A stretch of 64,000 nucleotides of DNA from Candidatus Multivorans sp. (GTDB taxonomy: Bacteria; Acidobacteriota; Thermoanaerobaculia; Multivoradales; Multivoraceae): assembly GCA_965224025.1 (NCBI GenBank), contig OZ245033.1, positions 1,984,001 to 2,048,000 of the forward strand, written 5' to 3'. Both the position numbers and the translations under genes were made by a program. The notes under the pieces were generated by a model, which worked only from the letters and a program-made list of their open reading frames with translations, had not been told where the DNA came from and made no database searches. Shown piece by piece: positions 1 through 64,000 of the stretch (the stretch's first letter is position 1; every line of letters starts with the position of its first letter).

Positions 1-2
1 TG

Positions 3-326
3 AGCCTACTGCTATCCGCAGGCGACCAACCCATCATCATCGATCAGCCTGAGGACGACCTCGACAACCAGTACGTCTACAACGTTGTCGTGAACCTCTT
101 GCGCCGCCGGAAGTTCTCCCGCCAAGTCATTATCGCAACTCACAACGCCAACATTCCAGTCAACGGCGACGCCGAGTCGATCGTTGCGCTCGGGACGGAG
201 GAACGGTCAGGCGTAGTCCTTGGCGCCGGCAGTATTGACCGTCCCGAGATCAAGGAACTCGTCAGCAAGATCATGGAAGGAAGCGCCGAGGCGTTCCGGC
301 TGCGCTCGGAACGCTACGGCTACTGA
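3..326 (+). CDS. C-terminal part of an ABC/SMC-type AAA ATPase (TrlF/PHP-ATPase-like), 5'-truncated by the window edge
   Basis: Open frame from nt 3 with Walker B/D-loop IIIDQPEDDLDN and H-loop IIATHNANIPV. Confidence 0.8.
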   Translation, partial: SLLLSAGDQPIIIDQPEDDLDNQYVYNVVVNLLRRRKFSRQVIIATHNANIPVNGDAESIVALGTEERSGVVLGAGSIDRPEIKELVSKIMEGSAEAFRLRSERYGY

Positions 327-343
327 GCAGGGACTCAGAGAGC

Positions 344-1591
344 ATGTTCGACACCCTGGAAGAGATTCGAAGGCAACTGGAGGTCAAGGAGGACGCCCGA
401 GCAGAATTCAAGGAAGTCAAGCTAGGCAAGCACGGCGTCCGGTCCCCAAACACGGAGGACATGGCCGGCGAGATGGTTGCTTTCGCGAATGCCGAGGGCG
501 GCGTGCTCTTCCTCGGTGTAGACGACGACGGCGTGGTGCGCGGCCTTCCAACCGACCGAGTGCGCGACGTGGAAGCCTGGGTCATCAACGTCGCCAGCAA
601 CAACTGCGATCCCCCTATTCGTCCGATCCTGCGAAGAGAGCAGCTAGCCGGCCCGGATGGTTCGGATCGACTCGTGATTCTTGTGCAGGTCGGACGCGGG
701 CTGTACGTCCACGGCACAAGCGGCGGGCGCTACCACGTTCGCGTCGGCTCCACGAAGCAACTCCTGAAGCGTGCCGCCTTGGCCCGCCTTTTTCAGGAGC
801 GTGGACGCACCTTCGTCTTCGACGAACAACCGGTACCGACGGCGACGATGGACGATCTTGACCGCGACGACATGAGCGCATTCTTCGCCACTCGACCTCC
901 GAAGATTCCTTGGCAGGACCTTCTTCGGAACACGCGCGTCGCGGCTGCAGAGGACAGCTTGGTGGAACGCCCTACCGTCGCAGGTCTGTTGGCGTTCGGC
1001 GCCAGACCTCAGGCACACCTGCCGTCAGCATACGTGGAAGCGGCGGTCTACCGGGGACACCGCCTCACGTCGGACGATCTCGTGCATGCCGAGTCCATCA
1101 AGGGCCAAGTCCGCGACCAGGTCGACGACTCGGTCGAGTTCGTCGACCGCTTCATGCTGCGGCCTGCACGCAAGGCGGCTGGCCGCACGGATCATCCTCA
1201 GTACAACATCGACGCGGTCCACGAAGCCATCGTGAACGCGCTGGCACACCGCGACTACTCGCTGGCTGGCGCGAAGATCCGGCTCTTTCTCTTCGCAGAC
1301 AGGATGGAACTCTACAGCCCAGGCGAACTCCCCAACACGCTGACCATCGAGACGATGCCCTACCGGGTCTTCACCCGCAATCAACTTCTGGTGAGTTTCC
1401 TGTCGCGCATGACGAGCCGCCGAACGGGCCGCGCCTTCCTTGAGTCGAGGGGCGAAGGCGTACGCGGCATCCTTGAAGCCAGCGAGGAGCATGCGGGCCG
1501 GCGGCCTGAATACAAGCTCTTCGGAGAAGAGTTGCGCCTGACCATCTGGGCGAAACCTTCGCCTCACGACGCAGGGCACGCTGAGCCGTGA
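344..1591 (+). CDS. Schlafen/AlbA_2 domain + HATPase_c_4 (RecG C-terminal-like) protein
   Basis: EFKE...AFANAEGGVLFLGVDDDG (AlbA_2); EAIVNALAHRDY and ELYSPGEL (HATPase_c_4). Confidence 0.85.
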   Translation: MFDTLEEIRRQLEVKEDARAEFKEVKLGKHGVRSPNTEDMAGEMVAFANAEGGVLFLGVDDDGVVRGLPTDRVRDVEAWVINVASNNCDPPIRPILRREQLAGPDGSDRLVILVQVGRGLYVHGTSGGRYHVRVGSTKQLLKRAALARLFQERGRTFVFDEQPVPTATMDDLDRDDMSAFFATRPPKIPWQDLLRNTRVAAAEDSLVERPTVAGLLAFGARPQAHLPSAYVEAAVYRGHRLTSDDLVHAESIKGQVRDQVDDSVEFVDRFMLRPARKAAGRTDHPQYNIDAVHEAIVNALAHRDYSLAGAKIRLFLFADRMELYSPGELPNTLTIETMPYRVFTRNQLLVSFLSRMTSRRTGRAFLESRGEGVRGILEASEEHAGRRPEYKLFGEELRLTIWAKPSPHDAGHAEP

Positions 1592-1652
1592 TGCCGAGCA
1601 CCTGGATGTGGAGACCGGGCGACGTTGGGCGAGATGGCGACCTGATGTATCG

Positions 1653-1721
1653 AACTGTCGGCACCCCCTTTCGGTTGCCGACAGTTTGACACACTAGGAC
1701 AAGCCAGCCTATGCTCTCGGC
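1653..1721 (+). promoter_or_regulatory. abiE promoter with inverted-repeat operator
   Basis: Perfect 11-bp IR AACTGTCGGCA (1653-1663)/TGCCGACAGTT (1676-1686) abutting TTGACA (1686-1691), 18-nt spacer, TATGCT (1710-1715), ATG 6 nt later. Confidence 0.65.
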
Positions 1722-2378
1722 ATGGCTGGCGAGAACAGCAGGCAACTGTCCACGATTGCCGACGTTTCCGACCACCGTTCCTCGCTGACCGGCGCCGCCC
1801 GGCAGAGCCTCGGCGCCAGGGGCTTCTTCCGCCAGCGCGATGCAGCCCAACTGGGCGTCCACTCCCGCCAACTACGGCAACTCGTGGATGCCGGGTCGGT
1901 CGAGAGAGTTGCCCGCGGTCTCTACCGGCTTGCCGACCTGGAACCCACCGAGCACTACACCCTGGCCGCCGTTTGCGCGCGGGTCCCGAACGCCATCGTC
2001 TGCCTGCTGTCCGCGCTGAGTGTCCACGGCCTTGGGACCCAGCTCCCGTGGCAGGAGTGGATCGCCATTCCGCACAAGGCCAGAGCCCCTCAACTTGGTG
2101 AGCTACCGGTCAAGCTCGTTCGCTTCTCCGGTGCCTCGCTCCACTACGGGGTCGTCACGGCGACCTTCGAGGGGGTTCCGACGCGCATCACGGGCCCGGC
2201 CCGAACGGTCGTGGACTGTTTTCGCTTCCGCAGGCTGGTCGGGAAAGACGTGGCGCTGGAGGCACTTCGCGACGCCCTGGGCGACCGGAAGGCAAGTGCC
2301 GACGAGATCTGGCGCGCGGCGGAGGTCTGCCGCGCGAAGTCGCTGGTCGGTCCGGTCCTGGAAGCTCTGTCGGCATGA
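1722..2378 (+). CDS. abiEi: Type IV toxin-antitoxin antitoxin, AbiEi family
   Basis: wHTH ERVARGLYRL; CLLSALSVHGL; ITGPARTVVDCFRFR; ATGA overlap with the toxin gene. Confidence 0.9.
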   Translation: MAGENSRQLSTIADVSDHRSSLTGAARQSLGARGFFRQRDAAQLGVHSRQLRQLVDAGSVERVARGLYRLADLEPTEHYTLAAVCARVPNAIVCLLSALSVHGLGTQLPWQEWIAIPHKARAPQLGELPVKLVRFSGASLHYGVVTATFEGVPTRITGPARTVVDCFRFRRLVGKDVALEALRDALGDRKASADEIWRAAEVCRAKSLVGPVLEALSA

Positions 2379-3334
2379 GCCGCAAGAGGGAGATCCGCAA
2401 CGTTCCCGCCTCCATTCACCAGCGCCTGCTGAACCTCGCTCACCGCCAGGGGATCCGCTTCAATCTCCTGCTCCAGCGCTACGCCATGGAGCGCTTTCTG
2501 TACCGTCTCGCGGTCTCCCGTGAAGTGGATCGATTCACCCTGAAGGGTGCCGCTCTCTTCCGGATATGGACCGGACAGGAACTGCGACCCACCCGGGACA
2601 TCGACTTTCTCGCGTCTGCACCCGAAGACCATGCGGCCCTACGGACCTCATTCGAAGCGATCTGCGCCGTGCCGTGCCCCCAGGACGGCGTCATCTTCGA
2701 CCCGGCGACGATCCAGATGCGCGACATCCGCGAAGAACAGCCCTACGGCGGCGTGCGGCTACGGATGCAGGGCCGTCTCGGCCAAGCGCGACTCCACCTC
2801 CAGGTGGACATCGGCTTCGGCGACGTCATCACGCCCGAGCGCGAGGAGCGCGACTACCCGACCCTTCTCGACCTGCCTGCCCCGCGTCTATGGACCTACC
2901 CGCGGGAGACTCTCGTCGCCGAGAAGTTCGACGCGATGGTGAACCGGGGCATGACGAACACTCGGGTGAAGGACCTATGGGACATCGCCTGCCTCGCAAG
3001 GCGTTTCGCGTTCGACGGTGAGACGTTGCGCACCGCGATCGAGGAGACTCTCCGGAGACGGCGAACACCACTCGCAGGCGAGAGGCCCGTAGCGCTCACG
3101 CCCGGCTACTACCTGGATGCCACGCGCGCGCAACGGTGGCAGGTCCTGCAGGGACAGATTGGCGCGTCGGCCGACGGGCCTGCCCTGCTCGTGGACGCGG
3201 GGGAAGAGCTGCTGCGCTTCTTGGGGCCGGTGTGCGACAGCCTCATCGAGGGCGGCGCGTTCACGCAGGCCTGGTCCGCCGGTGGGCCTTGGCGGCCGGG
3301 AACTGGGGCGACAGGGGGAGGCGAAGGATCGTGA
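2375..3334 (+). CDS. abiEii: Type IV TA toxin, AbiEii/AbiGii nucleotidyltransferase
   Basis: LKGAAL, RPTRDIDF, VDIGFGD, AEKFDA, NTRVKDLWD motifs. Confidence 0.9.
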   Translation: MSRKREIRNVPASIHQRLLNLAHRQGIRFNLLLQRYAMERFLYRLAVSREVDRFTLKGAALFRIWTGQELRPTRDIDFLASAPEDHAALRTSFEAICAVPCPQDGVIFDPATIQMRDIREEQPYGGVRLRMQGRLGQARLHLQVDIGFGDVITPEREERDYPTLLDLPAPRLWTYPRETLVAEKFDAMVNRGMTNTRVKDLWDIACLARRFAFDGETLRTAIEETLRRRRTPLAGERPVALTPGYYLDATRAQRWQVLQGQIGASADGPALLVDAGEELLRFLGPVCDSLIEGGAFTQAWSAGGPWRPGTGATGGGEGS

Positions 3335-4689
3335 CCGGCAAGAGGAGTCGGCCCGGGCTGCATCCACTGTGGCGCTTTGCTCCCTACCCGGAGTACAAGG
3401 ACTCCGGCGTCGAGTGGTTGGGCGACGTCCCAGCTAACTGGAAGCTCAAACGGCTCAAGACCCTAGCCTCCGTCCGCCTGAGCAATGTCGACAAGAAGTC
3501 CGAAGAAGGCCAAGTTCCGGTCAGGCTCTGCAACTACGTCGACGTGTACTACAACGACTTCATCACGGCCGAAATCGAGTTCATGAACGCGACCGCAACA
3601 CCCGGCCAGGTGCGCCGATTCCGGCTTCGGACCGGGGACGTCCTGGTCACGAAGGACTCTGAGGCCTGGAACGACATCGCGATTCCTGCCGTCGTCACGG
3701 AAGAACTCGCCGACGTGGTCTGTGGCTATCACCTAGCGCTGATCAAGCCACAGCGGGGCCTTGACGGGCGGTTTCTTGCCCGCCAGTTCTCAGCAATCGG
3801 CATACGGAACCAGTTCCATCTGGCCGCTAACGGCATAACAAGGTTCGGTCTGGGAGGAGACGCAATCCGGACAGGCCTTCTTCCCGTCCCGCCCATCGAG
3901 GAGCAACAAGCCATCGCGGGCTTCCTCGACCGCGAAACGGCGAAGCTCGACGATTTGGTAGCTCAAAAGGAACGCCTGATCGAGTTGCTTCAGGAGAAGA
4001 GCTCTGCTCTCATCACCCGCGTCGTCACCAAGGGCCTCGACGCCAGCGTCCCCATGAAGGACTCCGGTGTCGAGTGGCTGGGCGAGATCCCGGGACACTG
4101 GGGGAAAAAGAAGATCAAGCGGCTCTTTGTGTACAAGAAACGCCAAGGGTTCCCTGAGCGAACGGTTCTTTCTGTGTATCGCGAGCACGGAGTGATCGAG
4201 AAGTCGTCACGAAACGACAATTTCAACCGCACACCAGAGAACTTGGACAGTTACCAAGTTGTGGATCCGGGAGACCTCGTCATCAACAAGATGAAGGCCT
4301 GGCAAGGTTCTCTCGGAATCTCTTCGCTCCCGGGCATTACGAGCCCCGACTACATCGTGTACGCCCCGGTTCACGAAGAAAGTGAGAGGTTTCTACATTA
4401 CTTCTTGCGGTGCAAGCTCTTGGCCCGCATCTACCTCACCATGTCGAACGGCATTCGCCCGAGCCAGTGGCGGCTTGAGCCGCAACGATTCGAGGATCTC
4501 GCCGTGTTCTGCCCGCCGCCCGTAGAACAGGATCGGATCGCGGCGTGCCTCGATAGAGAGACAATGAAGATCGATGCCCTCGCCGCCGAGATTCGCAAAG
4601 CCATCGACCATCTCAACGAACTTCGCACCGCCCTCATATCCGCCGCCGTCACCGGCAAGATCGACGTTCGGGAGACAAGGCCGCGATGA
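3331..4689 (+). CDS. hsdS: Type I restriction-modification specificity subunit
   Basis: Two TRDs with repeated KDSGVEWLG and PP.EEQ..IA.FLDRET conserved regions, ending [11 protein letters not shown]; GTG at 3331 overlaps the abiEii stop. Confidence 0.9.
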
Positions 4690-5122
4690 CCTTCGATCCT
4701 CACTTCACCGTCACCAACAAGATCACCGCCGACCTTACGCGCATCGAGCGGGCACGCGGATTCCTGGAGGCGGCGACACTCTCCGAGGACTGGATCCGCC
4801 AGATGGGTGCTGGTGCTCTGATCCTCGAAGCGCACCACACGACCCACATCGAGGGAACGAAGCTCTCGCTGGACGAATCCGAGCGGCTTCTGGCTGGCGA
4901 GGCCGTACCCGGGGCGGACCCCGAGGACGTTCGCGAACTCCTGAACTACCGCGACGCGTTCGATTTCGTCTCCGCCTGGCTCGGCAGCGGCGGACCGATC
5001 ACCGACGCCTGCTCTCGACACTCTGCTCGTACAGAGCCGGGTACGAAGGCTTGCTCGTCGGAGGGGGAACCGCCCCGACAGATCCAACGCGGCACTACCG
5101 GCCGGCACCCGGCCTGATGTGA
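4686..5122 (+). pseudogene. Fic-family protein with internal deletion
   Basis: Fic N-terminus ([20 protein letters not shown]) joined out of frame to a C-terminal tail ([18 protein letters not shown]); no HPFxDGNGR motif. Confidence 0.7.
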
Positions 5123-5129
5123 CCGAGCG

Positions 5130-5184
5130 AGCTACGACAAGCTGCGACACCAGCTACGACAAGCTGTGACATCGAGCTGTGACA
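5130..5184 (+). repeat. Five near-tandem AGCTRYGACA decamers
   Basis: Units at 5130, 5140, 5152, 5162 and 5175. Confidence 0.8.
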
Positions 5185-5227
5185 CGGCACCGCGCCCAGA
5201 TCGCATCCTTCAAACCCACCGTCCAAC

Positions 5228-8200
5228 ATGACCCCCGATATCTCCGAACGCGCCTTCGAAAACGCCATCGAGCGGGCGCTCCTGCGGCACGGCCCTGACG
5301 CCTACCCGGAGGACGCAGGAGAACTGCGGGAGCCGGCCGCGTCATACGGCGACGACCCACTGCCCGGCAGCTTCCACAAGCGCAGCAGCAAGGACGACTA
5401 CGACCGCAGCCTCTGCCTCGTCCCCACCGACGTCCTCGACTTCTTCCTGGCAACTCAGCCCAAGGAGTGGCAGAAGCTCAAGCAGCACTACGGCGCCGAC
5501 GTCAAGCCACGCTTCCTGGGCCGCCTCTCCCGCGAGATCGCCCGGCGGGGCGCGCTCGACGTGCTGCGAAATGGCGTAAGAGACTCGGGCTGCAAGTTCC
5601 GGCTCGCGTACTTCCAGCCGGCGAGCGGCCTCAACGAGGAACTCCAGCGCCTCCACGCGGCGAACCTCTTCGCCGTCGTACGCCAGCTCCGCTTCAGCGA
5701 AAACTCTGAGAAGAGCGTCGACCTCGGACTCTTCCTGAACGGCATTCCCATCTTCACGGCCGAACTGAAGAACCCTCTCACCGGGCAGACCGTGGAGGAC
5801 GCGATCCGCCAGTACAAGACCGACCGCGATCCGCGCGAGCCGCTTTTCGGGTACGGCCGCTGCCTCGCCCACTTCGCCGTCGACCCCGAACAGGTGTTCG
5901 TGACCACGCACCTCCTTGGACCGAAGACCCGCTTCCTGCCGTTCAACCAGGGCCGCTTCGGCGGCGCCGGCAACCCGCCCGTCCCGCCCACGCGCGAGGG
6001 CTACGCAACCGACTACCTCTGGGAGCGGATCTGGGCCCGCGACAGCATCCTCGACCTAGTTCGCCAGTTCATCCAGGAAGTCGAGGAGGAAGACGAACGC
6101 AACCGCAGGACGGGTAAACGCTTCCTGATCTTCCCGCGCTACCAGCAACTCGACTGCGTCCGCCGGCTCGTCAGCCACGCCCGCAACCACGGCCCCGGCG
6201 AGCGCTACCTGATCCAGCACTCGGCCGGCAGCGGCAAGAGCTACACCATCGCCTGGCTCGCCCACCGGCTCTCGGTGCTGCATGACATCGACGACCGGCG
6301 CGTCTTCGACTCCGTCGTCGTGGTGACCGACCGTCGCGTGCTCGACCGCCAGCTCCAGCAGACCGTCCGGCAGTTCGAGCAGACCCTCGGCGTGGTCGAG
6401 AACATCGACCAGACCTCCCGCCAACTCCGCCAGGCTCTGGAAGCCGGTCGGACGATCATCGTCACCACGCTCCAGAAGTTCCCGGTCATCGCCGACGAGA
6501 TCGGCCAGCTCCCCGGAAAGCGCTTCGCGGTGATCGCGGACGAAGCGCACTCCTCCCAGTCAGGCGAGAGCACGAAGAGCCTCAAGGCGGTCCTCGACGC
6601 CGAGAGCCTGGAGGACGCCGAGCAGGAGGAGGCGGGCGCAGCGACACCCGAGGAGGAGATCGAGGACCGCGTCCACGAGGAGATCCGCCAACGCGGCCCA
6701 CTCCCGAACCTCTCGACGTTCGCCTTCACGGCGACCCCAAAGCCCAAGACTCTCGAGCTCTTCGGCGAGAAACAGCCGGACGGCAAGTTCAAGCCCTTCC
6801 ACCTCTACAGCATGCGCCAGGCGATCGAGGAGGGGTTCATTCTCGACGTTCTCGAGAGCTACACCACCTACAAGGCCTACTGGCGCCTGAAGAAGAAGAT
6901 CGAGGCCGACCCCCGGTACGACAAGTCGAAGGCCGAGCACCTGCTCAAGTCCTTCGTGGAACTCCATCCGCACGCCATTCACGAGAAGATCGCCATCTGC
7001 GTGGAGCACTTCGCCGAACTCGTCGCACACGAGGTCCGCGGCCGCGCCAAGGCGATGATCGTCACCCGCTCCCGCCTGCACGGGGTGCGCACCAAGCTCG
7101 CCCTGGATCGCTACCTGCAAGAGAAGGCCCGCTCCTGGAAGGCGCTCGTCGCCTTCTCCGGAACGGTCAAGGACTGCGGCGAGTCCTACACGGAGTCCGG
7201 CATGAACTCCGTCGGACAGGACCGGGTGATCGGCGAGCGGCAGACGGCCGCCGAGTTCGACAAGCCCGAGTACCGCTTCCTGGTGGTCGCCAACAAGTTC
7301 CAGACCGGGTTCGACCAGCCGCTGCTGCACACGATGTACGTGGACAAGAAACTCGGCGGCGTGAACGCCGTCCAGACCCTGTCCCGCCTGAACCGCACCC
7401 ACCCCGACAAGGGCGGCACGATGGTCCTCGACTTCGCCAACGAGCCCGATCAGATCCGCGAAGCGTTCGAGCCGTACTACGAGACCACTCTGCTATCCGA
7501 GGAGACCGATCCCAACCTGCTCTACGAGGTTCAGGGCCGGCTGCTCGACTTCGGCGTGTTCGCGGCAACCGACATCGGGACTTTCGCCACCGTGTACTTC
7601 GGGGGGAAAGCGACGCAGGACCGGCTCTACGCCGCACTCGAACCCGCGCGGCAACGCTTCGCCGAGCTCGTCGATGAGGAAGGGCGAGACTTCCTCGGCC
7701 AACTCACCTACTACGTGCGCCTCTACGCCTTCCTCTCCCAGGTCCTGACCTTCGCCGACACCGACCTCGAGAAGCTCTACCAGTTCGCCAGGCACCTTCG
7801 CCGCCTCCTGTCAGTGGGCCGAGAGGCCCTGCCCCTCGAGGTGCAGCAGAACATCGACATGGAGTCGTTCCGCATCCAGCGAACGAGCCGCGGCCGGATC
7901 GCACTCGAACGGCATGTACGGCCACTGGAGCCGGCCGGAAGCAAGACAGAAAGAGGCGCCGGCGGCGAGCAGTTGGAAGCCCTCTCCCGGATCATCGAGG
8001 GCCTGAACGAGCGATTCGGCCTCAACCTCACCGACGAGCACCGCGTGACGCTCGAACAGATCCGCTCCGCCCTCGACAAGGACGCCGGACTCACCGCGAG
8101 CGCCCGCGTCAACACCCGCGAGAACGTCCGCCTGACCTTCGACCCGAAGGTCGAGGACAAGATCCAGGAGATCGTCGAGACCAACTTCGACCTCTACAAG

Positions 8201-8767
8201 CGCATCACCGACGATCCCGAGTTCGGCCAGGCCCTCAAGGACGTCCTCTTCGAGGACTACATCCGTCGACACCGTCGGGCCGAGGAGCTCCTCAAGCTCC
8301 AGGAGTCCAAGACGCTTGAGTTCAAGTCCAGCCTGCGCTGGAGCCTGAAGGAGGACCGCAAGGACGACCGGCACGTCACCCACGCCGCGCTCAAGACGAT
8401 CGCCGCCTTCCTCAACACCGAAGGCGGCGACCTTCTGATCGGCGTCGACGACGACCGCAAGGTGCTTGGCATCGACCACGATCGCCTGGAGAGCGACGAC
8501 AAGTTCATGCGACACCTTGCCCAGGTCGTGCGCAACGGCCTGGGTGACCGTGCGGGCACCTGCATCGATCCTGAGACGCAGATCGTGGAGGGAAAGACCG
8601 TGTGTCTGGTGAGTTGCCAGCGAAGCCCGGAACCCGTGTACCTGCGGTGGAAGGGGCTGGAGAAGACCGAGATGGGCGATTTCTTTGTGCGGAGCGGCCC
8701 AGGAACGGTGCGGCTTGGCGAGAAGGACGCCGGGAAGTTCGTGGCTACTCACTTCCCGGCCGACTGA
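5228..8767 (+). CDS. hsdR: Type I restriction endonuclease subunit R with C-terminal AlbA_2/Schlafen domain
   Basis: AELKNPLTGQ nuclease motif, HSAGSGKS, DEAH, FTATPK, TGFDQP, QTLSRLNR; C-terminal ESKTLEFKSS...AFLNTEGGDLLIGVDDD. Confidence 0.92.
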   Translation: MTPDISERAFENAIERALLRHGPDAYPEDAGELREPAASYGDDPLPGSFHKRSSKDDYDRSLCLVPTDVLDFFLATQPKEWQKLKQHYGADVKPRFLGRLSREIARRGALDVLRNGVRDSGCKFRLAYFQPASGLNEELQRLHAANLFAVVRQLRFSENSEKSVDLGLFLNGIPIFTAELKNPLTGQTVEDAIRQYKTDRDPREPLFGYGRCLAHFAVDPEQVFVTTHLLGPKTRFLPFNQGRFGGAGNPPVPPTREGYATDYLWERIWARDSILDLVRQFIQEVEEEDERNRRTGKRFLIFPRYQQLDCVRRLVSHARNHGPGERYLIQHSAGSGKSYTIAWLAHRLSVLHDIDDRRVFDSVVVVTDRRVLDRQLQQTVRQFEQTLGVVENIDQTSRQLRQALEAGRTIIVTTLQKFPVIADEIGQLPGKRFAVIADEAHSSQSGESTKSLKAVLDAESLEDAEQEEAGAATPEEEIEDRVHEEIRQRGPLPNLSTFAFTATPKPKTLELFGEKQPDGKFKPFHLYSMRQAIEEGFILDVLESYTTYKAYWRLKKKIEADPRYDKSKAEHLLKSFVELHPHAIHEKIAICVEHFAELVAHEVRGRAKAMIVTRSRLHGVRTKLALDRYLQEKARSWKALVAFSGTVKDCGESYTESGMNSVGQDRVIGERQTAAEFDKPEYRFLVVANKFQTGFDQPLLHTMYVDKKLGGVNAVQTLSRLNRTHPDKGGTMVLDFANEPDQIREAFEPYYETTLLSEETDPNLLYEVQGRLLDFGVFAATDIGTFATVYFGGKATQDRLYAALEPARQRFAELVDEEGRDFLGQLTYYVRLYAFLSQVLTFADTDLEKLYQFARHLRRLLSVGREALPLEVQQNIDMESFRIQRTSRGRIALERHVRPLEPAGSKTERGAGGEQLEALSRIIEGLNERFGLNLTDEHRVTLEQIRSALDKDAGLTASARVNTRENVRLTFDPKVEDKIQEIVETNFDLYKRITDDPEFGQALKDVLFEDYIRRHRRAEELLKLQESKTLEFKSSLRWSLKEDRKDDRHVTHAALKTIAAFLNTEGGDLLIGVDDDRKVLGIDHDRLESDDKFMRHLAQVVRNGLGDRAGTCIDPETQIVEGKTVCLVSCQRSPEPVYLRWKGLEKTEMGDFFVRSGPGTVRLGEKDAGKFVATHFPAD

Positions 8768-8945
8768 TCCGGCTCGCCTACGCCGCGCGAGCCACGGAGA
8801 CTCCAAGATCCGTCCAACAAACTGAGACCTTTTACGCTTCAACCGATCGAGTCGATAGAGAGGACACACCAGGGACATCGCCGTGTGCCCTCATGTCGAC
8901 GCGCGTTTCCCTCCTGTACACTGGCTCGATCCAGTGGCGCCCTCC

Positions 8946-10916
8946 ATGAACGTGGCCAAGACCCTGCTCCTCTCCTGTTGCGCGGCGCCGCTGCTCGTCG
9001 CCGCTGTCGCGACTGCCGCCGACACCGACTGGCCCAACTTCGGCAACGACGCCGGCAATTCGAAGTACTCGCCGCTGGCCCAGATAGACGCCGACAACTT
9101 CGATCGTGTGCGGGTGGTCTGGACCTGGGAGTCGGTCGACACCCGGATTCCGAACCTGCCTGACTCGATCAGGCCGCGGTCTTTCAAGGCCATTCCGGTG
9201 GTCATCGACGGCCGTATGTACGTGAGCACCTCCCTCGGCCAGGTGGCGGCGATCGACGCCGCCTCGGGCAAGCCGCTGTGGAGCTACGACCCCCAGAGCT
9301 GGGAGGCGGGGCGGCCGGCGAACATGGGGTTCCAACACCGCGGAGTGGCGATCTGGGGCAAGGGGGAGAAGCAACGAGTGATGATGGCCACCCACGACCG
9401 GCGCCTGCTCTCGCTCGACGCCACGACCGGCAGGCCCGATCCCGCCTTCGGGAATCGGGGCGCACTGGGGATGACCGAGGATCTGGGCCGCAAGGTCCTC
9501 GAGTCGCGAACCACACACAGCTCGCCGCCGGCGATCTGTCGCGACACCGTGATCGTGGGCTCGATCGTGGCCGATATAGCCACACATCAAGAGGCGCCGC
9601 CGGGCTTCGTGCGCGCCTATGACGCCGAGAGCGGCGCCCTGGCGTGGGTCTTTCACACCATACCCCAGCAGGGAGAGGAGGGCACAGAGACCTGGGAGAA
9701 CGAGTCGTGGCGCTACAGCGGCAATACCAATGTGTGGTCGATGATCACCGTCGACGAAGAGCTCGGCCTCGCCTATCTTCCGATCGGCACACCGACGAGT
9801 GACCTCTACGGTGGTCATCGCCTTGGCGACAACCTCTACGCCGAGAGCCTGGTGGCGGTCGACTGCGAGACCGGCCAAAAACGCTGGCACTTCCAGATCG
9901 TGCACCACGGCCTCTGGGACTACGACCTGCCACCGCCGCCGAACAGGATCGATCTGATGGTGGATGGCAAGCCCCGGAAGGTGGTGGCGCAAGCCAGCAA
10001 GCAGGCCTTCCTCTTCGTCCTCGACGCGGTGACGGGAGAGCCGCTGTGGCCGGTCGAAGAGCGTCCCGTGCCTCCGAGCCAGGTGCCTGGAGAGAGCGCC
10101 TCGCCGACCCAGCCTTTCCCCACCAAGCCCGCCGCCTACGATCGCCAGGGCATCAGCGTAGACGACCTGATCGACTTCACCCCCCAGCTTCGGGAAGAAG
10201 CCCTCGAGATCGCGAGCGCGTACGAGCTGGCGCCTCTCTACACGCCGCCTCGGGTCGCGGGCGAGGGTAAGCCGGTGATCCAGCAGCCCGGTCCGGGTGG
10301 AGGCACCAACTGGACCGGCACCGCGGTGGACCCCGAAAGCGGCATGATCTACGTGCCTTCCTACGCCACCCCGAGATCCGTTTCTCTCACCTCGCCCGAC
10401 CCCAATCGATCGAATCTGCGTTACGTACCCGACGGCTGGTACGAGCACGTCGAGGGTCCTCGAGGTCTGCCGCTGGTCAAGCCGCCATACGGACGCGTCA
10501 CCGCGATCGATCTCGCTACCGGCGAGCACGTCTGGGTCGCGGCCCACGGTGAGGGGCCGCGCAACCACCCGGCGATCAAGCACCTGGGCCTGGATCGCCT
10601 GGGCTCCCCGAACCGGTTTGCAGCGCCGCTGGTGACCAGGACTCTGTTGTTCGTCACCCATCGTGCCGAGAGCACCACCGGCGCCGATCCTCCCACCACG
10701 GATCGACCCGCCGAGATCAGCGTTTACGACAAGAAGACCGGGGCCTACCTGGGCGGCATCGAGCTCCCCGCCTTGCCCAACTCGAACCTCATCACCTACG
10801 AAGTGGGGGGTCGTCAGTATCTCGCGCTAAGCGTCGGTGGCGGAAGAGAGGCTACCGAGACCGACCCTCCTGCCGGTGTGGTCGCACTCGCGCTCGCCGG
10901 AGAGGAGGCAGAGTAG
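8946..10916 (+). CDS. PQQ-dependent dehydrogenase (glucose/quinate/shikimate type), secreted
   Basis: Signal peptide; YSPLAQI, HHGLWDYDLP, KPPYGRVTAIDL, ITYEVGGRQY. Confidence 0.88.
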   Translation: MNVAKTLLLSCCAAPLLVAAVATAADTDWPNFGNDAGNSKYSPLAQIDADNFDRVRVVWTWESVDTRIPNLPDSIRPRSFKAIPVVIDGRMYVSTSLGQVAAIDAASGKPLWSYDPQSWEAGRPANMGFQHRGVAIWGKGEKQRVMMATHDRRLLSLDATTGRPDPAFGNRGALGMTEDLGRKVLESRTTHSSPPAICRDTVIVGSIVADIATHQEAPPGFVRAYDAESGALAWVFHTIPQQGEEGTETWENESWRYSGNTNVWSMITVDEELGLAYLPIGTPTSDLYGGHRLGDNLYAESLVAVDCETGQKRWHFQIVHHGLWDYDLPPPPNRIDLMVDGKPRKVVAQASKQAFLFVLDAVTGEPLWPVEERPVPPSQVPGESASPTQPFPTKPAAYDRQGISVDDLIDFTPQLREEALEIASAYELAPLYTPPRVAGEGKPVIQQPGPGGGTNWTGTAVDPESGMIYVPSYATPRSVSLTSPDPNRSNLRYVPDGWYEHVEGPRGLPLVKPPYGRVTAIDLATGEHVWVAAHGEGPRNHPAIKHLGLDRLGSPNRFAAPLVTRTLLFVTHRAESTTGADPPTTDRPAEISVYDKKTGAYLGGIELPALPNSNLITYEVGGRQYLALSVGGGREATETDPPAGVVALALAGEEAE

Positions 10917-12424
10917 TGATGGCATTTCGATTCAGAGACTGTGCGCTCGCCGTGGGACTGATCGCCGCGTTCGGCTGTCAATCTTCTGAGCCGCCACCGG
11001 AGACCTCGATTCCCCCACCGGCGCCAGCACCGCCGCCGAACATCGTCGTCATCGTCGGTGACGACCTGGGCTACGGCGACATCGGGGTGTACGGCTCGCA
11101 GATCCCCACGCCTCACATCGACCAGTTGGCACGCGACGGCGTGCGCCTGACCGACGGCCATGTGTCCGCAGCCGTCTGCAGTCCGATGCGAGCGGGTTTC
11201 CACACCGGGCGGTATCAGAATCGCTTCGGCTGGGAGTACAACCCCACCGACCACAACCTCGGGCTTCCGTTGGATCAGAAAACGGTCGCCAACCACTTTC
11301 AGGACGCCGGCTATGTCACCGGCCTGATCGGTAAGTGGCACCTGGGCGTGGCCGAGCCGCACCATCCACTCCACCGCGGCTTCGACGAGTTCTACGGAAT
11401 GCTGGGAGGCGCCTCCAGCTACATCGACTCCCGACTTCCAGGCACCCACGAGTGGCCCGCCGAGGGAGCCCCCACCACCCGCACCAGCGACTCGCGTGTC
11501 ATCCGCGACGGCTTCGAGGTGATCGAGGTCGAGGAGTATCTGACTGACGTCTTTGCCGAGAAGGCGGTCGACTTCATCGATCGCCACGCCGACGAGCGCT
11601 TCCTCCTGATGCTGACTCCCAACACTCCGCACACCCCGCTCCAGGCGACCGACGAGTACATGGAGCGGGTGCGGCACATCGAAGGCGATGGAGCGCGCGT
11701 CTACGCTGCGATGGTCGTCTCGCTCGACGACTACGTCGGCGACGTCGTCGCGGCCCTACGCAAGTACGACCTCGAGCGCGACACGCTGGTCGTCTTTCTC
11801 TCCGACAATGGGTGCATCAACTACATGACCGAGCCGATCTGCACCAACGCGCCGCTGGCGGGGAACAAGCGCTACCACCTGGAAGGCGGTCATCGTGTTC
11901 CCTTCATCCTCAAGTGGCCGGCGGGCCTTCCTCAGGGCGAGGTCTACCGCGAGCTTGCCAGCGCACTCGATCTCTACGCCACTTTCACTGCCGCGAGCGG
12001 TCTCGAAGCGGATAGCCCGGACAGCGTCAACCTGCTTCCGCATCTACGCGGCGAGACCAGCGAGCCGCCGCACGAGTTCCTCTATTGGCGGGCGGCGCCG
12101 AACATCGCCATCCGCTGGGGCAAGTGGAAGATGTGGAGAGTGAACAACACCGACATGGAGGTCCCTGACGGGCGACCGGGCCAGACGACCCCGCTGAGGG
12201 AATACCCACCCGACGACTCACCCATGGGTCAGACCACCGTTCTGTACGATCTGGAGGCTGACATCGGCGAGACCAACAACATCGCAGATCAGCACCCCGA
12301 GATCGTAGAGCGCCTGGAGAGCGAGCTCGCCGCCTGGGAGGCCGAGCTTGCCGAGCCACTCTGGGTCAACCATCGCGGGACTCTTCACTCGCTTCACGGT
12401 CAGACGGTTCAGCTCTTCTTTTAG
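10916..12424 (+). CDS. Sulfatase (lipoprotein)
   Basis: PNIVVIVGDDLGYGD, CSPMR (CxPxR), GKWHLG, SDNG; lipobox AFGC. Confidence 0.9.
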   Translation: MMAFRFRDCALAVGLIAAFGCQSSEPPPETSIPPPAPAPPPNIVVIVGDDLGYGDIGVYGSQIPTPHIDQLARDGVRLTDGHVSAAVCSPMRAGFHTGRYQNRFGWEYNPTDHNLGLPLDQKTVANHFQDAGYVTGLIGKWHLGVAEPHHPLHRGFDEFYGMLGGASSYIDSRLPGTHEWPAEGAPTTRTSDSRVIRDGFEVIEVEEYLTDVFAEKAVDFIDRHADERFLLMLTPNTPHTPLQATDEYMERVRHIEGDGARVYAAMVVSLDDYVGDVVAALRKYDLERDTLVVFLSDNGCINYMTEPICTNAPLAGNKRYHLEGGHRVPFILKWPAGLPQGEVYRELASALDLYATFTAASGLEADSPDSVNLLPHLRGETSEPPHEFLYWRAAPNIAIRWGKWKMWRVNNTDMEVPDGRPGQTTPLREYPPDDSPMGQTTVLYDLEADIGETNNIADQHPEIVERLESELAAWEAELAEPLWVNHRGTLHSLHGQTVQLFF

Positions 12425-12500
12425 GGGATTATATCTCTAGGTTGACAAACTGGCTCTCCGTCCGGTAGGGTATACCTCACGGTTGACGGAGGGAGAAGCG

Positions 12501-13487
12501 ATGAACGACACAGAACTCAAGGCACCCGGCAAGGCTCACCGGAAGGGCATCACGCTGTTCGACTTGCAGCGGATGTTCCCCGATGAGGAAGCGGCGCGGC
12601 AGTGGTTCGAGGCGATCGTCTGGCCGGACGGCGAGCGCTACTGCCCGCACTGCGGCACCGACAACAACCACGAGTGCAGCCACGCGAAGATGCCGTACCG
12701 CTGCCGCGACTGCAAGCGGTACTTCTCGGTGAAGACCGGCACCGTGATGGCGCGGTCGAAGCTGCCTCTGCTCAAGTGGCTGTACGCGATCTACCTCGAC
12801 ACAACGAGCCTCAAGGGCGTGTCGTCGATGAAGATCCACCGTGACCTGGGCGTCACTCAGAAGACCGCGTGGTTCATGCTCCAGCGCATCCGCGAGTTCA
12901 GCGACTCGGGGCCGACCGTGCGCTTCGAGGGACCGGCAGAAGCCGATGAGGCGTACTTCGGCGGTCTGCGGAAGAATATGCACGCGAAGAAGCGCAAGAC
13001 CCTCGAAGGCCGTGGCTCTGTCGGCAAGACAGCGGTGGTGGGCGTCAAGGACCGCGAGACCGGCATGGTGGCGGCGCGTGTCGTCCGTTCGACCGACGGC
13101 GAGACCCTGCAAGCGTTCGTCCGTGAGCACGTCGAACCCGGCGCAACGGTCTACACGGACGATACGGGGGCGTACAGCGGTTTGACCGAGTACGAGCGCG
13201 GCACCGTCAAGCACTCGGTCGGCGAGTACGTTGCGGGCAAGGTTCACACGAACTCGATCGAGAGCTTCTGGTCGATGCTCAAGCGCGCCCACAAGGGCGT
13301 GTACCACAAGCTCTCACCGAAGCATCTACAGCGCTACGTCAACCAGTTCGCGGGCCGTCACAACTTCCGCGATCTCGACACGCTGGCGCAAATGGCGTCC
13401 GTCACCGAGGGGCTGGCGGGCAAGCGGCTCCAGTACCGTGACCTGATCGCCGACAACGGCCTGCCGTCCGGCGCTCGCTCGGCATGA
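12501..13487 (+). CDS. IS1595-family transposase (zinc ribbon + DDE)
   Basis: CPHC...CRDC, EADEAYFGG, VYTDD, HTNSIESFWS, YH..SPKHLQRY. Confidence 0.93.
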   Translation: MNDTELKAPGKAHRKGITLFDLQRMFPDEEAARQWFEAIVWPDGERYCPHCGTDNNHECSHAKMPYRCRDCKRYFSVKTGTVMARSKLPLLKWLYAIYLDTTSLKGVSSMKIHRDLGVTQKTAWFMLQRIREFSDSGPTVRFEGPAEADEAYFGGLRKNMHAKKRKTLEGRGSVGKTAVVGVKDRETGMVAARVVRSTDGETLQAFVREHVEPGATVYTDDTGAYSGLTEYERGTVKHSVGEYVAGKVHTNSIESFWSMLKRAHKGVYHKLSPKHLQRYVNQFAGRHNFRDLDTLAQMASVTEGLAGKRLQYRDLIADNGLPSGARSA

Positions 13488-15070
13488 ACCCACCGGACGC
13501 GGGCACGCTGTACTACGGTGACTGCCTCGACTGGATGCAGCGATGGGACGATCAGTCCGTAGACCTGATTTACCTCGATCCGCCATTCAACTCGAAGGCC
13601 GACTACAACATCCTCTACTCGGCTCGCGGCGGCGCTGACGCGCAGTACCGGGCGTTCAGCGACACATGGGCGTGGGACGAAGCCGCGGCGGACCGCTACG
13701 CGGCCTACGAGGGTGCGCCCGCACGACGCGCCCACGACGCGATAGTGGGCCTACGGCACGCCATCGGCCCGTCCGGGATGCTCGCCTACCTGACCTACAT
13801 GGCGGAGCGCTTGGAGCACATGCACCGGCTCCTCAAGCCAACAGGTTCGATCTACTTGCACTGTGACCCGACCGCGAGCCACTATCTCAAAATCGTCATG
13901 GACGCGATCTTCGGTGTGCCGAATTTCCGATCCGAAATCGGATGGAAGCGAACCAGCAGCCACAACGACGGCGCGCAGGGAAGACGACAATTTGGACGTG
14001 TACTGGATCGCGTCCTCTACTACTCGAGGGGCGACGGTTGGGCTTGGAATCCGCTGTACACGCCATACGATGACCAATACGTCGACGGTTTCTACCGCTA
14101 TGTCGAAGAAGACACTGGACGGCGCTATCGACTCAGCGATATGACTGGGCGCGGCGGTGCAGCGAAGGGCAACCCGCAGTACGAGGTACTGGGCGTAACG
14201 CGCTATTGGGCCTACTCCCGCGAGCGGATGCAGCGGATGATCGACGAAGGACGGGTTGTACAAACAGCGCCGGGCCGCGTCCCGGCCTACAAGCGCTATT
14301 TGGACGAGGCCAAGGGCCGGCCGTTGCAGGACCTATGGACGGACATAGGGCCGATCGGCGCCCAGGCGAAGGAACGGATGGGTTACCCGACCCAGAAGCC
14401 CCGCGCGTTGCTGGAGCGGATCATCGAAGCGAGCAGTAACCCTGACGACCTGATTCTCGATCCGTTCTGCGGTTGCGGTACGACCATTGAAGCGGCGCAG
14501 CGTCTCGGCCGACAGTGGGCCGGGATCGACATTTCGTCATTCGCTATCGACCTGATCCGTGAGAAGCGGCTGAAGAACCGGACGATCCCGACGAAGGGGA
14601 TCCCGGTCGATCTCGCATCGGCGCGCAAGCTGGCAACCGAGCAGCCGTTCAGCTTTGAATCGTGGGCGGTGACGCGGCTCCCCGGTTTCGCGCCGAACAT
14701 GAAGCAGGTTGCGGACGGCGGCGTGGACGGTCGCGCCGTGATCGCCGCTCAGCCGGACGACTACGATTCCCGTCTCGCGCTGGCGCAGATCAAGGGCGGT
14801 GGATTCCATCTCGGAGCGTTGCGGGACTTCCGCCATGTCACAGACCGCGACGAAGCGGCTCTCGGCTGCTTCGTCACACTGGAACCAGTCGGCTCGCGTG
14901 CAGCGCGGGCGGAAGCGGCAGAGGCTGGCACGATCAGCGTGTCCGGTCAGCCCTACAGGAGAATGCAGCTATGGCCGATCAGCGAGTACTTCGACGGGAG
15001 ACTGCCACGCTTGCCGACGATGAACGATCCGTACAGCGGCAAGCCGATGGCGCAGCAGGAACTGTTCTGA
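13484..15070 (+). CDS. Beta-class N6/N4 DNA methyltransferase with C-terminal Mrr-like nuclease-fold domain
   Basis: IYLDPPFN, YPTQKP, LDPFCGCGT; C-terminal FESWAV...ADGGVDG...AQIKGG. Confidence 0.85.
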   Translation: MNPPDAGTLYYGDCLDWMQRWDDQSVDLIYLDPPFNSKADYNILYSARGGADAQYRAFSDTWAWDEAAADRYAAYEGAPARRAHDAIVGLRHAIGPSGMLAYLTYMAERLEHMHRLLKPTGSIYLHCDPTASHYLKIVMDAIFGVPNFRSEIGWKRTSSHNDGAQGRRQFGRVLDRVLYYSRGDGWAWNPLYTPYDDQYVDGFYRYVEEDTGRRYRLSDMTGRGGAAKGNPQYEVLGVTRYWAYSRERMQRMIDEGRVVQTAPGRVPAYKRYLDEAKGRPLQDLWTDIGPIGAQAKERMGYPTQKPRALLERIIEASSNPDDLILDPFCGCGTTIEAAQRLGRQWAGIDISSFAIDLIREKRLKNRTIPTKGIPVDLASARKLATEQPFSFESWAVTRLPGFAPNMKQVADGGVDGRAVIAAQPDDYDSRLALAQIKGGGFHLGALRDFRHVTDRDEAALGCFVTLEPVGSRAARAEAAEAGTISVSGQPYRRMQLWPISEYFDGRLPRLPTMNDPYSGKPMAQQELF

Positions 15071-15113
15071 GGGAGCATTCCATCTACGGCGGGCCTAGGT
15101 GAGCGGCGCTGTT

Positions 15114-15248
15114 ATGAAGATCAAGAAGCCTCGCCGCAAGGGATTGAAGGCCAACTACAACGGCGCGACTCCGAAGCAGGTGGCGCACTGGCTGCTGATG
15201 AAGGACCGGGCGAAGCCGGTCAAGGCCACCAAGAAGGCCGAGGCGTGA
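15114..15248 (+). CDS. Small basic protein (44 aa) inside the IS1595 element
   Basis: MKIKKPRRKGLKANYNGATPKQVAHWLLMKDRAKPVKATKKAEA, ending just before the right TIR. Confidence 0.4.
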   Translation: MKIKKPRRKGLKANYNGATPKQVAHWLLMKDRAKPVKATKKAEA

Positions 15249-15355
15249 TCGGTTTCTGTCAACCTACGGATATAATCCCCTTCTTTTAAGGCTCCGCGTC
15301 CTACAATTCCAGAGAGCGTTGTCGCGGCCTCCGAGACACGACTCAGCCGCTCGCC

Positions 15356-15405
15356 ATGAAGCCTGGCCGGGCGATTGTCGATACAAACGTCGTCGTCTCC
15401 CGACA
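15356..15405 (+). pseudogene. PIN-domain toxin N-terminal remnant
   Basis: MKPGRAIVDTNVVVS matches the PIN start motif (hhDTNVhhS), then similarity is lost. Confidence 0.4.
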
Positions 15406-15572
15406 GGCGGCGGCTGATCCTGGAATCGCTACCCGTCCGAGCTCACTGGCGTCCCGGTATGATTCTTGCAACCATTTGCGCATTAGGGTCATTTTTGACA
15501 TAGTAGCCCGCTTCGAGCCGAACCCGGTCTCAAGCGGGACTCAAACATAAGGGCTCCTTCTGGAGGACAGCA

Positions 15573-18278
15573 ATGCTGCGAGCGAAAGCTGCCACTGTCA
15601 GGTCAGTTCTCTGTGTCTTCGCCATCGCCTGTGTGGTTCAGGCGCCGCTCTTGGCCGATGGTCCGCAGACATCGACCATTGACGGCACCATTACCGATGC
15701 CCAGGGTGCCGGCCTGCCCGGCGTCACGGTGACCCTGGCCGGCCCTCAGAACACCAGGAGGGAGATCACCAACGCCGAGGGCGACTATCGCTTCGCCCTG
15801 CTGCAGCCCGGCAACTATAAGGTGACCGCCAACCTCGAGGGTCTCGGCTCCGCCGAGCGCGATGTAAAGCTAGATCCCGGCCAGCGCCAGGACGTCGACC
15901 TCACCCTCCAGGCGGCCACCTCCGAGACCATCACCGTCACCTCCGAGGCGGCGCTGATCTCGAAGTACGACACCGGTGCCGCTTCTGCCATCCCGGAAGA
16001 GGCGCTCGAGAACGTCACCTACTCCTCGCGCAACTACAATTCGAGCGTCAGGCAGATGCCGACTCTGGTGACGCGCAGACAGGAGAATGATTTCCAACCC
16101 TCGGTCAACGGTGGCATCCGCACCGAGCTGGGTGTTTTCATCGACGGCGTCGACGTGGGCATGCCTCTTCGCGGCGGCGAGCTGCGCTTCCAGCTCCCGT
16201 CGAGCGCGATCACCGAGACCAAGATGGAAACGGCCGGTTTCGGCGCCGAGTACGGCCGCGCGACGAACGGAGTGATGAACTCGACGATCAAGACCGGCAC
16301 CAACAAGTTCCACGGCGACTTCCTCTATATCGGCCAGAACCCGAGTTGGCGTGACGAGGACTGGCTCGGAATCGAGCGCCCCGATGAGATGATCAACAGC
16401 TTCGAGACCTCGCTCGGTGGCCCGATCTGGCCCGACAAGGCCTGGTTCTTCGCCTCCTACAACGAGATGAGTGACAACCGGCTCGACCAGACTCGTACCG
16501 CCGTGGTGACCCCCACCTCGCGCGAAGCGGAGCCGCTCATCGCCAAGGTGAACGCCCAGCCCGGCAACCGCCACCAGCTTTCGCTAACCGCCATCGACTC
16601 CCCGTCCGTGGCGATCGCCGGGTCCGGCATTGTGCTAGCCGGCGACCAGTACTCCCTCATGAGCTTTCCGCTCAATAACCGGATTCAGACCCTGACCTGG
16701 AGCTTCGCCATGACCAGCTCGGCGTTCCTCGAGGTCAAGGGCGCCAACCGCGAAGAGTTTATTGCACGCGTTGCTTTCCCGCCAGCTCCGATCGTTCCCC
16801 GCGCCTCGGTCGACTCTCCCAACGGCAACGACTTCCGCTACATCGATCTCAACAACGCTTTGCGCTACAACGGTCCCCTAATAGGCCTGGGGTCTGGGTT
16901 CAACGACCTTCCGCGCGATCAGGCGAATGGCTCGGTGACTCTCTTCGAGGGCAATCACGAGATCAAGGTCGGCGTCGACATCCAGGACATCACCTTCAAC
17001 AACCTGACCGACATCGGTACCGAGTATCGTGGCCGCGGTTTCTGCCGCGAGTGCCCTTCTGGCTACGACAGGCCGGCCAACAAGCGGGTCTACGACCCCG
17101 CCGCCCCGATCTCGATGGATACTCTGATGAGTGCTGCCTATGCCCAGGACCGGATCGAGGTCGGTGACCACCTGACCTTCCACCTCGGCGTGCGCTACGA
17201 CGAGCAGTGGATCGAGAACGACGTCATGGAGCGGGTCAACGACTACGGCGAGTGGGCGCCGCGTGCATCGGTGGTCTACGACATCAACGCCGACGGCAAG
17301 ATGCTGGTGCGGGGAAGCGCCGGCCGCTACTTCCGCAACATCGGCCTCACTGTCATCTTCCAGGAGTTCACCCGTGGCAACAACGGCGCGAACATCTACA
17401 ACCAGTTCCTGTGGAATCCCGCGACGGAGCTCTACGATCGCTTTCAGCGCCGCATCGAGCCCTCCTCGAGTAATGACGTCGCCGGCATCGAGCCCTACTA
17501 CAAGGACGAGGTGTCGGTGGGCTTCGACTGGCAGTTCGCCAACAACTGGATCTTCACCTCGCGCGCGGTTGTGCACGAGTCGGATGACCTCTACTCGGCC
17601 AGCCTGCAGTTCGACGAGGACGGCGAGGTCTTCCGCGACCTGCGCAACTGGTCCAACAACTACCGCGAGTACGAGGGCCTCTCGTTCCAGGTCAACCGTG
17701 CGTTTCGCAACAACTGATCGCTGCAGTCTAACTTGTCGATCGGTAACGCCGACGGCACCATCGAGTCCTCCAGCGACGACGACAACCACAACGAAGGCTT
17801 CGGCGGCATCGAGGTATCGACGGGCGATCTCAACACCACCAGTAGCCCCTTCTGGGACGGGCCCATGACCCACGACCGGGAGTTCATGGTCAACATCGTC
17901 GGCCTCAAGCGCTTCGTGTTCGGCAAGCATGACCTCATGACCAGTGCTTACTTGAAGTATTCCGCCGGCGAGCCCTGGGCATTGCACCCCTCCACCAGGG
18001 TGGCGCACCCGGTGTCCGGCCAGACCATCAGAACCTCGACTTTCCGCGAGCCGAGAGGCTCTCAGCAAATGGAGGACTTCTGGAACCTCAACCTGAGTGT
18101 CACCTACCAGTTCCCGATTGCGGGCTCGGTGCAGGGCAGTATCGGCGGTGAGGTTGCCAACGCCACCAACGAGCAGGCTGTGGTCCGGATCAACGAGAGG
18201 ACCGGCAGACCGCATTCCTCGGTCGCGTCTCACCAGTACCCGCGGGAGTATCGCCTCAAGGTCGGTTTCCGCTTCTAA
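15573..18278 (+). pseudogene. TonB-dependent receptor with carboxypeptidase-regulatory N-domain, interrupted by an in-frame TGA at 17715-17717
   Basis: GLPGVTVT, AEYGRATNGV, plug/barrel segments, terminal YRLKVGFRF; both ORF parts are in the same frame. Confidence 0.8.
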
Positions 18279-18314
18279 GCAACGTCGGGACACGATCGGC
18301 TTGCCTGAGGTTCC

Positions 18315-18349
18315 AAGACACCGGCGGCCGCCGCCGGTGTCTTTTTCTT
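18315..18349 (+). terminator. Rho-independent terminator
   Basis: 13-bp stem AAGACACCGGCGG/CCGCCGGTGTCTT followed by a T-run. Confidence 0.8.
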
Positions 18350-18446
18350 ATGTCTGAAAGTCGCTCGACGGTCTCGACGACCGGCCTGCGCTGCTCATCA
18401 AACTGTGCATCCGACAGCTGGGACTTCTGAAGGCAACAAAGGAGAC

Positions 18447-19348
18447 ATGATGAAGCGCACGTGCAAGAGATTCGCGTTGGGTTTGGCAGTCGGCGCGATG
18501 TGGGTCGGGGCGGGCAGCAGTTTGAGCGCCGCGACGCCCCCGGGCGTCGATGACTGCGAGACCTTGCCGGCGATGGACTTCACAAGCATTCAGGATGCGC
18601 CGACGCAGGCGACGGCGACCCGAATGGTGGAGGCCACCGGCGAGGTGCCCGCCCATTGCCGGATGGATGGGTATGTCACGCCCAATGTCCGGATCGTGCT
18701 AGACCTGCCCAACAGCGCCTCGTGGAACGGCAAGTATCTGCAGGCGAGCCCTGGTGGCCAGGGCGGCTCGACGGAACAGGAGGCCGGCTGGTGCGATGAG
18801 GCCTTGCGGAGAGGCTATGCCTGTCTCACACACGATACGGGGCATTTCGGCATAACAAGAAGGTCCTCGTGGGCCTACAACAATCTCCAGGCGGAGCTCG
18901 ATTACGGCATCCGCGGGTCACCATGTCGCCGCTCTGGCGGGCAAGGCCATCACCGAGCACTACTACGGCCGGGCGCCGGCGTTCTCCTATCATGTGGGCT
19001 GTTCCGCCGGCGGGAAGCAGGGAATGGTCCAAGCGAGTCGCTTTCCCTGGAACTTCGACGGCATTCTCGCCCAGGAGCCCGCGAACGTAACGGCCGTGGG
19101 CGTGATGATCCTGTGGAACGCCCTGGCATCGTACGACGCGGACGGCCAGCCGCTGTTCACACCCGCCGATCTGGACGTGCTGCACGCGGGGGCCATTGCC
19201 GCCTGCGATGCGGACGATGGCCTCGAGGATGGGATCATCGGTGGCGATCCGCGCACTTGCCAATTCGATCCGGCCGACCTCGCCTGCGCGTCGGGGCAGA
19301 CATCGGGCTGTCTATCGCCGGTCCAGGTGGAGGCGGCCAAAAAAAAGT
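18447..19348 (+). pseudogene. Tannase/feruloyl esterase, frameshifted near 18918 and truncated by ISL3
   Basis: WNGKY, THDTGH, GCSAGGKQG, FDGILA, CDADDGLEDGII. Confidence 0.85.
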
Positions 19349-20846
19349 GCCTCTTTCGAGTTGCGAGTGGGTAGGGCGCGGGCGAGTGCAGATGCTGAGG
19401 GGGTCTTGGGATAGCGGCCTCCGCCGCCGTAGCCGCCGCCGTCGGGCTGTGGAATCTGCGGAAGACCGGTAGCGGCGAGGGCGCAAGCTGTCCGGTGGGG
19501 AGGGCGTTCGCGGCGATTTCGGGTGGCGGCTGTAGTCGCGGGCGATCGGAATGAGCAAGACTCGTCTCTCCTGTTCCGACTGAAGGAGGACGAGAGATGC
19601 AGAGGGAATTGTTCGCGAGAGCGCTGGGCGTGTCGGCGCCGTGGTTCGTTGACGGCGTGGACTTCTGTGAGAGGGAGCGTCGGTTGACGATACGGATCGA
19701 CTTCAGGAAGGGCAGCCGATTCGCCCACGAGGGGGACGGCGGTTCTCATCCGGTGCACGACACGCAGATCAAGCGCTATCGGCACCTCAACTTCTTCCAG
19801 CACGAGTGCCTGCTCGAGGCGCGAGTGCCCCGTGTGCGACTCCCCGACCAGCGGGTGGCGTTGGTGACTCCGCCCTGGTCGGGCAGATTGTCCGGCTTCA
19901 CGCTGCTGTTCGAAGCCTTGATTCTGGCCATGTGCCGAGACATGACCTTCGCTGCGGTGGCCCGGTTGACCGGGGTGTCGTGGCATCGGGTGCACGCGAT
20001 CTGCAAGCGCTACGTCGAGCTGGCGGTCGACCGGGACGACCTCTCCGAACTGCGCCACGTGGCCATTGACGAGACTTCCCGCGCCAAGGGGCACGACTAC
20101 GTGACCGCGGTCGCCGACAGCGAGCGCCGGCGCGTGGTGTTCCTCGCCGAGGGACGCAAGTCCGGCACGATCGAGGAGTTCGCCGACGATCTGCAAAGGC
20201 GCGGCGGCGATCCCGCCGCGATCAGCCGGGCGTCCATCGACATGTCGGCCGCCTTCCTCAAGGGCGTCGCCGAGAATCTCCCCAACGCCGAGGTGACCCT
20301 CGACAAGTTCCACGTCATGGCCCTGGCCTCGAAGGCGGTGGACGAGACCCGGCGCCTCGAACAGCGCCTCGATCCGTCGCTGAAGGGCCTGCGCTGGACG
20401 CTGCTCAAGAACCGCGACTCCCTGACGCCGGCCCAACGGGCCGACCTCGACCGCTTCGTCAAGAGGGTCGCCAGCCGACGCACCGCACGCGCCTGGCTCT
20501 ATCGGGAGCAACTCCGCGAAATTCTCAACCGCAAGCAGATCAACGTCGTGCTGCGAATGCTCCATCAGTGGTGCACCAACGTGAACCGCTCCAAGGTCGA
20601 ACCCATGAAGGCCGTCGCCCGCACCATCCGAAAGCACCTGCAAGCGATCGCTGCCTGGGCGCGAACCCGGCAGACCAACGGCTTCCTCGAAGCCCTCAAC
20701 GGACTCTTCCAGTCCGCCAAACGCAAGGCCAGAGGCTACAAGCGATTCGACACCATACGCATCGCCTTCTTCCTCATCGCCGGCAAACTCGACTTCCACA
20801 CGCTCAACCCGCACACCGCTTGACCCACTCGTAATTCAAAAGAGCC
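19349..20846 (+). mobile_element. ISL3-family insertion sequence
   Basis: 24-bp imperfect TIRs (19349-19372 and 20823-20846, 20/24 identical); no direct TSD. Confidence 0.88.
19597..20823 (+). CDS. ISL3-family transposase
   Basis: AIDETS, SIDMS, LDKFHV, TNGFLEALN, KRKARGYK. Confidence 0.93.
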   Translation: MQRELFARALGVSAPWFVDGVDFCERERRLTIRIDFRKGSRFAHEGDGGSHPVHDTQIKRYRHLNFFQHECLLEARVPRVRLPDQRVALVTPPWSGRLSGFTLLFEALILAMCRDMTFAAVARLTGVSWHRVHAICKRYVELAVDRDDLSELRHVAIDETSRAKGHDYVTAVADSERRRVVFLAEGRKSGTIEEFADDLQRRGGDPAAISRASIDMSAAFLKGVAENLPNAEVTLDKFHVMALASKAVDETRRLEQRLDPSLKGLRWTLLKNRDSLTPAQRADLDRFVKRVASRRTARAWLYREQLREILNRKQINVVLRMLHQWCTNVNRSKVEPMKAVARTIRKHLQAIAAWARTRQTNGFLEALNGLFQSAKRKARGYKRFDTIRIAFFLIAGKLDFHTLNPHTA

Positions 20847-21275
20847 ACTTTTCTTCCAGACGAAAGACGTGACAAAATTCGAACGCCCGAACAACTCGTC
20901 CATTACGACCTTGAGGTAGTGCGCCTCGTTGTCGTCAATCGACACCCAGATCGAGCCGTCCTCGGCCAGCAACTCCCTCAGCAACTCCAGCCGCGGCCAC
21001 ATCATCGCCAACCACTGGCTGTGTTCAAGGTTGTCGTCGTAGTGCTCGAATGCCGAGCGCGTGTTGTACGGCGGATCGATGTAGACGCATTTCACCCGGC
21101 CGGCGTAGAACGGCAGGAGTGCCTTGAGAGCGTCCAGATTGTCGCCCTGGATCAGCATGTTCGTCGCGTCGCAGTCACCAGCAGAAAGGTCGGCCGCCTC
21201 TTCGAACAGCCGGTAGGGGACGCGCTGCGCCGCACTGACGTCCTCTTCCCGGCTCAGCCAGTTCAAGATCGGCAT
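20847..21275 (-). pseudogene. Type III-like (Mod) DNA methyltransferase, N-terminal part, truncated by ISL3
   Basis: LIQGDNLDALK, VYIDPPYNT, VSIDDNEAHYLK, cut at FVWKK. Confidence 0.85.
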
Positions 21276-21342
21276 CTACAGGGATCGTCCTTCCCACGAT
21301 GGCGAACCACGCCGGCCCAAGAGGCCCGCGAACCAGGCGACG

Positions 21343-22152
21343 CTAGAACAGTAGGTCATCGTCCACCTCCAGACCGCCCGACTCATCTGCCGCTGGCCGT
21401 TCCTCTTCCAACGCCGCAGTGAACCTGACCACGCTGGCAACGTGGTTGAAGATCAAGAGGCTCTCGCTACGACTGAGGACCGGATTGTCGTGGGCGAGGC
21501 TCCGGTCGTTTCGCACCTTGTTGAAAGCCTCCAAGGTCGAGATCGTGGATTTGAGTATCCGTTCCGTCATCTCCGATTCAATGAAACCGTCCGCCCCCAG
21601 CCTCTTGACGTACTCGCCGAACAGGCTGTGGAGTGGCTTGGTCCGTTCAGTGCCGATGTCGCGCTCGCGGCAGAGAACCCGAACGTACTTGACCATGAAC
21701 GTGTGCAGCCGGTCGATTCCGGCTTCCGGTTCGTTCCTGTCGATCGCGTCCCTGACTTCCTTCGCTACGAGTTCAAATGTCGCGCTGGCGCTGTTCGGCG
21801 TCAGCGCTTTGATATCGAGAACCGGGGCGGCTTCCTGAAGCCTCACCGCAATCCGGCGGCACGCAGCGTAGATCTCGCGCTCCTCCGAGTCCTCTGCGGG
21901 AGCGCCGTGGTGGTCAAGCAGGTCGGAGACGAGCTGGCCCGCAACGTGGTTCGGCTCCTTCTTCCAGAAAGCGCGGAGTCGATTCGACTTTGATCCGGTC
22001 GCGTAGTGGTACCTCGCGTCCTCGATGTCCAGGCCGACGCTGTCGAAGACGAACTCCCGGAATGTCCGGTCCACGAAGTCCAGAACCCAGCCGCTCCCCA
22101 TACCTAGGCACCGCTCCAGGCGCTCTCTCTCCATGTAGGACAGGTCGGCCAT
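21343..22152 (-). CDS. Abortive infection family protein (AbiJ-like N-domain + Abi_C/HEPN-like C-terminus)
   Basis: MGSGWVLDF.DRTFREF, SKSNRLRAFW, VRNDRSLAHDN (RxxxxxH-like). Confidence 0.8.
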   Translation of the reverse strand: MADLSYMERERLERCLGMGSGWVLDFVDRTFREFVFDSVGLDIEDARYHYATGSKSNRLRAFWKKEPNHVAGQLVSDLLDHHGAPAEDSEEREIYAACRRIAVRLQEAAPVLDIKALTPNSASATFELVAKEVRDAIDRNEPEAGIDRLHTFMVKYVRVLCRERDIGTERTKPLHSLFGEYVKRLGADGFIESEMTERILKSTISTLEAFNKVRNDRSLAHDNPVLSRSESLLIFNHVASVVRFTAALEEERPAADESGGLEVDDDLLF

Positions 22153-22159
22153 CGGACCG

Positions 22160-22267
22160 CTACCTGGACCTGCTGGCGAAAGGTGCATTCGTTCCAGCGC
22201 GCCGGTCCACCCGGTGCTCCGACAATCTGGTGCCGCTAACATGGTCCAGCAGAGCGCGTCGATCCAT
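22160..22267 (-). pseudogene. Remnant of an MNT nucleotidyltransferase N-terminus
   Basis: MDRRALLDHVSGTRL resembles the starts of the MNTs at 31945 and 33938 and has the same upstream TATACTTGG. Confidence 0.6.
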
Positions 22268-22378
22268 CGGGCCCAAGTATAAGTGTCGTTTGAGGGGGCC
22301 TCCGGCCGCCAAGTCCGCGTCATCTCCTGGGCTCATCTCAGGATAGGAGAGTCCACCGCTCGTTGACTCACTCGGTGG

Positions 22379-22774
22379 TCAAGACCAGATCCGTCCCTGC
22401 CAGCCCGATGTCCCTTCGAGCGAGTCGAACTCGGCATCCTTGGAGATCAGCGGACAACCCAGTTCGATCGAGGAAGCGGCGATGAGACGGTCGAACGGAT
22501 CGCGATGCTCCCAGTCGAGCATGCCGGCACGAGCTGCGACGGCCCGCGTGAAGGGAGCGGCCAGCGTCTCGGTCTCCGTCACCAGGGCGCCGACGTGCGG
22601 CTCCATGTCCGGCCATTTGCCGAGTCGCACCTTTCTCGTCACTTCGTAGACACCGATCGGGCTGACATAGACCACGTCGGCTGCGAGCACGGCGGCCTTC
22701 ACGGTGTCCGTCAGGCGCTCCGGCGCCATGAGACTCCAGATCCACGCGTGCGTGTCGAGCAGGACGGAACTCAG
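22379..22774 (-). CDS. vapC: VapC/PIN toxin
   Basis: VLLDTHAWIW...HRDPFDRLIAA...ISKD; the only candidate start upstream of the DTH motif is the CTG overlapping the antitoxin stop. Confidence 0.82.
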   Translation of the reverse strand: MSSVLLDTHAWIWSLMAPERLTDTVKAAVLAADVVYVSPIGVYEVTRKVRLGKWPDMEPHVGALVTETETLAAPFTRAVAARAGMLDWEHRDPFDRLIAASSIELGCPLISKDAEFDSLEGTSGWQGRIWS

Positions 22775-23001
22775 GACGTTCCTTCCCAGGAAGCCAGTTC
22801 GGCCTCATCCATCGCTTCGTCGAAGTCAGGCACGGTCTTGACCAGATAGGCCAGACTCCCGAAGCGGAACGCCTTCGACGACACCGGAACCAGCCTGACC
22901 GCGGGCTTGCCCCTGCGGGCGATGATCACGTCGTCGCCCGCTTCGGCGGCGACAATGAGCTTCGACAGTTGCGACTTGGCGGCGTGCATGTTGACGAGCA
23001 T
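22771..23001 (-). CDS. Phd/YefM antitoxin
   Basis: VNMHAAKSQLSKLI...DVIIARRGKPAVRLVP; GGAGGAGG RBS. Confidence 0.88.
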   Translation of the reverse strand: MLVNMHAAKSQLSKLIVAAEAGDDVIIARRGKPAVRLVPVSSKAFRFGSLAYLVKTVPDFDEAMDEAELASWEGTS

Positions 23002-23013
23002 TGCGCCCTCCTC

Positions 23014-23030
23014 CTAGCTAGTCTAGCTAG
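23014..23030. promoter_or_regulatory. Putative TA operator
   Basis: Two tandem CTAGCTAG palindromes immediately upstream of the antitoxin RBS. Confidence 0.5.
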
Positions 23031-23317
23031 ATCAGCGTAACAGCGAATCGTACTACGACCCGGCGCAGTCGCGCCGCTCAACGCCGATGAAGTGAATCGC
23101 GTGTGGAGCGGAGCCGGCCGGAAGGCCGGCGCACCTGTACCTTTCTCGGGTGGATTCTGGTGGGTCGTTGAGAGAGGTGGAATCGACCAGTAGCCGTCGT
23201 GGCTGCGGTAGCTGTGGGAAACCGGCTTGCCGGTTTTCCAAGGTCCGGCGGGAAACGGTCTGCCGTTTTCCGCCGGACCGGCAGCTTCCGCAGCCGGGAC
23301 CGCCGGTCGGTTTCGTT

Positions 23318-23501
23318 TCCGGCCTGCCGGAGTCACTGAAGGAAGGTCGGCAAGCAGCCAGGAGCGACCACCGGCGCACTGTGCTTCGAGCACCTGGCTG
23401 GGACCCGTGCCCTGGCTGCTTCGCCGCGTTGGACGCCCAGTGGAGAGTCAGTGCCTTAGAGCACCAGTACAGGTACGGGCAGGCAACGCGGCATGCCGAC
23501 C
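23318..23501 (+). ncRNA. Putative bridge RNA with target-binding and donor-binding loops, copy 1
   Basis: Outer stem 23345-52/23494-501; loop 1 holds CCGGCGCAC (23371-79) and CTGGG (23398-402); loop 2 holds GTGGAGAGTC (23440-49) and GTACAGG (23467-73). Confidence 0.85.
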
Positions 23502-23535
23502 AGGCAACACTACCGCAAGGGAGAAGGAGGACGAG

Positions 23536-24789
23536 ATGACCAGGACGTGGTTCGTCGGCGTGGACTGGGGGTCCGAGACCCACCACGTGTGTGTGCTGGA
23601 TCGGGACGGCAAGGTGAGGGGGGAGCGGGCGTTCGACCACAGCGGCAAGGGACTTGCCGCCATGGCCGACTGGCTCCTTGGACATACCCGACCGACGTCT
23701 CCGGACGAGATCGGCGTCGCCATCGAGGTGCCGCACGGACCGGTGGTCGAGACTCTCCTGGAGCGGGGCTTCGCCGTGCATTCGATCAACCCCAAGCAGC
23801 TCGACCGCTTCAGGGACCGCTTCTCCGTCGCCGGCGCCAAGGATGACCGCCGCGATGCACGGGCGCTCGCCGCCGCGCTTCGCACCGACCCCGAGTGCCT
23901 GAACCGCGTGCAACCATCCGATGCAGCCATCGTGATGCTGCGCGAGGTGTCCCGCGGCCGCAAGCAGTTGGTCGGCCAGAAGAACCGCCTGGAGAACCAG
24001 GTCCGCGACCAGCTCTGGCGCTACTACCCGCAGTTTCTCGCCGTGGTCAAGAACGAGGTGTCGGCGCCCTTCGCGCTGGCCTTGTGGCGACTGGCGCCGA
24101 CCCCCGGCAAGGCTCGACGGCTGCGCGAAGCCACGCTCGCCAAACTGCTCAAGGAACACCGCATCCGGCGCCTGACCTCCGCCCAACTGCGCGATCAACT
24201 GCGGGCCGAGCCGATCGCCGTTTCCCCGGACACCGTTAAGGCCGCCGTCGAACACATAGGACTCCTCCGGCCGGTGCTCGACACCGTCTGCCGCCAACTC
24301 GCCGACGCCGACAAGCGGCTGGAGCGGATGACCCGCGCACTCGAGGCCCCGGCCCAACGGGAAAACGACGACGACTCCCCTAAGCCGAGCGACGCCGCCA
24401 TCCTCAGGTCGCTGCCCGGACTCGGCAAGGTCGGCCTCGCCACCCTGCTCTCCGAGGCCGATCAAAGCCTGGGCCGCAGAGACCACGAGGCACTGCGTTG
24501 CCTCTGCGGAGTGGCGCCGGTGACCGTCAAGTCCGGCAAGAAGCTCATCGTCATGCGACGACTCGCCGCCAACGAACACCTCAGCGACGCCGTCTATCAC
24601 TGGGGACGAGTCGCCATCCAGCACGACCCGATCAGCCGCGCCAAGTACGACGCCATGAAAGCCCAGGGAAAGACGCACGGACGCGCCATCAGACAACTCG
24701 TCGACCGACTCCTCGGCGTCGCCTGCGCCATGCTCCGAGACCGAACTCTCTTCGACCCCAACAAGCGATGCCATGCCCAGGTCGCATGA
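23536..24789 (+). CDS. IS110-family DEDD recombinase (417 aa)
   Basis: FVGVDWG, VAIE, KDDRRDA (DEDD); SLPGLG, GVAPVTVKSGK (Tnp domain, serine); AAGGAGG RBS. Confidence 0.95.
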   Translation: MTRTWFVGVDWGSETHHVCVLDRDGKVRGERAFDHSGKGLAAMADWLLGHTRPTSPDEIGVAIEVPHGPVVETLLERGFAVHSINPKQLDRFRDRFSVAGAKDDRRDARALAAALRTDPECLNRVQPSDAAIVMLREVSRGRKQLVGQKNRLENQVRDQLWRYYPQFLAVVKNEVSAPFALALWRLAPTPGKARRLREATLAKLLKEHRIRRLTSAQLRDQLRAEPIAVSPDTVKAAVEHIGLLRPVLDTVCRQLADADKRLERMTRALEAPAQRENDDDSPKPSDAAILRSLPGLGKVGLATLLSEADQSLGRRDHEALRCLCGVAPVTVKSGKKLIVMRRLAANEHLSDAVYHWGRVAIQHDPISRAKYDAMKAQGKTHGRAIRQLVDRLLGVACAMLRDRTLFDPNKRCHAQVA

Positions 24790-24851
24790 CCTCCCTGACC
24801 CGCAGCAGCCTCCCCAAAACACACTTGCTAAAGGGTGGAGAGTCCCAGTAG

Positions 24852-26381
24852 CTACCCGCTTCCCGGAATCGCCTCGACCAGCAACGTCAGCGCCTTCTGC
24901 AACGACGCGCCGGCATGGCCACCGAACGACCCCTCGTACAGACCGAGCCGGACGACCACCATCTCGTGCGAGGGCACGATGATCGTGCTTTGCCCGCCCG
25001 CGCCCTGCATGCTGAAAGCGCTCTCCGGCAGTGAGGGGTAGCGCCTGTTGCCGCCCCGAGGCGGCTGGTTGATCCAGAAGAAGCCGCCGTAGATGGGCCT
25101 GCCGTCGGCGACCCAGGCCGGCGCCGGTGTGCTGACGAAACGGGCGAGCCCCTCCGGCAGCACGCGCTCGCCGGTCGGCGAGACGCCGTCATCCAGGTAG
25201 AGCTGGCCGAGCCGCGCCCAGGTGCGGCCGGAACCGAAGCCATAGCCGTTCAGCAGGAAGTTGCCGTACGGATCCGCCTCGGCGACGAAGCGCCGTACGC
25301 CGATCCGGTCGAAGAGGTGCTTCTGGGGGAACTGGTGGTAGTTGTCGCCGCGACCCTCGACCGCCAGCCGGACGAGGTGGTTGATCAGGATCGGATCACA
25401 GTTCCGGTAGCGGCCGATCGCGTTCGGGGGCCATTGCGGCGAACGCTCCGTGGCCCAGAGGTGGGAGTTCACCGTGCCGGTGTAGAGGTAGAGGTGGTCC
25501 GGGTAGCCCATCGCCGCCTCGTCGTACTCGGGGTCCCCGGCGTTCACGCATCGCAGGCCGCTCGACATGCGCAAGATGTCCTGGATGCGGATCGTGCCGC
25601 GGACGTCGTCCGGGTCCTGGTGCCAGGAATCGACCGGCGCCAACTGGTCGAGGGTGTAGGCGCCCTGCTCGATCAGCACCCCCATCAGGGTCGCCGACAG
25701 GCTCTTGTTCATCGACCAACTCTCGAGCGGGGTGTCCTTGTCGATGCCATCGCGGTAGCGCTCGGCGACCAGGCGGCCCCGGTGGAGCACGACGAAGGCC
25801 AGGGTCATCGCCTCGGGCTCGAAGGCCGCTTCCACCGCGGCCGCGAGCTTCTCCGCGTCCACGTCGTCCGGGAGCGGCTCATCCGGCAGCGCGTCGCCCA
25901 TCGGCCAGGGGGCGCTCTCATCGAGCGCGCTGGTGACCGAAACCGTCTCGTAGAACGGCGCGACCTCGCCCTTCGGCAGGGACACGCAGCCCTGGTCGCC
26001 GTGCAACACCGCGGTGCGGGTCACGCCGGTGTCGGTCGTGACGTGGACGCGCTGGTTCTCGCGATCGAGCCGGCGTCCCGGTAGCCGGTCCCGGTACCGG
26101 TGGCGAGAGGTGAACCCGCCGATCCAGGTCTGGGCGCCCTCGAAGTCGAGTCCGGTCAGGAAGACGGCGGAGCACAGGACCTTGGCGAACCCGGCGGCCT
26201 CATGCTCGATGAAATCGCCCGGGGGCGGTACGCGGACGGTGTCGAGTTCGTGTTCCTGGCCGCGGGCTACCAGGCTTTCGCTGAGCGTGAGTTCCTGGCC
26301 TGCGGCCGCGGGCTGGTTGCCGCCGGCGTCGGCGCAGCCGGCGAGCAGAGCCGACGTGAGGAAGATCCAGCGGGAGAGCAT
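24852..26381 (-). CDS. Serine hydrolase, beta-lactamase class C-like lipoprotein
   Basis: Lipobox LAGC; SMNK (SxxK), YRN, GAGGQ. Confidence 0.85.
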   Translation of the reverse strand: MLSRWIFLTSALLAGCADAGGNQPAAAGQELTLSESLVARGQEHELDTVRVPPPGDFIEHEAAGFAKVLCSAVFLTGLDFEGAQTWIGGFTSRHRYRDRLPGRRLDRENQRVHVTTDTGVTRTAVLHGDQGCVSLPKGEVAPFYETVSVTSALDESAPWPMGDALPDEPLPDDVDAEKLAAAVEAAFEPEAMTLAFVVLHRGRLVAERYRDGIDKDTPLESWSMNKSLSATLMGVLIEQGAYTLDQLAPVDSWHQDPDDVRGTIRIQDILRMSSGLRCVNAGDPEYDEAAMGYPDHLYLYTGTVNSHLWATERSPQWPPNAIGRYRNCDPILINHLVRLAVEGRGDNYHQFPQKHLFDRIGVRRFVAEADPYGNFLLNGYGFGSGRTWARLGQLYLDDGVSPTGERVLPEGLARFVSTPAPAWVADGRPIYGGFFWINQPPRGGNRRYPSLPESAFSMQGAGGQSTIIVPSHEMVVVRLGLYEGSFGGHAGASLQKALTLLVEAIPGSG

Positions 26382-28354
26382 CACTCGCCCTCCGGCCGGT
26401 ACCAGATCGGCGATGTCCAGGCCATCTCCTGGATCGCGTCGGGATACGAGCCGTCCGAGCACACGGCCGGACGGTCCTCCGGGGCGAGGCGCTGGCAGTC
26501 GTACGAGGTCCAGCGCGGGCTGGGTTCCTCCACGACCCGCAGGTAGTAGTAGGCGTGCAGGCCCGGATCGAACTCCTCGTCGCGATACACCGTGCAGAGG
26601 CTGTCGTGACCGTTGGGCGACCCGGCGATCGGGATGACCAGGGTGCGGCCGGTCCCATCGGCGTCGACCCAGCCCTTGACGAGCTGGAGCACATGCAGGA
26701 GCCCGGCGTCCTCCGCCGGGTCGCGGGCGGCGAAGGCGAGGAAGGTCGGCGCAGCGCCGGCGGCCGCCTCCGTGAGGTCGCCGCCCATCGGCACGCCGCC
26801 GGCGTACGCCTGGTCGAGCAGGTCCGCCTGGTCGCAGAGATTCGGCGGGTAGTCCCAGCCTCCGAAAAACCGCGGACGGATGCGCGGACCCGAGGTGCCG
26901 AACACCTCACGCCGTTCCATCGCCTCGAAGATCGCGTCGCGGGAGTTCTCGACTGCCCAGACGCCGGCCAGACCGCCGGGATTGCCGTCGATGCCGCTGG
27001 TCAGGAGACCCGGCTGAAGGCGCTCCTCGGGCGTCTGCTCCACGGACACCGCGCCGCCCCAGTCGTCTTCGGCCACCGCCCCCGGCGTCGCCGTGTGCGT
27101 GTCGGTCGACGCGATGATGCCGAGCTTGACCGGATTGAGCCCGGTCTCCATCTCCTCCTCCAGGCCGACGACGAGCGCCGAGCGAACGAAGTCCGTCCGG
27201 TCGACGCAGCCGGCGCCAAGCATGCCCTGGTTGCCGTTCTCGCCCTCCGGGCACTCCTCCGTCCGCAAGGTGGCCTCGCCCGTAAGCAGGGACTGGACCG
27301 TCTCTTCGCGGCCCATCACCCGCACCGCCTCGACGTTGCACAACTCGTCCGGCTCGGCGAACACGGTCGACAGCCCGTTGATGCACTCGGAGCCGCCCTT
27401 GTGCTGGAAGATCTCGATGATCGGTTCCCGCTCCAGCCGCTTCTCGGCGTACCCGCGGCGCGCTTCGAGCGTTCCGGCGAGTCCGCGATACGGCGCCATC
27501 CGACCGTTCGCGAGATTGCTGTTGTGCGGGATCGTCAGGTAGTCGCAACCGGGCCGCGCCGTCCCGTCGCCGCAGACCGCGTCGAGCCCTTGCCAGAGCA
27601 GGCTGTCCGTCGGCGCGTCGATGTACGACACCGGCAGATCGGGCACCTCCGAGCTCCGGAAGACGACGTTGCGGTGGTAGTTCGAGATCCCCGGCGTGCC
27701 GGTGTACTCGTAGCCGACGAAGCTGGTGAAGCTGCACTCCTCCGTCCGGTCGTAGGCGTCCTCCGCCGCGTCGATGATCGCCTCCCAGGGGCTCTTCGCC
27801 CATTCGAGACAGAGCGACCCGTCCTCGCCGCACAGTTCCTCGATGCGGCTCGGCGTCTCGGTCGTGATGACGGCGCCGAGCATCTGCATCCCGACTCGCT
27901 GGTTTGAGCGGGACTCGGTGCAGAACTCGCTGTCGTAGCGCGGGGACTCGGGATCCCGGCACAGGCGGCGCTCGCCCAGGAACTCGCCGTGGTCGGTCAC
28001 CGCGACGAAGTCGAGCGGCCGGTCGATCATGATGCTGCCCTCGGGCGTGCCGTCCGAGCCGATGGGCCAGAACGGGATCGACTCGCCCTTCGCGAAGCGG
28101 TAGGCGTCCGCCGGCGTGGCCCCGGTGCTGTTCGCCGCCGCGTCGAAGGAGAAGCTCGTGTGGACGTGCAGGTCGCCGAACAACGCCTGGCGGAGCGGTG
28201 TCGCGTCGAGGCAGCCGGGCCGGTCTTCCGTGCGCGAGACGGTGCTGCCTGGGATAGCCGGGTCCTGCGAAGTGCCTTCGACCGAAGGACCGGCGCACGC
28301 AACCACGGCGGCGGCCATGAGGATCGGCAGGGCGCGGTACGACTCGTTTCTCAT
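26381..28354 (-). CDS. DUF3604 domain (PHP-like) lipoprotein
   Basis: FGDLHVHTSFSFDA, VTDHGE, GYEYT, IPHNSN, STDTH, QEMAWTSPIW. Confidence 0.85.
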   Translation of the reverse strand: MRNESYRALPILMAAAVVACAGPSVEGTSQDPAIPGSTVSRTEDRPGCLDATPLRQALFGDLHVHTSFSFDAAANSTGATPADAYRFAKGESIPFWPIGSDGTPEGSIMIDRPLDFVAVTDHGEFLGERRLCRDPESPRYDSEFCTESRSNQRVGMQMLGAVITTETPSRIEELCGEDGSLCLEWAKSPWEAIIDAAEDAYDRTEECSFTSFVGYEYTGTPGISNYHRNVVFRSSEVPDLPVSYIDAPTDSLLWQGLDAVCGDGTARPGCDYLTIPHNSNLANGRMAPYRGLAGTLEARRGYAEKRLEREPIIEIFQHKGGSECINGLSTVFAEPDELCNVEAVRVMGREETVQSLLTGEATLRTEECPEGENGNQGMLGAGCVDRTDFVRSALVVGLEEEMETGLNPVKLGIIASTDTHTATPGAVAEDDWGGAVSVEQTPEERLQPGLLTSGIDGNPGGLAGVWAVENSRDAIFEAMERREVFGTSGPRIRPRFFGGWDYPPNLCDQADLLDQAYAGGVPMGGDLTEAAAGAAPTFLAFAARDPAEDAGLLHVLQLVKGWVDADGTGRTLVIPIAGSPNGHDSLCTVYRDEEFDPGLHAYYYLRVVEEPSPRWTSYDCQRLAPEDRPAVCSDGSYPDAIQEMAWTSPIWYRPEGE

Positions 28355-28457
28355 TCAGTGTCTCCCCATGCGATGCGGTGTGAAGGCCGGCTTCCGGCGG
28401 CACCCCACGGTATCGCCCTCTATAGTGACTTCAATTCAACTTCCAAGGAGAACGCAG

Positions 28458-29798
28458 ATGAAGCCCTCGCTGCCGACCGTTCTCGCCGCCGCCCTGGCGT
28501 CCACCGCCATCGCCGCGCCCGCTTCGAGCGCCGAACCCGACGACGTGCGCTCGCGGTGGGAGACCTCCTGCATGATCCGGCACGACAAGTTCGACTACGT
28601 GCTGCCGGGCGCCATGCGCCGCAACGACATCGACATGTGGATCGTCATCGATCGGGGCCGCGGCACCCAGCCGATGACCCGCGACTTCGGGATCGCGACC
28701 GTCAACGGCCAAGGCTTCTTCATCTTCACCGACCGCGGCGGCGATCGCATCGAACGGATCCAGCTCGGCCCCGAGACCGACCTGGCCAGGGAGTGCGGCG
28801 CCTACGACCGGTTCGGCGACCCGGGCGAGTTGCGGTCGATCGTCGAGGAGCGCGATCCGGAGACCATCGGGCTGAACTACCTTGCCGTGCCCTACGAGTC
28901 CGAGGGACTCCACGTCGCGGACGGACTCACGCACACCGACTTCAAGGGCCTCACGAACGAACTGGGCGAGAAGTACGCGTCGCGCTTCACCTCGGCCCAG
29001 CACCTGATCGCCGACTTCCACGGCGAGCGGGTGGCGGGCGAGATCGTCGAGTTCGCGAAGATCGGCGACCTCACGCGCCGGCTGATCGAACGGGCGCTCT
29101 CGAACGAGGTCGTCACCCCTGGCAAGACGACCCACGCCGAGGTCGCCCGCTGGCTGGAACAGAAGCTGCACGACCACAATCTGCTGCGCGCCTGGTACCC
29201 GACCGTCTACAGCCACCGTCCGGACGGCAGCGAGATCGGCGGCACCGAGCGGGTCATCCAGCGTGGCGACGTGCTGCAGATCGACTGGGGCGCCGGCCGG
29301 AACAACTTCTCCACCGACATCAAGCGCTTCGCCTACGTCCTCCGCGACGGCGAGACCGAGCCGCCGCCGGACGTGCTGAAGACGTTCGCCGAATCGAAGA
29401 AGGTGCAGGAGATCATCCGCAAGCACGTCCGCTCCGGACGAACCGGGCGCGAACAGTTCGACGAACTGAAGCAGATCATTCGCGACGCCGGCTACGTCTA
29501 CACCGAGCTCGAAGAGGCGGGCCCCGACGCGCCCGGCATCGAGGTCAACGTCGGGATGCACGCGGCCGGCAACATCGGCCACGACATGGCCGCCAGCCTG
29601 TTCGAGATCTTCCCCGAGCGGACCAAGTACGTCGTCCGCCCCAACTCGATCATCTCGCTCGAGTACATCGTCTTCATGCCGGCCGAGGAATGGGAAGGCA
29701 ACAAGATCCCCATCAACGTCGAGGAGAACGCGCTGATCACGGAGCGCGGGATCGAGTGGCTCCATCCGCCGCAGGCGCGGGTGTTGGTGATTCGGTAG
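28458..29798 (+). CDS. M24-family (Xaa-Pro) peptidase-like secreted protein
   Basis: GDVLQIDWG, TDIKR, HAAG, LEY, VEEN; AAGGAG RBS and signal peptide. Confidence 0.8.
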   Translation: MKPSLPTVLAAALASTAIAAPASSAEPDDVRSRWETSCMIRHDKFDYVLPGAMRRNDIDMWIVIDRGRGTQPMTRDFGIATVNGQGFFIFTDRGGDRIERIQLGPETDLARECGAYDRFGDPGELRSIVEERDPETIGLNYLAVPYESEGLHVADGLTHTDFKGLTNELGEKYASRFTSAQHLIADFHGERVAGEIVEFAKIGDLTRRLIERALSNEVVTPGKTTHAEVARWLEQKLHDHNLLRAWYPTVYSHRPDGSEIGGTERVIQRGDVLQIDWGAGRNNFSTDIKRFAYVLRDGETEPPPDVLKTFAESKKVQEIIRKHVRSGRTGREQFDELKQIIRDAGYVYTELEEAGPDAPGIEVNVGMHAAGNIGHDMAASLFEIFPERTKYVVRPNSIISLEYIVFMPAEEWEGNKIPINVEENALITERGIEWLHPPQARVLVIR

Positions 29799-29858
29799 TG
29801 CGGCGCCGGGCTTGCCGGCTCGCCTGCGAATGGCGAGTCGGCGCGGGCCGCACTACCG
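29793..29858. repeat. Long intergenic hairpin (GTAG-type REP-like)
   Basis: CGGTAGTGCGGC (29793-804)/GCCGCACTACCG (29847-58) plus an inner stem. Confidence 0.55.
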
Positions 29859-29898
29859 GGAACAGTGCCAAACCACAACGGGCCACCAAGACAGAGGG

Positions 29899-31158
29899 GT
29901 GAACTCATGCGCGTGGTTGCTATGGACGCCGTTGGTTCAGGCACAGACGATCAAGGAAGAGACACTCCAGCGGATGCAGAAGCAGATCCGCGACGACAAG
30001 TTCGACCAGGTGCTGCCGCGGGCGATGCGCGACAACGGCGTGGACATGTGGATTCACGTGATCCGCGACCGGAATCCCGATCCGATCGCCCGCAACCTGG
30101 GCGGCGAATCGGGGGTCTTCGTGTTCACGGACCGTGGCGGCGACCGGACCGGACGGGCGATCCTCGGCGGGACCGACGAGGCGCTGTGGGGAGACGAGGC
30201 TTACGACCTGTTCGTGGGCGAGGAAGGCATCGAGGGTGATCCTGGCTGGCAGAACGTCGTCGGTGACTTCGTGGCCGAGCGCGACCCCGAACGCATCGCG
30301 GTCAACTTGGCGAAGCAGAACCCCTTGGCGGACGGAATCTCCCACACGGACTACGAGACGCTGGTGGACGCCCTGGGCGAGAAGTACGCGTCCCGGGTCG
30401 TTTCCGCGGAGGGCGTGATCTCCGACTTCGTGGCAGGCATCGTCGTCGGCGAGATCGCGCTCGCCGGCTACTTCGGAATGCTGACGATGCAGACCCTGGA
30501 CGAGGAGTTCGCGAAGATCGAACCCGGCGTCACCCGGCTGGAGGAGCTCGACGGCAACGTCTTCGTCCGGGACCCGGACGGCAACGAGGACAACAACGAG
30601 TACGTGCTGCAACGCGGCGACCTCATCACGATCCTGAACGGCGCCGGCGAGGGCTGGTTCGTTGCCGACCTCGGGGGCAACGGCTACCTGCTGCGGGAGG
30701 ACGAAACGGAGCTGCCGCCGCGGGTGCAACGGATCTGGGATCACGCGATGCAGGTGCGAGAGATCCTTCGCGTCAACATCCGCATCGGCCCGACGGCGGG
30801 AGAGACTCTGGCGCTGCTCGCCGAGAAGATCGAAGAAGCAGGCTTCCTCTACATCGACAGGGACCAGTACGACGCGACGCTCGATCCCACAAAGACCCAG
30901 GTCCACCTCGACCTCCACGCCCAAGGGCGGCGCGACATGGACGCGCCCCGGATCTCGCCGCTAGGCGGTGACTGGCAGCGGGACATGAAGCTGCCGCTCT
31001 TCCACAGCTTCACACTCGAGTACATGGTCCACATGCCCGTGCCGGAATGGGGCCCCGACAAGCACCTGTACATCGCCTTCCACGACGGCGCGATCGTTAC
31101 GCCGCGCGGGATCGAGTTTCCGTATCCGCCGGACCCGGGGATCCGGCTCATCCGCTAG
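29899..31158 (+). CDS. M24-like paralogue with degenerate metal site; start uncertain
   Basis: DKFDQVLPRAMR..VDMWI, DGISHTD, LRED.TE.PP shared with the upstream gene. Confidence 0.72.
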   Translation: MNSCAWLLWTPLVQAQTIKEETLQRMQKQIRDDKFDQVLPRAMRDNGVDMWIHVIRDRNPDPIARNLGGESGVFVFTDRGGDRTGRAILGGTDEALWGDEAYDLFVGEEGIEGDPGWQNVVGDFVAERDPERIAVNLAKQNPLADGISHTDYETLVDALGEKYASRVVSAEGVISDFVAGIVVGEIALAGYFGMLTMQTLDEEFAKIEPGVTRLEELDGNVFVRDPDGNEDNNEYVLQRGDLITILNGAGEGWFVADLGGNGYLLREDETELPPRVQRIWDHAMQVREILRVNIRIGPTAGETLALLAEKIEEAGFLYIDRDQYDATLDPTKTQVHLDLHAQGRRDMDAPRISPLGGDWQRDMKLPLFHSFTLEYMVHMPVPEWGPDKHLYIAFHDGAIVTPRGIEFPYPPDPGIRLIR

Positions 31159-31161
31159 CGG

Positions 31162-31506
31162 CTAGCCGTCAACTTGGATCAGCAGCCGACAGTGATCGCT
31201 CGCACCCCACCCCTCCACGGAGTTCAACGCGCACGTTCGGATCTTCTCGTGAAAGCCGCGTGAGGCGAACACATAGTCGAGCTGCTTGGTTGCCTGAGCG
31301 GGCTCGCCCTCGTGCGTCGTGTAGAACTTGTACCAGTCCGAGTTCCAGCAGTGAGAGTTCCAATGCCCCTCGGGAATCTCTCCTAGTCGGCGCAGATGGG
31401 GAGTGGAGGCTTCTTGCAGCAGAGCAACGTCGACGTCCATCTCCCGGAGTTGGTCCCACGGCTTCTTGCGTCCCGCGATGTTCCAGCACACTACTCTCGT
31501 CGTCAC
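31162..31506 (-). pseudogene. Endonuclease/exonuclease/phosphatase protein with internal deletion
   Basis: VCWNI, LLQEA, QLDYVF, SDHC within only 114 aa; central GDxN segment absent. Confidence 0.65.
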
Positions 31507-31609
31507 TCGCCCACCTCAAGTCTTGCGTCGATTCTCGTCACTCGACCGTCGCCCGCTCTTTCGCTCCCCACCACCGCAGGCTTTCTCGACCTCCGGCGCG
31601 GTCCCAGCC

Positions 31610-31945
31610 TCAAAGGTCGACCCCGTCTTCGCGGATCGTCCGGCGCATGTCCTCCGTCGCCGACTCGATGGGGATGATGTCGATGTTGAACTCGGTCAAC
31701 TCCTCCGCCTGCGCGGAAACGCTGAAGAAGCTCTCCACCGGAAGACCGGCCACGGCGAGGTCGATGTCCGAGCGCCAGGTAAACCGACGCTCTGGAACGA
31801 ATGCCGAGCCGATGCTGACGACGCGGCTGGCGCCTTGCTGTTTCAGAAACGCGGCGATCTGGCGAGCATCCCTGCGGGCCTTGGCCCTGCGGCCAGGCGG
31901 CAACCTCGTGCGACGGACATGGTCAAGGAGTACACGACGATCCAC
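31610..31945 (-). CDS. Minimal nucleotidyltransferase (MNT), 111 aa
   Basis: IGS...SDIDLAV, IDII; no HEPN partner follows. Confidence 0.8.
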   Translation of the reverse strand: MDRRVLLDHVRRTRLPPGRRAKARRDARQIAAFLKQQGASRVVSIGSAFVPERRFTWRSDIDLAVAGLPVESFFSVSAQAEELTEFNIDIIPIESATEDMRRTIREDGVDL

Positions 31946-32006
31946 CAGGTCCAAGTATAAGTGCGGTCAGGTCACGGACTACGCTCCAACCACCGCCTCG
32001 GACCTT

Positions 32007-32071
32007 CCATCCGTGCGCCCGCGGACAGGCGCACCGACTGGCTGGTGGCGCGACACGCGCCACCGGGGTTC
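32007..32071 (-). repeat. Divergent partial copy of the three-hairpin repeat
   Basis: Reverse complement GAACCCCGGTGGCGCG..CGCGCCACC..GGGCGCACGGATGG matches the copies at 57513 and 61013. Confidence 0.65.
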
Positions 32072-32102
32072 GACGAACGCCTGTTCGAGCGTAGTCAGCC
32101 GA

Positions 32103-33473
32103 TCAGTCGTCGTCGCCCCACCAGCGGCGCAGGCGTTCAGCGATCGCGGCCTCGGAGCCCTGGTCCGACGGTTCGTAGTAGCGGCGACCGGAGAGGCCGG
32201 GCGGAAGGTACTCTTGCTCCTCGAAGTTCCCTTCGTAGTCGTGGCCGTACTTGTAGTCCGCGCCGTACCCCATGCCGCGCATCAGACCGGTGACGGCGTT
32301 GCGCAGGTGCAGCGGCACGGGTTCGTGCGGGGCGTTCCGCACGTCCTCCATGGCGCGGCCCAGGGCCACGTAGGCAGCGTTGCTCTTCGGAGACGTCGCC
32401 AGGTAGACGGTCGCTTCGGCCAGGGGAATGCGGCCTTCGGGCAGCCCGATGAAGTGGACCGCCTGCTGAGCGGCGACGGCGACCGGTAGTGCCCCCGGGT
32501 TCGCAAGCCCGATGTCCTCGGCGGCCAGGATCACCAGGCGTCGGGCGATGAAGAGTGGATCCTCACCGGCCTCCAGCATCCGGGCCAGCCAGTACAGGGC
32601 GCCGTCCGGCGACGAGCCGCGCACCGACTTGATGAAGGCCGAGATCGTGTCGTAGTGGCTGTCGCCGGCCTTGTCGTACTGGGGCGTTCGCCGCTGAAGG
32701 GCGTCCGAGATGGCCTCCATGCCGATGCGCCGCACGCCGTCCTCGCCCGGTTCGGCCGCCACGACCGCCATCTCCAGGGCGTTCAAAGAAACACGGGCGT
32801 CGCCGTTCGCGATGTTCACGAGATGCGCCACCGCATCCTCTTCCAGTTCCGGCGCCAGCAGCGCGAGTCCCCGTTTCTCGTCCTCCAGGGCTCGCCGGAC
32901 GATCCCGGTCATCGCCTCGGCCTCCAGGGCATGCAGAGTGAACACGCGACAACGGGACAGAAGCGGCGCGTTGACCTCGAAGGACGGGTTTTCCGTCGTC
33001 GCCCCGATGAACGTGATCGTGCCGTCCTCGACGTGGGGCAGGATCACGTCCTGCTGCGCTTTGTTGAAGCGGTGGATCTCGTCCACGAACAGGATCGTCG
33101 GACGCCGGTAGAGCGACCGGAGTTCCCGCGCGCCGCTGACGGCGCGGCGCAGGTCCGCCACGCCGGCCGACACCGCGCTCACCGGCTCGAAGTGTGCGCT
33201 CGTTACGGTGGCAATCAGCCGCGCCAGGGTCGTCTTGCCAGAGCCGGGCGGCCCCCAGAACAGGAGCGACGGAACGCGGTCCGCCTCGATCGCCCGCCGC
33301 AGCACCTTGTCCTCGGCCAGGATGTGCTGCTGGCCCACGAACTCGTCGAACGAGGCCGGGCGCATCCGCTCGGCGAGTGGCGCGGTGGCCTTGGTCTGAG
33401 ATTCTCCGGCGTCTTCGAAGAGCCGGCCGCTCCTGGGCTTGCCGGTCAACTGTCGGCGACTCGTCCGCGCCAC
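32103..33473 (-). CDS. rarA: Replication-associated recombination protein A
   Basis: PLAERMRP, GPPGSGKTT, DEIHRFNKAQQD, GATTENPSF, SAFIKSVRGS, VPLHLRNA. Confidence 0.95.
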   Translation of the reverse strand: MARTSRRQLTGKPRSGRLFEDAGESQTKATAPLAERMRPASFDEFVGQQHILAEDKVLRRAIEADRVPSLLFWGPPGSGKTTLARLIATVTSAHFEPVSAVSAGVADLRRAVSGARELRSLYRRPTILFVDEIHRFNKAQQDVILPHVEDGTITFIGATTENPSFEVNAPLLSRCRVFTLHALEAEAMTGIVRRALEDEKRGLALLAPELEEDAVAHLVNIANGDARVSLNALEMAVVAAEPGEDGVRRIGMEAISDALQRRTPQYDKAGDSHYDTISAFIKSVRGSSPDGALYWLARMLEAGEDPLFIARRLVILAAEDIGLANPGALPVAVAAQQAVHFIGLPEGRIPLAEATVYLATSPKSNAAYVALGRAMEDVRNAPHEPVPLHLRNAVTGLMRGMGYGADYKYGHDYEGNFEEQEYLPPGLSGRRYYEPSDQGSEAAIAERLRRWWGDDD

Positions 33474-33513
33474 CCAGCTTCGCTCTCGCGTGCCCCGCGC
33501 ACCGGGCTACAAG

Positions 33514-33606
33514 TCAGAGCCACTGCCGACGGTGGAGATCGAGGTTCCCAAGTTCATTTTCGATCTCGGCTGCTAGCCGGCGTGCGAACGCCTCGTCCAG
33601 CTTCAC
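33514..33606 (-). pseudogene. Probable HEPN/HepT-like partner remnant
   Basis: GTGA overlap with the MNT stop; VKLDEAFARRLAAEIENELGNL, stop after 30 aa. Confidence 0.4.
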
Positions 33607-33938
33607 GGATCGACGCCTTCCTCCAGGATGACCTGGCGCATGGCGTCCGTGGCCGACTCGATCGGGATGATGTCAAGAGCGAAGTCGGTCAACTCCGCCG
33701 TGCCCGCGGACACAGCGAAGAAACAATCCGGCCGAAGACCGGCTACGGCGACATCGATATCGGAGCGCGAGGTGAAGCGGCGGCTCGGAACGAACGCGGA
33801 GCCGCCGCCCACAACGCGGCTGGCGCCATGTTGTCCGAGGAACTCGGCGATCCGCCGCGCATCGTCCAGCGCTCGGGCCCTGCGCTCCGGCGGGAGCCGC
33901 GTTCGGCGGACATGGTCCAGGAAAAGACTACGGTCCAT
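33603..33938 (-). CDS. Minimal nucleotidyltransferase (MNT), 111-aa paralogue
   Basis: GGS...SDIDVAV; colinear with 31610-31945. Confidence 0.8.
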   Translation of the reverse strand: MDRSLFLDHVRRTRLPPERRARALDDARRIAEFLGQHGASRVVGGGSAFVPSRRFTSRSDIDVAVAGLRPDCFFAVSAGTAELTDFALDIIPIESATDAMRQVILEEGVDP

Positions 33939-34099
33939 CGACGCCAAGTATACGGAGGACCGGTCCGGCGGAGGGCCAGCGAGCCTCCGCCTTGCGGATC
34001 GCCTGCCCGGCGCCGACTTCGGCGCCATCGAGCCGGCGCGGAAGTCAGGCCGTGTAGTCGGTCCTCGCGGACTGCTACCCGTCGCCGTGCTTCAGCGCC

Positions 34100-34231
34100 G
34101 CCACGGACAACTACTGCCGGTTCCTCGCCCCGGATCGCCACGAGGTCGCAACCGTTGACCTCTCCCTTGACCTCATAGCCCTGTGCCTTGAGGAACGCCT
34201 TGACCGGCGTGTAGAGGGTCTGTTCGCGCAT
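34100..34231 (-). pseudogene. DUF2161-like PD-(D/E)xK protein N-terminal remnant
   Basis: MREQTLYTPVKAFLKAQGYEVKGEVNGCDLVAIR, then loss of frame. Confidence 0.6.
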
Positions 34232-34791
34232 GCTGGCTAGCAATGTGCCATGAGCGGCTCGCGCATGAGTGCTGGACGCCGAGTATACGATCGGGTTCAG
34301 CACCGTCGACGAAGGAGTTCGAACCCGGGTCGCGGCACCTGCGGAACGCGACCACGGGATTGATGCGCAGCACGGGTCGCAGGTCGTAGGTCATGCGGGA
34401 GGGTCCGTAGCGGCGAGGCTGGAGTCCACACAGACCGGCGCCCGCGCGCCGCAGGTCGCGGTTGCGGAAGCCTTGGGGCAGGAGGCTGAAGTCCGGTCGA
34501 CGCACTCCAGCGTCAACTCCGTATGGCGCGAGAGAACTTCGGCTGCGGATCGTGCCACTTTCGTGGCCGGACTCCGATCGATGGGTTCCGCACCGGCCAG
34601 CATACGGCCACCTTCGCCTCTGAGCGACAGTGAACGCGGCCAACCGCCGCAGAGGGGACAGCGAACGGAGTCCGATCAAACCCCGAACGAACCCGACAAA
34701 CCATGCTCGTCGGTCTGAGGCGAAGCCTCGTTGGCCCTGGATGCGGGAATGGGTTGGATTTCACGCCACGGCCGCGGACAACCGCTGGGCG

Positions 34792-36561
34792 CTAGGGCAG
34801 CGCGAACACGAACAGGTTGTTGCCCGAGCTGGGGCGCAACTCCGGCGTGAGCCCGGCCGAGAGGGCCGCCGACGTGCTACCCGTGCTGGCGACGACGTAC
34901 TGGCGCCCGTCGACTCCGAAGCTGATGGGGAAGCCGGTGACCGGTGAGCCGAGGTTTATCTCCCAGATGCTCTCGCCGGTCTCCTGGTCCAGGGCGCGGA
35001 ACCGGCCGTTGCCGTCGCCGACGAAGACCAGGCCGCCGGCGGTGACGAACAGTGACATCAGCCCCGCGCGCTGCTCGTAGGTCCACAGGGACTTGCCGGT
35101 TTCGGCAGACACGGCGTGGATGGCGCCGCTCAGGTCGGTGCCTTGCGCAATCTGGTGCTCGGCATCCAGGGCGTAGATCGCAAGCCGGCCGGCGCGCGTC
35201 GCCGTCATCAGGGCGCACGAGTTGCGCATCGGCACGTACATCGCGTTCGTCAGCGGGCTGTAGGCGCCGGCCTGCCAGTCCTTGCCGCCGATGTAGGTGG
35301 GGCAGACGTAGGCCTCCTGCCCCAGCTCGCGGAACACGACTTCCGTGTTCTCGGTGACCTTGCCGTCGCCGTCGATCGTGCTGATGACGTTCTGCCTGAT
35401 CGTCGGCCTCGCCCACAGGAACTCGCCGGTTTCGCGGTCGAGGGCGTACACCACGCCCGTCTTGCCGGGAACCCCGGTGATCACCTTGCGCACCTCGCCC
35501 GGCTCCACGCGGGGATTGATCCAGTCGACCGCGTCGGCGTCGGGCGCCACCGCCGTATCGACGAGTAGCCGCTCGAAGGGGTGGTCGAGGTCCCAGTGGT
35601 CGTTGAGGTGCTGGTAGTGCCACGCGATCTCGCCGGTGTTCGCGTCGAGCGCGAGGGTGGAGTTGTGGTACAGGTGCCTGAGATCCCTGCCGCCGAGCAG
35701 GAACTTCGGCGCCGGCGACGTCACCGAGGTGCCGATGTAGATGAGCTCCAGGCCCGGGTCGTAGCTCGGCACCATCCAGGCGCCGACGTGGGTACGATCC
35801 TCGAACGGGATGTCGCCCCAGGTTTCGTTGCCCGGCTCTCCCGGCGCCGGAATCGTGCGGCGCCGCCAGAGTTCGGCCCCGGTCTTCGCGTCGTGGGCGA
35901 CGATGACGCAGGCGTCGGGGCCGCCGCGGGGCAGGCAACTGCGGCCCGAGATCACCTTGCCGTCGGCGATGATCGGGCCGGAGCTCTGCATCGCCGGCTG
36001 GGTCTTATAGTCGAGGATCATCGTCTCCCAGACCAACTCGCCCGTCGCCGCGTCGAGCGCGAAGACGAACTCGTCGACGCTGGTGTCGATGATCAGGTCG
36101 CCGTAGATCGCGATGTTCCGGTTGTTGGCCGCCAGCGAGCCGACCTGCTGGAGGATGTTGTCCGGGTGCTGGCGCCGGTACTCCCAGATGAGGACCCCTT
36201 CCGTGGCGTCGATGGCCTGGATGACGTCGATGGGGTTCGGCATGTACATCACGCCGTCGTAGACGAGCGGCGTCCCCTGCTGGCGGCCGTCGCTCATGCC
36301 GCGGGACCAGACCAACCGCAGGTCGCCTACGTTCTCGGGCGTGATCTGGTCGAGCGGGCTGTAGCCCCAGCCGTCGAGCGTTCGGCGCCACATCAACCAG
36401 TCGTCGTCGCTCGGGTCCTGGAGCATGGCGTCCGTGACCGGCACGAAGTCGCTTCGTTCAGGCGAGCTTGCCGTCTGTGCCTCGGCGACCGGGGTCCAGA
36501 GGACCACCGTCAGGAGGACGGCGAGAAGTGCCGCCTGGAGCAAGAAACCGCGCTGAGTCAC
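34792..36561 (-). CDS. PQQ-dependent dehydrogenase (alcohol dehydrogenase type), secreted
   Basis: VTDAML, GYSPLDQI, DHWDLD, GKTG, GVDGRQYV; GTG start and signal peptide. Confidence 0.87.
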   Translation of the reverse strand: MTQRGFLLQAALLAVLLTVVLWTPVAEAQTASSPERSDFVPVTDAMLQDPSDDDWLMWRRTLDGWGYSPLDQITPENVGDLRLVWSRGMSDGRQQGTPLVYDGVMYMPNPIDVIQAIDATEGVLIWEYRRQHPDNILQQVGSLAANNRNIAIYGDLIIDTSVDEFVFALDAATGELVWETMILDYKTQPAMQSSGPIIADGKVISGRSCLPRGGPDACVIVAHDAKTGAELWRRRTIPAPGEPGNETWGDIPFEDRTHVGAWMVPSYDPGLELIYIGTSVTSPAPKFLLGGRDLRHLYHNSTLALDANTGEIAWHYQHLNDHWDLDHPFERLLVDTAVAPDADAVDWINPRVEPGEVRKVITGVPGKTGVVYALDRETGEFLWARPTIRQNVISTIDGDGKVTENTEVVFRELGQEAYVCPTYIGGKDWQAGAYSPLTNAMYVPMRNSCALMTATRAGRLAIYALDAEHQIAQGTDLSGAIHAVSAETGKSLWTYEQRAGLMSLFVTAGGLVFVGDGNGRFRALDQETGESIWEINLGSPVTGFPISFGVDGRQYVVASTGSTSAALSAGLTPELRPSSGNNLFVFALP

Positions 36562-36838
36562 AGGAAGGTGTGACTCTAGCTGAGTTGTAGCTCGGAGGAT
36601 GGTCGCCGCTTTGCGGCGGGTCTTTTCCCAGAAGCCGGCCAGAGGGCCGGCGCACCTGTACCTTTCCGGGATGCATTCTGGCGTGTCGTTGAGAGAGGTG
36701 GAATGGACCAGTAGCCGTCGTGGCTGCGGTAGCTGTGGGAAACCGGCTTGCCGGTTTTCCAAGGTCCGGCGGGAAACGGTCTGCCGTTTTCCGCCGGACC
36801 GGCAGCTTCCGCAGCCGAGACCGCCGGTCGGTTGCGTC

Positions 36839-37022
36839 TCCGGCCTGCCGGAGTCACTGAAGGAAAGTCGGCAAGCAGCCAGGAGCGACCACCGGCGCAC
36901 TGTGCTTCGAGCACCTGGCTGGGACCCGTGCCCTGGCTGCTTTGCCGCGTTGGACGCCCAGTGGAGAGTCAGTGCCTTAGAGCACCAGTACAGGTACGGG
37001 CAGGCAACGCGGCATGCCGACC
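36839..37022 (+). ncRNA. Putative bridge RNA, copy 2
   Basis: All four guide segments identical to copy 1 (CCGGCGCAC at 36892-36900). Confidence 0.82.
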
Positions 37023-37056
37023 AGGCAACACTACCGCAAGGGAGAAGGAGGACGAG

Positions 37057-38312
37057 ATGATCAGGACGTGGTTCGCCGGCGTGGACTGGGGGTCCGAAAC
37101 CCACCACGTGTGTGTTTGCTGGGTCGGGACGGCAAGGTGAGGGGGGAGCGGGCGTTCGACCACAGCGGCAAGGGACTTGCCGCCATGGCCGACTGGCTCC
37201 TTGGACATGCACGACCGACGCCTCCGGGCGAGATCGGCGTCGCCATCGAGGTGCCGCACGGACCGGTCGTCGAGTGCCTCCTGGAGCGAGGCTTCGCCGT
37301 CCATTCGATCAACCCCAAGCAGCTCGACCGCTTCAGGGACCGCTTCTCCGTCGCCGGCGCCAAGGATGACCGCCGCGATGCACGGGCGCTCGCCGCCGCG
37401 CTTCGCACCGACCCCGAGTGCCTGAACCGCGTGCAACCATCCGATGCCGCCATCGTCATGCTGCGCGAGGTGTCCCGCGCCCGCAAGCAGTTGGTCAACC
37501 AGAAGAACCGCCTGGAGAACCAGGTCCGCGACCAGATCTGGCGCTACTACCCGCAGTTTCTCGCCGTGGTCAAGAACGAGGTGTCGGCGCCCTTCGCGCT
37601 GGCCTTGTGGCGACTGGCGCCGACCCCCGGCAAGGCTCGACGGCTGCGCGAGACCACGCTCGCCAAGCTGCTCAAGGAACACCGCATCCGGCGCCTGACT
37701 GCCGCCCAACTGCGCGATCAACTGCGGGCCGAGCCGATCGCCGTTTCCCCGGACACCGTTAAGGCCGCCGTCGAACACATAGGACTCCTCCGGCCGGTGC
37801 TCGACACCGTCTGCCGCCAACTCGCCGACGCCGACAAGCGGCTGGAGCGGATGACCCGCGCACTCGAGGCCCCGGCCCAACGGGAAAACGACGACGACTC
37901 CCCTAAGCCGAGCGACGCCGCCATCCTCAGGTCGCTGCCCGGACTCGGCAAGGTCGGCCTCGCCACCCTGCTCTCCGAGGCCGATCAAAGCCTGGGCCGC
38001 AGAGACTACGAGGCACTGCGTTGCCTCTGCGGAGTGGCGCCGGTGACCGTCAAGTCCGGCAAGAAGCTCATCGTCATGCGACGACTCGCCGCCAACGAGC
38101 ACCTCAGCGACGCCGTCTATCACTGGGGACGAGTCGCCATCCAGCACGACCCGATCAGCCGCGCCAAGTACGACGCCATGAAAGCCGAAGGCAAGACACA
38201 CGGACGAGCCATCAGACAACTCGTCGATCGACTCCTCGGCGTCGCCTGCGCCATGCTCCGAGACCGCACTCTCTTCGACCCCAACAAGAGAAGCCATGCC
38301 CAGGTCGCATGA
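37057..38312 (+). pseudogene. IS110 recombinase with a +2 frameshift near 37116
   Basis: GTGTGTGT-TT-GCTGG here versus GTGTGTGT-GCTGG in copies 1 and 3. Confidence 0.88.
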
Positions 38313-38413
38313 CCTGCCTGACCCGCAGCAACCTCCCCAAAACACACTTGCTAAAGGGTGGAGAGTCCCAGTTTTCCAGAAGGGCGGCGCAGCCGGCTCC
38401 TGGGGGCCAACTT

Positions 38414-39550
38414 CTAGCGGGACGAGGAGAGCCGGACTTCCAGGTTCTCTTCGCCGTCGCTTCGCACCACGGTCACCGTGACGACGTCGCCGACGCGGAA
38501 GTCCTCGACGATCGTGTGGACGTCGTTCACCGAGGCGACCTGACGACCTTCGATCGCGGTGATCAGGTCGCCCAGGACGATGCCGCGGCGTGTCCGCCGG
38601 CTTTCGCGCATGCCGGCTCGTTCGGCGCCGGAGCCCGGCACCACCCTGGTGACCAGCGCGCCCTTGACGCCGCGCGCGCGGAGCAGGGAGTCGTCCAGCT
38701 CGACGCCGATCAGCGGTCGCTCGACTTCGCCGTGCGCGATCAGTTCCGGGACGACCCAGTTCACGGTGTCCACCGGGATCGCGAATCCGATACCGCCCCA
38801 GGCGCCGCTGGAAGAGACGATCTGGGTGTTCACGCCGATCAGCCGGCCGCTCGAGTCGAGCAGGGGGCCGCCGGAGTTGCCCGGGTTGATCGCGGCATCG
38901 GTCTGAATCACGCCGCGGATCAGGCGGTTGGTGAGCGAAGACACCTCACGATCCAGGGCGCTGATCACACCTGTGGTCAGGGTGTGGTCGAGACCGAAGG
39001 GGTCGCCGATGGCGAGCACGGACTGGCCCACCTGAAGGTCGCGCGAAGTGCCGACCGCGATGGGCCGCAGCTTGTCTGCCGGCGCCTCGATCTTCAGCAC
39101 GGCAAGATCCACATGCGGGTCGCCGCCGATCACCTGGGCCGGCCAGGTGCTCTGATCGCTCAGGGTGACGAGCGTTTCGTGGGCGCGGAACACGACGTGG
39201 AAGTTCGTGACCACGTGACCCTTCGCGTCCCAGATGAAGCCGGTGCCGGTGCCCTCCGGAACGCGGTCGATGCGGCGGGCGAAGACGTTGCGGCGGTTCG
39301 GCACGGTAGTGATGTTCACCACCGAGGGCGAGGCCTTCCGGAACAGCTCGACCGTGGTGCGTTCCTCCGGCAGGAGCCCGCCGGCCGGCGCCACCTGGCG
39401 CGGCTCGACGCGGCTGTCGGCCTCCAGGACGCTGCCCTGCCACCTCGAGCCGAAGACGAAAGCGAGAAGGGCGAGGACGACGAGGCCGGAGGCAGCGGCA
39501 AAACGCGGCCGGGGCCGTCCTTCCGGTCCAGATGGAGTTCCGTGGGGCAT
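38414..39550 (-). CDS. HtrA/DegP-like trypsin protease with PDZ domain
   Basis: VTNFHVV, DLAVL, TDAAINPGNSGGPL; N-terminal TM helix. Confidence 0.92.
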   Translation of the reverse strand: MPHGTPSGPEGRPRPRFAAASGLVVLALLAFVFGSRWQGSVLEADSRVEPRQVAPAGGLLPEERTTVELFRKASPSVVNITTVPNRRNVFARRIDRVPEGTGTGFIWDAKGHVVTNFHVVFRAHETLVTLSDQSTWPAQVIGGDPHVDLAVLKIEAPADKLRPIAVGTSRDLQVGQSVLAIGDPFGLDHTLTTGVISALDREVSSLTNRLIRGVIQTDAAINPGNSGGPLLDSSGRLIGVNTQIVSSSGAWGGIGFAIPVDTVNWVVPELIAHGEVERPLIGVELDDSLLRARGVKGALVTRVVPGSGAERAGMRESRRTRRGIVLGDLITAIEGRQVASVNDVHTIVEDFRVGDVVTVTVVRSDGEENLEVRLSSSR

Positions 39551-39614
39551 GGACTAAAGCTAACAGGAGTTGGTTCCCGGTTTCTTCCCTTCGGCGCCGC
39601 TACCATTCGCGCCC

Positions 39615-41315
39615 GTGACCGCCATCGAACTCCTGAACGCAGATCCCCTGCTAGCTGCCGCTCTGGACCGGCGCCGCCGCCAGTGGCGCGAGGCGGACGC
39701 TACAGTTCGCCTGTGGTCCGGCGACGGTTCGCTCTGGACGGATTCCGGCGAGGCGGAGTGGCTGGGTTGGCTCGACGTCGAGCGGCTCGGCCGCGTGTCG
39801 GTCTCGAAGCCTGACGGCGACCGCGTCGAGATGGCGGCTGCCGACCTTGCGGAGCATCTCGCCGGCCGACCCTTTGAACGCTGCCTGCTGCTCGGCATGG
39901 GCGGCTCGGCGCTCGGCGCGGACCTGCTCTGGCGGGCGCTGCCGCGCCGGGTCGATGCCGAGTACATCGTCCTCGACACGACGGATCCGCGGGAGATCGC
40001 GTCGGCTCTGGATGGTGTCGCGCCCGCGTCGTTGAAGGTCATCGCGGCGTCCAAGTCGGGCGGCACGATCGAAACGAGGCTGGCGTTCGAGCTGCTGCTC
40101 GACCGGCTGGGGCCGGCGGCTTCGTCGGCGGCGTTGGCGATCACGGATCCGGGCTCCGCGCTCGAAGAACGCGCCCGGGCCGCCGGTGCCGGGGTCGTCT
40201 TCGGCCACCCGGACATCGGCGGGCGGTTCTCCGTGCTGTCGGCGTTCGGCCTGGCGCCGGCGGCGGTAGCGGGCATCGACGTGGAGCCGCTTCTTGGGAG
40301 CGCGCGGGCGATGGCCGCGGCGTGCCGGCGCGGCGGAACGGATTCAGAGACGAACCCCGGGGTCGAGCTGGGGTTGCTGCTCGCGGCGGCGCACGACTGC
40401 GGCCGCGACAAGCTCTATCTTCATGCCCCGGCCAAGTGCGCGGCGATGGCCGCGTGGGTCGAGCAACTGATCGCCGAGTCCCTCGGAAAGGGCGACGTAC
40501 TGCTGTTGCCTGTCGCTGCGGCCGGCGTGCCGGCGGAGCCGAACCCGGACCGGCTCGACGTCGTGCTCGGAAACGTGAGTGGCAACGGTGCGCAGGCCTC
40601 GGCGCCGGTGCCTGACGGTCCGGTCGTCCGGATCGGCGCGGACCTTCCGGTCGACCTCGGCGGCGAGTTCTTCCGCTGGCAGTTCGCCACGGCCGTGGCC
40701 GGAGCACTGCTGGGCCTCAACCCCTTCGACCAGCCGGACGTGGAGTCGTCCAAGGTCGTCACCCGGCGCTACGTCGAGCGGATGAAGGCCGGCGATGCGC
40801 CGGCGCCCGGTGGCGTGGTCCGGCTGAGCGAGGTCAGCGAGCTAGGGCTCGCCCAGCTCCTGGGCACGCACCTCGGGACGTTCCCGGAGAGCGGCTACGC
40901 CGTCATCTCGGCCTATCTTGATCGCAGCGACCGCAACCGGGAGCTGCTCCAGACTCTGCGCCGGCGCGTCGCCGACGTCACAGGCGGCGCGTCCGTGCTC
41001 GGTTTCAGTCCGAGCTTCCTGCACTCGACGGGACAGGCGCACAAGGGCGGCCCCAACCGCGGTCTGTTCCTGCAGATCACCGCCGATCCGCCGGCTGCGG
41101 ACATCTCGGTTCCAGGCGTTGGCCTGACCTTCGGCCAGGTCCAGCTCGCCCAGGCCTGGGGCGACTACGAAGTGCTCGTCGAGCGGAAGCGTCGGGTGCT
41201 CGCCGTCCATCTCGACGGCGAGGTGGAGGAAGGGGTGCGGCGGTTGGTGACTGGGTGCGCCGGCGTCCCCGCCGGCTCGCCGCCGAAGGCGGCCAAGGAA
41301 ACGCGCCGGCCGTAA
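39615..41315 (+). CDS. pgi: Glucose-6-phosphate isomerase (TAL/PGI-type PGI domain)
   Basis: GMGGSALG, SKSGGTIET, DIGGRFSVLS, EQLIAESLGK, NPFDQPDVE, HSTGQAHKGG. Confidence 0.85.
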   Translation: MTAIELLNADPLLAAALDRRRRQWREADATVRLWSGDGSLWTDSGEAEWLGWLDVERLGRVSVSKPDGDRVEMAAADLAEHLAGRPFERCLLLGMGGSALGADLLWRALPRRVDAEYIVLDTTDPREIASALDGVAPASLKVIAASKSGGTIETRLAFELLLDRLGPAASSAALAITDPGSALEERARAAGAGVVFGHPDIGGRFSVLSAFGLAPAAVAGIDVEPLLGSARAMAAACRRGGTDSETNPGVELGLLLAAAHDCGRDKLYLHAPAKCAAMAAWVEQLIAESLGKGDVLLLPVAAAGVPAEPNPDRLDVVLGNVSGNGAQASAPVPDGPVVRIGADLPVDLGGEFFRWQFATAVAGALLGLNPFDQPDVESSKVVTRRYVERMKAGDAPAPGGVVRLSEVSELGLAQLLGTHLGTFPESGYAVISAYLDRSDRNRELLQTLRRRVADVTGGASVLGFSPSFLHSTGQAHKGGPNRGLFLQITADPPAADISVPGVGLTFGQVQLAQAWGDYEVLVERKRRVLAVHLDGEVEEGVRRLVTGCAGVPAGSPPKAAKETRRP

Positions 41316-41403
41316 GGCCGGCACTGCGAGCGGTCAGAGTGGAGCGAGGCTGGCGCCTCGCCGTTTCTTCTCAGAAGCCGGCGGGGACGCCGGCGCACCC
41401 AGT
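41250..41403. repeat. REPIN-like inverted REP doublet
   Basis: ACTGGGTGCGCCGGCGTCCCCGCCGGC (41250-76) and its exact reverse complement (41377-403). Confidence 0.85.
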
Positions 41404-41627
41404 GCGAGGCGCCGTGCCGAGAACCGGCGGGGACGCCGGCGCACCTGTACCTTTCTCGGGTGGATTCTGGTGGGTCGTTGAGAGAGGTGGAATCGACCAG
41501 TAGCCGTCGCGGCTGCGGTAGCTGTGGGAAACCGGCTTGCCGGTTTTCCAAGGTCCGGCGGGAAACGGTCTGCCGTTTTCCGCGGGACCGGCAGCTTCCG
41601 CAGCCGAGACCGCCGGTCGGTTGCGTC

Positions 41628-41811
41628 TCCGGCCTGCCGGAGTCACTGAAGGAAGGTCGGCAAGCAGCCAGGAGCGACCACCGGCGCACTGTGCTTCGAG
41701 CACCTGGCTGGGACCCGTGCCCTGGCTGCTTCGCCGCGTTGGACGCCCAGTGGAGAGTCAGTGCCTTAGAGCACCAGTACAGGTACGGGCAGGCAACGCG
41801 GCATGCCGACC
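41628..41811 (+). ncRNA. Putative bridge RNA, copy 3
   Basis: Guide segments and stems identical to copy 1. Confidence 0.83.
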
Positions 41812-41845
41812 AGGCAACACTACCGCAAGGGAGAAGGAGGACGAG

Positions 41846-43099
41846 ATGACCAGGACGTGGTTCGTCGGCGTGGACTGGGGGTCCGAGACCCACCACGTGT
41901 GTGTGCTGGATCGGGACGGCAAGGTGAGGGGGGAGCGGGCGTTCGACCACAGCGGCAAGGGACTTGCCGCCATGGCCGACTGGCTCCTTGGACATACCCG
42001 ACCGACGTCTCCGGACGAGATCGGCGTCGCCATCGAGGTGCCGCACGGACCGGTGGTCGAGACTCTCCTGGAGCGGGGCTTCGCCGTGCATTCGATCAAC
42101 CCCAAGCAGCTCGACCGCTTCAGGGACCGCTTCTCCGTCGCCGGCGCCAAGGATGACCGCCGCGATGCACGGGCGCTCGCCGCCGCGCTTCGCACCGACC
42201 CCGAGTGCCTGAACCGCGTGCAACCATCCGATGCAGCCATCGTGATGCTGCGCGAGGTGTCCCGCGGCCGCAAGCAGTTGGTCGGCCAGAAGAACCGCCT
42301 GGAGAACCAAGTCCGCGACCAGATCTGGCGCTACTACCCGCAGTTTCTCGCCGTGGTCAAGAACGAGGTGTCGGCGCCCTTCGCGCTGGCCTTGTGGCGA
42401 CTGGCGCCGACCCCCGGCAAGGCTCGACGGCTGCGCGAAGCCACGCTCGCCAAACTGCTCAAGGAACACCGCATCCGGCGCCTGACTGCCGCCCAACTGC
42501 GCGATCAACTGCGGGCCGAGCCGATCGCCGTTTCCCCGGACACCGTTAAGGCCGCCGTCGAACACATAGGACTCCTCCGGCCGGTGCTCGACACCGTCTG
42601 CCGCCAACTCGCCGACGCCGACAAGCGGCTGGAGCGGATGACCCGCGCACTCGAGGCCCCGGCCCAACGGGAAAACGACGACGACTCCCCTAAGCCGAGC
42701 GACGCCGCCATCCTCAGGTCGCTGCCCGGACTCGGCAAGGTCGGCCTCGCCACCCTGCTCTCCGAGGCCGATCAAAGCCTGGGCCGCAGAGACCACGAGG
42801 CACTGCGTTGCCTCTGCGGAGTGGCGCCGGTGACCGTCAAGTCCGGCAAGAAGCTCATCGTCATGCGACGACTCGCCGCCAACGAACACCTCAGCGACGC
42901 CGTCTATCACTGGGGACGAGTCGCCATCCAGCACGACCCGATCAGCCGCGCCAAGTACGACGCCATGAAAGCCCAGGGAAAGACGCACGGACGCGCCATC
43001 AGACAACTCGTCGACCGACTCCTCGGCGTCGCCTGCGCCATGCTCCGAGACCGAACTCTCTTCGACCCCAACAAGCGATGCCATGCCCAGGTCGCATGA
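41846..43099 (+). CDS. IS110-family DEDD recombinase
   Basis: Differs from copy 1 by about 2 residues. Confidence 0.95.
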   Translation: MTRTWFVGVDWGSETHHVCVLDRDGKVRGERAFDHSGKGLAAMADWLLGHTRPTSPDEIGVAIEVPHGPVVETLLERGFAVHSINPKQLDRFRDRFSVAGAKDDRRDARALAAALRTDPECLNRVQPSDAAIVMLREVSRGRKQLVGQKNRLENQVRDQIWRYYPQFLAVVKNEVSAPFALALWRLAPTPGKARRLREATLAKLLKEHRIRRLTAAQLRDQLRAEPIAVSPDTVKAAVEHIGLLRPVLDTVCRQLADADKRLERMTRALEAPAQRENDDDSPKPSDAAILRSLPGLGKVGLATLLSEADQSLGRRDHEALRCLCGVAPVTVKSGKKLIVMRRLAANEHLSDAVYHWGRVAIQHDPISRAKYDAMKAQGKTHGRAIRQLVDRLLGVACAMLRDRTLFDPNKRCHAQVA

Positions 43100-43162
43100 C
43101 CTCCCTGACCCGCAGCAGCCTCCCCAAAACACACTTGCTAAAGGGTGGAGAGTCCCGGTGGG

Positions 43163-43426
43163 CTAGCGCCGGCCCCGCCGCCCGCTCGCCGGCTTGCCCA
43201 TCAGCTCGTCGAGCCCGACGTTGAACTCCGCGACGATCCGTATCAGCACGTCCAGGCTGACCCGGAGTTCGTCCCGCTCGATCCGTGACAGGTCGGACGG
43301 CGGAATGCCGACGCGCTCCGCCAGCGCGGGCTGCGTCAGCTTGTTCTTGCGCCGCAGCCGCCGGATCCGATGACCCATGAGCTGGACCTGTTGTGCGGGT
43401 GCTTCCTTGTTCATCGCCTGCGCCAT
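43163..43426 (-). CDS. XRE-family HTH regulator (start uncertain)
   Basis: GHRIRRLRRKNKLTQPALAERVGI..SDLSRIER. Confidence 0.75.
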   Translation of the reverse strand: MAQAMNKEAPAQQVQLMGHRIRRLRRKNKLTQPALAERVGIPPSDLSRIERDELRVSLDVLIRIVAEFNVGLDELMGKPASGRRGRR

Positions 43427-43583
43427 TCGAGAGTCCGGCAATTCTAGGAGCTTGCGCCGCAGAACGCTACGGGTGAGTTCGCGGCGCAAGCTCCTGGAAG
43501 CGGACGGGATGGGCCGAAACACCGAGCCTGCGAGGGGTTTCGGGGCGGTAGCGGTGCAGGCGGTTCAGGATGTCGACCTGAGA

Positions 43584-44315
43584 TCAGATCGACGTCTTGA
43601 GATTCTCATTGGCGGCGATTTGCGCGCCCCTTGCCTTGTAGCGTTCCCGGCGCTCCTTGCTGAAGCTGTCGACTTCGTCCTTCGGCACGCCGTAGGCGAC
43701 TCCCCGATCCACGCCCGGGCGCGCGCGAACGCGTTTGAGCCAGTCCACGACGGAGGGCTGGGTCGTGATGTCGACCTTGGCCCACTTGTACGCCCGGATC
43801 CACGGGAACGCCGCGATGTCGGCAACCGTGAACGTGTCCCCACAGATGTAGGGGTGCTTCTCGAACCGGCGGCCGAGAATCGCCACCAGCCGAAGCGACT
43901 CCTTGCCGAATCGTTCCAGCGGGTGGGCCTTCTCCTCATCGGGCACGTTGATGTAGCGCGTGTAGCTCAGTTTGTTGCCGAACGCCGGGCCGAGATTTGC
44001 GGCTTGCCAGTAGAGCCAGGGAAGCACGTCCCAGCGTCGCTCGTCGGTCGGGTAGAGCGGGGTCGGGAACTTCTCCCCCAGGTACTGCAGGATGGCGCAG
44101 CTCTCCATGACGGCGCGACCGTCGTCCACCAGGGCCGGCATCTTCTGGTTGGGGTTGATCGCGGTGAATTCGGGGGTGAACTGGTCGCCGGCCGAGAGAT
44201 CGACCATGTGGATGCGCGTCTCGGGCAGTTCGACCCCCGCCTCGCGCAGCTCCTCGAGCATGATCGAGATCTTCCACCCGTTGGGCGTCGCGCTGAAGTA
44301 GACGTCAAGAGCCAT
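43584..44315 (-). CDS. Glutathione S-transferase (YfcG/YghU-like)
   Basis: TPNGWK, INPNQKMPAL, ESCAIL, TVADIA. Confidence 0.9.
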   Translation of the reverse strand: MALDVYFSATPNGWKISIMLEELREAGVELPETRIHMVDLSAGDQFTPEFTAINPNQKMPALVDDGRAVMESCAILQYLGEKFPTPLYPTDERRWDVLPWLYWQAANLGPAFGNKLSYTRYINVPDEEKAHPLERFGKESLRLVAILGRRFEKHPYICGDTFTVADIAAFPWIRAYKWAKVDITTQPSVVDWLKRVRARPGVDRGVAYGVPKDEVDSFSKERRERYKARGAQIAANENLKTSI

Positions 44316-44997
44316 CTGGCGCCGCCTCCGCGAGACCGGCGAGGACGGCGTCGATGCCTTCGCCCCTCAGGCCCTGCTTCATTGCCGAGAACGCATTCGC
44401 GTCGAGTTCGGCCAACTGGGCGGCGCGCTCGAGAGCGGCATCGCGCAGCCCGCCGGCCGGCGCGACGGCGTCGACGAAACCGGCATCGCGCGCACCCCCG
44501 GCGTCGTACATCTTCGCGGTCAGGGCGGCCTGCGTCAGAGCGCGTTTGGAGAGCCGCTCCCTGGCCAGCAGCCAGGCGAACGGCGGCAGCGTTCTGCCGA
44601 TCGCGACCTCGTTCAGCCCGAACCGGAAGGCGCCGTCCGCCGCGAGACGATGGTCGCCGGTGAGCACACAGAGCGCGCCGAGCGCGATGGCGTGTCCGCT
44701 GGCCGCGACCACCAGGGGCTGGGGCAATCCGTACAGGCGCATCATCAGACGGGCTCCGGCGACTCCCATGGCGCGGGCCTCCTCCGGGCCTCCATCGCGA
44801 AACACGTTGAGGTCGAACCCGCCGGAAAACACGCCGGGCCGGCCGGTCAGCACGACGGCCCGGGCTTCGTCCGCGGCACGGTCGAGCATGGCGTTGACCG
44901 CGGCGATCATCGGCGGTCCGAAGACGTTGGCCTTGCAGTCGTCCATGGTGACCAGGGCCACGTCGCCAACCTGTTCGTAGGTGGTCCGTTCCGTCAT
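44305..44997 (-). CDS. Crotonase/enoyl-CoA hydratase family protein
   Basis: FSGGFDL, GHAIALG, GLNEVAIG. Confidence 0.88.
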   Translation of the reverse strand: MTERTTYEQVGDVALVTMDDCKANVFGPPMIAAVNAMLDRAADEARAVVLTGRPGVFSGGFDLNVFRDGGPEEARAMGVAGARLMMRLYGLPQPLVVAASGHAIALGALCVLTGDHRLAADGAFRFGLNEVAIGRTLPPFAWLLARERLSKRALTQAALTAKMYDAGGARDAGFVDAVAPAGGLRDAALERAAQLAELDANAFSAMKQGLRGEGIDAVLAGLAEAAPDGS

Positions 44998-45047
44998 GAA
45001 TGAGCTCCTTTGGCACCGTCTCTCGCGGCCTCGTTCGTCATCGCTCG

Positions 45048-46211
45048 TTAGTTTGTCACCTTGATCTCGCGGATTTTCTTGAGCGGGACCGCGGTGATCT
45101 TCTCCTTCAGCGGATACTCGAGGTCGCCCGGGTAGACCACCCAGAGATGTTGGAGACCGAGGTCCTCGATGACCGTGTGCATCGACCTGGTCGTCCTGGG
45201 TGCGTCCGCGCACTTGAACTCGAATCCCCAGCGCCTGCCGCCGCGAAGTAGCATGAGGTCCAGTTCGGCGCCTCGGTGGGTGCCCCAGAAGTACGCCTGG
45301 CGCGCACCGAACGCGATCAACGTCTGTTCCAGGGCGAAACCCTCCCAGCTTGGGCCGTAGGCGGGGTGGCGGACGAGGTCGACCATGGACTCCAGCCCCA
45401 GCAGATAGTGGAGGATGCCGGAGTCGCGGATGTAGACCTTGGGCGCCTTGACGACGCGCTTGCCGACGTTCTCGAACCACGGTGGCAGCACCCGGATCAT
45501 GAACGTCCCGGCGAGCAGGTCGCGGTAGTGGTTCACCGACTTGGCGCCGACTCCCATCGAGCGGCTGAGCGCCGATGCGTTCCAGGTCTGCGAGTGGACA
45601 TGCGCCAGCATGGTCCAGAACCGGCCGAGCGCCTCCGGCGACACCCTCGACCCGAGTCCCGGCACGTCGCGCTCCAGGAACGTGCGGGCAAAGGACTCTA
45701 TCCAGAGAGTGCAGGCCGCATCCGACTCGGCCAAGTAGGCCAGGGGGAACCCGCCGCGCACCCACAGGCGGTCCTGGTTCCCGGTTCCCACTTCGTCGAG
45801 CGAGAAGCCGCTCACGTCGACGAACGAGATGCGCCCCGCCAGGGTCTCGGAGACTCCCCGGATCAGGTCCCAGGAGGCGCTGCCCAGGAGCAGGAAGACG
45901 GCCTTCCGCTCAGGGTCGTCGCAGATCGGACGGAGGATCTCGAACAGCTCCGGTACGCGTTGCACCTCGTCGATCACGACCAGCCCCTCGCCGCCTCGAA
46001 GCAGCCGCTCCGGAGTCGTGCGGAACGCCTCGCGAACCGCTGGCACCTCCAGGTCGTAGACCGTGGCGGGCCCTTCCCACGCCGCCACGATCTGCTGGGC
46101 GAGCGTCGTCTTCCCGACCTGCCGGGCGCCCAGGAGAGCGGTGACCGGTGACTGGGAGAGTCGCCAGAGAGTTGCGTCGAGCAGGCGCTGTCGGGCGGTA
46201 GATTGTCGCAT
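45048..46211 (-). CDS. AAA_14 + DUF4143 ATP-binding protein
   Basis: GARQVGKTT, IDEVQ, SETLAGR, KAPKVYIRDSG, ELDL...EFK. Confidence 0.9.
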   Translation of the reverse strand: MRQSTARQRLLDATLWRLSQSPVTALLGARQVGKTTLAQQIVAAWEGPATVYDLEVPAVREAFRTTPERLLRGGEGLVVIDEVQRVPELFEILRPICDDPERKAVFLLLGSASWDLIRGVSETLAGRISFVDVSGFSLDEVGTGNQDRLWVRGGFPLAYLAESDAACTLWIESFARTFLERDVPGLGSRVSPEALGRFWTMLAHVHSQTWNASALSRSMGVGAKSVNHYRDLLAGTFMIRVLPPWFENVGKRVVKAPKVYIRDSGILHYLLGLESMVDLVRHPAYGPSWEGFALEQTLIAFGARQAYFWGTHRGAELDLMLLRGGRRWGFEFKCADAPRTTRSMHTVIEDLGLQHLWVVYPGDLEYPLKEKITAVPLKKIREIKVTN

Positions 46212-46636
46212 ATTCACCCTCAGAGGTGAGATTTACGACAATAAACGGGTTTGGCGAGCTTGTCCAGCCCCTAGACAGGTGCCTCGGCTTCGTGGCCCGC
46301 TAGCGCGCCTTGGGGAAACGTCTCCACGACGAGGAGCAGTTCGTCAGCCGTCAGGCGGCGCGTGCCGCTCTCGATGGCCGAGACGGTCTGGCGGTCCTTG
46401 AAGCCGAAGACGCGGGCAAGGTCTTCCTGCGTGAGGTCGTGCTGCTCGCGCAGCGCCTTGATGCGGGTGCCGATCGGTGATGTGGGCATGGTGTCGGCCG
46501 CTCCTTGCCGAGTCGAAGTTGAGCGGCGCCAGGGTATCTCTTGCGGAATGGGATATGCAAGAAAAGACTGCGATCAGAGGTCGCGACGACCGACCATTGT
46601 CGTAAATCCGCCCACAGACGGGAGATTTACGACAAT
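46202..46636. promoter_or_regulatory. Two copies of the operator-like IR ATTGTCGTAAATC-N15-GATTTACGACAAT
   Basis: Perfect at 46596-46636; imperfect at 46202-46242. Confidence 0.6.
46271..46489 (-). pseudogene. XRE HTH fragment, probably the N-terminus of a truncated XRE-ImmA/IrrE protein
   Basis: IGTRIKALRE..LTQEDLARVFGFKDRQTVSAIESG, then unrelated tail. Confidence 0.6.
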
Positions 46637-46719
46637 TCCAGCCGCTCACGGTTGTCCGGCGACGCCCCGGGAGTGCCCTCAGGGGTTGCCGGAGAAACCT
46701 GGAGCGACAGGCAGGGAGC

Positions 46720-47916
46720 TCACATCGTCCGGGCGACGATCCACGTTCCCGCGACGAACGTAGCCAGCACGCTGCCCAGGTTGCACAGGACGACGACGAG
46801 GAGGATGCGAGTGAGGCGGTTGTTCCAGAAGCCGCGGACGGAACTCAGGCTGTCGGCGAGGTTCTCCAGGTCGGCAACCAGGGGCTTGCGGAGCAGAGCC
46901 TGGACGAGTCCCGCGACCCAGCCGGCCGCCATCAGGGGATTCAGGCTGGTCAGGGGCGCGGCGGCGAAGGCGGACAGGATCGTCACCGGGTGGGCGAGGG
47001 CGATGGCGGCGCCGAGGGCGGCCAGACCGCCGTTGAGCCCGACCCAGATGTAGACCGATTCGACGGTGCGCTCCCGGTCGCCCCAAACGAGGCCGTAGGC
47101 GAACAGCGCGACGATCAGGATCGGCACGAGCCACGCGACGACACGCGGCCACACTGGCGGGTCGGGCACCAATTCGAGTTCCTCCAGGTCGCATTCGGAG
47201 TCGGCGAGGCCGGCGATGCCGGGCAGGTGCCCGGCACCGACCACGGCCACCGTGCGCGGGCCAGCCGACTGGCGCAGCTTCTCGGCCATGTAGGCGTCCC
47301 GCTCGTCGATCAGGGTTTCCTTGACGCTCGGCAGTGCCTCGGCGAGGGCGGACATCAGGTCGGTCAGGTTGCCGCTGTCGCGGAGCTGCTCGATGTCCTC
47401 TTCCTTCAGGTCGTCGCCGACGAAGGCGCTGCCGGCCAACTGGGTCATCACCTTCGTTCGCTGCCAGAAGCCGAGCGAGTACCAGGTGCGCTTCAGCGAG
47501 ATCTGGATGTCGCGGTCGATCAGTTCGAGGCGGGCGCCGCGCTCGCGGGCCCGGGCGATCGCCTCGCGCATCTCGGCGCCGGGCTCGATGCCGAAACGCT
47601 GGGCGATTCGCCGCTGGAAGGAGTGCATCAGGAACGAACTGAGCAGCAGCGCCGCCTTGCCCTCGCGCAGTACCTGGAAGATGTCCAGCTTGCGCCAGGA
47701 ATCCTGGTTCTCCAGGTTCTGGTAGCGGGCCTCGCAGAGCTCGACGCACACCGTGTCGGGTTCGAGCGCCTCGATCGCTTCCTTCGTGTCCCGAACGCTC
47801 TGGGGTGAGACGTGCGCGGTGCCGACCAGGAAGACTTCCCGGTCGTCGAGTTCGAGTCGTTGCACGGAGGCGGGCAGATCGGAGGGCGCCGGTTGGCTGG
47901 CGGCTTCGGTCGTCAT
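46720..47916 (-). CDS. TraB/GumN family membrane protein
   Basis: LVGTAHVS, VCVELC, PGAEM, DRDIQI, ERDAYMA, VVGAGH; C-terminal TM helices. Confidence 0.9.
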   Translation of the reverse strand: MTTEAASQPAPSDLPASVQRLELDDREVFLVGTAHVSPQSVRDTKEAIEALEPDTVCVELCEARYQNLENQDSWRKLDIFQVLREGKAALLLSSFLMHSFQRRIAQRFGIEPGAEMREAIARARERGARLELIDRDIQISLKRTWYSLGFWQRTKVMTQLAGSAFVGDDLKEEDIEQLRDSGNLTDLMSALAEALPSVKETLIDERDAYMAEKLRQSAGPRTVAVVGAGHLPGIAGLADSECDLEELELVPDPPVWPRVVAWLVPILIVALFAYGLVWGDRERTVESVYIWVGLNGGLAALGAAIALAHPVTILSAFAAAPLTSLNPLMAAGWVAGLVQALLRKPLVADLENLADSLSSVRGFWNNRLTRILLVVVLCNLGSVLATFVAGTWIVARTM

Positions 47917-48029
47917 GGCAGCGCGGAGCGTAGCCCAGGTGCGCCGGCACCGTGGCGTCCGCGCGCCCGAAGACGGCCACGCGGGTCAGCTAGCATGTCA
48001 AGTTGGTCTCTTGAAGAGGGAGGTTCAAG

Positions 48030-48345
48030 ATGCAGTTGACGACGATTCGCCTCGCCACGGTGCTGGTAGCGGCGGTCATCCTGGCTGCGTGCGCCGCGCC
48101 AGACGCTGACGCCCCCGCGGAGGATGCCGGCGCCGGTCCGCCAGAAACCGGAGTCGGCACACCCAACATCGTGCTCATCCTCGCCGACGATCTCGGCTAC
48201 GCCGATATCGGCATCTACGGCAGCGAGGTGATCTCGACCCCGAACATCGACGCGCTGGCGGCGAGCGGCGTTCTCTTCAAGGCGGGTTACGTCAGCCATC
48301 CGGTATGCAGCCCGTCGCGGGCGGGGCTGATTACGGGGCGGTGGA
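48030..48345 (+). pseudogene. Sulfatase N-terminal fragment
   Basis: [27 protein letters not shown], then abrupt end. Confidence 0.8.
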
Positions 48346-48382
48346 CGCTGAGCGCGGCCCTGCCGACGCTCCAGGTGCTGTG

Positions 48383-50158
48383 ATGCGCCGCCGCCTCGAA
48401 CAGGTGCTGGCCGCCGGCCCCCGGTCGCCCATCTTCCGCTGGGAGACCTGGCGGACGTTGTGGCCCCTTCGCCGCCGGGTTCAGGCGGCGCTGCTGGCCG
48501 TGCTCGTGGTGGCGGCGTTCTCGTCGTGGCGGGTTCAGCGGCAGGTCGGACAGGCGCGGCTGGAGCTTCGTCTGGCGGAAGCGGCGACTGCCGGCGAGGA
48601 GTTCGAAGAGCTTGCCGATTGGGCCCCCGGCCTGCTCAGCCTGGCGGCCCGCCACGCGGCCGGAGAGGGCCGCTGGCGCGAGGTGGCGGCGTTGTACGAG
48701 GACCACGCCGAACACCTGCCGCCGGCGCTGCTGGCGGCGGCCGAGGTGGAACTCGGGCTGAACCGTGCCGGGGACCAGGCCGCCGCGGCCAGTTCGGACG
48801 AGGAAGCGGCGACAGAATCGCTCCCGGATGAACCGCCGCCGGCGTCTGCGTTCGAACGGCGCCTGCAGCGAGCGCAGGAAGTTGACGCCTCGGGGGTGCA
48901 GCAACTGCTCTTCGACCGGCGGGGCCGGCCGCTGGGATCGATCGGCGACGACCGTTCGCTGACGCTGGTGGAGGATCTGCCGGCCGGCCTGGTGCCGGTC
49001 GAGTTGGCGACCCACCTGTTGCCACCCGCCCTTCAGCCTCCGGGTCTTGCCGCCGCCGGACCGGGGGCGATGAGCGGCGCCGCCGCGGCGCGAGCGTTGC
49101 GCCTGACGATCGACCGGGCCTGGAGCGAGGTAGCCGACAAGGCGCTGGGCCGGGAGGAGGGAGCGATCGCGATCGTGGAGATCCCCTCGGGCGCGGTCCT
49201 GGCGGCGGTGAGCAATCGCAGTCGAAGCCGCCGGTGGCGGTCGAACGGCGACAGCGTCCTCGATCCGCGCGAGCCGGCCTCGATCGCCAAGCTGATCACG
49301 ACGACGGCGGCAATGCGGGCCGGTCTCGACCCCGACCAGGAGATCGCCGACATGACCTGCCGCGGCTCGGTGCTGATGGACGGTCAGCGGCTGTACTGCG
49401 CCGCGATCAACGGCCGGCTCGGAGGGCTCGCCGATGCGATGGCCAGTAGCTGCAACGTCGCCTTCGCCAAGCTGGCGATCGACGTGGGCGACCGGGCGCT
49501 GGTCGAAGAGTACGAACGCTTCGGCTTCGTGATCGGCGGCAGAAACGGCGAGCCGGTGCCGAGAAACGCCGTCGGCGTGGTGCATGAGTACCGTCACCCG
49601 GGCAAGCAGCTCGGCGATCTCTCGATCGGCCTCGAGGAGGCTTCGATCACGCCGTTGGGGGCCGCCTTGTTTGCCGCCACCCTCTCGGACGGCCGCCGCC
49701 GCGAGCCGAGCTTCGTTCTGCAGGCGGACGGACTCATGGGCATCTCGCCGCGGACACCGGCCGGCGACGGTCCGCGCCGGGGCGTCGAGGTTCTCGACCC
49801 GTCCTGGCTGCCGGTGCTGCACGAGTCGATGCGAGCCGTCGTTTCGCCCGGCGGGACGGCGAACCGGGTGGCGCCGAAGCGTCTCCGGGTAGCGATGAAG
49901 ACGGGCACGGCGCGCGATCCGGACAAGCCGTTCCACGTGAACTACGCCGGCTTCTTCCCCTCCGACGAGAGGCAGCCGCCCCGGTACGCCTTCGCGGTAC
50001 GGGTCACCGGCCAGCCAACGTCGGCACGGGTTCGCCGCGCCGCGTACGCCGTCACGTTCCGTCTGCTGCGGGCGCTCGACAGGCTGGTCGGCGAGGAGAT
50101 CGAGGCGGCGTCCCGGGTTCCGCAACGGCACGCGGGAGCGACCGGAGCGAGCAAGTGA
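48383..50158 (+). CDS. Penicillin-binding transpeptidase domain protein
   Basis: SIAK (SxxK), SCN, KTG; N-terminal TM helix. Confidence 0.82.
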   Translation: MRRRLEQVLAAGPRSPIFRWETWRTLWPLRRRVQAALLAVLVVAAFSSWRVQRQVGQARLELRLAEAATAGEEFEELADWAPGLLSLAARHAAGEGRWREVAALYEDHAEHLPPALLAAAEVELGLNRAGDQAAAASSDEEAATESLPDEPPPASAFERRLQRAQEVDASGVQQLLFDRRGRPLGSIGDDRSLTLVEDLPAGLVPVELATHLLPPALQPPGLAAAGPGAMSGAAAARALRLTIDRAWSEVADKALGREEGAIAIVEIPSGAVLAAVSNRSRSRRWRSNGDSVLDPREPASIAKLITTTAAMRAGLDPDQEIADMTCRGSVLMDGQRLYCAAINGRLGGLADAMASSCNVAFAKLAIDVGDRALVEEYERFGFVIGGRNGEPVPRNAVGVVHEYRHPGKQLGDLSIGLEEASITPLGAALFAATLSDGRRREPSFVLQADGLMGISPRTPAGDGPRRGVEVLDPSWLPVLHESMRAVVSPGGTANRVAPKRLRVAMKTGTARDPDKPFHVNYAGFFPSDERQPPRYAFAVRVTGQPTSARVRRAAYAVTFRLLRALDRLVGEEIEAASRVPQRHAGATGASK

Positions 50159-53100
50159 CAACAAGCGCGGGCGGCGGGAAGCCGCCCGTTCGCCGGCGCT
50201 ACCGGCCGGCGATCGGCCCCAGGCTGAAGCCTCTGCTGTGGGTGGTCTTCGGACTGTTCGCTCTGCTGGCGGTGAACTCGTTCTACCTCTCCGGCGTCCG
50301 CGTCGCGGAGGCGGCGACCGGCGAGACGTACCAGAACTGGTTCTACATCTCGATGTTCCTGCTCCATCTGGCGGTGGGTGGTCTGTTCGTGGCGCCGGTG
50401 ATCTGGTTCGGCTTGGCGCACATGCGCAACGCGCGAAATCGCCCCAACCGGCGCGCGGTCAAGGTCGGTTACGCCCTGTTCGGGACCGCGCTCGTGCTGC
50501 TCTTCAGCGGCATCGTGCTGACGCGGATCGAAGGTGTGATCACGGTGAACGATCCGGCGGTCCGCGGCGTCGCCTACTGGCTGCACGTCCTGGCGCCCCT
50601 GGTGGCTGCCTGGCTGTTCGTGCTGCACCGGCTTGCGGGCAAGCGCATCAACTGGCGGATCGGCGCGCGCGTGGCGGCCGCCGCCGTGGTCCTGGTCGGC
50701 GTGGCGCTGGTGCTGCAGTTCCAGGATCCGCGGGCGTGGAACGTGGAAGGACCGGAGTCGGGCGAGCAGTACTTCTTCCCGGCCCTGGCGCGCACCGCGA
50801 GCGGCGGTTTCATCCCCGAGCGGGCATTGATGAACGACGCTTACTGCGTCGACTGTCACGCCGACATCCACGGCCGATGGACCTACAGCGCTCACCGCTT
50901 CAGCTCCTTCAACAACCCCGCCTACAGCTTCTCCGTCCAGGAGACCCGCGAGAAGGCGTACGAGCGCTCGGGCGACGTGCAGGCGTCGCGCTTCTGCGCC
51001 GGCTGCCACGACCCGGTCGTGTTCTTCTCGGGCGCCTTCGACGACCCGGAGTTCGACGTCGACCAGCCGGCGGCCCACGCCGGAATCACCTGCACGTCCT
51101 GCCATGCGATCACCCATGTCAACAGTCCGCGCGGCAACGCCGACTACACGATCGAGGAGCCGCAGCACTATCCGTTCGCCTTCGCGGATTCGGCTTTCCT
51201 CAAGTTCGTCAACCACCAACTGGTCAAGGCGAAGCCCGAACTGCACAAGCGAACCTTCCTCAAGCCCCTGCACACGACCGCGGAGTTCTGCGGCACCTGC
51301 CACAAGGTCCACTTGCCGGAGGAGTTGAACCACTACAAGTTTCTGCGCGGGCAGAACCACTACGACTCGCACCTTCTCTCCGGCGTGTCCGGGCACGGGG
51401 TGGCGAGCTTCTACTATCCGCCCGAGGCCAAGCCGAACTGCAACGGCTGCCACATGGACCTGCTGCCGTCGGACGACTTCGGTTCCCGCCGGTACCCGGC
51501 GAGCGACCAGCCTGGTGTCACCCAGGTCCACGACCACCTGTTCCCGTCCGCCAACACCGGGATTCCCCACCTGCTCGACTTCCCGGACTGGGTGATCGAG
51601 GCGCACCGCGCGTTCAACGAGGGCGTCGTTGACATCGACATCTTCGGCGTCAAGCCGGGCGGCGCGATCGAGGGCGAGTTGATCGCGCCGGTGCGCCCCG
51701 AGATACCGGCGCTCGCGGCGGGCGAGGAGTACCTGCTGGAGGTCGTCGTGCGGACCCTCGGTCTGGGCCACCACCTGACTCAGGGCACGGCCGACTCCAA
51801 CCAGCTCTGGCTCGACATCGCGGTGCGCGACGACAGCGGCCGGCTGGTGGGCCGGAGCGGCGGACTGGGCGAAGGCAACCGGGTAGACCCGTGGTCGCAC
51901 TTCATCAACGTCTACATGCTCGACCGCGACGGCGCGCGCATCGATCGCCGCAACGCAGAGGACATCTTCGTGCCGCTCTACGATCACCAGATTCCGCCGG
52001 GGGCGGGCGACGTGACCCACTACCGGATGGAAGTTCCGCGCGCCGGCGCCACCACGAGCCTGACGGTCGAGGCGGTGCTCCGCTACCGCAAGTTCGACAC
52101 GAAGTACCTGCGCTACATCTACGGCGAGGAGACGGTCAACGAACTGCCGATCTTGGACCTGGCCCGGGACGCGGTGACCTTCCCGGTCGGCCCTGGGAAC
52201 CCGGGCGTCTCGCCCGCATTCGGTCCTGGGAACGCGGGCGTCTCGCCCGCATCCGGCCCTGGGAACGCGGGCGTCCCGCCCGCATCCGGTCCTGGGAGCG
52301 CGGGCGTCTCGCCCGCATCCGGTCCGGTCGTCCGTGCACCCGCCAAGCAGTTGTGGCAACGCTGGAACGACTACGGCATCGGCCTCCTGCGCAAGGGCGG
52401 CACCGGTCGCGGCGAGCTCCGGCAGGCGATCGAGGCCTTCACTCGCGTGGAGGAGTTGGGCCGTCCGGACGGGCCGCTCAACCTCGCCCGGGTGTACCTG
52501 GCGCAGGGCACGGTCACGGATGATGCGATCGCCGCGCTCGAACGGGCCGCCACCTTCGAGCCGCCGGCCCCGGCCTGGTCGGTGGCCTGGTTCAGCGGAC
52601 TGGTCAACTTCCAGAACGGCGCCGTGGACGAGGCGATCGCGAACTTCCGCTCGATCCTCGAGGCTGACAGCGAAGAGATGCGGCGACGCGGCTTCGACTT
52701 CAGCCGCGACGTGCGGCTTCAGAACCAGCTCGGTCTGGCCCTGTTCGAGCGGGCCAAGCGGGAGCGTGGGCCGGCCCGTGCGGAGGCGCGGACGGGACGG
52801 CTCAATGAGGCGAGGGAGTCGTTCGAGCGCGGACTGGCGATCGACCCGGAGAACGTGACCGCGCACTACAACCTGGGTCTGATTTACTCTCAACTCGGCG
52901 ACCGCGAGGCGGCCGACCGGCATCAGGCACTCCACGCGAAGTACAAGCCGGACGACAACGCCCGCGACCGGGCGATCGCCATCGCACGCCTCGCCGACCC
53001 GGCCGCCGATCATGCCGCGGAGGCGATCGTGATCTACGACCTGCATAGGCCCGAGCGCTTCGAAGGCGACCGGCCGGGGGTCACCGGAGCCGGCGGTTGA
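50155..53100 (+). CDS. Membrane-anchored multiheme cytochrome c with TPR repeats
   Basis: N-terminal TM helices; five CxxCH (CVDCH, CAGCH, CTSCH, CGTCH, CNGCH); AHYNLG TPR. Confidence 0.87.
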   Translation: MTTSAGGGKPPVRRRYRPAIGPRLKPLLWVVFGLFALLAVNSFYLSGVRVAEAATGETYQNWFYISMFLLHLAVGGLFVAPVIWFGLAHMRNARNRPNRRAVKVGYALFGTALVLLFSGIVLTRIEGVITVNDPAVRGVAYWLHVLAPLVAAWLFVLHRLAGKRINWRIGARVAAAAVVLVGVALVLQFQDPRAWNVEGPESGEQYFFPALARTASGGFIPERALMNDAYCVDCHADIHGRWTYSAHRFSSFNNPAYSFSVQETREKAYERSGDVQASRFCAGCHDPVVFFSGAFDDPEFDVDQPAAHAGITCTSCHAITHVNSPRGNADYTIEEPQHYPFAFADSAFLKFVNHQLVKAKPELHKRTFLKPLHTTAEFCGTCHKVHLPEELNHYKFLRGQNHYDSHLLSGVSGHGVASFYYPPEAKPNCNGCHMDLLPSDDFGSRRYPASDQPGVTQVHDHLFPSANTGIPHLLDFPDWVIEAHRAFNEGVVDIDIFGVKPGGAIEGELIAPVRPEIPALAAGEEYLLEVVVRTLGLGHHLTQGTADSNQLWLDIAVRDDSGRLVGRSGGLGEGNRVDPWSHFINVYMLDRDGARIDRRNAEDIFVPLYDHQIPPGAGDVTHYRMEVPRAGATTSLTVEAVLRYRKFDTKYLRYIYGEETVNELPILDLARDAVTFPVGPGNPGVSPAFGPGNAGVSPASGPGNAGVPPASGPGSAGVSPASGPVVRAPAKQLWQRWNDYGIGLLRKGGTGRGELRQAIEAFTRVEELGRPDGPLNLARVYLAQGTVTDDAIAALERAATFEPPAPAWSVAWFSGLVNFQNGAVDEAIANFRSILEADSEEMRRRGFDFSRDVRLQNQLGLALFERAKRERGPARAEARTGRLNEARESFERGLAIDPENVTAHYNLGLIYSQLGDREAADRHQALHAKYKPDDNARDRAIAIARLADPAADHAAEAIVIYDLHRPERFEGDRPGVTGAGG
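52189..52325 (+). repeat. Four tandem 33-bp REP-like units, in frame
   Basis: Consensus GGYCCTGGGAACGCGGGCGTCTCGCCCGCATCC at 52189, 52222, 52255, 52288; encodes GPGNAGVSPAS-type units. Confidence 0.92.
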
Positions 53101-54962
53101 GTCCCGACCGGCCGGGAGACGAGCTCGTAGCCGAAGACGACGCCGTCATCGGCCGGACGTTCGTCGCCTCGATCAAGGTCCTGATGGCACTGGCCGCTGC
53201 GGCGTTGATCGTCGTTACGCTTCGCTACGTGTTCAGGGCGGCGCCCGAGGAGGCGCGGGAGATCCCGGTCGCGGCGCCGCGGCCGGTGGCTGCGGCGCCT
53301 GAGGTTCCGGTCATCCCCTTCACGGACATCACCGAGGAGGCCGGCATCGACTTCGTCCATGTCAACGGCGCCGAGGGCGAGGCCCTGCTGCCGGAGACGA
53401 TGGGTTCGGGCGCGGCCTTCTTCGACTTCGACCGGGACGGCGACCAGGACCTGCTGCTCGTCAACTCGACCGAGTGGAACGCGGCGCCGGAGACCGGTCC
53501 GACGATGGCGCTGTACGAGAACGACGGCGCCGGGCGGTTTGCCGACCGGACCGCCGCACTCGGCCTGGCGGCGAGCTTCTACGGCACCGGCGTCGCGGTC
53601 GGCGACATGGACAATGACGGCTGGGTCGATCTGTTCATCTCCGCGGTGGGGCCGAACCGCCTGTTTCGGAACGTGGAAGGCGCCCGCTTCGAGGACGTGA
53701 CCGCGGCGGCGGGCGTCGCCGGCGACGCCACCGAGTGGAGCAGCAGCAGCGCCTTCTTCGACGCCGACGGGGACGGCGACCTCGATCTGCTGGTGGGCAA
53801 CTACGTCCGCTGGTCGCGCGAGATCGACATCGAGGTCGGCTACCAGTTGACTGGCGTTGGGCGCGCCTATGGACCGCCGCTGAACTACGGCGGAACGACC
53901 ATGGACCTCTATCGGAATGACGGTTCGGGAGTGTTCACCGACATATCCGAGCAGGCCGGAATGCACATCCTGAACCCGGCCACGGACACGCCGGTGGCGA
54001 AGACGCTGGGGCTGGCGCCGGTGGATGTCGAGGGCGACGGCGACATCGACGTGCTGGTGGCCAACGACACGGTGCGCAACTTCCTGCTCGTGAACGACGG
54101 CGGCGGCGTGTTCACCGAGCAGGGGGGAACCTACGGCCTCGCCTACAGCCGCGAGGGAGCGGCCACCGGCGCGATGGGCGCCGACGCCGCCGACTTCCGC
54201 AACGACGGCGAGCTCGGCTTCGCGATCGCGAACTTCGCCAACGAGATGACCTCGCTCTACGTCTCTCAGGGCGATCCGACGCTGTGGAGCGACGAGGCGA
54301 TCACCGCCGGAATCGGCGCGCCCAGCCGCCGCGTGCTCAGCTTCGGGCTCTTCTTCTTCGACTACGACCTGGACGGACGGCTCGACCTGCTCCAGGTCAA
54401 CGGCCACCTCGAGGACGACATCGAGGTTGTGGAACCCAGCCAGCGCTACCGGCAGGCGCCGCAGTTGTTCTGGAACGCCGGGCCGGACGCGGCGTCGACC
54501 TTCGTACCGGTCACGCCGGCGCCCGGCGACGGACTCACCCGTGAGCTGGTGGGCCGAGGCTCCACCTACGCCGACATCGACGGCGACGGCGACCTGGACG
54601 TGCTGCTGCTCCAGACCGGCGACCGGCCGGTGCTGCTGCGCAACGACCAGGAAACCGGGCACCGCTGGCTGCGCTTCCTGCTGCGCGGCGATGGAGCGCA
54701 GGTGAACCGCGGCGCCGTCGGCGCCTGGGTCGAGATCGAGCAGCGAACCGCGGCTGGTCCCGTCGTCCAGCGGCGCCGGGTCATGCCGACTCGCAGCTAC
54801 CAGAGCCAGGTCGAGCCGGTGGTCACGATCGGCTTTGGCGATGTGGCGTCGGTCGAAGACCTTGTACGTGTGGAGGTGGTCTGGCCTGACGGCGCCCGGC
54901 AGTCGGTCGAGGTCGCCGGGCTCGACCGGGAGATCGAGGTGGTGTACAGGGCACCGAACTGA
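53097..54962 (+). CDS. CRTAC1-family FG-GAP/ASPIC-UnbV protein
   Basis: Repeated DxDxDGDxDL; GRGSTYADIDGDG; SYQSQ...VVWPDG. Confidence 0.9.
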   Translation: MSPDRPGDELVAEDDAVIGRTFVASIKVLMALAAAALIVVTLRYVFRAAPEEAREIPVAAPRPVAAAPEVPVIPFTDITEEAGIDFVHVNGAEGEALLPETMGSGAAFFDFDRDGDQDLLLVNSTEWNAAPETGPTMALYENDGAGRFADRTAALGLAASFYGTGVAVGDMDNDGWVDLFISAVGPNRLFRNVEGARFEDVTAAAGVAGDATEWSSSSAFFDADGDGDLDLLVGNYVRWSREIDIEVGYQLTGVGRAYGPPLNYGGTTMDLYRNDGSGVFTDISEQAGMHILNPATDTPVAKTLGLAPVDVEGDGDIDVLVANDTVRNFLLVNDGGGVFTEQGGTYGLAYSREGAATGAMGADAADFRNDGELGFAIANFANEMTSLYVSQGDPTLWSDEAITAGIGAPSRRVLSFGLFFFDYDLDGRLDLLQVNGHLEDDIEVVEPSQRYRQAPQLFWNAGPDAASTFVPVTPAPGDGLTRELVGRGSTYADIDGDGDLDVLLLQTGDRPVLLRNDQETGHRWLRFLLRGDGAQVNRGAVGAWVEIEQRTAAGPVVQRRRVMPTRSYQSQVEPVVTIGFGDVASVEDLVRVEVVWPDGARQSVEVAGLDREIEVVYRAPN

Positions 54963-55043
54963 CGGAACGCCCACATGAACTCCCGGCCTGCTAGCCTGTT
55001 GGCCAAGGTTCCTGATTGGCACGGTATCTCCTGGAGGACTTCC

Positions 55044-55973
55044 ATGTGCGATAGACGCCCCTTCATTGCGTTCGGCTGTCTGGTCTTTCTGTTCGTGTCC
55101 ACCCTGCCGGCGCTCGGCCAGGAAGAGGTCGAGGTCCTGACGAACGAGGATGTCGTTCGACTGACCCAGAGCGGACTTCCGGCGTCGGTCATCGTCGCCA
55201 AGATCAGGAGTTCCCAGACAGACTTCGACACGTCGGTCGACGCCCTGGTTGCGCTTTCTCAGGCACAGGTGGATGCGGAAGTGCTGGAGTCGATGACGAA
55301 CGCCGGCGCTGAGGCGGCGTCCACCGGTGGCGATGCGGCGGAGGCGGGTACTCTCGACATCGTGACCGGGACACGTGCATCGCAGGTCGCCAATGTCGCC
55401 TCGAACTTCGAGGGAACGCCCTGCAAGAGCCCTGGCATCTTTCTCTCGGAAGAGGGTTCACTGGTTGACCTGGAACTGACTCAGCCGACCTCGACCAGGA
55501 CCGGCAGCGGAGTTCTCTCGAGCTTGACCTACGGCATCAAGTCGACCAAGGCGAAGGCGATGATCCGCGGCGCCCGTTCACAGGTCCGCACGAGCCAGAG
55601 GCAGCCGACCTTCTACTTCTGCTTCGAGGAGGCGCAAGCCGGCCTGTCCTACCAGACGACCGGCGCCGTGAACCCCTCCGAGTTCGTACTGATCGCCTTC
55701 GACGTCCTGAAGAAGAAGGACCAGCGCTCTTTCGTCACGGGCAAGCTGAATCTCTGGACCGGAGCTTCAGGGGGCTCGCCGCCGAAGCAGTTGCGGCAGG
55801 TTGAATACAAGAAGGTCGTTCCAGGTGTGTACGAAGTGACCTCGCAGCGGCTGGAGTCGGACGAGTACGCCTTCTACTACGGTGGTCAGGCAACAGCGCT
55901 CATCGGCTTCTTCGGTCCGGCCCTCGGCGGCGCCTCGGCTTCGGGGAAGGTCTTCGCCTTCGGCGTCGACTGA
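55044..55973 (+). CDS. Secreted hypothetical protein
   Basis: GGAGG RBS, signal peptide, LTNEDVVRL..SGL domain, ends FAFGVD. Confidence 0.7.
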   Translation: MCDRRPFIAFGCLVFLFVSTLPALGQEEVEVLTNEDVVRLTQSGLPASVIVAKIRSSQTDFDTSVDALVALSQAQVDAEVLESMTNAGAEAASTGGDAAEAGTLDIVTGTRASQVANVASNFEGTPCKSPGIFLSEEGSLVDLELTQPTSTRTGSGVLSSLTYGIKSTKAKAMIRGARSQVRTSQRQPTFYFCFEEAQAGLSYQTTGAVNPSEFVLIAFDVLKKKDQRSFVTGKLNLWTGASGGSPPKQLRQVEYKKVVPGVYEVTSQRLESDEYAFYYGGQATALIGFFGPALGGASASGKVFAFGVD

Positions 55974-56056
55974 AGCCGCCTTGACGACACGCCGGTCAAC
56001 ACCTTGACGACGAACCGCCCTTCGCGGCGGAGGGCGATGGGCAGAAGTGGGCCGCG

Positions 56057-57444
56057 ATGAAGCGGCGTCCGCTCGGTGTGGCGGTGGCGGTGTCGCGGGT
56101 CTTGCGGTCGCGGCGCTGCCATCGGCGGCGCAGACGATCGCCCTGACCGACGTCAGCATCATCGACGGCACGGTCGGTCCCGTCCAGGAGGACATGACGA
56201 TCGCGATCGCGGGCGAGCGGATCGCGTCGATTGCGGAGGGTCCGTACCGGGCCACTGACGGCGGCGACGCGGCCGACGTCCACGATCTCGACGGCGCCTG
56301 GGTGCTGCCCGGGTTCTGGAACATGCACACCCATCTGAGCGTGATGTTCCCGCACAACCACGCCCTGGACGACGAACGGACGCCATCCAAGGTCATCCGC
56401 GCGGGACTGAACGCTATAGACGGGCTGCGCCACGGCTTCACCAGCGTGCGCTCGGTGGGCGAGGAGAACTACATCGACGTCGCCTGGCAGCGGGCGTTCG
56501 ACCAGGGGTTCTTCCTCGGTCCGCGGGTCTTCGCCAGCGGCGAGCCGGTGAGTCCGACCGCCGGGCATCGGGGTTCGGTCGCGGAAGGCGCCGACGGCGT
56601 GGCCGCGATCCGCAAGGAGGTGCGGTCGCGGGTTCAGAACGGCGCCCGTGCGATCAAGCTGTTCAGCGTCGAGATGCTGCCGGACGAGCTGGAGGCGGCG
56701 GTCCAGACGGCGCGCAGTCTCGGTGTTCACGTCACTTCGCATGTCCGCGAACCGGGGGCGCGGGCCGCGGTGGAGGCCGGGGTGGACTGTCTCGAGCATG
56801 GCTACGGGCTGACCGACGAGACGATCGAGCTGATGGCCGAGAAGGGGACGTTCTACGACCCGACGATCATCTGCAACCTGAGCGCCGAGTACATTGCCGA
56901 GCGCGAGGCGCGGTTGGCGGAACTCGGATACGCGGAGGACGAGGAGATCGTGCGGTTGCGGACGATGGTCGCTTTTGCTGACGAACGGTCGCCGGAGTTC
57001 GCACGCGAACAGCGGCGCATCCTGGCGAAAGCGGCCGAGGCGGGCGTGAAGCTGCTGATCGGTTCGGACTCGATGCCGATCGGCGAGATGGGGTTCCTGG
57101 AGATGGAGCAGTTCGTCATCTCCGGGGTCAGCGAGATGGACACGATCCTCGCGGCGACCCGCAACGCGGCCGAGGTGCAGGGCCTGCTCGACGTTCTCGG
57201 CACGGTCGAGGAGGGGAAGCTGGCCGACCTAGTCGTCCTGGGGGACAGTCCGCTCGAGAACATCTCGAACATCCGCAAGACCGTGATGGTGCTCAAGGGC
57301 GGCGTCGTGGTCGACCTGGACGGGCAGCTCGGAACGGCGACCTACTGGGACTACTACGGCCCGATGGAGCTGCCCGAGGGTTTCCTCGCGGAGTCCGAGG
57401 AAGCGGCAGGCTTTCAGCGCGGGGCGACGGCAGACGATCAGTAG
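56057..57444 (+). CDS. Amidohydrolase, with a probable 1-nt frameshift in the signal peptide near 56092
   Basis: PGFWNMHTH, LEHG, GSD, GKLADL; adding one G gives MKRRPLGVAVAVVAGLAVAALPSAAQ. Confidence 0.8.
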
Positions 57445-57475
57445 CAGTCAACGCGACATCGAAGGAGGACGGCGA

Positions 57476-58939
57476 ATGAAGCGGAACACGAAGAGACACC
57501 GCGGAGCCTTCCCCGGGAACCCGGGTGGCGCGATCCGCGCCACCCGCGAACCATCCCGTGCGCGCGTTCTCGGGCGCACGGGATGGCACCCGGGCATCCT
57601 GCCCGCATCCGGCGGCAGGCCGGTCCGTGTCCAGCCGAGGTATCGCTTCCTCTTCTTCTCCGCAGTGGTGCTGCTCGTTTCGGCTGCTCCGGCCTTTGCT
57701 CAGACAACCGTCCTCACCAACGCCACGGTCATCGACGCCACCGGCGCGCCGCCGATCGAGGACGCCGCGGTGGTCATCGAGGGCAGCCGGATCACGGCGA
57801 TCCACACGCCGTCGTCCTCGGCGCCGGATCCTGGCGATGACGCTCGGGTCATCGACCTGGGCGGCGCCTACGTCCTGCCAGGCCTGTGGAACAACCACTC
57901 GCATCTCGGCGACCTGCACCCCGATCCGAAGGGGCTGCTGCCGGACGAACCGCTGTTGCGCGCCATGATCCGCGCCGGCCGAAACGCGATGGACGCACTC
58001 AAGGGCGGTTTCACCACGCTGCGGATCACCGGCGAACGGGACTTCATGGACGTGGCCTGGAAGCAGGCGTTCGATTCCGGCGTGTTCGTCGGACCGCGGA
58101 TCGTTGCCGGCGGCCCGCCGCTTTCGACCGATGGGGACACGGACTGGCTCGTCAGGACCGGCAAGGGACTGGAGGGCATCCGCGCGGTGGTCGCCGACAA
58201 CATCGCAAACGGCGCGCAGCTCATCAAGTTCCTCGGCAGCCGGATGCCGCCCGAGCAGTTGATCGCCGGTATCGAGGAGGCCCACCGGCACGGCATCCCG
58301 GTCACCGTCCACGCAGGCGACGAGACGACCCGGATCGCGGTCATGGCCGGCGCCGAGAGCATCGAGCACGGCAACGATCTCTCCGACGACACGATCCGGA
58401 TGATGGCCGAGGCGGGGACGTTCCTCGACCCGACGATCCAGTGCAACCTGAGCACCGAGTTCATCGCCGAGCGGGAACGGCTGATCGCGGAAGCGGGCTA
58501 CATCGATCCGCCCGAGGTCGTCGAAGGCCGGGTGCGGGTTTCCCACGCCGACGAGCGGAGCCACGAGCGGGCGGAGCTGGCCCGCGACGTGATCAACAAG
58601 GCGTATGCCGCGGGCGTGCGGCTGACCACCGGCAGCGACTCGAATCCGATCTCGGAGATCGGCATCCTGGAGATCGAGCAGCTCGCGTTCCACGGCATCC
58701 CGGAGATGGGCGCCATCCAGGCCGCGACCCGCAACAGCGCGGAGATGATGGGAATGCTCGACGACCTGGGCACGGTGGAGGCCGGCAAGCTCGCCGACCT
58801 GATCGTGCTCGAGAAGAACCCGCTCGAGCACATCTCGCACATGCGCAGCCTGTCCATGGTGATCAAGGACGGCAAGATCGTGAATCGCTCGAGAGACGAG
58901 GGGCAGGCGAGTTTCTGGGAGCTCTATCTGCAGGACTGA
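57476..58939 (+). CDS. Amidohydrolase paralogue
   Basis: PGLWNNHSH, TVHA, IEHG, GSD, GKLADL; AAGGAGG RBS. Confidence 0.88.
   Translation: MKRNTKRHRGAFPGNPGGAIRATREPSRARVLGRTGWHPGILPASGGRPVRVQPRYRFLFFSAVVLLVSAAPAFAQTTVLTNATVIDATGAPPIEDAAVVIEGSRITAIHTPSSSAPDPGDDARVIDLGGAYVLPGLWNNHSHLGDLHPDPKGLLPDEPLLRAMIRAGRNAMDALKGGFTTLRITGERDFMDVAWKQAFDSGVFVGPRIVAGGPPLSTDGDTDWLVRTGKGLEGIRAVVADNIANGAQLIKFLGSRMPPEQLIAGIEEAHRHGIPVTVHAGDETTRIAVMAGAESIEHGNDLSDDTIRMMAEAGTFLDPTIQCNLSTEFIAERERLIAEAGYIDPPEVVEGRVRVSHADERSHERAELARDVINKAYAAGVRLTTGSDSNPISEIGILEIEQLAFHGIPEMGAIQAATRNSAEMMGMLDDLGTVEAGKLADLIVLEKNPLEHISHMRSLSMVIKDGKIVNRSRDEGQASFWELYLQD
57513..57614 (+). repeat. Three-hairpin repeat, copy A (inside the CDS N-terminus)
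   Basis: Aligns end to end with 61013-61113. Confidence 0.8.
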
Positions 58940-58966
58940 TCGGAAGACACCAAGGAGGAGAGTCTC

Positions 58967-60355
58967 ATGAGGCAATTCAAGACGTTGCGAGGAGCTTGCG
59001 CGGCGGAAACTGGGTGCGCCGGCGCCCCCGCCGGCATCCGGTGCGAAGCGTCGGCCTTCTGTAGTTCTGCCGCCGTAGCGCTAGCGGTTGCCGCCGGCTG
59101 CTTACTTCTGATCGCCTGCGGGTCCACCGAACTCGTCACTCTGCCGGAGATCGACACCTCCGGTTCGCCGGACGGCATCGTCGACCTTCCCGCCGACGCG
59201 CCCGAGGTGTTCCACAAGTACTTCGACCGGTACGCCTGGTTCCCGACGCCGGACGGCAGGCGGATCCACTTCCTCGTCTCGAGCGGCTGGACCCGCGACC
59301 AGATCAAGCACGGCCTCAACGTGATGGAGCATCTGCTGGCGGACCACCCGGGCTCGGTCTACGGCGACGACAAGTCCGGGATCGCCGTGGCGATGGCGGA
59401 CCGCAAGGCGACGATGGTGTTCTTCGACACGGAGGACGACCTGCGCCAGGCGATGAGCGAGGGACTGGCCGACGCGACGGATCTCAGCATGCAGGACCTG
59501 CGCGCGAACGAATGTCCGGCCCCGGGCGACGCGGACTACATGGGTCATGTGACCAGGGACGCCGCCTACGAGGAGATCTGGCACCTGATCCACGACTACG
59601 GGATCAAGCCGACCCTCACTTCGATGATCGCCGAGATGAGGACGGCGAACGACGAAGCGGCGACCAAGAGCTGGTACGCGTGGCCCCGTGACGTGCCGGA
59701 CGACCATCCGAACGAGTACATGGGCGCCCTGATCGACAACTACTACGACCTCTGGACGGTGCCGCCGACCGTGTACGAGGGGCGCGACATCGCGCCCGAC
59801 GAGATTCCCGAGGGATACTCCCACTTCGGGCAGTACTTCGCGGGCAGTCGCGCGGCCATGCCGGAGAAGGACCCGCTCGGCTACGCGTTGGTCACGAACT
59901 TCGTCGGGCCGTATCTGACCTACACGCCGGAACTGCCGCTGGACTTCAGCGGCACGTTCTCGATGACGTTCGCCCCGGAGGTGCGGTACACGATGAAGAC
60001 CCAGCATCTGCGGAACGTCGCGCTCACCGGCGACGGCGACGCGGACCTGCGCGGCAACGCTCACGACAATGTGCTCACCGGCAACGGCGGCGCCAACCGG
60101 CTCGAGGGCGGCGGCGGCAACGACATGCTTGACGGCGGCGACGGCGACGACACGGCGGTCTTCTCGGCCCCGGCGGCCGAGTACGAAGTCGCCGCCGGTG
60201 AGGACGGAGTGACGGTGACCGACTCGCAGCCGGACCGCGACGGGACGGACACGCTGCGAGCGGTTGAGTTCCTGCAGTTCAGCGATGCCCTCGTGGACCA
60301 GGTGGGCGGTCGGGTCTGGGAGCGCGGCGTGCAACTGGACCAGCCGGAACAGTAG
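58967..60355 (+). CDS. Lipoprotein with zincin-like EEIWH domain and RTX-type calcium-binding repeats
   Basis: LIAC lipobox; YEEIWH; GGGGNDMLDGGDGDD; DGTDTLRAVEFLQFSD. Confidence 0.75.
   Translation: MRQFKTLRGACAAETGCAGAPAGIRCEASAFCSSAAVALAVAAGCLLLIACGSTELVTLPEIDTSGSPDGIVDLPADAPEVFHKYFDRYAWFPTPDGRRIHFLVSSGWTRDQIKHGLNVMEHLLADHPGSVYGDDKSGIAVAMADRKATMVFFDTEDDLRQAMSEGLADATDLSMQDLRANECPAPGDADYMGHVTRDAAYEEIWHLIHDYGIKPTLTSMIAEMRTANDEAATKSWYAWPRDVPDDHPNEYMGALIDNYYDLWTVPPTVYEGRDIAPDEIPEGYSHFGQYFAGSRAAMPEKDPLGYALVTNFVGPYLTYTPELPLDFSGTFSMTFAPEVRYTMKTQHLRNVALTGDGDADLRGNAHDNVLTGNGGANRLEGGGGNDMLDGGDGDDTAVFSAPAAEYEVAAGEDGVTVTDSQPDRDGTDTLRAVEFLQFSDALVDQVGGRVWERGVQLDQPEQ
59009..59035 (-). repeat. Single REP (unoccupied IS110 target) inside a CDS
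   Basis: ACTGGGTGCGCCGGCGCCCCCGCCGGC. Confidence 0.8.
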
Positions 60356-60386
60356 GTGCCGGGGAGGTGTTGGATACCGTTGCGGT

Positions 60387-60986
60387 ATGCAGGAACGAAA
60401 CGGACGACTCGCGCAGCAGATGCGCTTTCTGGTCGAAGCCGACCGGCTCAAGCAGGTACTGCGGCGCACCTCGATCGTCGGCAACGAGCGCCGAGAGAAC
60501 TCGGCGGAGCACTCGTGGCATGTGACGTTGATGGCGCTGGTGCTGTCCGAGCACGCGGCCGCTTCGGGACTCGATCAGCTCAAGGTGCTGAAGATGCTGA
60601 TCGTCCACGATCTGGTCGAAATCGACGCGGGCGACACGTTCGTCTACGACAAGGTGGGCCTCGAGGACCAGGAGGAGCGCGAAGAGCGGGCGGCGGAGCG
60701 GATCTTCGGGCTGCTGCCGGCCGAGAGCGGGGCCGAACTGCGCGCCGTCTGGGACGAGTTCGAGGCACGCCGGAGTCCCGAGGCGAAGTTCGCGAGGGCG
60801 CTGGACCGCCTGCAGCCGATGGTGCTCAACTACATCAACGGCGGCGGGCCGTGGCAGGAGCACGGCATCCGGGCCGACCAGGTACGGGAGATCAACGGCT
60901 GCATCGAGGACGGCGCGCCCGAACTGTGGCGCTACGCCGAGGAACTGATCGAAGACGCCGTCAAGCGCGAACTGCTTGCACCGTAG
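60387..60986 (+). CDS. HD-domain phosphohydrolase (HD_3/HDDC2-like)
   Basis: RENSAEHSW, VHDLVEIDAGD, LDRLQP. Confidence 0.9.
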   Translation: MQERNGRLAQQMRFLVEADRLKQVLRRTSIVGNERRENSAEHSWHVTLMALVLSEHAAASGLDQLKVLKMLIVHDLVEIDAGDTFVYDKVGLEDQEEREERAAERIFGLLPAESGAELRAVWDEFEARRSPEAKFARALDRLQPMVLNYINGGGPWQEHGIRADQVREINGCIEDGAPELWRYAEELIEDAVKRELLAP

Positions 60987-61012
60987 GAGCGTGCGCCGCA
61001 GAACGGTCTGGC

Positions 61013-61113
61013 CTGGGAACCCGTGTGGCGCGACCCGCGCCACACGCGAACCACTCCGTGCGCCCGTCATCGGGCGCACGGATGGCACGCGGGCATCCTG
61101 CCCGCATCCGGCG
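61013..61113 (+). repeat. Three-hairpin repeat, copy B (intergenic)
   Basis: Aligns with 57513-57614, including a compensatory base-pair change. Confidence 0.8.
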
Positions 61114-61190
61114 CGAAGCGGCGGCCTCTGGGAGTTCTACCGCCCACGCTGCCAAGTCCGTCGGACGAAGAACTGCCGGGAGGACGAACC

Positions 61191-63332
61191 ATGAACGCTC
61201 GTTGTCTGCCGTTGAGTTGTCTGATCGTCGCCGCCTGCGCCGTTGCGCCCGAGGAAGATCCGGCGGGCGGCGAGATCGCCTGGGTCAAGAAGGTGATGGT
61301 CCACGGCGTGCCGATCTACGCCACGAACACGACGGGCGACGACAAGCTCCTGCACGCCGCGGGCGTCCTGGCCCAGTTCCTCGACAACGACGAGGACGGC
61401 GAAATCGACAACCCGAAGATGCACCAGGCGATGCTGGACACCGCCGGCACGATCGTCATGACCGGCACGCAGGACGAGGCGCACGAGATGGACTGGGCCA
61501 ACGCGCCTCGGGGCCAGGGTCTCTACGACGAAGAGACCGAAATCGACGCTCGGGCGCGCGGCGTGTTCGACATCGCGCTTGAAGAGATCTGGCACATGGT
61601 TTCGGACAACGGCTACGGCGTGGCCTACCCCGACGTGTTCGGGACGGAGCCGGGCACGGCACTCACCGACGCGATGGACATAGCCCGCGGCGGACGCTTC
61701 GATGGCCCGCCCGACGAGTACCCCGAGGGCGCCTGGTACACCTACGACGACGAGACCTGCGACTACGGCTGCATGGCGTCGGAGTACATCTACTGGGTGT
61801 ACACGTCGTTCATCGGTGCCCAGGACCTGCCGGGACGGCTCGACCAGATCGGCCACGAGTGGCCGCTCAACACGCCCGAGAAGCTGCAGGAGGGAGAGCC
61901 GGTCCTGTACGAGATCCTGAGCAACCCCGAATACAGGATCCCGATGGTCATTCCGGACGGCACGTACGACAGCGCGCCTTTGGAGATCGAGCCATACACC
62001 TTCCGCTCCCCCTACGAAGCGGCGAACCGGAAGGTCCGTCGCGACAAGTTCGATCTCGTTCTCCCGGAGATCATGAGGGAGCGCGGCGTGGACATGTGGA
62101 TCCACGTGATGCGGGAGTCGATCCCCGACTCGTTCGGGATCGACGAACTGGGCAGCGCCTCGGGCGTCTTCGTGTTCACGGACCGGGGCGATCGGATCGA
62201 GCGGGCCGTTCTCGGACGGCGCTGGGGCGCCACCCAACGCGGCTGGGGTGAGACGGACTACCGGTACGTCGAGCAGAGCGGCGCCTACGACATCGTGGCC
62301 CCGGCGGTCCGCGTCCAGGAGCCGGTCGGCGGCCCGTTGACGGAGTACGACTACCGCTTCGAGGGGCTCAGGGACTTCGTCGCCGAGCGCGACCCGGACG
62401 TCATCGCGGTCAACTTCAAGCACAAGCTGGGCCCGTGGCCGACCTACCGGGGCGAGATCGACGGCCTCTCGCACACCGACTACCTGTTGCTTTCCGAGGA
62501 ACTCGGCGAGACGTACGCGAGCCGGCTGACCTCGTCCGAGTGGCTGATGTTGGACTACACCAACCATCAGGTGCCGAGCGAGGTGGAACTGCTCAAGCGC
62601 ATGCGACGCGACGAGATCTGGCTGTTCGAGAACGCGTTGGACGCGATCGAGCCGGGTGCAACCAGGATCGACGAGACCGAACTGACGATCATGCGACGCA
62701 TGCGAACCGGTCAGTCGCAGCGCGGCCGCAGCGACGGCTGGGAGGATGCCGTCGTCCAGGGCGGCGACATCGTGACGAACCCGAGTATCGGCATGTATGC
62801 CTACGTGCTACGCGACGGCGAAACGGAGCCGCCGCCGGAGATCCAGGAGCTCTGGGCCGAGTACCTGCGGGTCGACGCGATCCTGGCGGAGACGATCAAG
62901 GCGGGCCTCACACCGCGCGAGATCATCCGCGACTACACACAGAAGTTCGAGGAAGCCGGGATCGTCGTGCGAGACAACCAGCTCCACATGGTGTCAGCCA
63001 AGAACGACTTCCCGGCCTACGCCGCCGGCTTCGATGCCACGAAGACCCACATCTCGATCGACTCCCACGGACAGACGAAGGGCACCCGGCCCCGGTCGGT
63101 CGAGACCTACTTCGGCCCCCGGATCGGCTCCCTGGGCCCGGACTGGTCGAGAGACATCCCGCTCGCTCCCTACCACCACTTCGTCATCGAGTACTTCTTC
63201 TACATGCCTTCGCCGGCACCCGAGGGAGAGGACCAGTACTTGCTCTGGTGGGACCATGAAGAGGCGCTCGCCACCGAGGACGGCATCGAGTACCTGTCGC
63301 CGCCCCAGACGGAACTGATCCTGGTCCGGTAG
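61191..63332 (+). CDS. Lipoprotein fusion: EEIWH zincin-like domain + degenerate M24-like domain
   Basis: GGAGG RBS, VAAC lipobox, LEEIWH; DKFDLVLPEIMR..VDMWI, DGLSHTD, YVLRDGETEPP. Confidence 0.78.
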   Translation: MNARCLPLSCLIVAACAVAPEEDPAGGEIAWVKKVMVHGVPIYATNTTGDDKLLHAAGVLAQFLDNDEDGEIDNPKMHQAMLDTAGTIVMTGTQDEAHEMDWANAPRGQGLYDEETEIDARARGVFDIALEEIWHMVSDNGYGVAYPDVFGTEPGTALTDAMDIARGGRFDGPPDEYPEGAWYTYDDETCDYGCMASEYIYWVYTSFIGAQDLPGRLDQIGHEWPLNTPEKLQEGEPVLYEILSNPEYRIPMVIPDGTYDSAPLEIEPYTFRSPYEAANRKVRRDKFDLVLPEIMRERGVDMWIHVMRESIPDSFGIDELGSASGVFVFTDRGDRIERAVLGRRWGATQRGWGETDYRYVEQSGAYDIVAPAVRVQEPVGGPLTEYDYRFEGLRDFVAERDPDVIAVNFKHKLGPWPTYRGEIDGLSHTDYLLLSEELGETYASRLTSSEWLMLDYTNHQVPSEVELLKRMRRDEIWLFENALDAIEPGATRIDETELTIMRRMRTGQSQRGRSDGWEDAVVQGGDIVTNPSIGMYAYVLRDGETEPPPEIQELWAEYLRVDAILAETIKAGLTPREIIRDYTQKFEEAGIVVRDNQLHMVSAKNDFPAYAAGFDATKTHISIDSHGQTKGTRPRSVETYFGPRIGSLGPDWSRDIPLAPYHHFVIEYFFYMPSPAPEGEDQYLLWWDHEEALATEDGIEYLSPPQTELILVR

Positions 63333-63346
63333 CCACTGGGAGGCCC

Positions 63347-63471
63347 ACTGGATGCGCCGGCGTCCTCGCCGGCTGCCGCCGCAGGCGGCCAGGAACACGC
63401 GCCGGCCGACGGCCGGCACCTTCGCTTCGCGGCGGCGCCCGGATGCCGGCGAGGACGCCGGCGCACCCAGT
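63347..63471. repeat. REPIN-like inverted REP doublet between convergent genes
   Basis: ACTGGATGCGCCGGCGTCCTCGCCGGC / GCCGGCGAGGACGCCGGCGCACCCAGT; spacer homologous to that of 41250-41403. Confidence 0.85.
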
Positions 63472-63491
63472 TTGTGGCGCACCCAGTCTTT

Positions 63492-64000
63492 TCAGACCAG
63501 CAGCTTCTCCAGCCGCGCGACCACGTCCGGCTTGGCGGCCGCGATGTTCTCGTCCTCCCACGGGTCCGCCTCGACGTCGTACAGCTCCTTCTCTTCCCGG
63601 AAGCCGTCCACCAGCTTGTAGCGATGGTCCTGGACGACCCGCAACCGGCCGGTCGCCGCGTTCCCCGAGTTGAGCGCCGAGCGGATGTGCTCGCGGTGCT
63701 CGCCCTTACCGGAGTCGAGAAGCGGCCGCAGCGACCGGCTCTGCATCTCCTCGGGAACGGCGGTCTCGGCGAAGGCGATGCTGGTTGCCGCCAGGTCCAT
63801 GTTGGTGACAAGGGCGTCGCTGCGCGTGCCGGCGGCGATGCCGGGGCCAGCCATGACCATGGGGACTCTCCAGGAAGCCTCGTGGGGAAGCCCCTTGCCC
63901 CAGTAGTCGTGGTCGCCGAGCATCTCGCCGTGGTCGCTGGTGTAGATGACGATCGTGTCGTCGAGCTCGCCGCGCTCTTCGAGCCGCGCCTCGTAGAGCC
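63492..64000 (-). CDS. Sulfatase C-terminal part (runs off the window edge)
   Basis: YTSDHGEMLGDH..WGK, RVPMV, ELYDVEADPWE. Confidence 0.85.
   Translation of the reverse strand, partial: LYEARLEERGELDDTIVIYTSDHGEMLGDHDYWGKGLPHEASWRVPMVMAGPGIAAGTRSDALVTNMDLAATSIAFAETAVPEEMQSRSLRPLLDSGKGEHREHIRSALNSGNAATGRLRVVQDHRYKLVDGFREEKELYDVEADPWEDENIAAAKPDVVARLEKLLV

Follow-up and report, generated by a model that had tools for sequence, protein, structure and literature searches.

Recombination guided by a bridge RNA has been in print since 2024, with IS621 from Escherichia coli described (PMC11208160, PMC11208158) as the founding bridge recombinase working with a 177-nt bridge RNA. PMC11208160 also gives the rules by which the sides of the two loops are assigned to DNA strands in IS621, reports that the CT core of IS621 is conserved in target and donor, and describes IS1111-group elements as having 7–17-bp subterminal inverted repeats and a long right end that encodes the RNA. 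In ISPpu10 from Pseudomonas putida, according to the abstract of 10.64898/2026.03.19.712850, the sequence matched by the RNA has a GC-rich stem-loop on its 5′ side. Bridge RNAs of non-canonical shape were catalogued at scale in a 2026 preprint, and supplementary catalogues belong to PMC11208160, 10.1101/2025.05.14.653916 and 10.64898/2026.10.21.760802.

The element described here lies in a 64,000-nt stretch of DNA from Candidatus Multivorans sp. (contig OZ245033.1), hereafter the window. It is a well-supported new example of an IS110 bridge system, and its mechanism is not new; the earlier note rated the novelty too high, since the mechanism is already published and the protein family carries the name 'RNA-guided transposase' at NCBI. 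The clade of the element is found mainly in Acidobacteriota. Literature searches turned up no paper that names this clade, though such a paper may exist.

Element anatomy, target sites and recombinase

The element contains 1708 bp (window positions 23136–24843, + strand), and the dinucleotide CC is duplicated on both its flanks (Table 1). The left end opens with TGTAC from 23136 and the right end closes with ...GTGGAGAGT at 24843. There is no inverted repeat between the ends themselves (TGTACC... and ...GGAGAGT), and a 5-bp inverted repeat (CCTTT at 23140–44, AAAGG at 24830–34) flanks the donor words. The window contains three copies, and the genome 14 that have both ends; all 14 carry CC on both sides, sit in one type of site and are 97–100% identical to each other. 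The 417-aa ORF is intact in 10 of the 14, with 0–12 amino-acid differences and identical donor loops, while the other four have altered ORFs of 27 aa (L012) or 433 aa (L009, L013 and L014), L013 and L014 also carrying deletions in the leader. Both junctions of the copy at 23136–24843 are bridged by contigs of the public run X1, possibly the source sample.

Table 1 Features of the element and its surroundings in the window. Positions are those of the window.
Feature	Position	Strand	Basis
Target of the element, written GCCGGCGCA-CC-CAGT			Sequence form of the site
Left flank: REP-like hairpin GCCGGCC-GGAA-GGCCGGC (23113-23130), then GCA	23113-23133	+	
Left target word CCGGCGCA(C)	23126-23134	+	Sequence
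Left core dinucleotide CC	23134-23135	+	CC at both ends in 14/14 complete copies
Left end, non-coding, 400 nt, begins TGTACCTTTC	23136-23535	+	Read from sequence
Leader, one long hairpin with conserved two-hairpin inner module	23141-23344	+	Fold
Bridge RNA (predicted), 157 nt	23345-23501	+	Fold and orthologue covariation
Outer (closing) stem of bridge RNA	23345-52 / 23494-501	+	Fold
Arm 1, target-binding (predicted), cap 23381-93	23353-23420	+	Fold
Left target guide CCGGCGCAC(U)	23371-23380	+	Target top-strand sense, so bottom-strand pairing
Right target guide (G)CUGGG, 23397-23402	23397-23404	+	Pairs with top strand CCCAG(C/T)
Arm 2, donor-binding (predicted), cap 23451-64	23423-23492	+	Fold
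Left donor guide GUGGAGAGUC (DNA GTGGAGAGTC)	23440-23449	+	Equals right-end tip plus first core base
Right donor guide GUACAGG, 23467-73	23467-23475	+	Reverse complement of CC+TGTAC
Ribosome-binding site AAGGAGG	23524-30	+	Sequence
Recombinase gene, 417 aa plus stop	23536-24789	+	PF01548, PF02371, NF033542
Right end, 54 nt, tip GTGGAGAGT at 24835-43	24790-24843	+	Sequence
Right core CC (24844-45), then right target CAGT	24844-24849	+	Sequence and copy comparison
Copy 2 (L012), cores included; ORF broken early, 27 aa from start codon	36655-38368	+	
Unoccupied target site CCGGCGCACCCAG	41390-41402	+	Site search of genome
Copy 3 (L002), cores included; intact 417-aa ORF	41444-43155	+	
More unoccupied window sites	41251-41263, 59010-59022, 63458-63470	-, -, +	

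The insertion site of every complete genome copy is a REP-like sequence, GCCGGCG(C/T)A-CC-CAG(T/C), with the right flank of copy 3 reading CCCGG in place of CCCAG. The genome harbors 44 unoccupied 13-mer sites of this kind, and the reversed control pattern gave 0 and 1. Target hairpins were scored by an explicit stem count, which replaced a comparison of minimum free energy (MFE) with shuffles that did not discriminate in such GC-rich DNA (−16.0 vs −13.1); a perfect hairpin of at least 6 bp overlaps the left target at 28 of the 44 unoccupied sites, compared to none of 44 random positions. Position 23377 of the left target guide is C or T among the copies, and this guide polymorphism (C/U) coincides with the polymorphic position of the genomic target repeat. 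Within the genome the C/T variant of the guide is not associated with that of the target (Fisher p 0.58), as would be expected of an RNA acting in trans, and this result gives no support to guiding. Occupancy of the T-variant sites within the genome gave p 0.086, and no higher occupancy is claimed.

The protein possesses the domains PF01548 (2.1e-33) and PF02371 (1.1e-12) and matches the equivalog NF033542, 'IS110 family RNA-guided transposase', with 176.5 bits against a cut-off of 140. Residues D10, E64, D104 and D107 align with D11, E60, D102 and D105 of IS621, and S333-G334 with S241-G242 (catalytic residues named as in PMC11208158), these six residues being invariant in 25 relatives. The protein model has a pLDDT of 85.8, with low confidence in the loop 330–341; the S241 loop of IS621 has been described as mobile. 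The best 10 Foldseek matches are chains of IS621 and ISCro4 (E 3e-11 to 6e-10, TM 0.59–0.62 on the target), the closest structures being IS621 8wt9/8wt6 (E 3e-11, TM 0.6 on the target). In the model, the RuvC and Tnp domains are separated by a region of approximately 130–270 that contains extra short helices at 165–222.

The coordinates and sequence words given in the earlier note for ends, cores and guides all match the sequence, its three copies in the window were found as described, and an unoccupied site lies at 41390–41402. Its description of a 417-aa protein with the DEDD residues and the Tnp-domain serine agrees with the domain matches, the IS621 alignment and the invariance among relatives.

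Bridge RNA fold, guide words and their covariation

The MFE fold of 23318–23501 consists of an outer stem holding two arms with two GUGC..GCAC caps (−91 kcal/mol, z −2.97, one of 200 shuffles folding as well). Among 41 orthologous RNAs, 90.3% of stem cells are paired, compared to 33.5–43.9% when the partners are slid; both sides have changed at 26 of the 40 stem pairs, and none of 500 shuffles reaches any of the five covariation measures. These counts use a curated structure that was partly derived from the window sequence, for which the slid-partner control is a partial remedy. There are G-U pairs on the + strand (e.g., GU in 16 rows at pair 14/83), hence the fold is strand-specific. The RNAalifold consensus, in which the outer stem was missing and the guide words themselves contained two short helices, was dropped. 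A search of Rfam 15 with E up to 10 returned eight weak matches far below the gathering scores and none on the bridge RNA, so there is no Rfam 15 family for it.

Upstream of the bridge RNA lies the leader, whose fold reaches −136.2 kcal/mol (z −9.78) and is equaled by none of 200 shuffles. This 200-nt leader is found in the Thermoanaerobaculia branch of the clade. A module resembling its inner one is present in the relatives L044, L106 and L040, and the inner module also recurs inside unrelated IS21-like elements.

Loop 1 holds the left target word together with the reverse complement of the right target, and loop 2 holds the word of the right-end tip and the reverse complement of the left end, that is, the junction. 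The words are located at 23371–79 (CCGGCGCAC), 23398–402 (CTGGG), 23440–49 (GTGGAGAGTC) and 23467–73 (GTACAGG), and they agree in strand rule and guide length with what has been published for IS621 (PMC11208160), with the 5′ sides of the loops in top-strand sense (9–10 nt) and the 3′ sides being reverse complements (5–7 nt). The last U of the left target guide would form a U-G wobble at the second core position, and the right target guide is only 5–6 nt long. Of 20,000 mononucleotide shuffles of the 400-nt left end, 117 contained the 9-mer, 12 the 10-mer, 595 the 7-mer and 12,405 the 5-mer; a match to the 5-mer alone is meaningless, and no shuffle contained all four words. The two loops also contain handshake dinucleotides: AC (23403–04) in the target loop is complementary to the donor GT adjoining the core, and the U of UA (23474–75) in the donor loop is complementary to the A adjoining the target core.

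Of 94 loci, 85 yielded both ends, and these fall into 32 target-loop classes. The rows left out were L090, in which the 5′ part of the RNA is replaced, L055, L066, L081 and L093, with the right end absent from the locus, L061, L069 and L071, whose left ends (TGTACG/TGTACA) were missed by the motif, and L103, a cut locus. Loops were parsed by alignment columns, earlier parsing by regular expression having missed 10 of 80 loci. Across the 32 classes, the longest word shared by a loop and its own flank is 7.62 on the left and 5.91 on the right, with the permuted values being 4.21 and 3.81 and none of 10,000 permutations reaching the observed ones; the covariation also holds in a subset of 12 unlike targets. 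The class L096 is a misfit, its site and its own guides sharing words of only 3 and 2, the left match is only 6 nt long for the C-rich targets L050, L065, L077 and L092, and the right 'flank' scored for L068 and L077 is in fact another left end. The scaffold stays constant while the targets are unrelated, e.g., GGGGTC-CC-TTTTC, GCGAT-CC-ATTTG and GTGTCA-CC-GGCAC.

The donor loop also follows its own DNA: the left donor guide shifts with the right-end tip in relatives (GTGGGAAGT, GTGGGGAGT, GTAGGGAGT), and in L094 and L102 the right donor guide AUACAGG comes with the left end TGTAT. The handshake nucleotide of the donor loop is complementary to the base adjoining the target core, target position 7, in 84 of 85 loci and in 10 of 11 distinct combinations (pairs U:A, G:C and C:G), while the target-loop handshake A facing the donor T is constant in all 84 parsed loci, thus complementary without covariation. 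The CC core is present in all 85 loci with both ends, a result partly imposed by the end-finding rule, which required CC.

The outer stem with two capped arms proposed in the earlier note is thus recovered by the MFE fold and upheld by stem covariation in the 41 orthologues, its guide words in both arms are confirmed in position and do not co-occur in shuffled sequence, and the guide–target covariation it suggested as a check was positive on both sides. Its reading of the locus as an IS110 element with a bispecific bridge RNA stands on the stem, guide–flank and handshake covariation, as well as on the protein family, the protein fold and the published strand rules.

Proposed mechanism and competing explanations

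Given the observed anatomy, RNA structure, guide–DNA complementarity and covariation, together with the family, residues and fold of the protein, the element is very probably an IS110-group insertion sequence moving by bridge-RNA-guided, serine/DEDD-catalysed site-specific recombination. From the IS621 literature we infer how the RNA would be synthesized and bound and how the chemistry, the circle and the junction promoter would operate. The element would excise as a circle, its right and left ends joined through a single CC core (GTGGAGAGT-CC-TGTAC). The right end contains a candidate −35 word, TTGCTA (24825–30, + strand), and the left end a candidate −10 word, TACCTT (23138–43, + strand), which is weak, with 3/6 identity to the consensus; in each of 26 class representatives, a TTGACA/TTGCAA/TTGCTA word stands equally far from the tip. 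The circle junction would set the TTGACA-like word 17 nt from TACCTT. A scan of the integrated copy for sigma-70-like promoters found none, and the arrangement at the junction would itself fall short of the thresholds of that scan. The junction probably joins these −35-like and −10-like words, and by bringing them together it is proposed to drive transcription of the leader, the bridge RNA and the recombinase mRNA. The bridge RNA (23345–23501) would then bind the recombinase, its donor loop pairing with both strands of the junction and its target loop with both strands of the REP-like site, and strands would be exchanged at the CC core with the aid of the handshake dinucleotides.

The structured left end could instead be a cis-regulatory mRNA leader only, with the protein picking its site by the REP-like hairpin. 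The RNA does lie directly upstream of the ribosome-binding site, a hairpin carries the target on its 3′ arm at 28 of the 44 empty sites, and the abstract of 10.64898/2026.03.19.712850 reports that a target stem-loop adds to the specificity of ISPpu10. However, loop 1 varies with the flanks over 32 classes with unrelated targets and a constant scaffold, which a protein-only code would not predict, and this explanation is considered very improbable; hairpin recognition and RNA guiding can also coexist as a dual match. It is next to negligible in probability that the left-end DNA, as single-stranded hairpins or a cruciform, mimics the recombination sites with no RNA involved. Covariation reports pairing within a strand and cannot separate RNA from single-stranded DNA, but the many G-U pairs on the + strand are in keeping with RNA, the structures of the IS621 and ISCro4 homologues were solved with bridge RNA, and NCBIfam places the protein in an RNA-guided family.

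It is also unlikely, at a lesser degree of improbability, that this is a genuine bridge-RNA insertion sequence that is no longer mobile in the genome, i.e., a relic family. The altered ORFs and leader deletions mentioned above would fit a relic, as would the fact that no precise excision or circle joint was seen in the contigs of four public runs, a result which is uninformative rather than negative because contigs break at repeats; the joints that were listed (e.g., 22954 to 24296) have short sides of 21–37 letters and were given no weight. Against a relic stand the 10 intact ORFs with few differences and identical donor loops, the close identity of the copies and the many sites still unoccupied. 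Recent activity of the bridge-RNA-guided element is plausible because its copies are 97–100% identical and 10 of 14 ORFs are intact. The system may also be reprogrammable; indirect support comes from the way loop 1 varies in nature while its scaffold is conserved.

Significance and relation to known systems

With this element, an uncultured acidobacterial lineage contributes a natural bridge recombinase that is fully annotated: its guide words, core, handshakes and target repeat are all mapped, as are dozens of relatives retargeted in nature. It provides a candidate orthogonal CC-core tool for genome rearrangement and a data set on natural target-loop drift, with the understanding of the mechanism remaining unchanged. 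That the clade represents a structurally distinct bridge system, with a closing stem, an enlarged coiled coil and a hairpin-led RNA, is a tentative suggestion and rather doubtful. The closing stem may form a three-way junction holding the target and donor loops on one molecule, and the near-perfect 200-nt hairpin might be a processing or insulating signal setting the 5′ end of the RNA. If so, assembly would differ, with one RNA bridging in cis as opposed to the loops from two RNAs described for IS621, and RNA maturation would differ from that in the systems studied.

Like IS621, the element encodes a protein in which a DEDD RuvC-like domain is combined with a coiled coil and with a Tnp domain containing the catalytic Ser-Gly, and the long left end encodes the RNA, in which the target loop precedes the donor loop. 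In each loop the 5′ side pairs with the bottom strand (8–9 nt) and the 3′ side with the top strand (4–7 nt), the 2-nt core is duplicated at both ends, and the bases that bind the core are followed by handshake dinucleotides. The basal stem has a bulged A in both systems, and REP-type targets and a candidate −35 word in the right end are likewise shared. Despite that, the proteins are only about 20% identical and 417 aa vs 326 aa in length, and the inter-domain region spans approximately 130–270 in the model compared to the coiled coil at 123–188 of IS621. A closing stem of 5–8 bp joins the 5′ and 3′ ends of the RNA around both arms here, whereas the description of the IS621 RNA features a 5′ stem-loop and a flexible linker, and the clade adds the leader hairpin before the RNA. 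The core is CC here and CT in IS621; the CC seen in 85 loci, partly imposed by the end-finding rule, places the element outside the IS621 subgroup, in which CT is conserved.

The bridge recombinases ISCro4/IS622 (PDB 9t56; 10.1101/2025.05.14.653916), which are close relatives of IS621, have the same fold and domain order (E 2e-10), and the protein described here is equally distant from them and from IS621. ISPpu10 is likewise an IS110 element, and its repeated intergenic target carries the stem-loop mentioned above; such a hairpin is present here at 28 of the 44 empty sites. The recombinase family and the RNA-guided principle are common to the IS1111 group (PMC11208160), but membership of that group is ruled out by the 54-nt right end, the location of the RNA in the 400-nt left end and an inverted repeat of only 5 bp.

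Copies of the element and the repeat it occupies

The three copies in the window are 1708-1710 bp in size, start with TGTACCTTTC and finish with GGTGGAGAGT, and the ends and flanking CC could be read at each of them, which agrees with the three IS110 copies with a CC core proposed in the earlier note. A search of the genome (5.14 Mb, 3 contigs) with a 1710-base element query gave 27 DNA matches including 12 spanning the whole query and two copies with internal left-end deletions, the others being fragments. Fourteen copies possess both ends, ten of them with an intact 417-aa ORF (0-12 differences), three with an ORF of 433 aa, the C-terminus of which is changed, and one with an ORF broken after 27 aa. 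Some 80-90 nt of the leader hairpin are missing from two copies of this genome, L013 and L014, which measure 1616 and 1628 bp. No second IS110-type recombinase was found in the genome. A 5-bp inverted repeat lies on either side of the donor words and is longer than the subterminal repeat of 2-3 bp given for the IS110 group in PMC11208160.

All 14 two-ended copies have the left flank ...GCCGGCG(C/T)A-CC, and all save one (CC-CGG) have the right flank CC-CAG(T/C); taking out the element with one CC restores the site GCCGGCG(C/T)ACCCAG. The genome contains 44 empty 13-mer sites, 40 of them with C and 4 with T, and four of the 44 lie inside the window; the reversed control gave 0 and 1. A perfect hairpin of at least 6 bp (consensus GCCGGCgg-Gga-cGCCGGC) has the left half of the site as its 3′ arm in 28 of the 44 empty sites and in none of 44 random positions, so the target is a REP-like repeat.

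Window coordinates of the element copies and of the parts of copy 1
Feature	Position	Strand	Description
Element copy 1	23136-24843	+	CC both sides
Element copy 2	36657-38366	+	CC both sides; early frameshift in ORF
Element copy 3	41446-43153	+	CC both sides
Inverted repeat, left	23140-23144		CCTTT
Leader	23141-23344		Non-coding left end, 5′ of bridge RNA
Leader inner module	23188-23311		GGCTGCGGTAGCTG...CAGCTTCCGCAGCC
Bridge RNA	23345-23501		Closing stem and two arms
Left target guide, loop 1	23371-79	+	CCGGCGCAC, left target with first core C
Right target guide, loop 1	23397-402	+	(G)CUGGG, reverse complement of CCCAG(C)
Left donor guide, loop 2	23440-49	+	GUGGAGAGUC, right-end tip with one core C
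Right donor guide, loop 2	23467-73	+	GUACAGG, reverse complement of CC+TGTAC
Recombinase ORF	23536-24789	+	417 aa; PF01548, PF02371
Inverted repeat, right	24830-24834		AAAGG

Two-arm RNA and its guide words

Within the 400-nt left end, the bridge RNA region folds into a closing stem holding two arms, each built from a basal stem with an internal loop and a capped hairpin. When the left end was shuffled 20,000 times, the 9-mer guide word turned up in 117 shuffles, the 10-mer in 12, the 7-mer in 595 and the 5-mer in 12,405, while all four never occurred together. The U located 3′ of the left target guide could wobble-pair, at the second core position, with G of the bottom strand.

Protein relatives of similar length number in the thousands (7748 with E ≤0.001 among 8000 scored). 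Species-representative genomes yielded 504 encoding stretches, the best 80 of which were kept, and these belong mostly to Candidatus Multivorans, other Thermoanaerobaculia and Vicinamibacterales, a few being from Rhodothermales, Azospirillum, Lichenibacterium, Rhodospirillales and Binatota. When 41 distinct upstream RNAs were aligned, 90.3% of cells were paired under a curated 40-pair structure vs 33.5-43.9% with slid partners, 26 of the 40 pairs had changes on both sides, and no shuffle out of 500 attained any of five measures. Compensatory pairs amount to 10/12 in the arm 1 basal stem, 6/9 in the arm 2 basal stem and 5/8 in the closing stem, which has only 67.7% paired cells and breaks down in the few non-acidobacterial rows. 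Since G-U pairs are frequent, the fold is specific to the + strand. Variability within the alignment is highest in the loop 1 guide columns, and loop 2 is conserved, as is likewise described for IS621 relatives in PMC11208160. In one relative, L090, unrelated sequence takes the place of the bridge RNA's 5′ part with both loops, the 3′ stem and the gene being kept.

Covariation of the guides with target and donor DNA

The search for element ends relied on the conserved left-end motif together with the locus's own donor word plus CC; it succeeded in 85 of 94 loci, and these form 32 target-loop classes. The longest word common to the 5′ side of loop 1 and the left flank averages 7.62 nt vs 4.21 permuted, and for the right flank and the 3′ side taken as its reverse complement the values are 5.91 vs 3.81; none of 10,000 permutations reached the observed values on either side, and the relation was upheld when the test was confined to 12 classes whose targets are unlike. 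The guide-target covariation proposed as a check is thus present across orthologues, as in the loops AGGGGTCCC / GAAAAGG (site GGGGTC-CC-TTTTC), AAGCGATCCC / CAAATGG (GCGAT-CC-ATTTG) and CGTGTCACC / GTGCCGG (GTGTCA-CC-GGCAC), with a match of only 6 nt at several C-rich sites. Right-end donor words vary jointly with the ends (GTGGAGAGT, GTGGGAAGT, GTGGGGAGT, GTAGGGAGT), and the donor guide AUACAGG goes with the left end TGTAT; the donor-word test is partly circular because the guide served as the search word, but an exact 11-mer is not expected by chance in about 1.4 kb. Right ends of several hundred nt, vs 54 nt in the window element, occur in L050, L056, L062, L071 and other Vicinamibacterales loci, with element sizes of 1.6-1.97 kb; the tip in L071 lies 2297 nt downstream of the protein-match start.

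According to PMC11208158, each loop holds two nucleotides, 3′ of its core-binding bases, that pair with the other of the two DNAs once strands have been exchanged. In the target loop, the AC following GGG is complementary to the donor GT beside the core and constant in 84/84 parsed loci. The first such base of the donor loop is U, G or C opposite A, C or G beside the target core, and complementarity was found in 84/85 loci and, since many loci are copies of one another, independently in 10 of 11 distinct combinations, L099 being the misfit.

An exception to target matching is L096 from a Vicinamibacterales MAG, the site of which (..GCGGTC-CC-ACTTGG) misfits its own loop AAAGTCACCC / CCTTCGG and resembles the sites of the L093/L056 classes; the element may have inserted with the RNA of another element in trans, or its guide may have changed by drift once it was in place. 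Guide position 23377 is the same position as the C/T variation of the target repeat and is C in nine genomic copies, including window copy 1, and T in five, as well as T in contigs of four public runs. As U it pairs with either target variant (A, or G by wobble) and as C with only one. Guide and target variants show no association among the genomic copies (p 0.58), which an RNA acting in trans would lead one to expect. In L068 and L077, CC and then TGTAC come immediately after the right-end tip, so that a second left end adjoins the right end and a right-end/left-end junction lies within chromosomal DNA; this points to tandem copies arranged head to tail or to an integrated junction.

Recombinase, putative expression and relation to IS621

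The recombinase exceeds the cut-off score of NCBIfam NF033542 ("IS110 family RNA-guided transposase"), and the only solved structures matched by its sequence are IS621 and ISCro4 (E 2e-11 and 1.5e-9). Residues D10, E64, D104, D107 and S333-G334 line up with the IS621 catalytic residues as named in PMC11208158 and none of the six varies among 25 relatives, confirming the DEDD residues and Tnp serine ascribed to the protein earlier. The AlphaFold model built from the relatives' alignment (pLDDT 85.8, pTM 0.80) comprises a RuvC-like domain up to about residue 124, long helices 130-163 and 231-270 around five short helices (165-222), and then a helical C-terminal domain with a low-confidence serine loop. 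Foldseek placed IS621 and ISCro4 chains on top (E 3e-11 to 6e-10) followed by TIGR-Tas and Nop5-type proteins, as expected from published work. The nearest plasmid-borne relative, from Sinorhizobium fredii NGR234 (54.5% identity), is annotated only as "IS110 family transposase".

The word TTGACA/TTGCAA/TTGCTA is found at a fixed distance from the right-end tip in each of the 26 class representatives examined. In the circle form the TTGACA-type word would stand 17 nt from the left-end TACCTT, and such a junction promoter may drive expression of the element, IS621 excision being reported to restore a sigma-70 promoter (PMC11208160). The candidate −10 TACCTT is weak, and no promoter passed in a scan of the integrated copy.

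In the Thermoanaerobaculia branch the leader is 200 nt long and forms one long hairpin (−136 kcal/mol, z −9.8), a feature unlike IS621; its two-hairpin inner module is retained in L044, L106 and L040, and the Vicinamibacterales relatives have only about 40 nt with a small stem-loop 5′ of the RNA. The module also occurs at five more places of the genome (L018-L021, L027; 86-91% identity) without an IS110 element, with repeated words TGTTGGCAAC...GGAAAGTGAGCC 5′ of it in 4/5 flanks. Because IstB-like and IstA-like ORFs adjoin the module in L019, these extra copies seem to lie inside IS21-like elements.

As described for IS621 in PMC11208160, the target loop comes first and the donor loop second, each loop's 5′ side has the top-strand sense and pairs with the bottom strand over 8-9 nt, and the 3′ side pairs with the top strand over 4-7 nt, core included. 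The element differs in its CC core (CT in IS621), in an intervening region between the RuvC and Tnp domains about 75 residues longer, and in the closing stem around both arms, whereas IS621 is described with a 5′ stem-loop and a flexible linker, its loops being supplied in the complex by two RNA molecules. A 2026 preprint reports clustering 181,180 IS110-adjacent intergenic sequences, many of its covariance models being unlike IS621 in shape while still co-varying with target and donor, and the abundant clade of the element may well be among these. The kind of system is already known, and its variant features are of modest interest.

Follow-up and report, generated by a model that had tools for sequence, protein, structure and literature searches.

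A predicted bridge RNA of an acidobacterial IS110 element matches the feet of host REP hairpins

The window analysed here, a 64,000-nucleotide stretch of a Candidatus Multivorans sp. genome (GCA_965224025.1, contig OZ245033.1, positions 1,984,001 to 2,048,000), holds a 1710-bp IS110-family element in three copies. Every copy is inserted between GCCGGCGCA-CC and CAGT (CGGT at copy 3), where a GC-rich hairpin has its foot, and the question that this locus raises is what leads the element to such sites. The left flanks read GCCGGC-CGGAAG-GCCGGCGCACC at copy 1, GCCGGC-CAGAGG-GCCGGCGCACC at copy 2 and ACCGGC-GGGGAC-GCCGGCGCACC at copy 3, with right flanks of CAGT, CAGT and CGGT, which is exactly the hairpin-foot form that a first-pass annotation of the sequence had described. 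A further GCCGGCGCACC at 47938 (minus strand) is a chance match within coding sequence and not a REP.

BLAST of the genome with copy 3 as the query returned 12 full-length copies. The recombinase of copy 3 is assigned to the IS110 family by its domain matches, both above cut-offs (Pfam PF01548, 113 bits, E 1.5e-32; PF02371, 49 bits, E 8e-13). In copy 2 two inserted bases, TT, at IS nt 459-460 break the ORF after 27 codons. Terminal inverted repeats are absent, the IS ends not being inverted repeats of each other, and a short core, CC, stands at both junctions in all copies (CC before TGTACC..., and ...GAGTCC at the element end). Because this core is present at both junctions, the boundary of copy 3 could equally be drawn 2 bp leftward. 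The features are collected in Table 1.

Enumeration of the target across the genome, as the first-pass annotation had proposed, yielded 17 insertion events, all at CCGGCG(C/T)A-CC-C(A/G)G(T/C) and none at unrelated sequence, together with 38 empty perfect 14-mer targets. The left flank CCGGCG(C/T)ACC is found in all 17 events and the right flank C(A/G)G(T/C) in the 15 with a right end; a ACCTGTACCTTTC at genome position 2187190 is a chance match and was left out of the left-end count. Perfect stems of 6 bp or more (strict test) are present at 12 of the 17 insertions and a stem shortened by a mismatch at two more, including copy 3, whilst three (13638, 35976 and 2681648) lack such a hairpin, so that the rule of a hairpin at every insertion stands for the three copies in the window but not genome-wide.

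Table 1. Features of the IS110 element, its predicted bridge RNA and its REP targets in the window
Feature	Coordinates	Strand	Description
IS110 element copy 1	23136..24845	+	Intact 417-aa ORF; target GCCGGCGCA-CC-CAGT
IS110 element copy 2	36657..38368	+	Member of second sub-lineage
IS110 element copy 3	41446..43155	+	1710 bp; drawn from three-copy alignment and flanks
Recombinase gene of copy 3	41846..43099	+	417 aa; DEDD_Tnp_IS110 and Transposase_20 domains
Predicted bridge RNA, conserved core	41656..41812	+	Two modules of stem, internal loop and hairpin, the first with the target-binding and the second with the donor-binding loop
Left target guide CCGGCGCAC (predicted)	41681..41689	+	Same sense as left target plus first core C; would pair with bottom strand
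Right target guide GCUGGG (predicted)	41707..41712	+	Complementary to top-strand CC-CAGC
Left donor guide GUGGAGAGUC (predicted)	41750..41759	+	Same sense as the element's right end (GGAGAGTCC)
Right donor guide GUACAGG (predicted)	41777..41783	+	Complementary to the left end of the element (CC-TGTAC)
Occupied REP of copy 1	23113..23135	+	GCCGGCC-GGAA-GGCCGGC-GCACC
Occupied REP of copy 2	36634..36656	+	GCCGGCC-AGAG-GGCCGGC-GCACC
Occupied REP of copy 3	41423..41445	+	Hairpin ACCGGCG-GGGA-CGCCGGC plus GCA-CC; right half-site CGGT at 43156-43159
Empty perfect target	41250..41264	-	Inverted; tail-out doublet with 41389-41403
Empty perfect target GCCGGCGCACCCAGT	41389..41403	+	On 7-bp/4-nt hairpin
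Empty perfect target	59009..59023	-	On hairpin
Empty perfect target	63457..63471	+	On hairpin; right member of doublet

On the evidence of guide matches, covariation and fold conservation, the left non-coding end of the element is read as encoding a canonical bridge RNA. The consensus fold of 15 sequences has 33 pairs, 11 of them with compensatory changes, and leaves the guides unpaired, and the single-sequence fold of the core gives z = -2.29. The target-loop guides, CCGGCG(C/U)AC on the left and GCUGGG on the right, are 9 and 6 nt long and the donor guides 10 and 7 nt, in the published strand pattern of bridge RNAs in which, according to the accessible part of PMC11208160, the bottom strand is bound by 8-9 nt of the 5' side and the top strand by 4-7 nt of the 3' side. 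One guide base, at 41687, is polymorphic among the copies, being C or U; both IS sub-lineages of the genome show the polymorphism, and T is found at this position in contigs from four public runs. A scan of 41200-43300 against Rfam 15 at E up to 1 gave only a chance match to a miRNA family (E 0.75), and Rfam 15 may hold no bridge-RNA model. The bridge RNA is presumably produced, and a circular intermediate could supply a junction promoter, for which the candidate motifs are TTGCTA at the right end and TACCTT at the left end, 17 nt apart across the joined ends; no circle junction was seen in Logan contigs of the four runs. The bridge RNAs of one copy may also act on other copies.

The guide assignment is confirmed by related elements in other genomes, where guides and flanks change together. 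Among relatives whose proteins are 56-76% identical, the GCUGGG segment becomes AAAAGG, AAAUGG, GGGAGG, ACAAGG, GGAGGG, ACCGGG or ACUGGG, and the right flanks are the reverse complement of the guide, namely CCTTTT, CCATTT, CCTCCC, CCTTGT, CCCTCC, CCCGGT and CCCAGT. The right junction was located at 63 of 80 loci of relatives, and the right flank is usually the reverse complement of the guide; the exceptions are L001, L022, L025, L048, L051, L063 and L075, and sites with CAGT for CAGC by wobble form further exceptions to exact complementarity. The left guide likewise tracks the left flank, for example with GCGATCCC, GTGGACGC and GTGATAGCCC, and the element at L021, with C in the left guide where the present element has G, is inserted in a sister REP, CCCGCGCACCCAGC. 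A second IS110 paralogue that might target sister REPs was not found in the present genome (tblastn, E 1e-5).

It is therefore highly probable that the element carries at its left end a bridge RNA that directs insertion to the feet of REP hairpins. The two guides of the target-binding loop would jointly specify CCGGCG(C/T)A-CC-CAGC, and the donor-binding loop (GUGGAGAGUC / GUACAGG) would recognise the ends of the element itself, joined about the same CC core. What the target guides specify would be the 3' stem arm and conserved head of a genus-wide REP family, so that the element would land at REP hairpin feet and always in one orientation. At most natural sites one or two of the pairs would be of G-U type, namely rG:dT at the right-hand position farthest out, rU:dG at CGGT targets and rU:dG where the U-variant guide meets GCACC.

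Deviations from the guides at occupied sites are mostly wobbles of this G-U type. The pair census for the present genome (15 sites x 15 positions) comprises 207 Watson-Crick pairs, 16 wobbles and 2 mismatches, and that for 32 related insertions (L001-L032) comprises 446, 28 and 6, so the expected bias of mismatches towards wobble-compatible changes is seen in both sets. Four of the six true mismatches in relatives are C.C at left position 3 (L026, L028, L029 and L031) and the others lie at left position 1 (L021) and right position 4 (L022); tolerance is therefore wider than wobble pairs. The insertions at 829449 and 3855042 combine a C-variant guide with a GTACC target, so that a C.A mismatch stands in cis, and require either trans action or a later change of the guide. 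No cis association of guide variant with target variant was seen, the U guide standing with 2 T- and 3 C-targets and the C guide with 2 T- and 8 C-targets.

The right guide had at first been taken as CUGGG but is 6 nt long, GCUGGG, and a new consequence of this length is that the commonest target, CAGT, already contains an rG:dT pair. Nor is A-to-G the one change that such a guide could accept, as had been suggested, given that C-to-T opposite any guide G is equally wobble-compatible. Occupancy follows the same lines, with the reservation that the sites are non-independent and that genes, in which an insertion would not persist, contain many of the non-compatible 14-mers: minority targets compatible by wobble or Watson-Crick pairing are occupied at 6/16 sites against 0/66 for other one-mismatch 14-mers (Fisher p 2e-5), the REP-like CCCGCGCACCCAGT class alone giving 0/17 (p 0.007); all compatible classes reach 15/63 against 0/54 for the sister family CCCGCGCACCCAG[T/A/C] (p 4e-5); and CCGGCGTACCCAGC, a perfect match to the U-variant guide, is occupied at 4/5 sites against 9/47 for the majority class (p 0.011).

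Copy 3 itself had been offered as the example of a wobble landing, and here the overall statistical support for wobble tolerance is not proof, since the orthologous intergenic REP of two congeners (L094 and L095, flanks about 86-87% identical) is empty and reads GCCGGCGCACCCAGT, with CCCAGT. After insertion at an ordinary CAGT site, mutation could thus have produced the CGGT of copy 3 and of the split copy, with no wobble used. The empty form of the exact copy 3 site was not recovered in reads or contigs, and Logan contigs of the four runs contain no clean empty-site join for it; in one contig of run X2 the stretch between 41229 and 43202 is replaced by 79 other letters, and this contig is read as a relative that lacks both the IS and the REP cluster. 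Three other congeners (G043, G044 and G054, 93% identical) were considered as the pre-insertion state and set aside as uninformative, for they have a different intergenic region without a REP. Later mutation is nevertheless unlikely, because the A-to-G state recurs at four insertions with U in the guide (copy 3, the split copy, L001 and L025), other right-flank deviations among 47 insertions are confined to positions 3 and 4 of L022, copy 3, at 99.8% identity to another copy, is young, and five empty CCGGCGCACCCGGT sites exist in this genome. Moreover, tolerance of rU:dG or rG:dT has been measured for ISPpu10 and IS621, according to the accessible portions of the published accounts.

The target sequence is abundant in its own right. 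CCGGCGCACCCRG occurs four times in the window (41251-41263 minus, 41390-41402 plus, 59010-59022 minus and 63458-63470 plus) against 0.04 expected, with four or more reached in none of 100 shuffles, and the four perfect unoccupied targets listed by the first-pass annotation are all present, verified as 15-mers. That at 41389..41403 precedes the REP occupied by copy 3 by 46 bp and has the same orientation. The two doublets do have spacer sequence in common, as had been noticed (66 of 75 aligned columns identical, 41250-41322 versus 63347-63418), but the left member of the second, 63347-63361 (minus strand), has a C-to-T change in the core (GCCGGCGCATCCAGT) and hence is not a perfect target. Pairs within 250 bp number 10 tail-out and 8 tail-in genome-wide among 297 loose-pattern sites (control 91, noisy). 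The 13-mer has 40 copies in the genome and one in a reversed-sequence control, and 28 of the 38 empty perfect sites lie outside ORFs as called by a crude GC3-based caller covering 86% of the genome; the view of an RNA guide set against a multicopy, probably mostly intergenic palindrome is supported by these empty copies as well as by the guide matches and covariation. Some of the 10 'genic' empty sites, such as 41250, look like ORF over-extension.

The target is a genus-wide REP family, found in 16 of 18 congeners, whereas 12 genomes from other genera have 0-1 copies each. Congeners whose assemblies, which are fragmented, yielded no relative of the recombinase hold 20 to 251 copies of the 15-mer (for example G017 with 251 and G012 with 235). 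A RAYT gene is absent from the window, as had been said, and none was detected in the whole genome, with no match to PF01797 or NF047646 at E up to 1 and a best E of only 0.38 in tblastn with a congener RAYT. A Y1 match is present in 13 of the 18 congeners, and the RAYT-like gene seen in congeners is a single-copy Y1 transposase gene (77 bits against NCBIfam NF047646, cut-off 80). The suggestion of a RAYT flanked by this REP finds a counterpart in two of the five RAYT-like genes examined, which lie between inverted REP tails of a sister subfamily.

A recombinase that chose its sites mainly by DNA hairpin structure, with the matching RNA segments incidental, would also place 14 of 17 insertions at a hairpin foot, and a target stem-loop raises the efficiency and fidelity of ISPpu10 in the accessible part of a 2026 preprint (10.64898/2026.03.19.712850). 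This is quite improbable, given the three insertions without a hairpin, the covariation of guides with flanks across relatives and the fact that about 54 hairpin-bearing sister REPs, different at one guide position, are never occupied. As a requirement the hairpin is rejected, for a perfect stem is no commoner at occupied sites (12/17) than at empty perfect ones (24/38; Fisher p 0.76). That the palindromes are by-products or satellites of the IS rather than an independent host REP would accord with the missing RAYT gene and with the finding that all five GTACC-type left flanks are occupied or remnants, a single empty GTACC-CAGC site being left, but is hardly credible beside the many 15-mers of congeners without a detected IS, the inverted sister REPs around congener RAYT-like genes, the lack of any common sequence between IS ends and hairpin, and the footprint-free insertion described for IS110 (Durrant 2024, PMC11208160, in its accessible part; family knowledge).

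Guidance by a bridge RNA would make the present element a further natural example of RNA-guided IS110 landing in REPs, here in an acidobacterial genome. IS621 of Escherichia coli is reportedly the IS110-family element of Choi and colleagues (2003). The accessible portions of Durrant et al. 2024 (PMC11208160) place its bridge RNA at the left end with two internal loops, and the present element resembles it, within those portions, in this arrangement, in its DEDD and Tnp domains, in 5' sides that pair with the bottom and 3' sides with the top strand, core included, in a natural target made of the 3' stem arm and conserved head of a REP, and in a commonest natural target one rG:dT pair off the guide-encoded one. 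Unlike IS621 as described there, it has a CC rather than a CT core, a 6-nt right guide, a left end of about 400 nt with an extra structured module, an acidobacterial host and a left guide that is polymorphic (C/U) among copies in one genome, and it is known from sequence alone.

ISPpu10 and ISPpu9 of Pseudomonas putida KT2440 are REP-specific IS110 elements (Tobes and Pareja 2006, PMC1525189, accessible part), with a GC-rich 5' stem-loop in the target whose 3' arm is the left target (10.64898/2026.03.19.712850, likewise in part), as here. Their targets often form convergent pairs, as here, and are mostly intergenic, as those of the present element may be by the count of a crude gene caller. 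A U.G wobble at the left interface and mismatches at distal left-guide positions are shared with ISPpu10, and the action of recombinase and RNA in trans, listed for ISPpu10, would be a further likeness. By those partial accounts, a CT core there contrasts with the CC core of the present element, what the hairpin does was measured for ISPpu10 whereas occupied sites here show no hairpin enrichment, and, unlike the host of the P. putida elements, this genome is without a RAYT partner of its REPs. In terms of REP / RAYT systems (Nunvar et al. 2010, PMC2817692, as far as its accessible part goes), the family is likewise a short palindrome with a conserved head, is present in tens to hundreds of copies and forms clusters and inverted doublets, and congeners have a single-copy Y1 gene, set between two inverted REPs in the two cases noted above; unlike those systems, the head is GCACCCAG(T/A) instead of GT(A/G)G, the phylum is Acidobacteriota, this genome has no RAYT, and the RAYT-flanking REPs belong to a sister subfamily (GGCCCGC arm) and not to the subfamily targeted by the IS. 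For IS621 and ISPpu10 the literature already describes REP targeting, tolerance of wobbles and stem-loops at the target, and the supplementary tables of Durrant et al. 2024 and of the ISPpu10 preprint may list relatives of the present element or the same mismatch rules.

What is new, besides the rG:dT pair of the commonest target, is that one guide base is polymorphic (C/U) where targets vary (C/T) and that, across the six genomes compared, the right guide tracks whichever REP variant dominates, with GCUGGG or ACUGGG where this is CAGT and ACCGGG in the one genome where it is CGGT (33 vs 11). Three target positions vary among occupied sites, left position 7 (C/T), a right A/G and a right T/C, and all three face a guide G or U able to pair with both variants. 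It is possible, if doubtful, that bridge-RNA guides and REP subfamilies co-diversify within one genus, the element keeping a 'degenerate' guide. If this is true, natural bridge RNAs would cover a diversifying repeat family through wobble-capable bases.

The understanding of how IS110 elements work is unchanged by this case, which follows the known behaviour of IS621 and ISPpu10. It is nonetheless a well-resolved natural case of bridge-RNA targeting in Acidobacteriota, a phylum far from the model systems. The element has a CC core and a right guide of 6 nt, and occupied and empty sites can be compared by the dozen within a single genome. The sites form a natural record of tolerated deviations between guide and target, mostly rG:dT and rU:dG together with distal left-guide mismatches, and the related elements of the same genus and order add at least seven other guide pairs, a ready covariation set for the engineering of bridge recombinases.

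The window contains three copies of a 1710 bp IS110-family element (see table), each preceded on its 5' side by a GC-rich hairpin with GCCGGCGCA-CC at its end; on the 3' side, copies 1 and 2 have CAGT and copy 3 has CGGT. Because CC also terminates the element itself (...GGAGAGTCC), the core dinucleotide is taken to be CC and the target is reconstructed as GCCGGCGCA-CC-C(A/G)GT. The first-pass annotation had reported four perfect empty targets in the window, and CCGGCGCACCCRG is recovered at each of them, against 0.04 occurrences by chance; four were reached in 0 of 100 shuffles. The spacer that it described as common to the doublets 41250/41389 and 63347/63457 is indeed shared (66 of 75 aligned columns), and the second doublet has a core change in its left member. 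The three copies (1 and 3 from one sub-lineage, 2 from the other) lie in the same orientation inside 20 kb (23136-43155, spacings of 13.5 and 4.8 kb), and as direct repeats could mediate deletions.

Coordinates of the element, its predicted guides and associated repeats (window positions unless prefixed by G000, the source genome, or G010, a congener)
Feature	Position	Basis or remark
IS110-family element, copy 1	23136-24845	repeat finding and three-way alignment
IS110-family element, copy 2	36657-38368	repeat finding and three-way alignment
IS110-family element, copy 3	41446-43155	repeat finding and three-way alignment
Recombinase ORF, copy 3	41846-43099	both Pfam domains of IS110 recombinases
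Left target guide, CCGGCGCAC	41681-41689	same sense as left target plus first core C
Right target guide, GCTGGG	41707-41712	complementary to CC-CAGC
Left donor guide, GTGGAGAGTC	41750-41759	same sense as the element's right end
Right donor guide, GTACAGG	41777-41783	complementary to CC-TGTAC, the element's left end
IS left-end module	41498-41630	IS nt ~53-185
Left-end module relatives	near G000:C1 1302035, 2474161, 3672706, 4048787, 3408901	86-88% identity
Split IS copy	G000:C1 13083-13635 and 5044243-5045399	break at nt 551/554; outside the window
CCGTGCGCCCG-TCAT-CGGGCGCACGG hairpins, examples	G000:C1 229498, 283514, 1605776, 1738960, 2662229, 4569891
Same hairpin, target occupied by IS	G000:C1 2681648
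CCTGGGAACGCGGGCGTCTCGCCCGCATCCGG hairpin repeat	52155-52352	5-6 tandem units of 33 bp
~110-nt repeat	43441-43553	83-94% identical matches at many places
IS110 relative (locus L085, G010:C1:3707000-3712500)	G010:C1 3710535-3711740	56% identical
RAYT-like gene	G010:C1 3709622-3709840	<1 kb from this IS110 relative

Four guide segments can be placed in the left end of copy 3. For comparison, the region upstream of the gene was aligned from 80 public loci encoding relatives of the recombinase, and the aligned guide segments were set against the insertion flanks. At least seven alternative right guides occur in these relatives and, in the 63 loci where the right junction could be located, the right flank is usually the reverse complement of the guide (AAAAGG/CCTTTT, GGGAGG/CCTCCC and ACCGGG/CCCGGT, for instance). 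The exceptions are loci L001, L022, L025, L048, L051, L063 and L075, together with CAGT sites used with a CAGC-encoding guide. Changes in the left flank are likewise matched by the left guide. Folded as a consensus, 15 sequences form two stem/internal-loop/hairpin modules; compensatory changes are seen at 11 of the 33 pairs, and the guides fall within the unpaired loops. For what is a predicted RNA, the guide assignment at the left end of the element is taken as established at the level of sequence.

The source genome (5.14 Mb in three contigs, the window being G000:C1:1984001-2048000) was enumerated with BLAST and end-motif searches, which give 17 insertion events: 12 full copies, two copies without IS nt 49/61-139, one copy split by ~15.4 kb across the contig origin and two left-end remnants. 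The left flank is CCGGCG(C/T)ACC in all 17, and the right flanks of 15 insertions are CAGT (nine), CAGC (four) and CGGT (two), the split copy providing the second wobble-type site in the genome. The 417-aa ORF is intact in 10 of 14 copies examined; copy 2 has an early frameshift, and three copies have in common the loss of 1 nt close to the gene's 3' end. Set beside the 17 occupied sites are 38 empty copies of the 14-mer CCGGCGCACCCAGT, and the target 13-mer occurs 40 times against once in a reversed-sequence control. The empty 14-mers are intergenic in 28 of 38 cases, as judged by a crude GC3-based caller whose ORFs cover 86% of the genome, and 24 of the 38 have a perfect stem. Under a strict hairpin test 12 of the 17 occupied sites pass, two have a shortened stem and three lack a hairpin; with this same test no hairpin enrichment is found at occupied over empty sites (p 0.76).

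The target encoded by the guides is CCGGCG(C/T)A-CC-CAGC; an rG:dT pair is therefore needed already at CAGT, the majority site. When each copy is scored with its own guide (15 sites by 15 positions), the pairs comprise 207 Watson-Crick, 16 wobble and two true mismatches, both C.A at left position 7. Among REP-targeting relatives, 32 insertions give 446 Watson-Crick pairs, 28 wobbles and six mismatches, all but one at distal left positions (1 and 3). Occupancy agrees with the wobble bias of this census: minority targets compatible by Watson-Crick or wobble pairing are occupied in 6 of 16 cases, against 0 of 66 for other one-mismatch 14-mers, and none of the 54 sister REPs of the source genome (CCCGCGCACCCAG[T/A/C]), which differ at one guide position, is occupied. 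Sites are treated as independent here, and genic and intergenic ones are pooled, which makes these comparisons and their p-values rough. Guides bearing U at the relevant base used CGGT in four insertions: copy 3 and the split copy in the source genome, L001 and L025 elsewhere. Copy 3 itself probably landed in CGGT through a G-U pair, but two congeners have CCCAGT in an empty orthologous REP flanked by the same pair of genes. Neither insertion at unrelated sequence nor an absence of wobble bias was found.

The guide itself is polymorphic. Ten copies have C and five have T at left guide base 41687, which opposes the sole varying left-target position (C/T). The split is seen within both sub-lineages, and T is also present in contigs of four public runs from at most three studies. 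Two GTACC-CAGC sites hold a U-guide copy, a perfect 14/14 match, and this class is occupied at 4 of 5 sites, the majority class at 9 of 47 (p 0.011, rough for the reasons given above). Copy by copy, guide and target variants show no association in the source genome, which fits trans action without being evidence for it. Between genomes the right guide tracks the dominant REP head: empty CAGT and CGGT sites number 38 and 5 in G000 and, in five other genomes, 41 and 6 (G031), 99 and 6 (G032), 223 and 35 (G033) and 10 and 1 (G034), all with right guide (G/A)CUGGG, and 11 and 33 in G035, where it is ACCGGG.

Of 18 congeners sampled, 16 carry the target 15-mer, in 3 to 251 copies; in other genera of the order (12 genomes) it occurs 0-1 times. 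Three whole-genome searches found no Y1/RAYT gene in the source genome. A Y1 match occurs in 13 of the 18 congeners, with one or two genes each, and the two genes that were scored reach 77 bits with the NCBIfam REP-associated tyrosine transposase model (cut-off 80). In two of five congeners examined, the RAYT-like gene lies between inverted sister-subfamily REPs (GCGGGCC-AGAA-GGCCCGC-GCACCCAG), the arrangement described as defining for RAYTs (PMC2817692). Median 15-mer copy number is 83 in congeners with a Y1 gene and 11.5 in those without (p 0.007, with kin non-independent); recombinase relatives are found in 13 of 42 congeners. On the basis of the 15-mer in congeners and the REP-flanked genes, the target is read as belonging to a true REP family, of which it would comprise the conserved head and the 3' stem arm, the source genome lacking the RAYT. 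In G010, a RAYT-like gene and an IS110 relative are close neighbours.

Several other repeats were noted. The hairpin CCGTGCGCCCG-TCAT-CGGGCGCACGG often precedes ATGGCACG and the same IS target, which in one case is occupied, so at least two hairpin families share the target tail. The IS left-end module, two near-identical stem-closed hairpins, recurs outside the IS at 4-5 places, each just inside the apparent end of another transposon (repeated GGAAAGTGAGCCAC sites) and, in the one case examined, adjoining an rve/Mu-type transposase gene; part of it is absent from two IS copies and one left-end remnant. The ~15.4-kb insert of the split copy has repeated, transposon-end-like GTGCGAGA-like motifs at both termini. 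The CCTGGGAACGCGGGCGTCTCGCCCGCATCCGG repeat is the most abundant 16-mer family of the genome (~85 and 65 copies of two loop variants), and the ~110-nt repeat, matched in nearly every congener, is a separate small multicopy element.

REPs are described as IS targets by Tobes and Pareja 2006 (PMC1525189). The natural target of IS621 is a REP, its commonest site being one rG:dT pair off the guide-encoded one (PMC11208160), and ISPpu10 is reported to act in trans, with the REP stem-loop as second target determinant, a U.G wobble, and a left guide tolerant at its distal positions (10.64898/2026.03.19.712850). Among the listed papers on IS110 and RAYT, no title or abstract opening deals with co-variation of guide and REP. 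The first-pass observation of occupied, empty and wobble sites side by side at a REP-like palindrome is confirmed, and its interpretation, an RNA guide directed at a multicopy, mostly intergenic repeat, is supported. The element belongs to the already known REP-targeting kind of IS110 and its novelty is modest; it differs from IS621 and ISPpu10 in its CC core, 6-nt right guide, long left end, host phylum and guide polymorphism within one genome.
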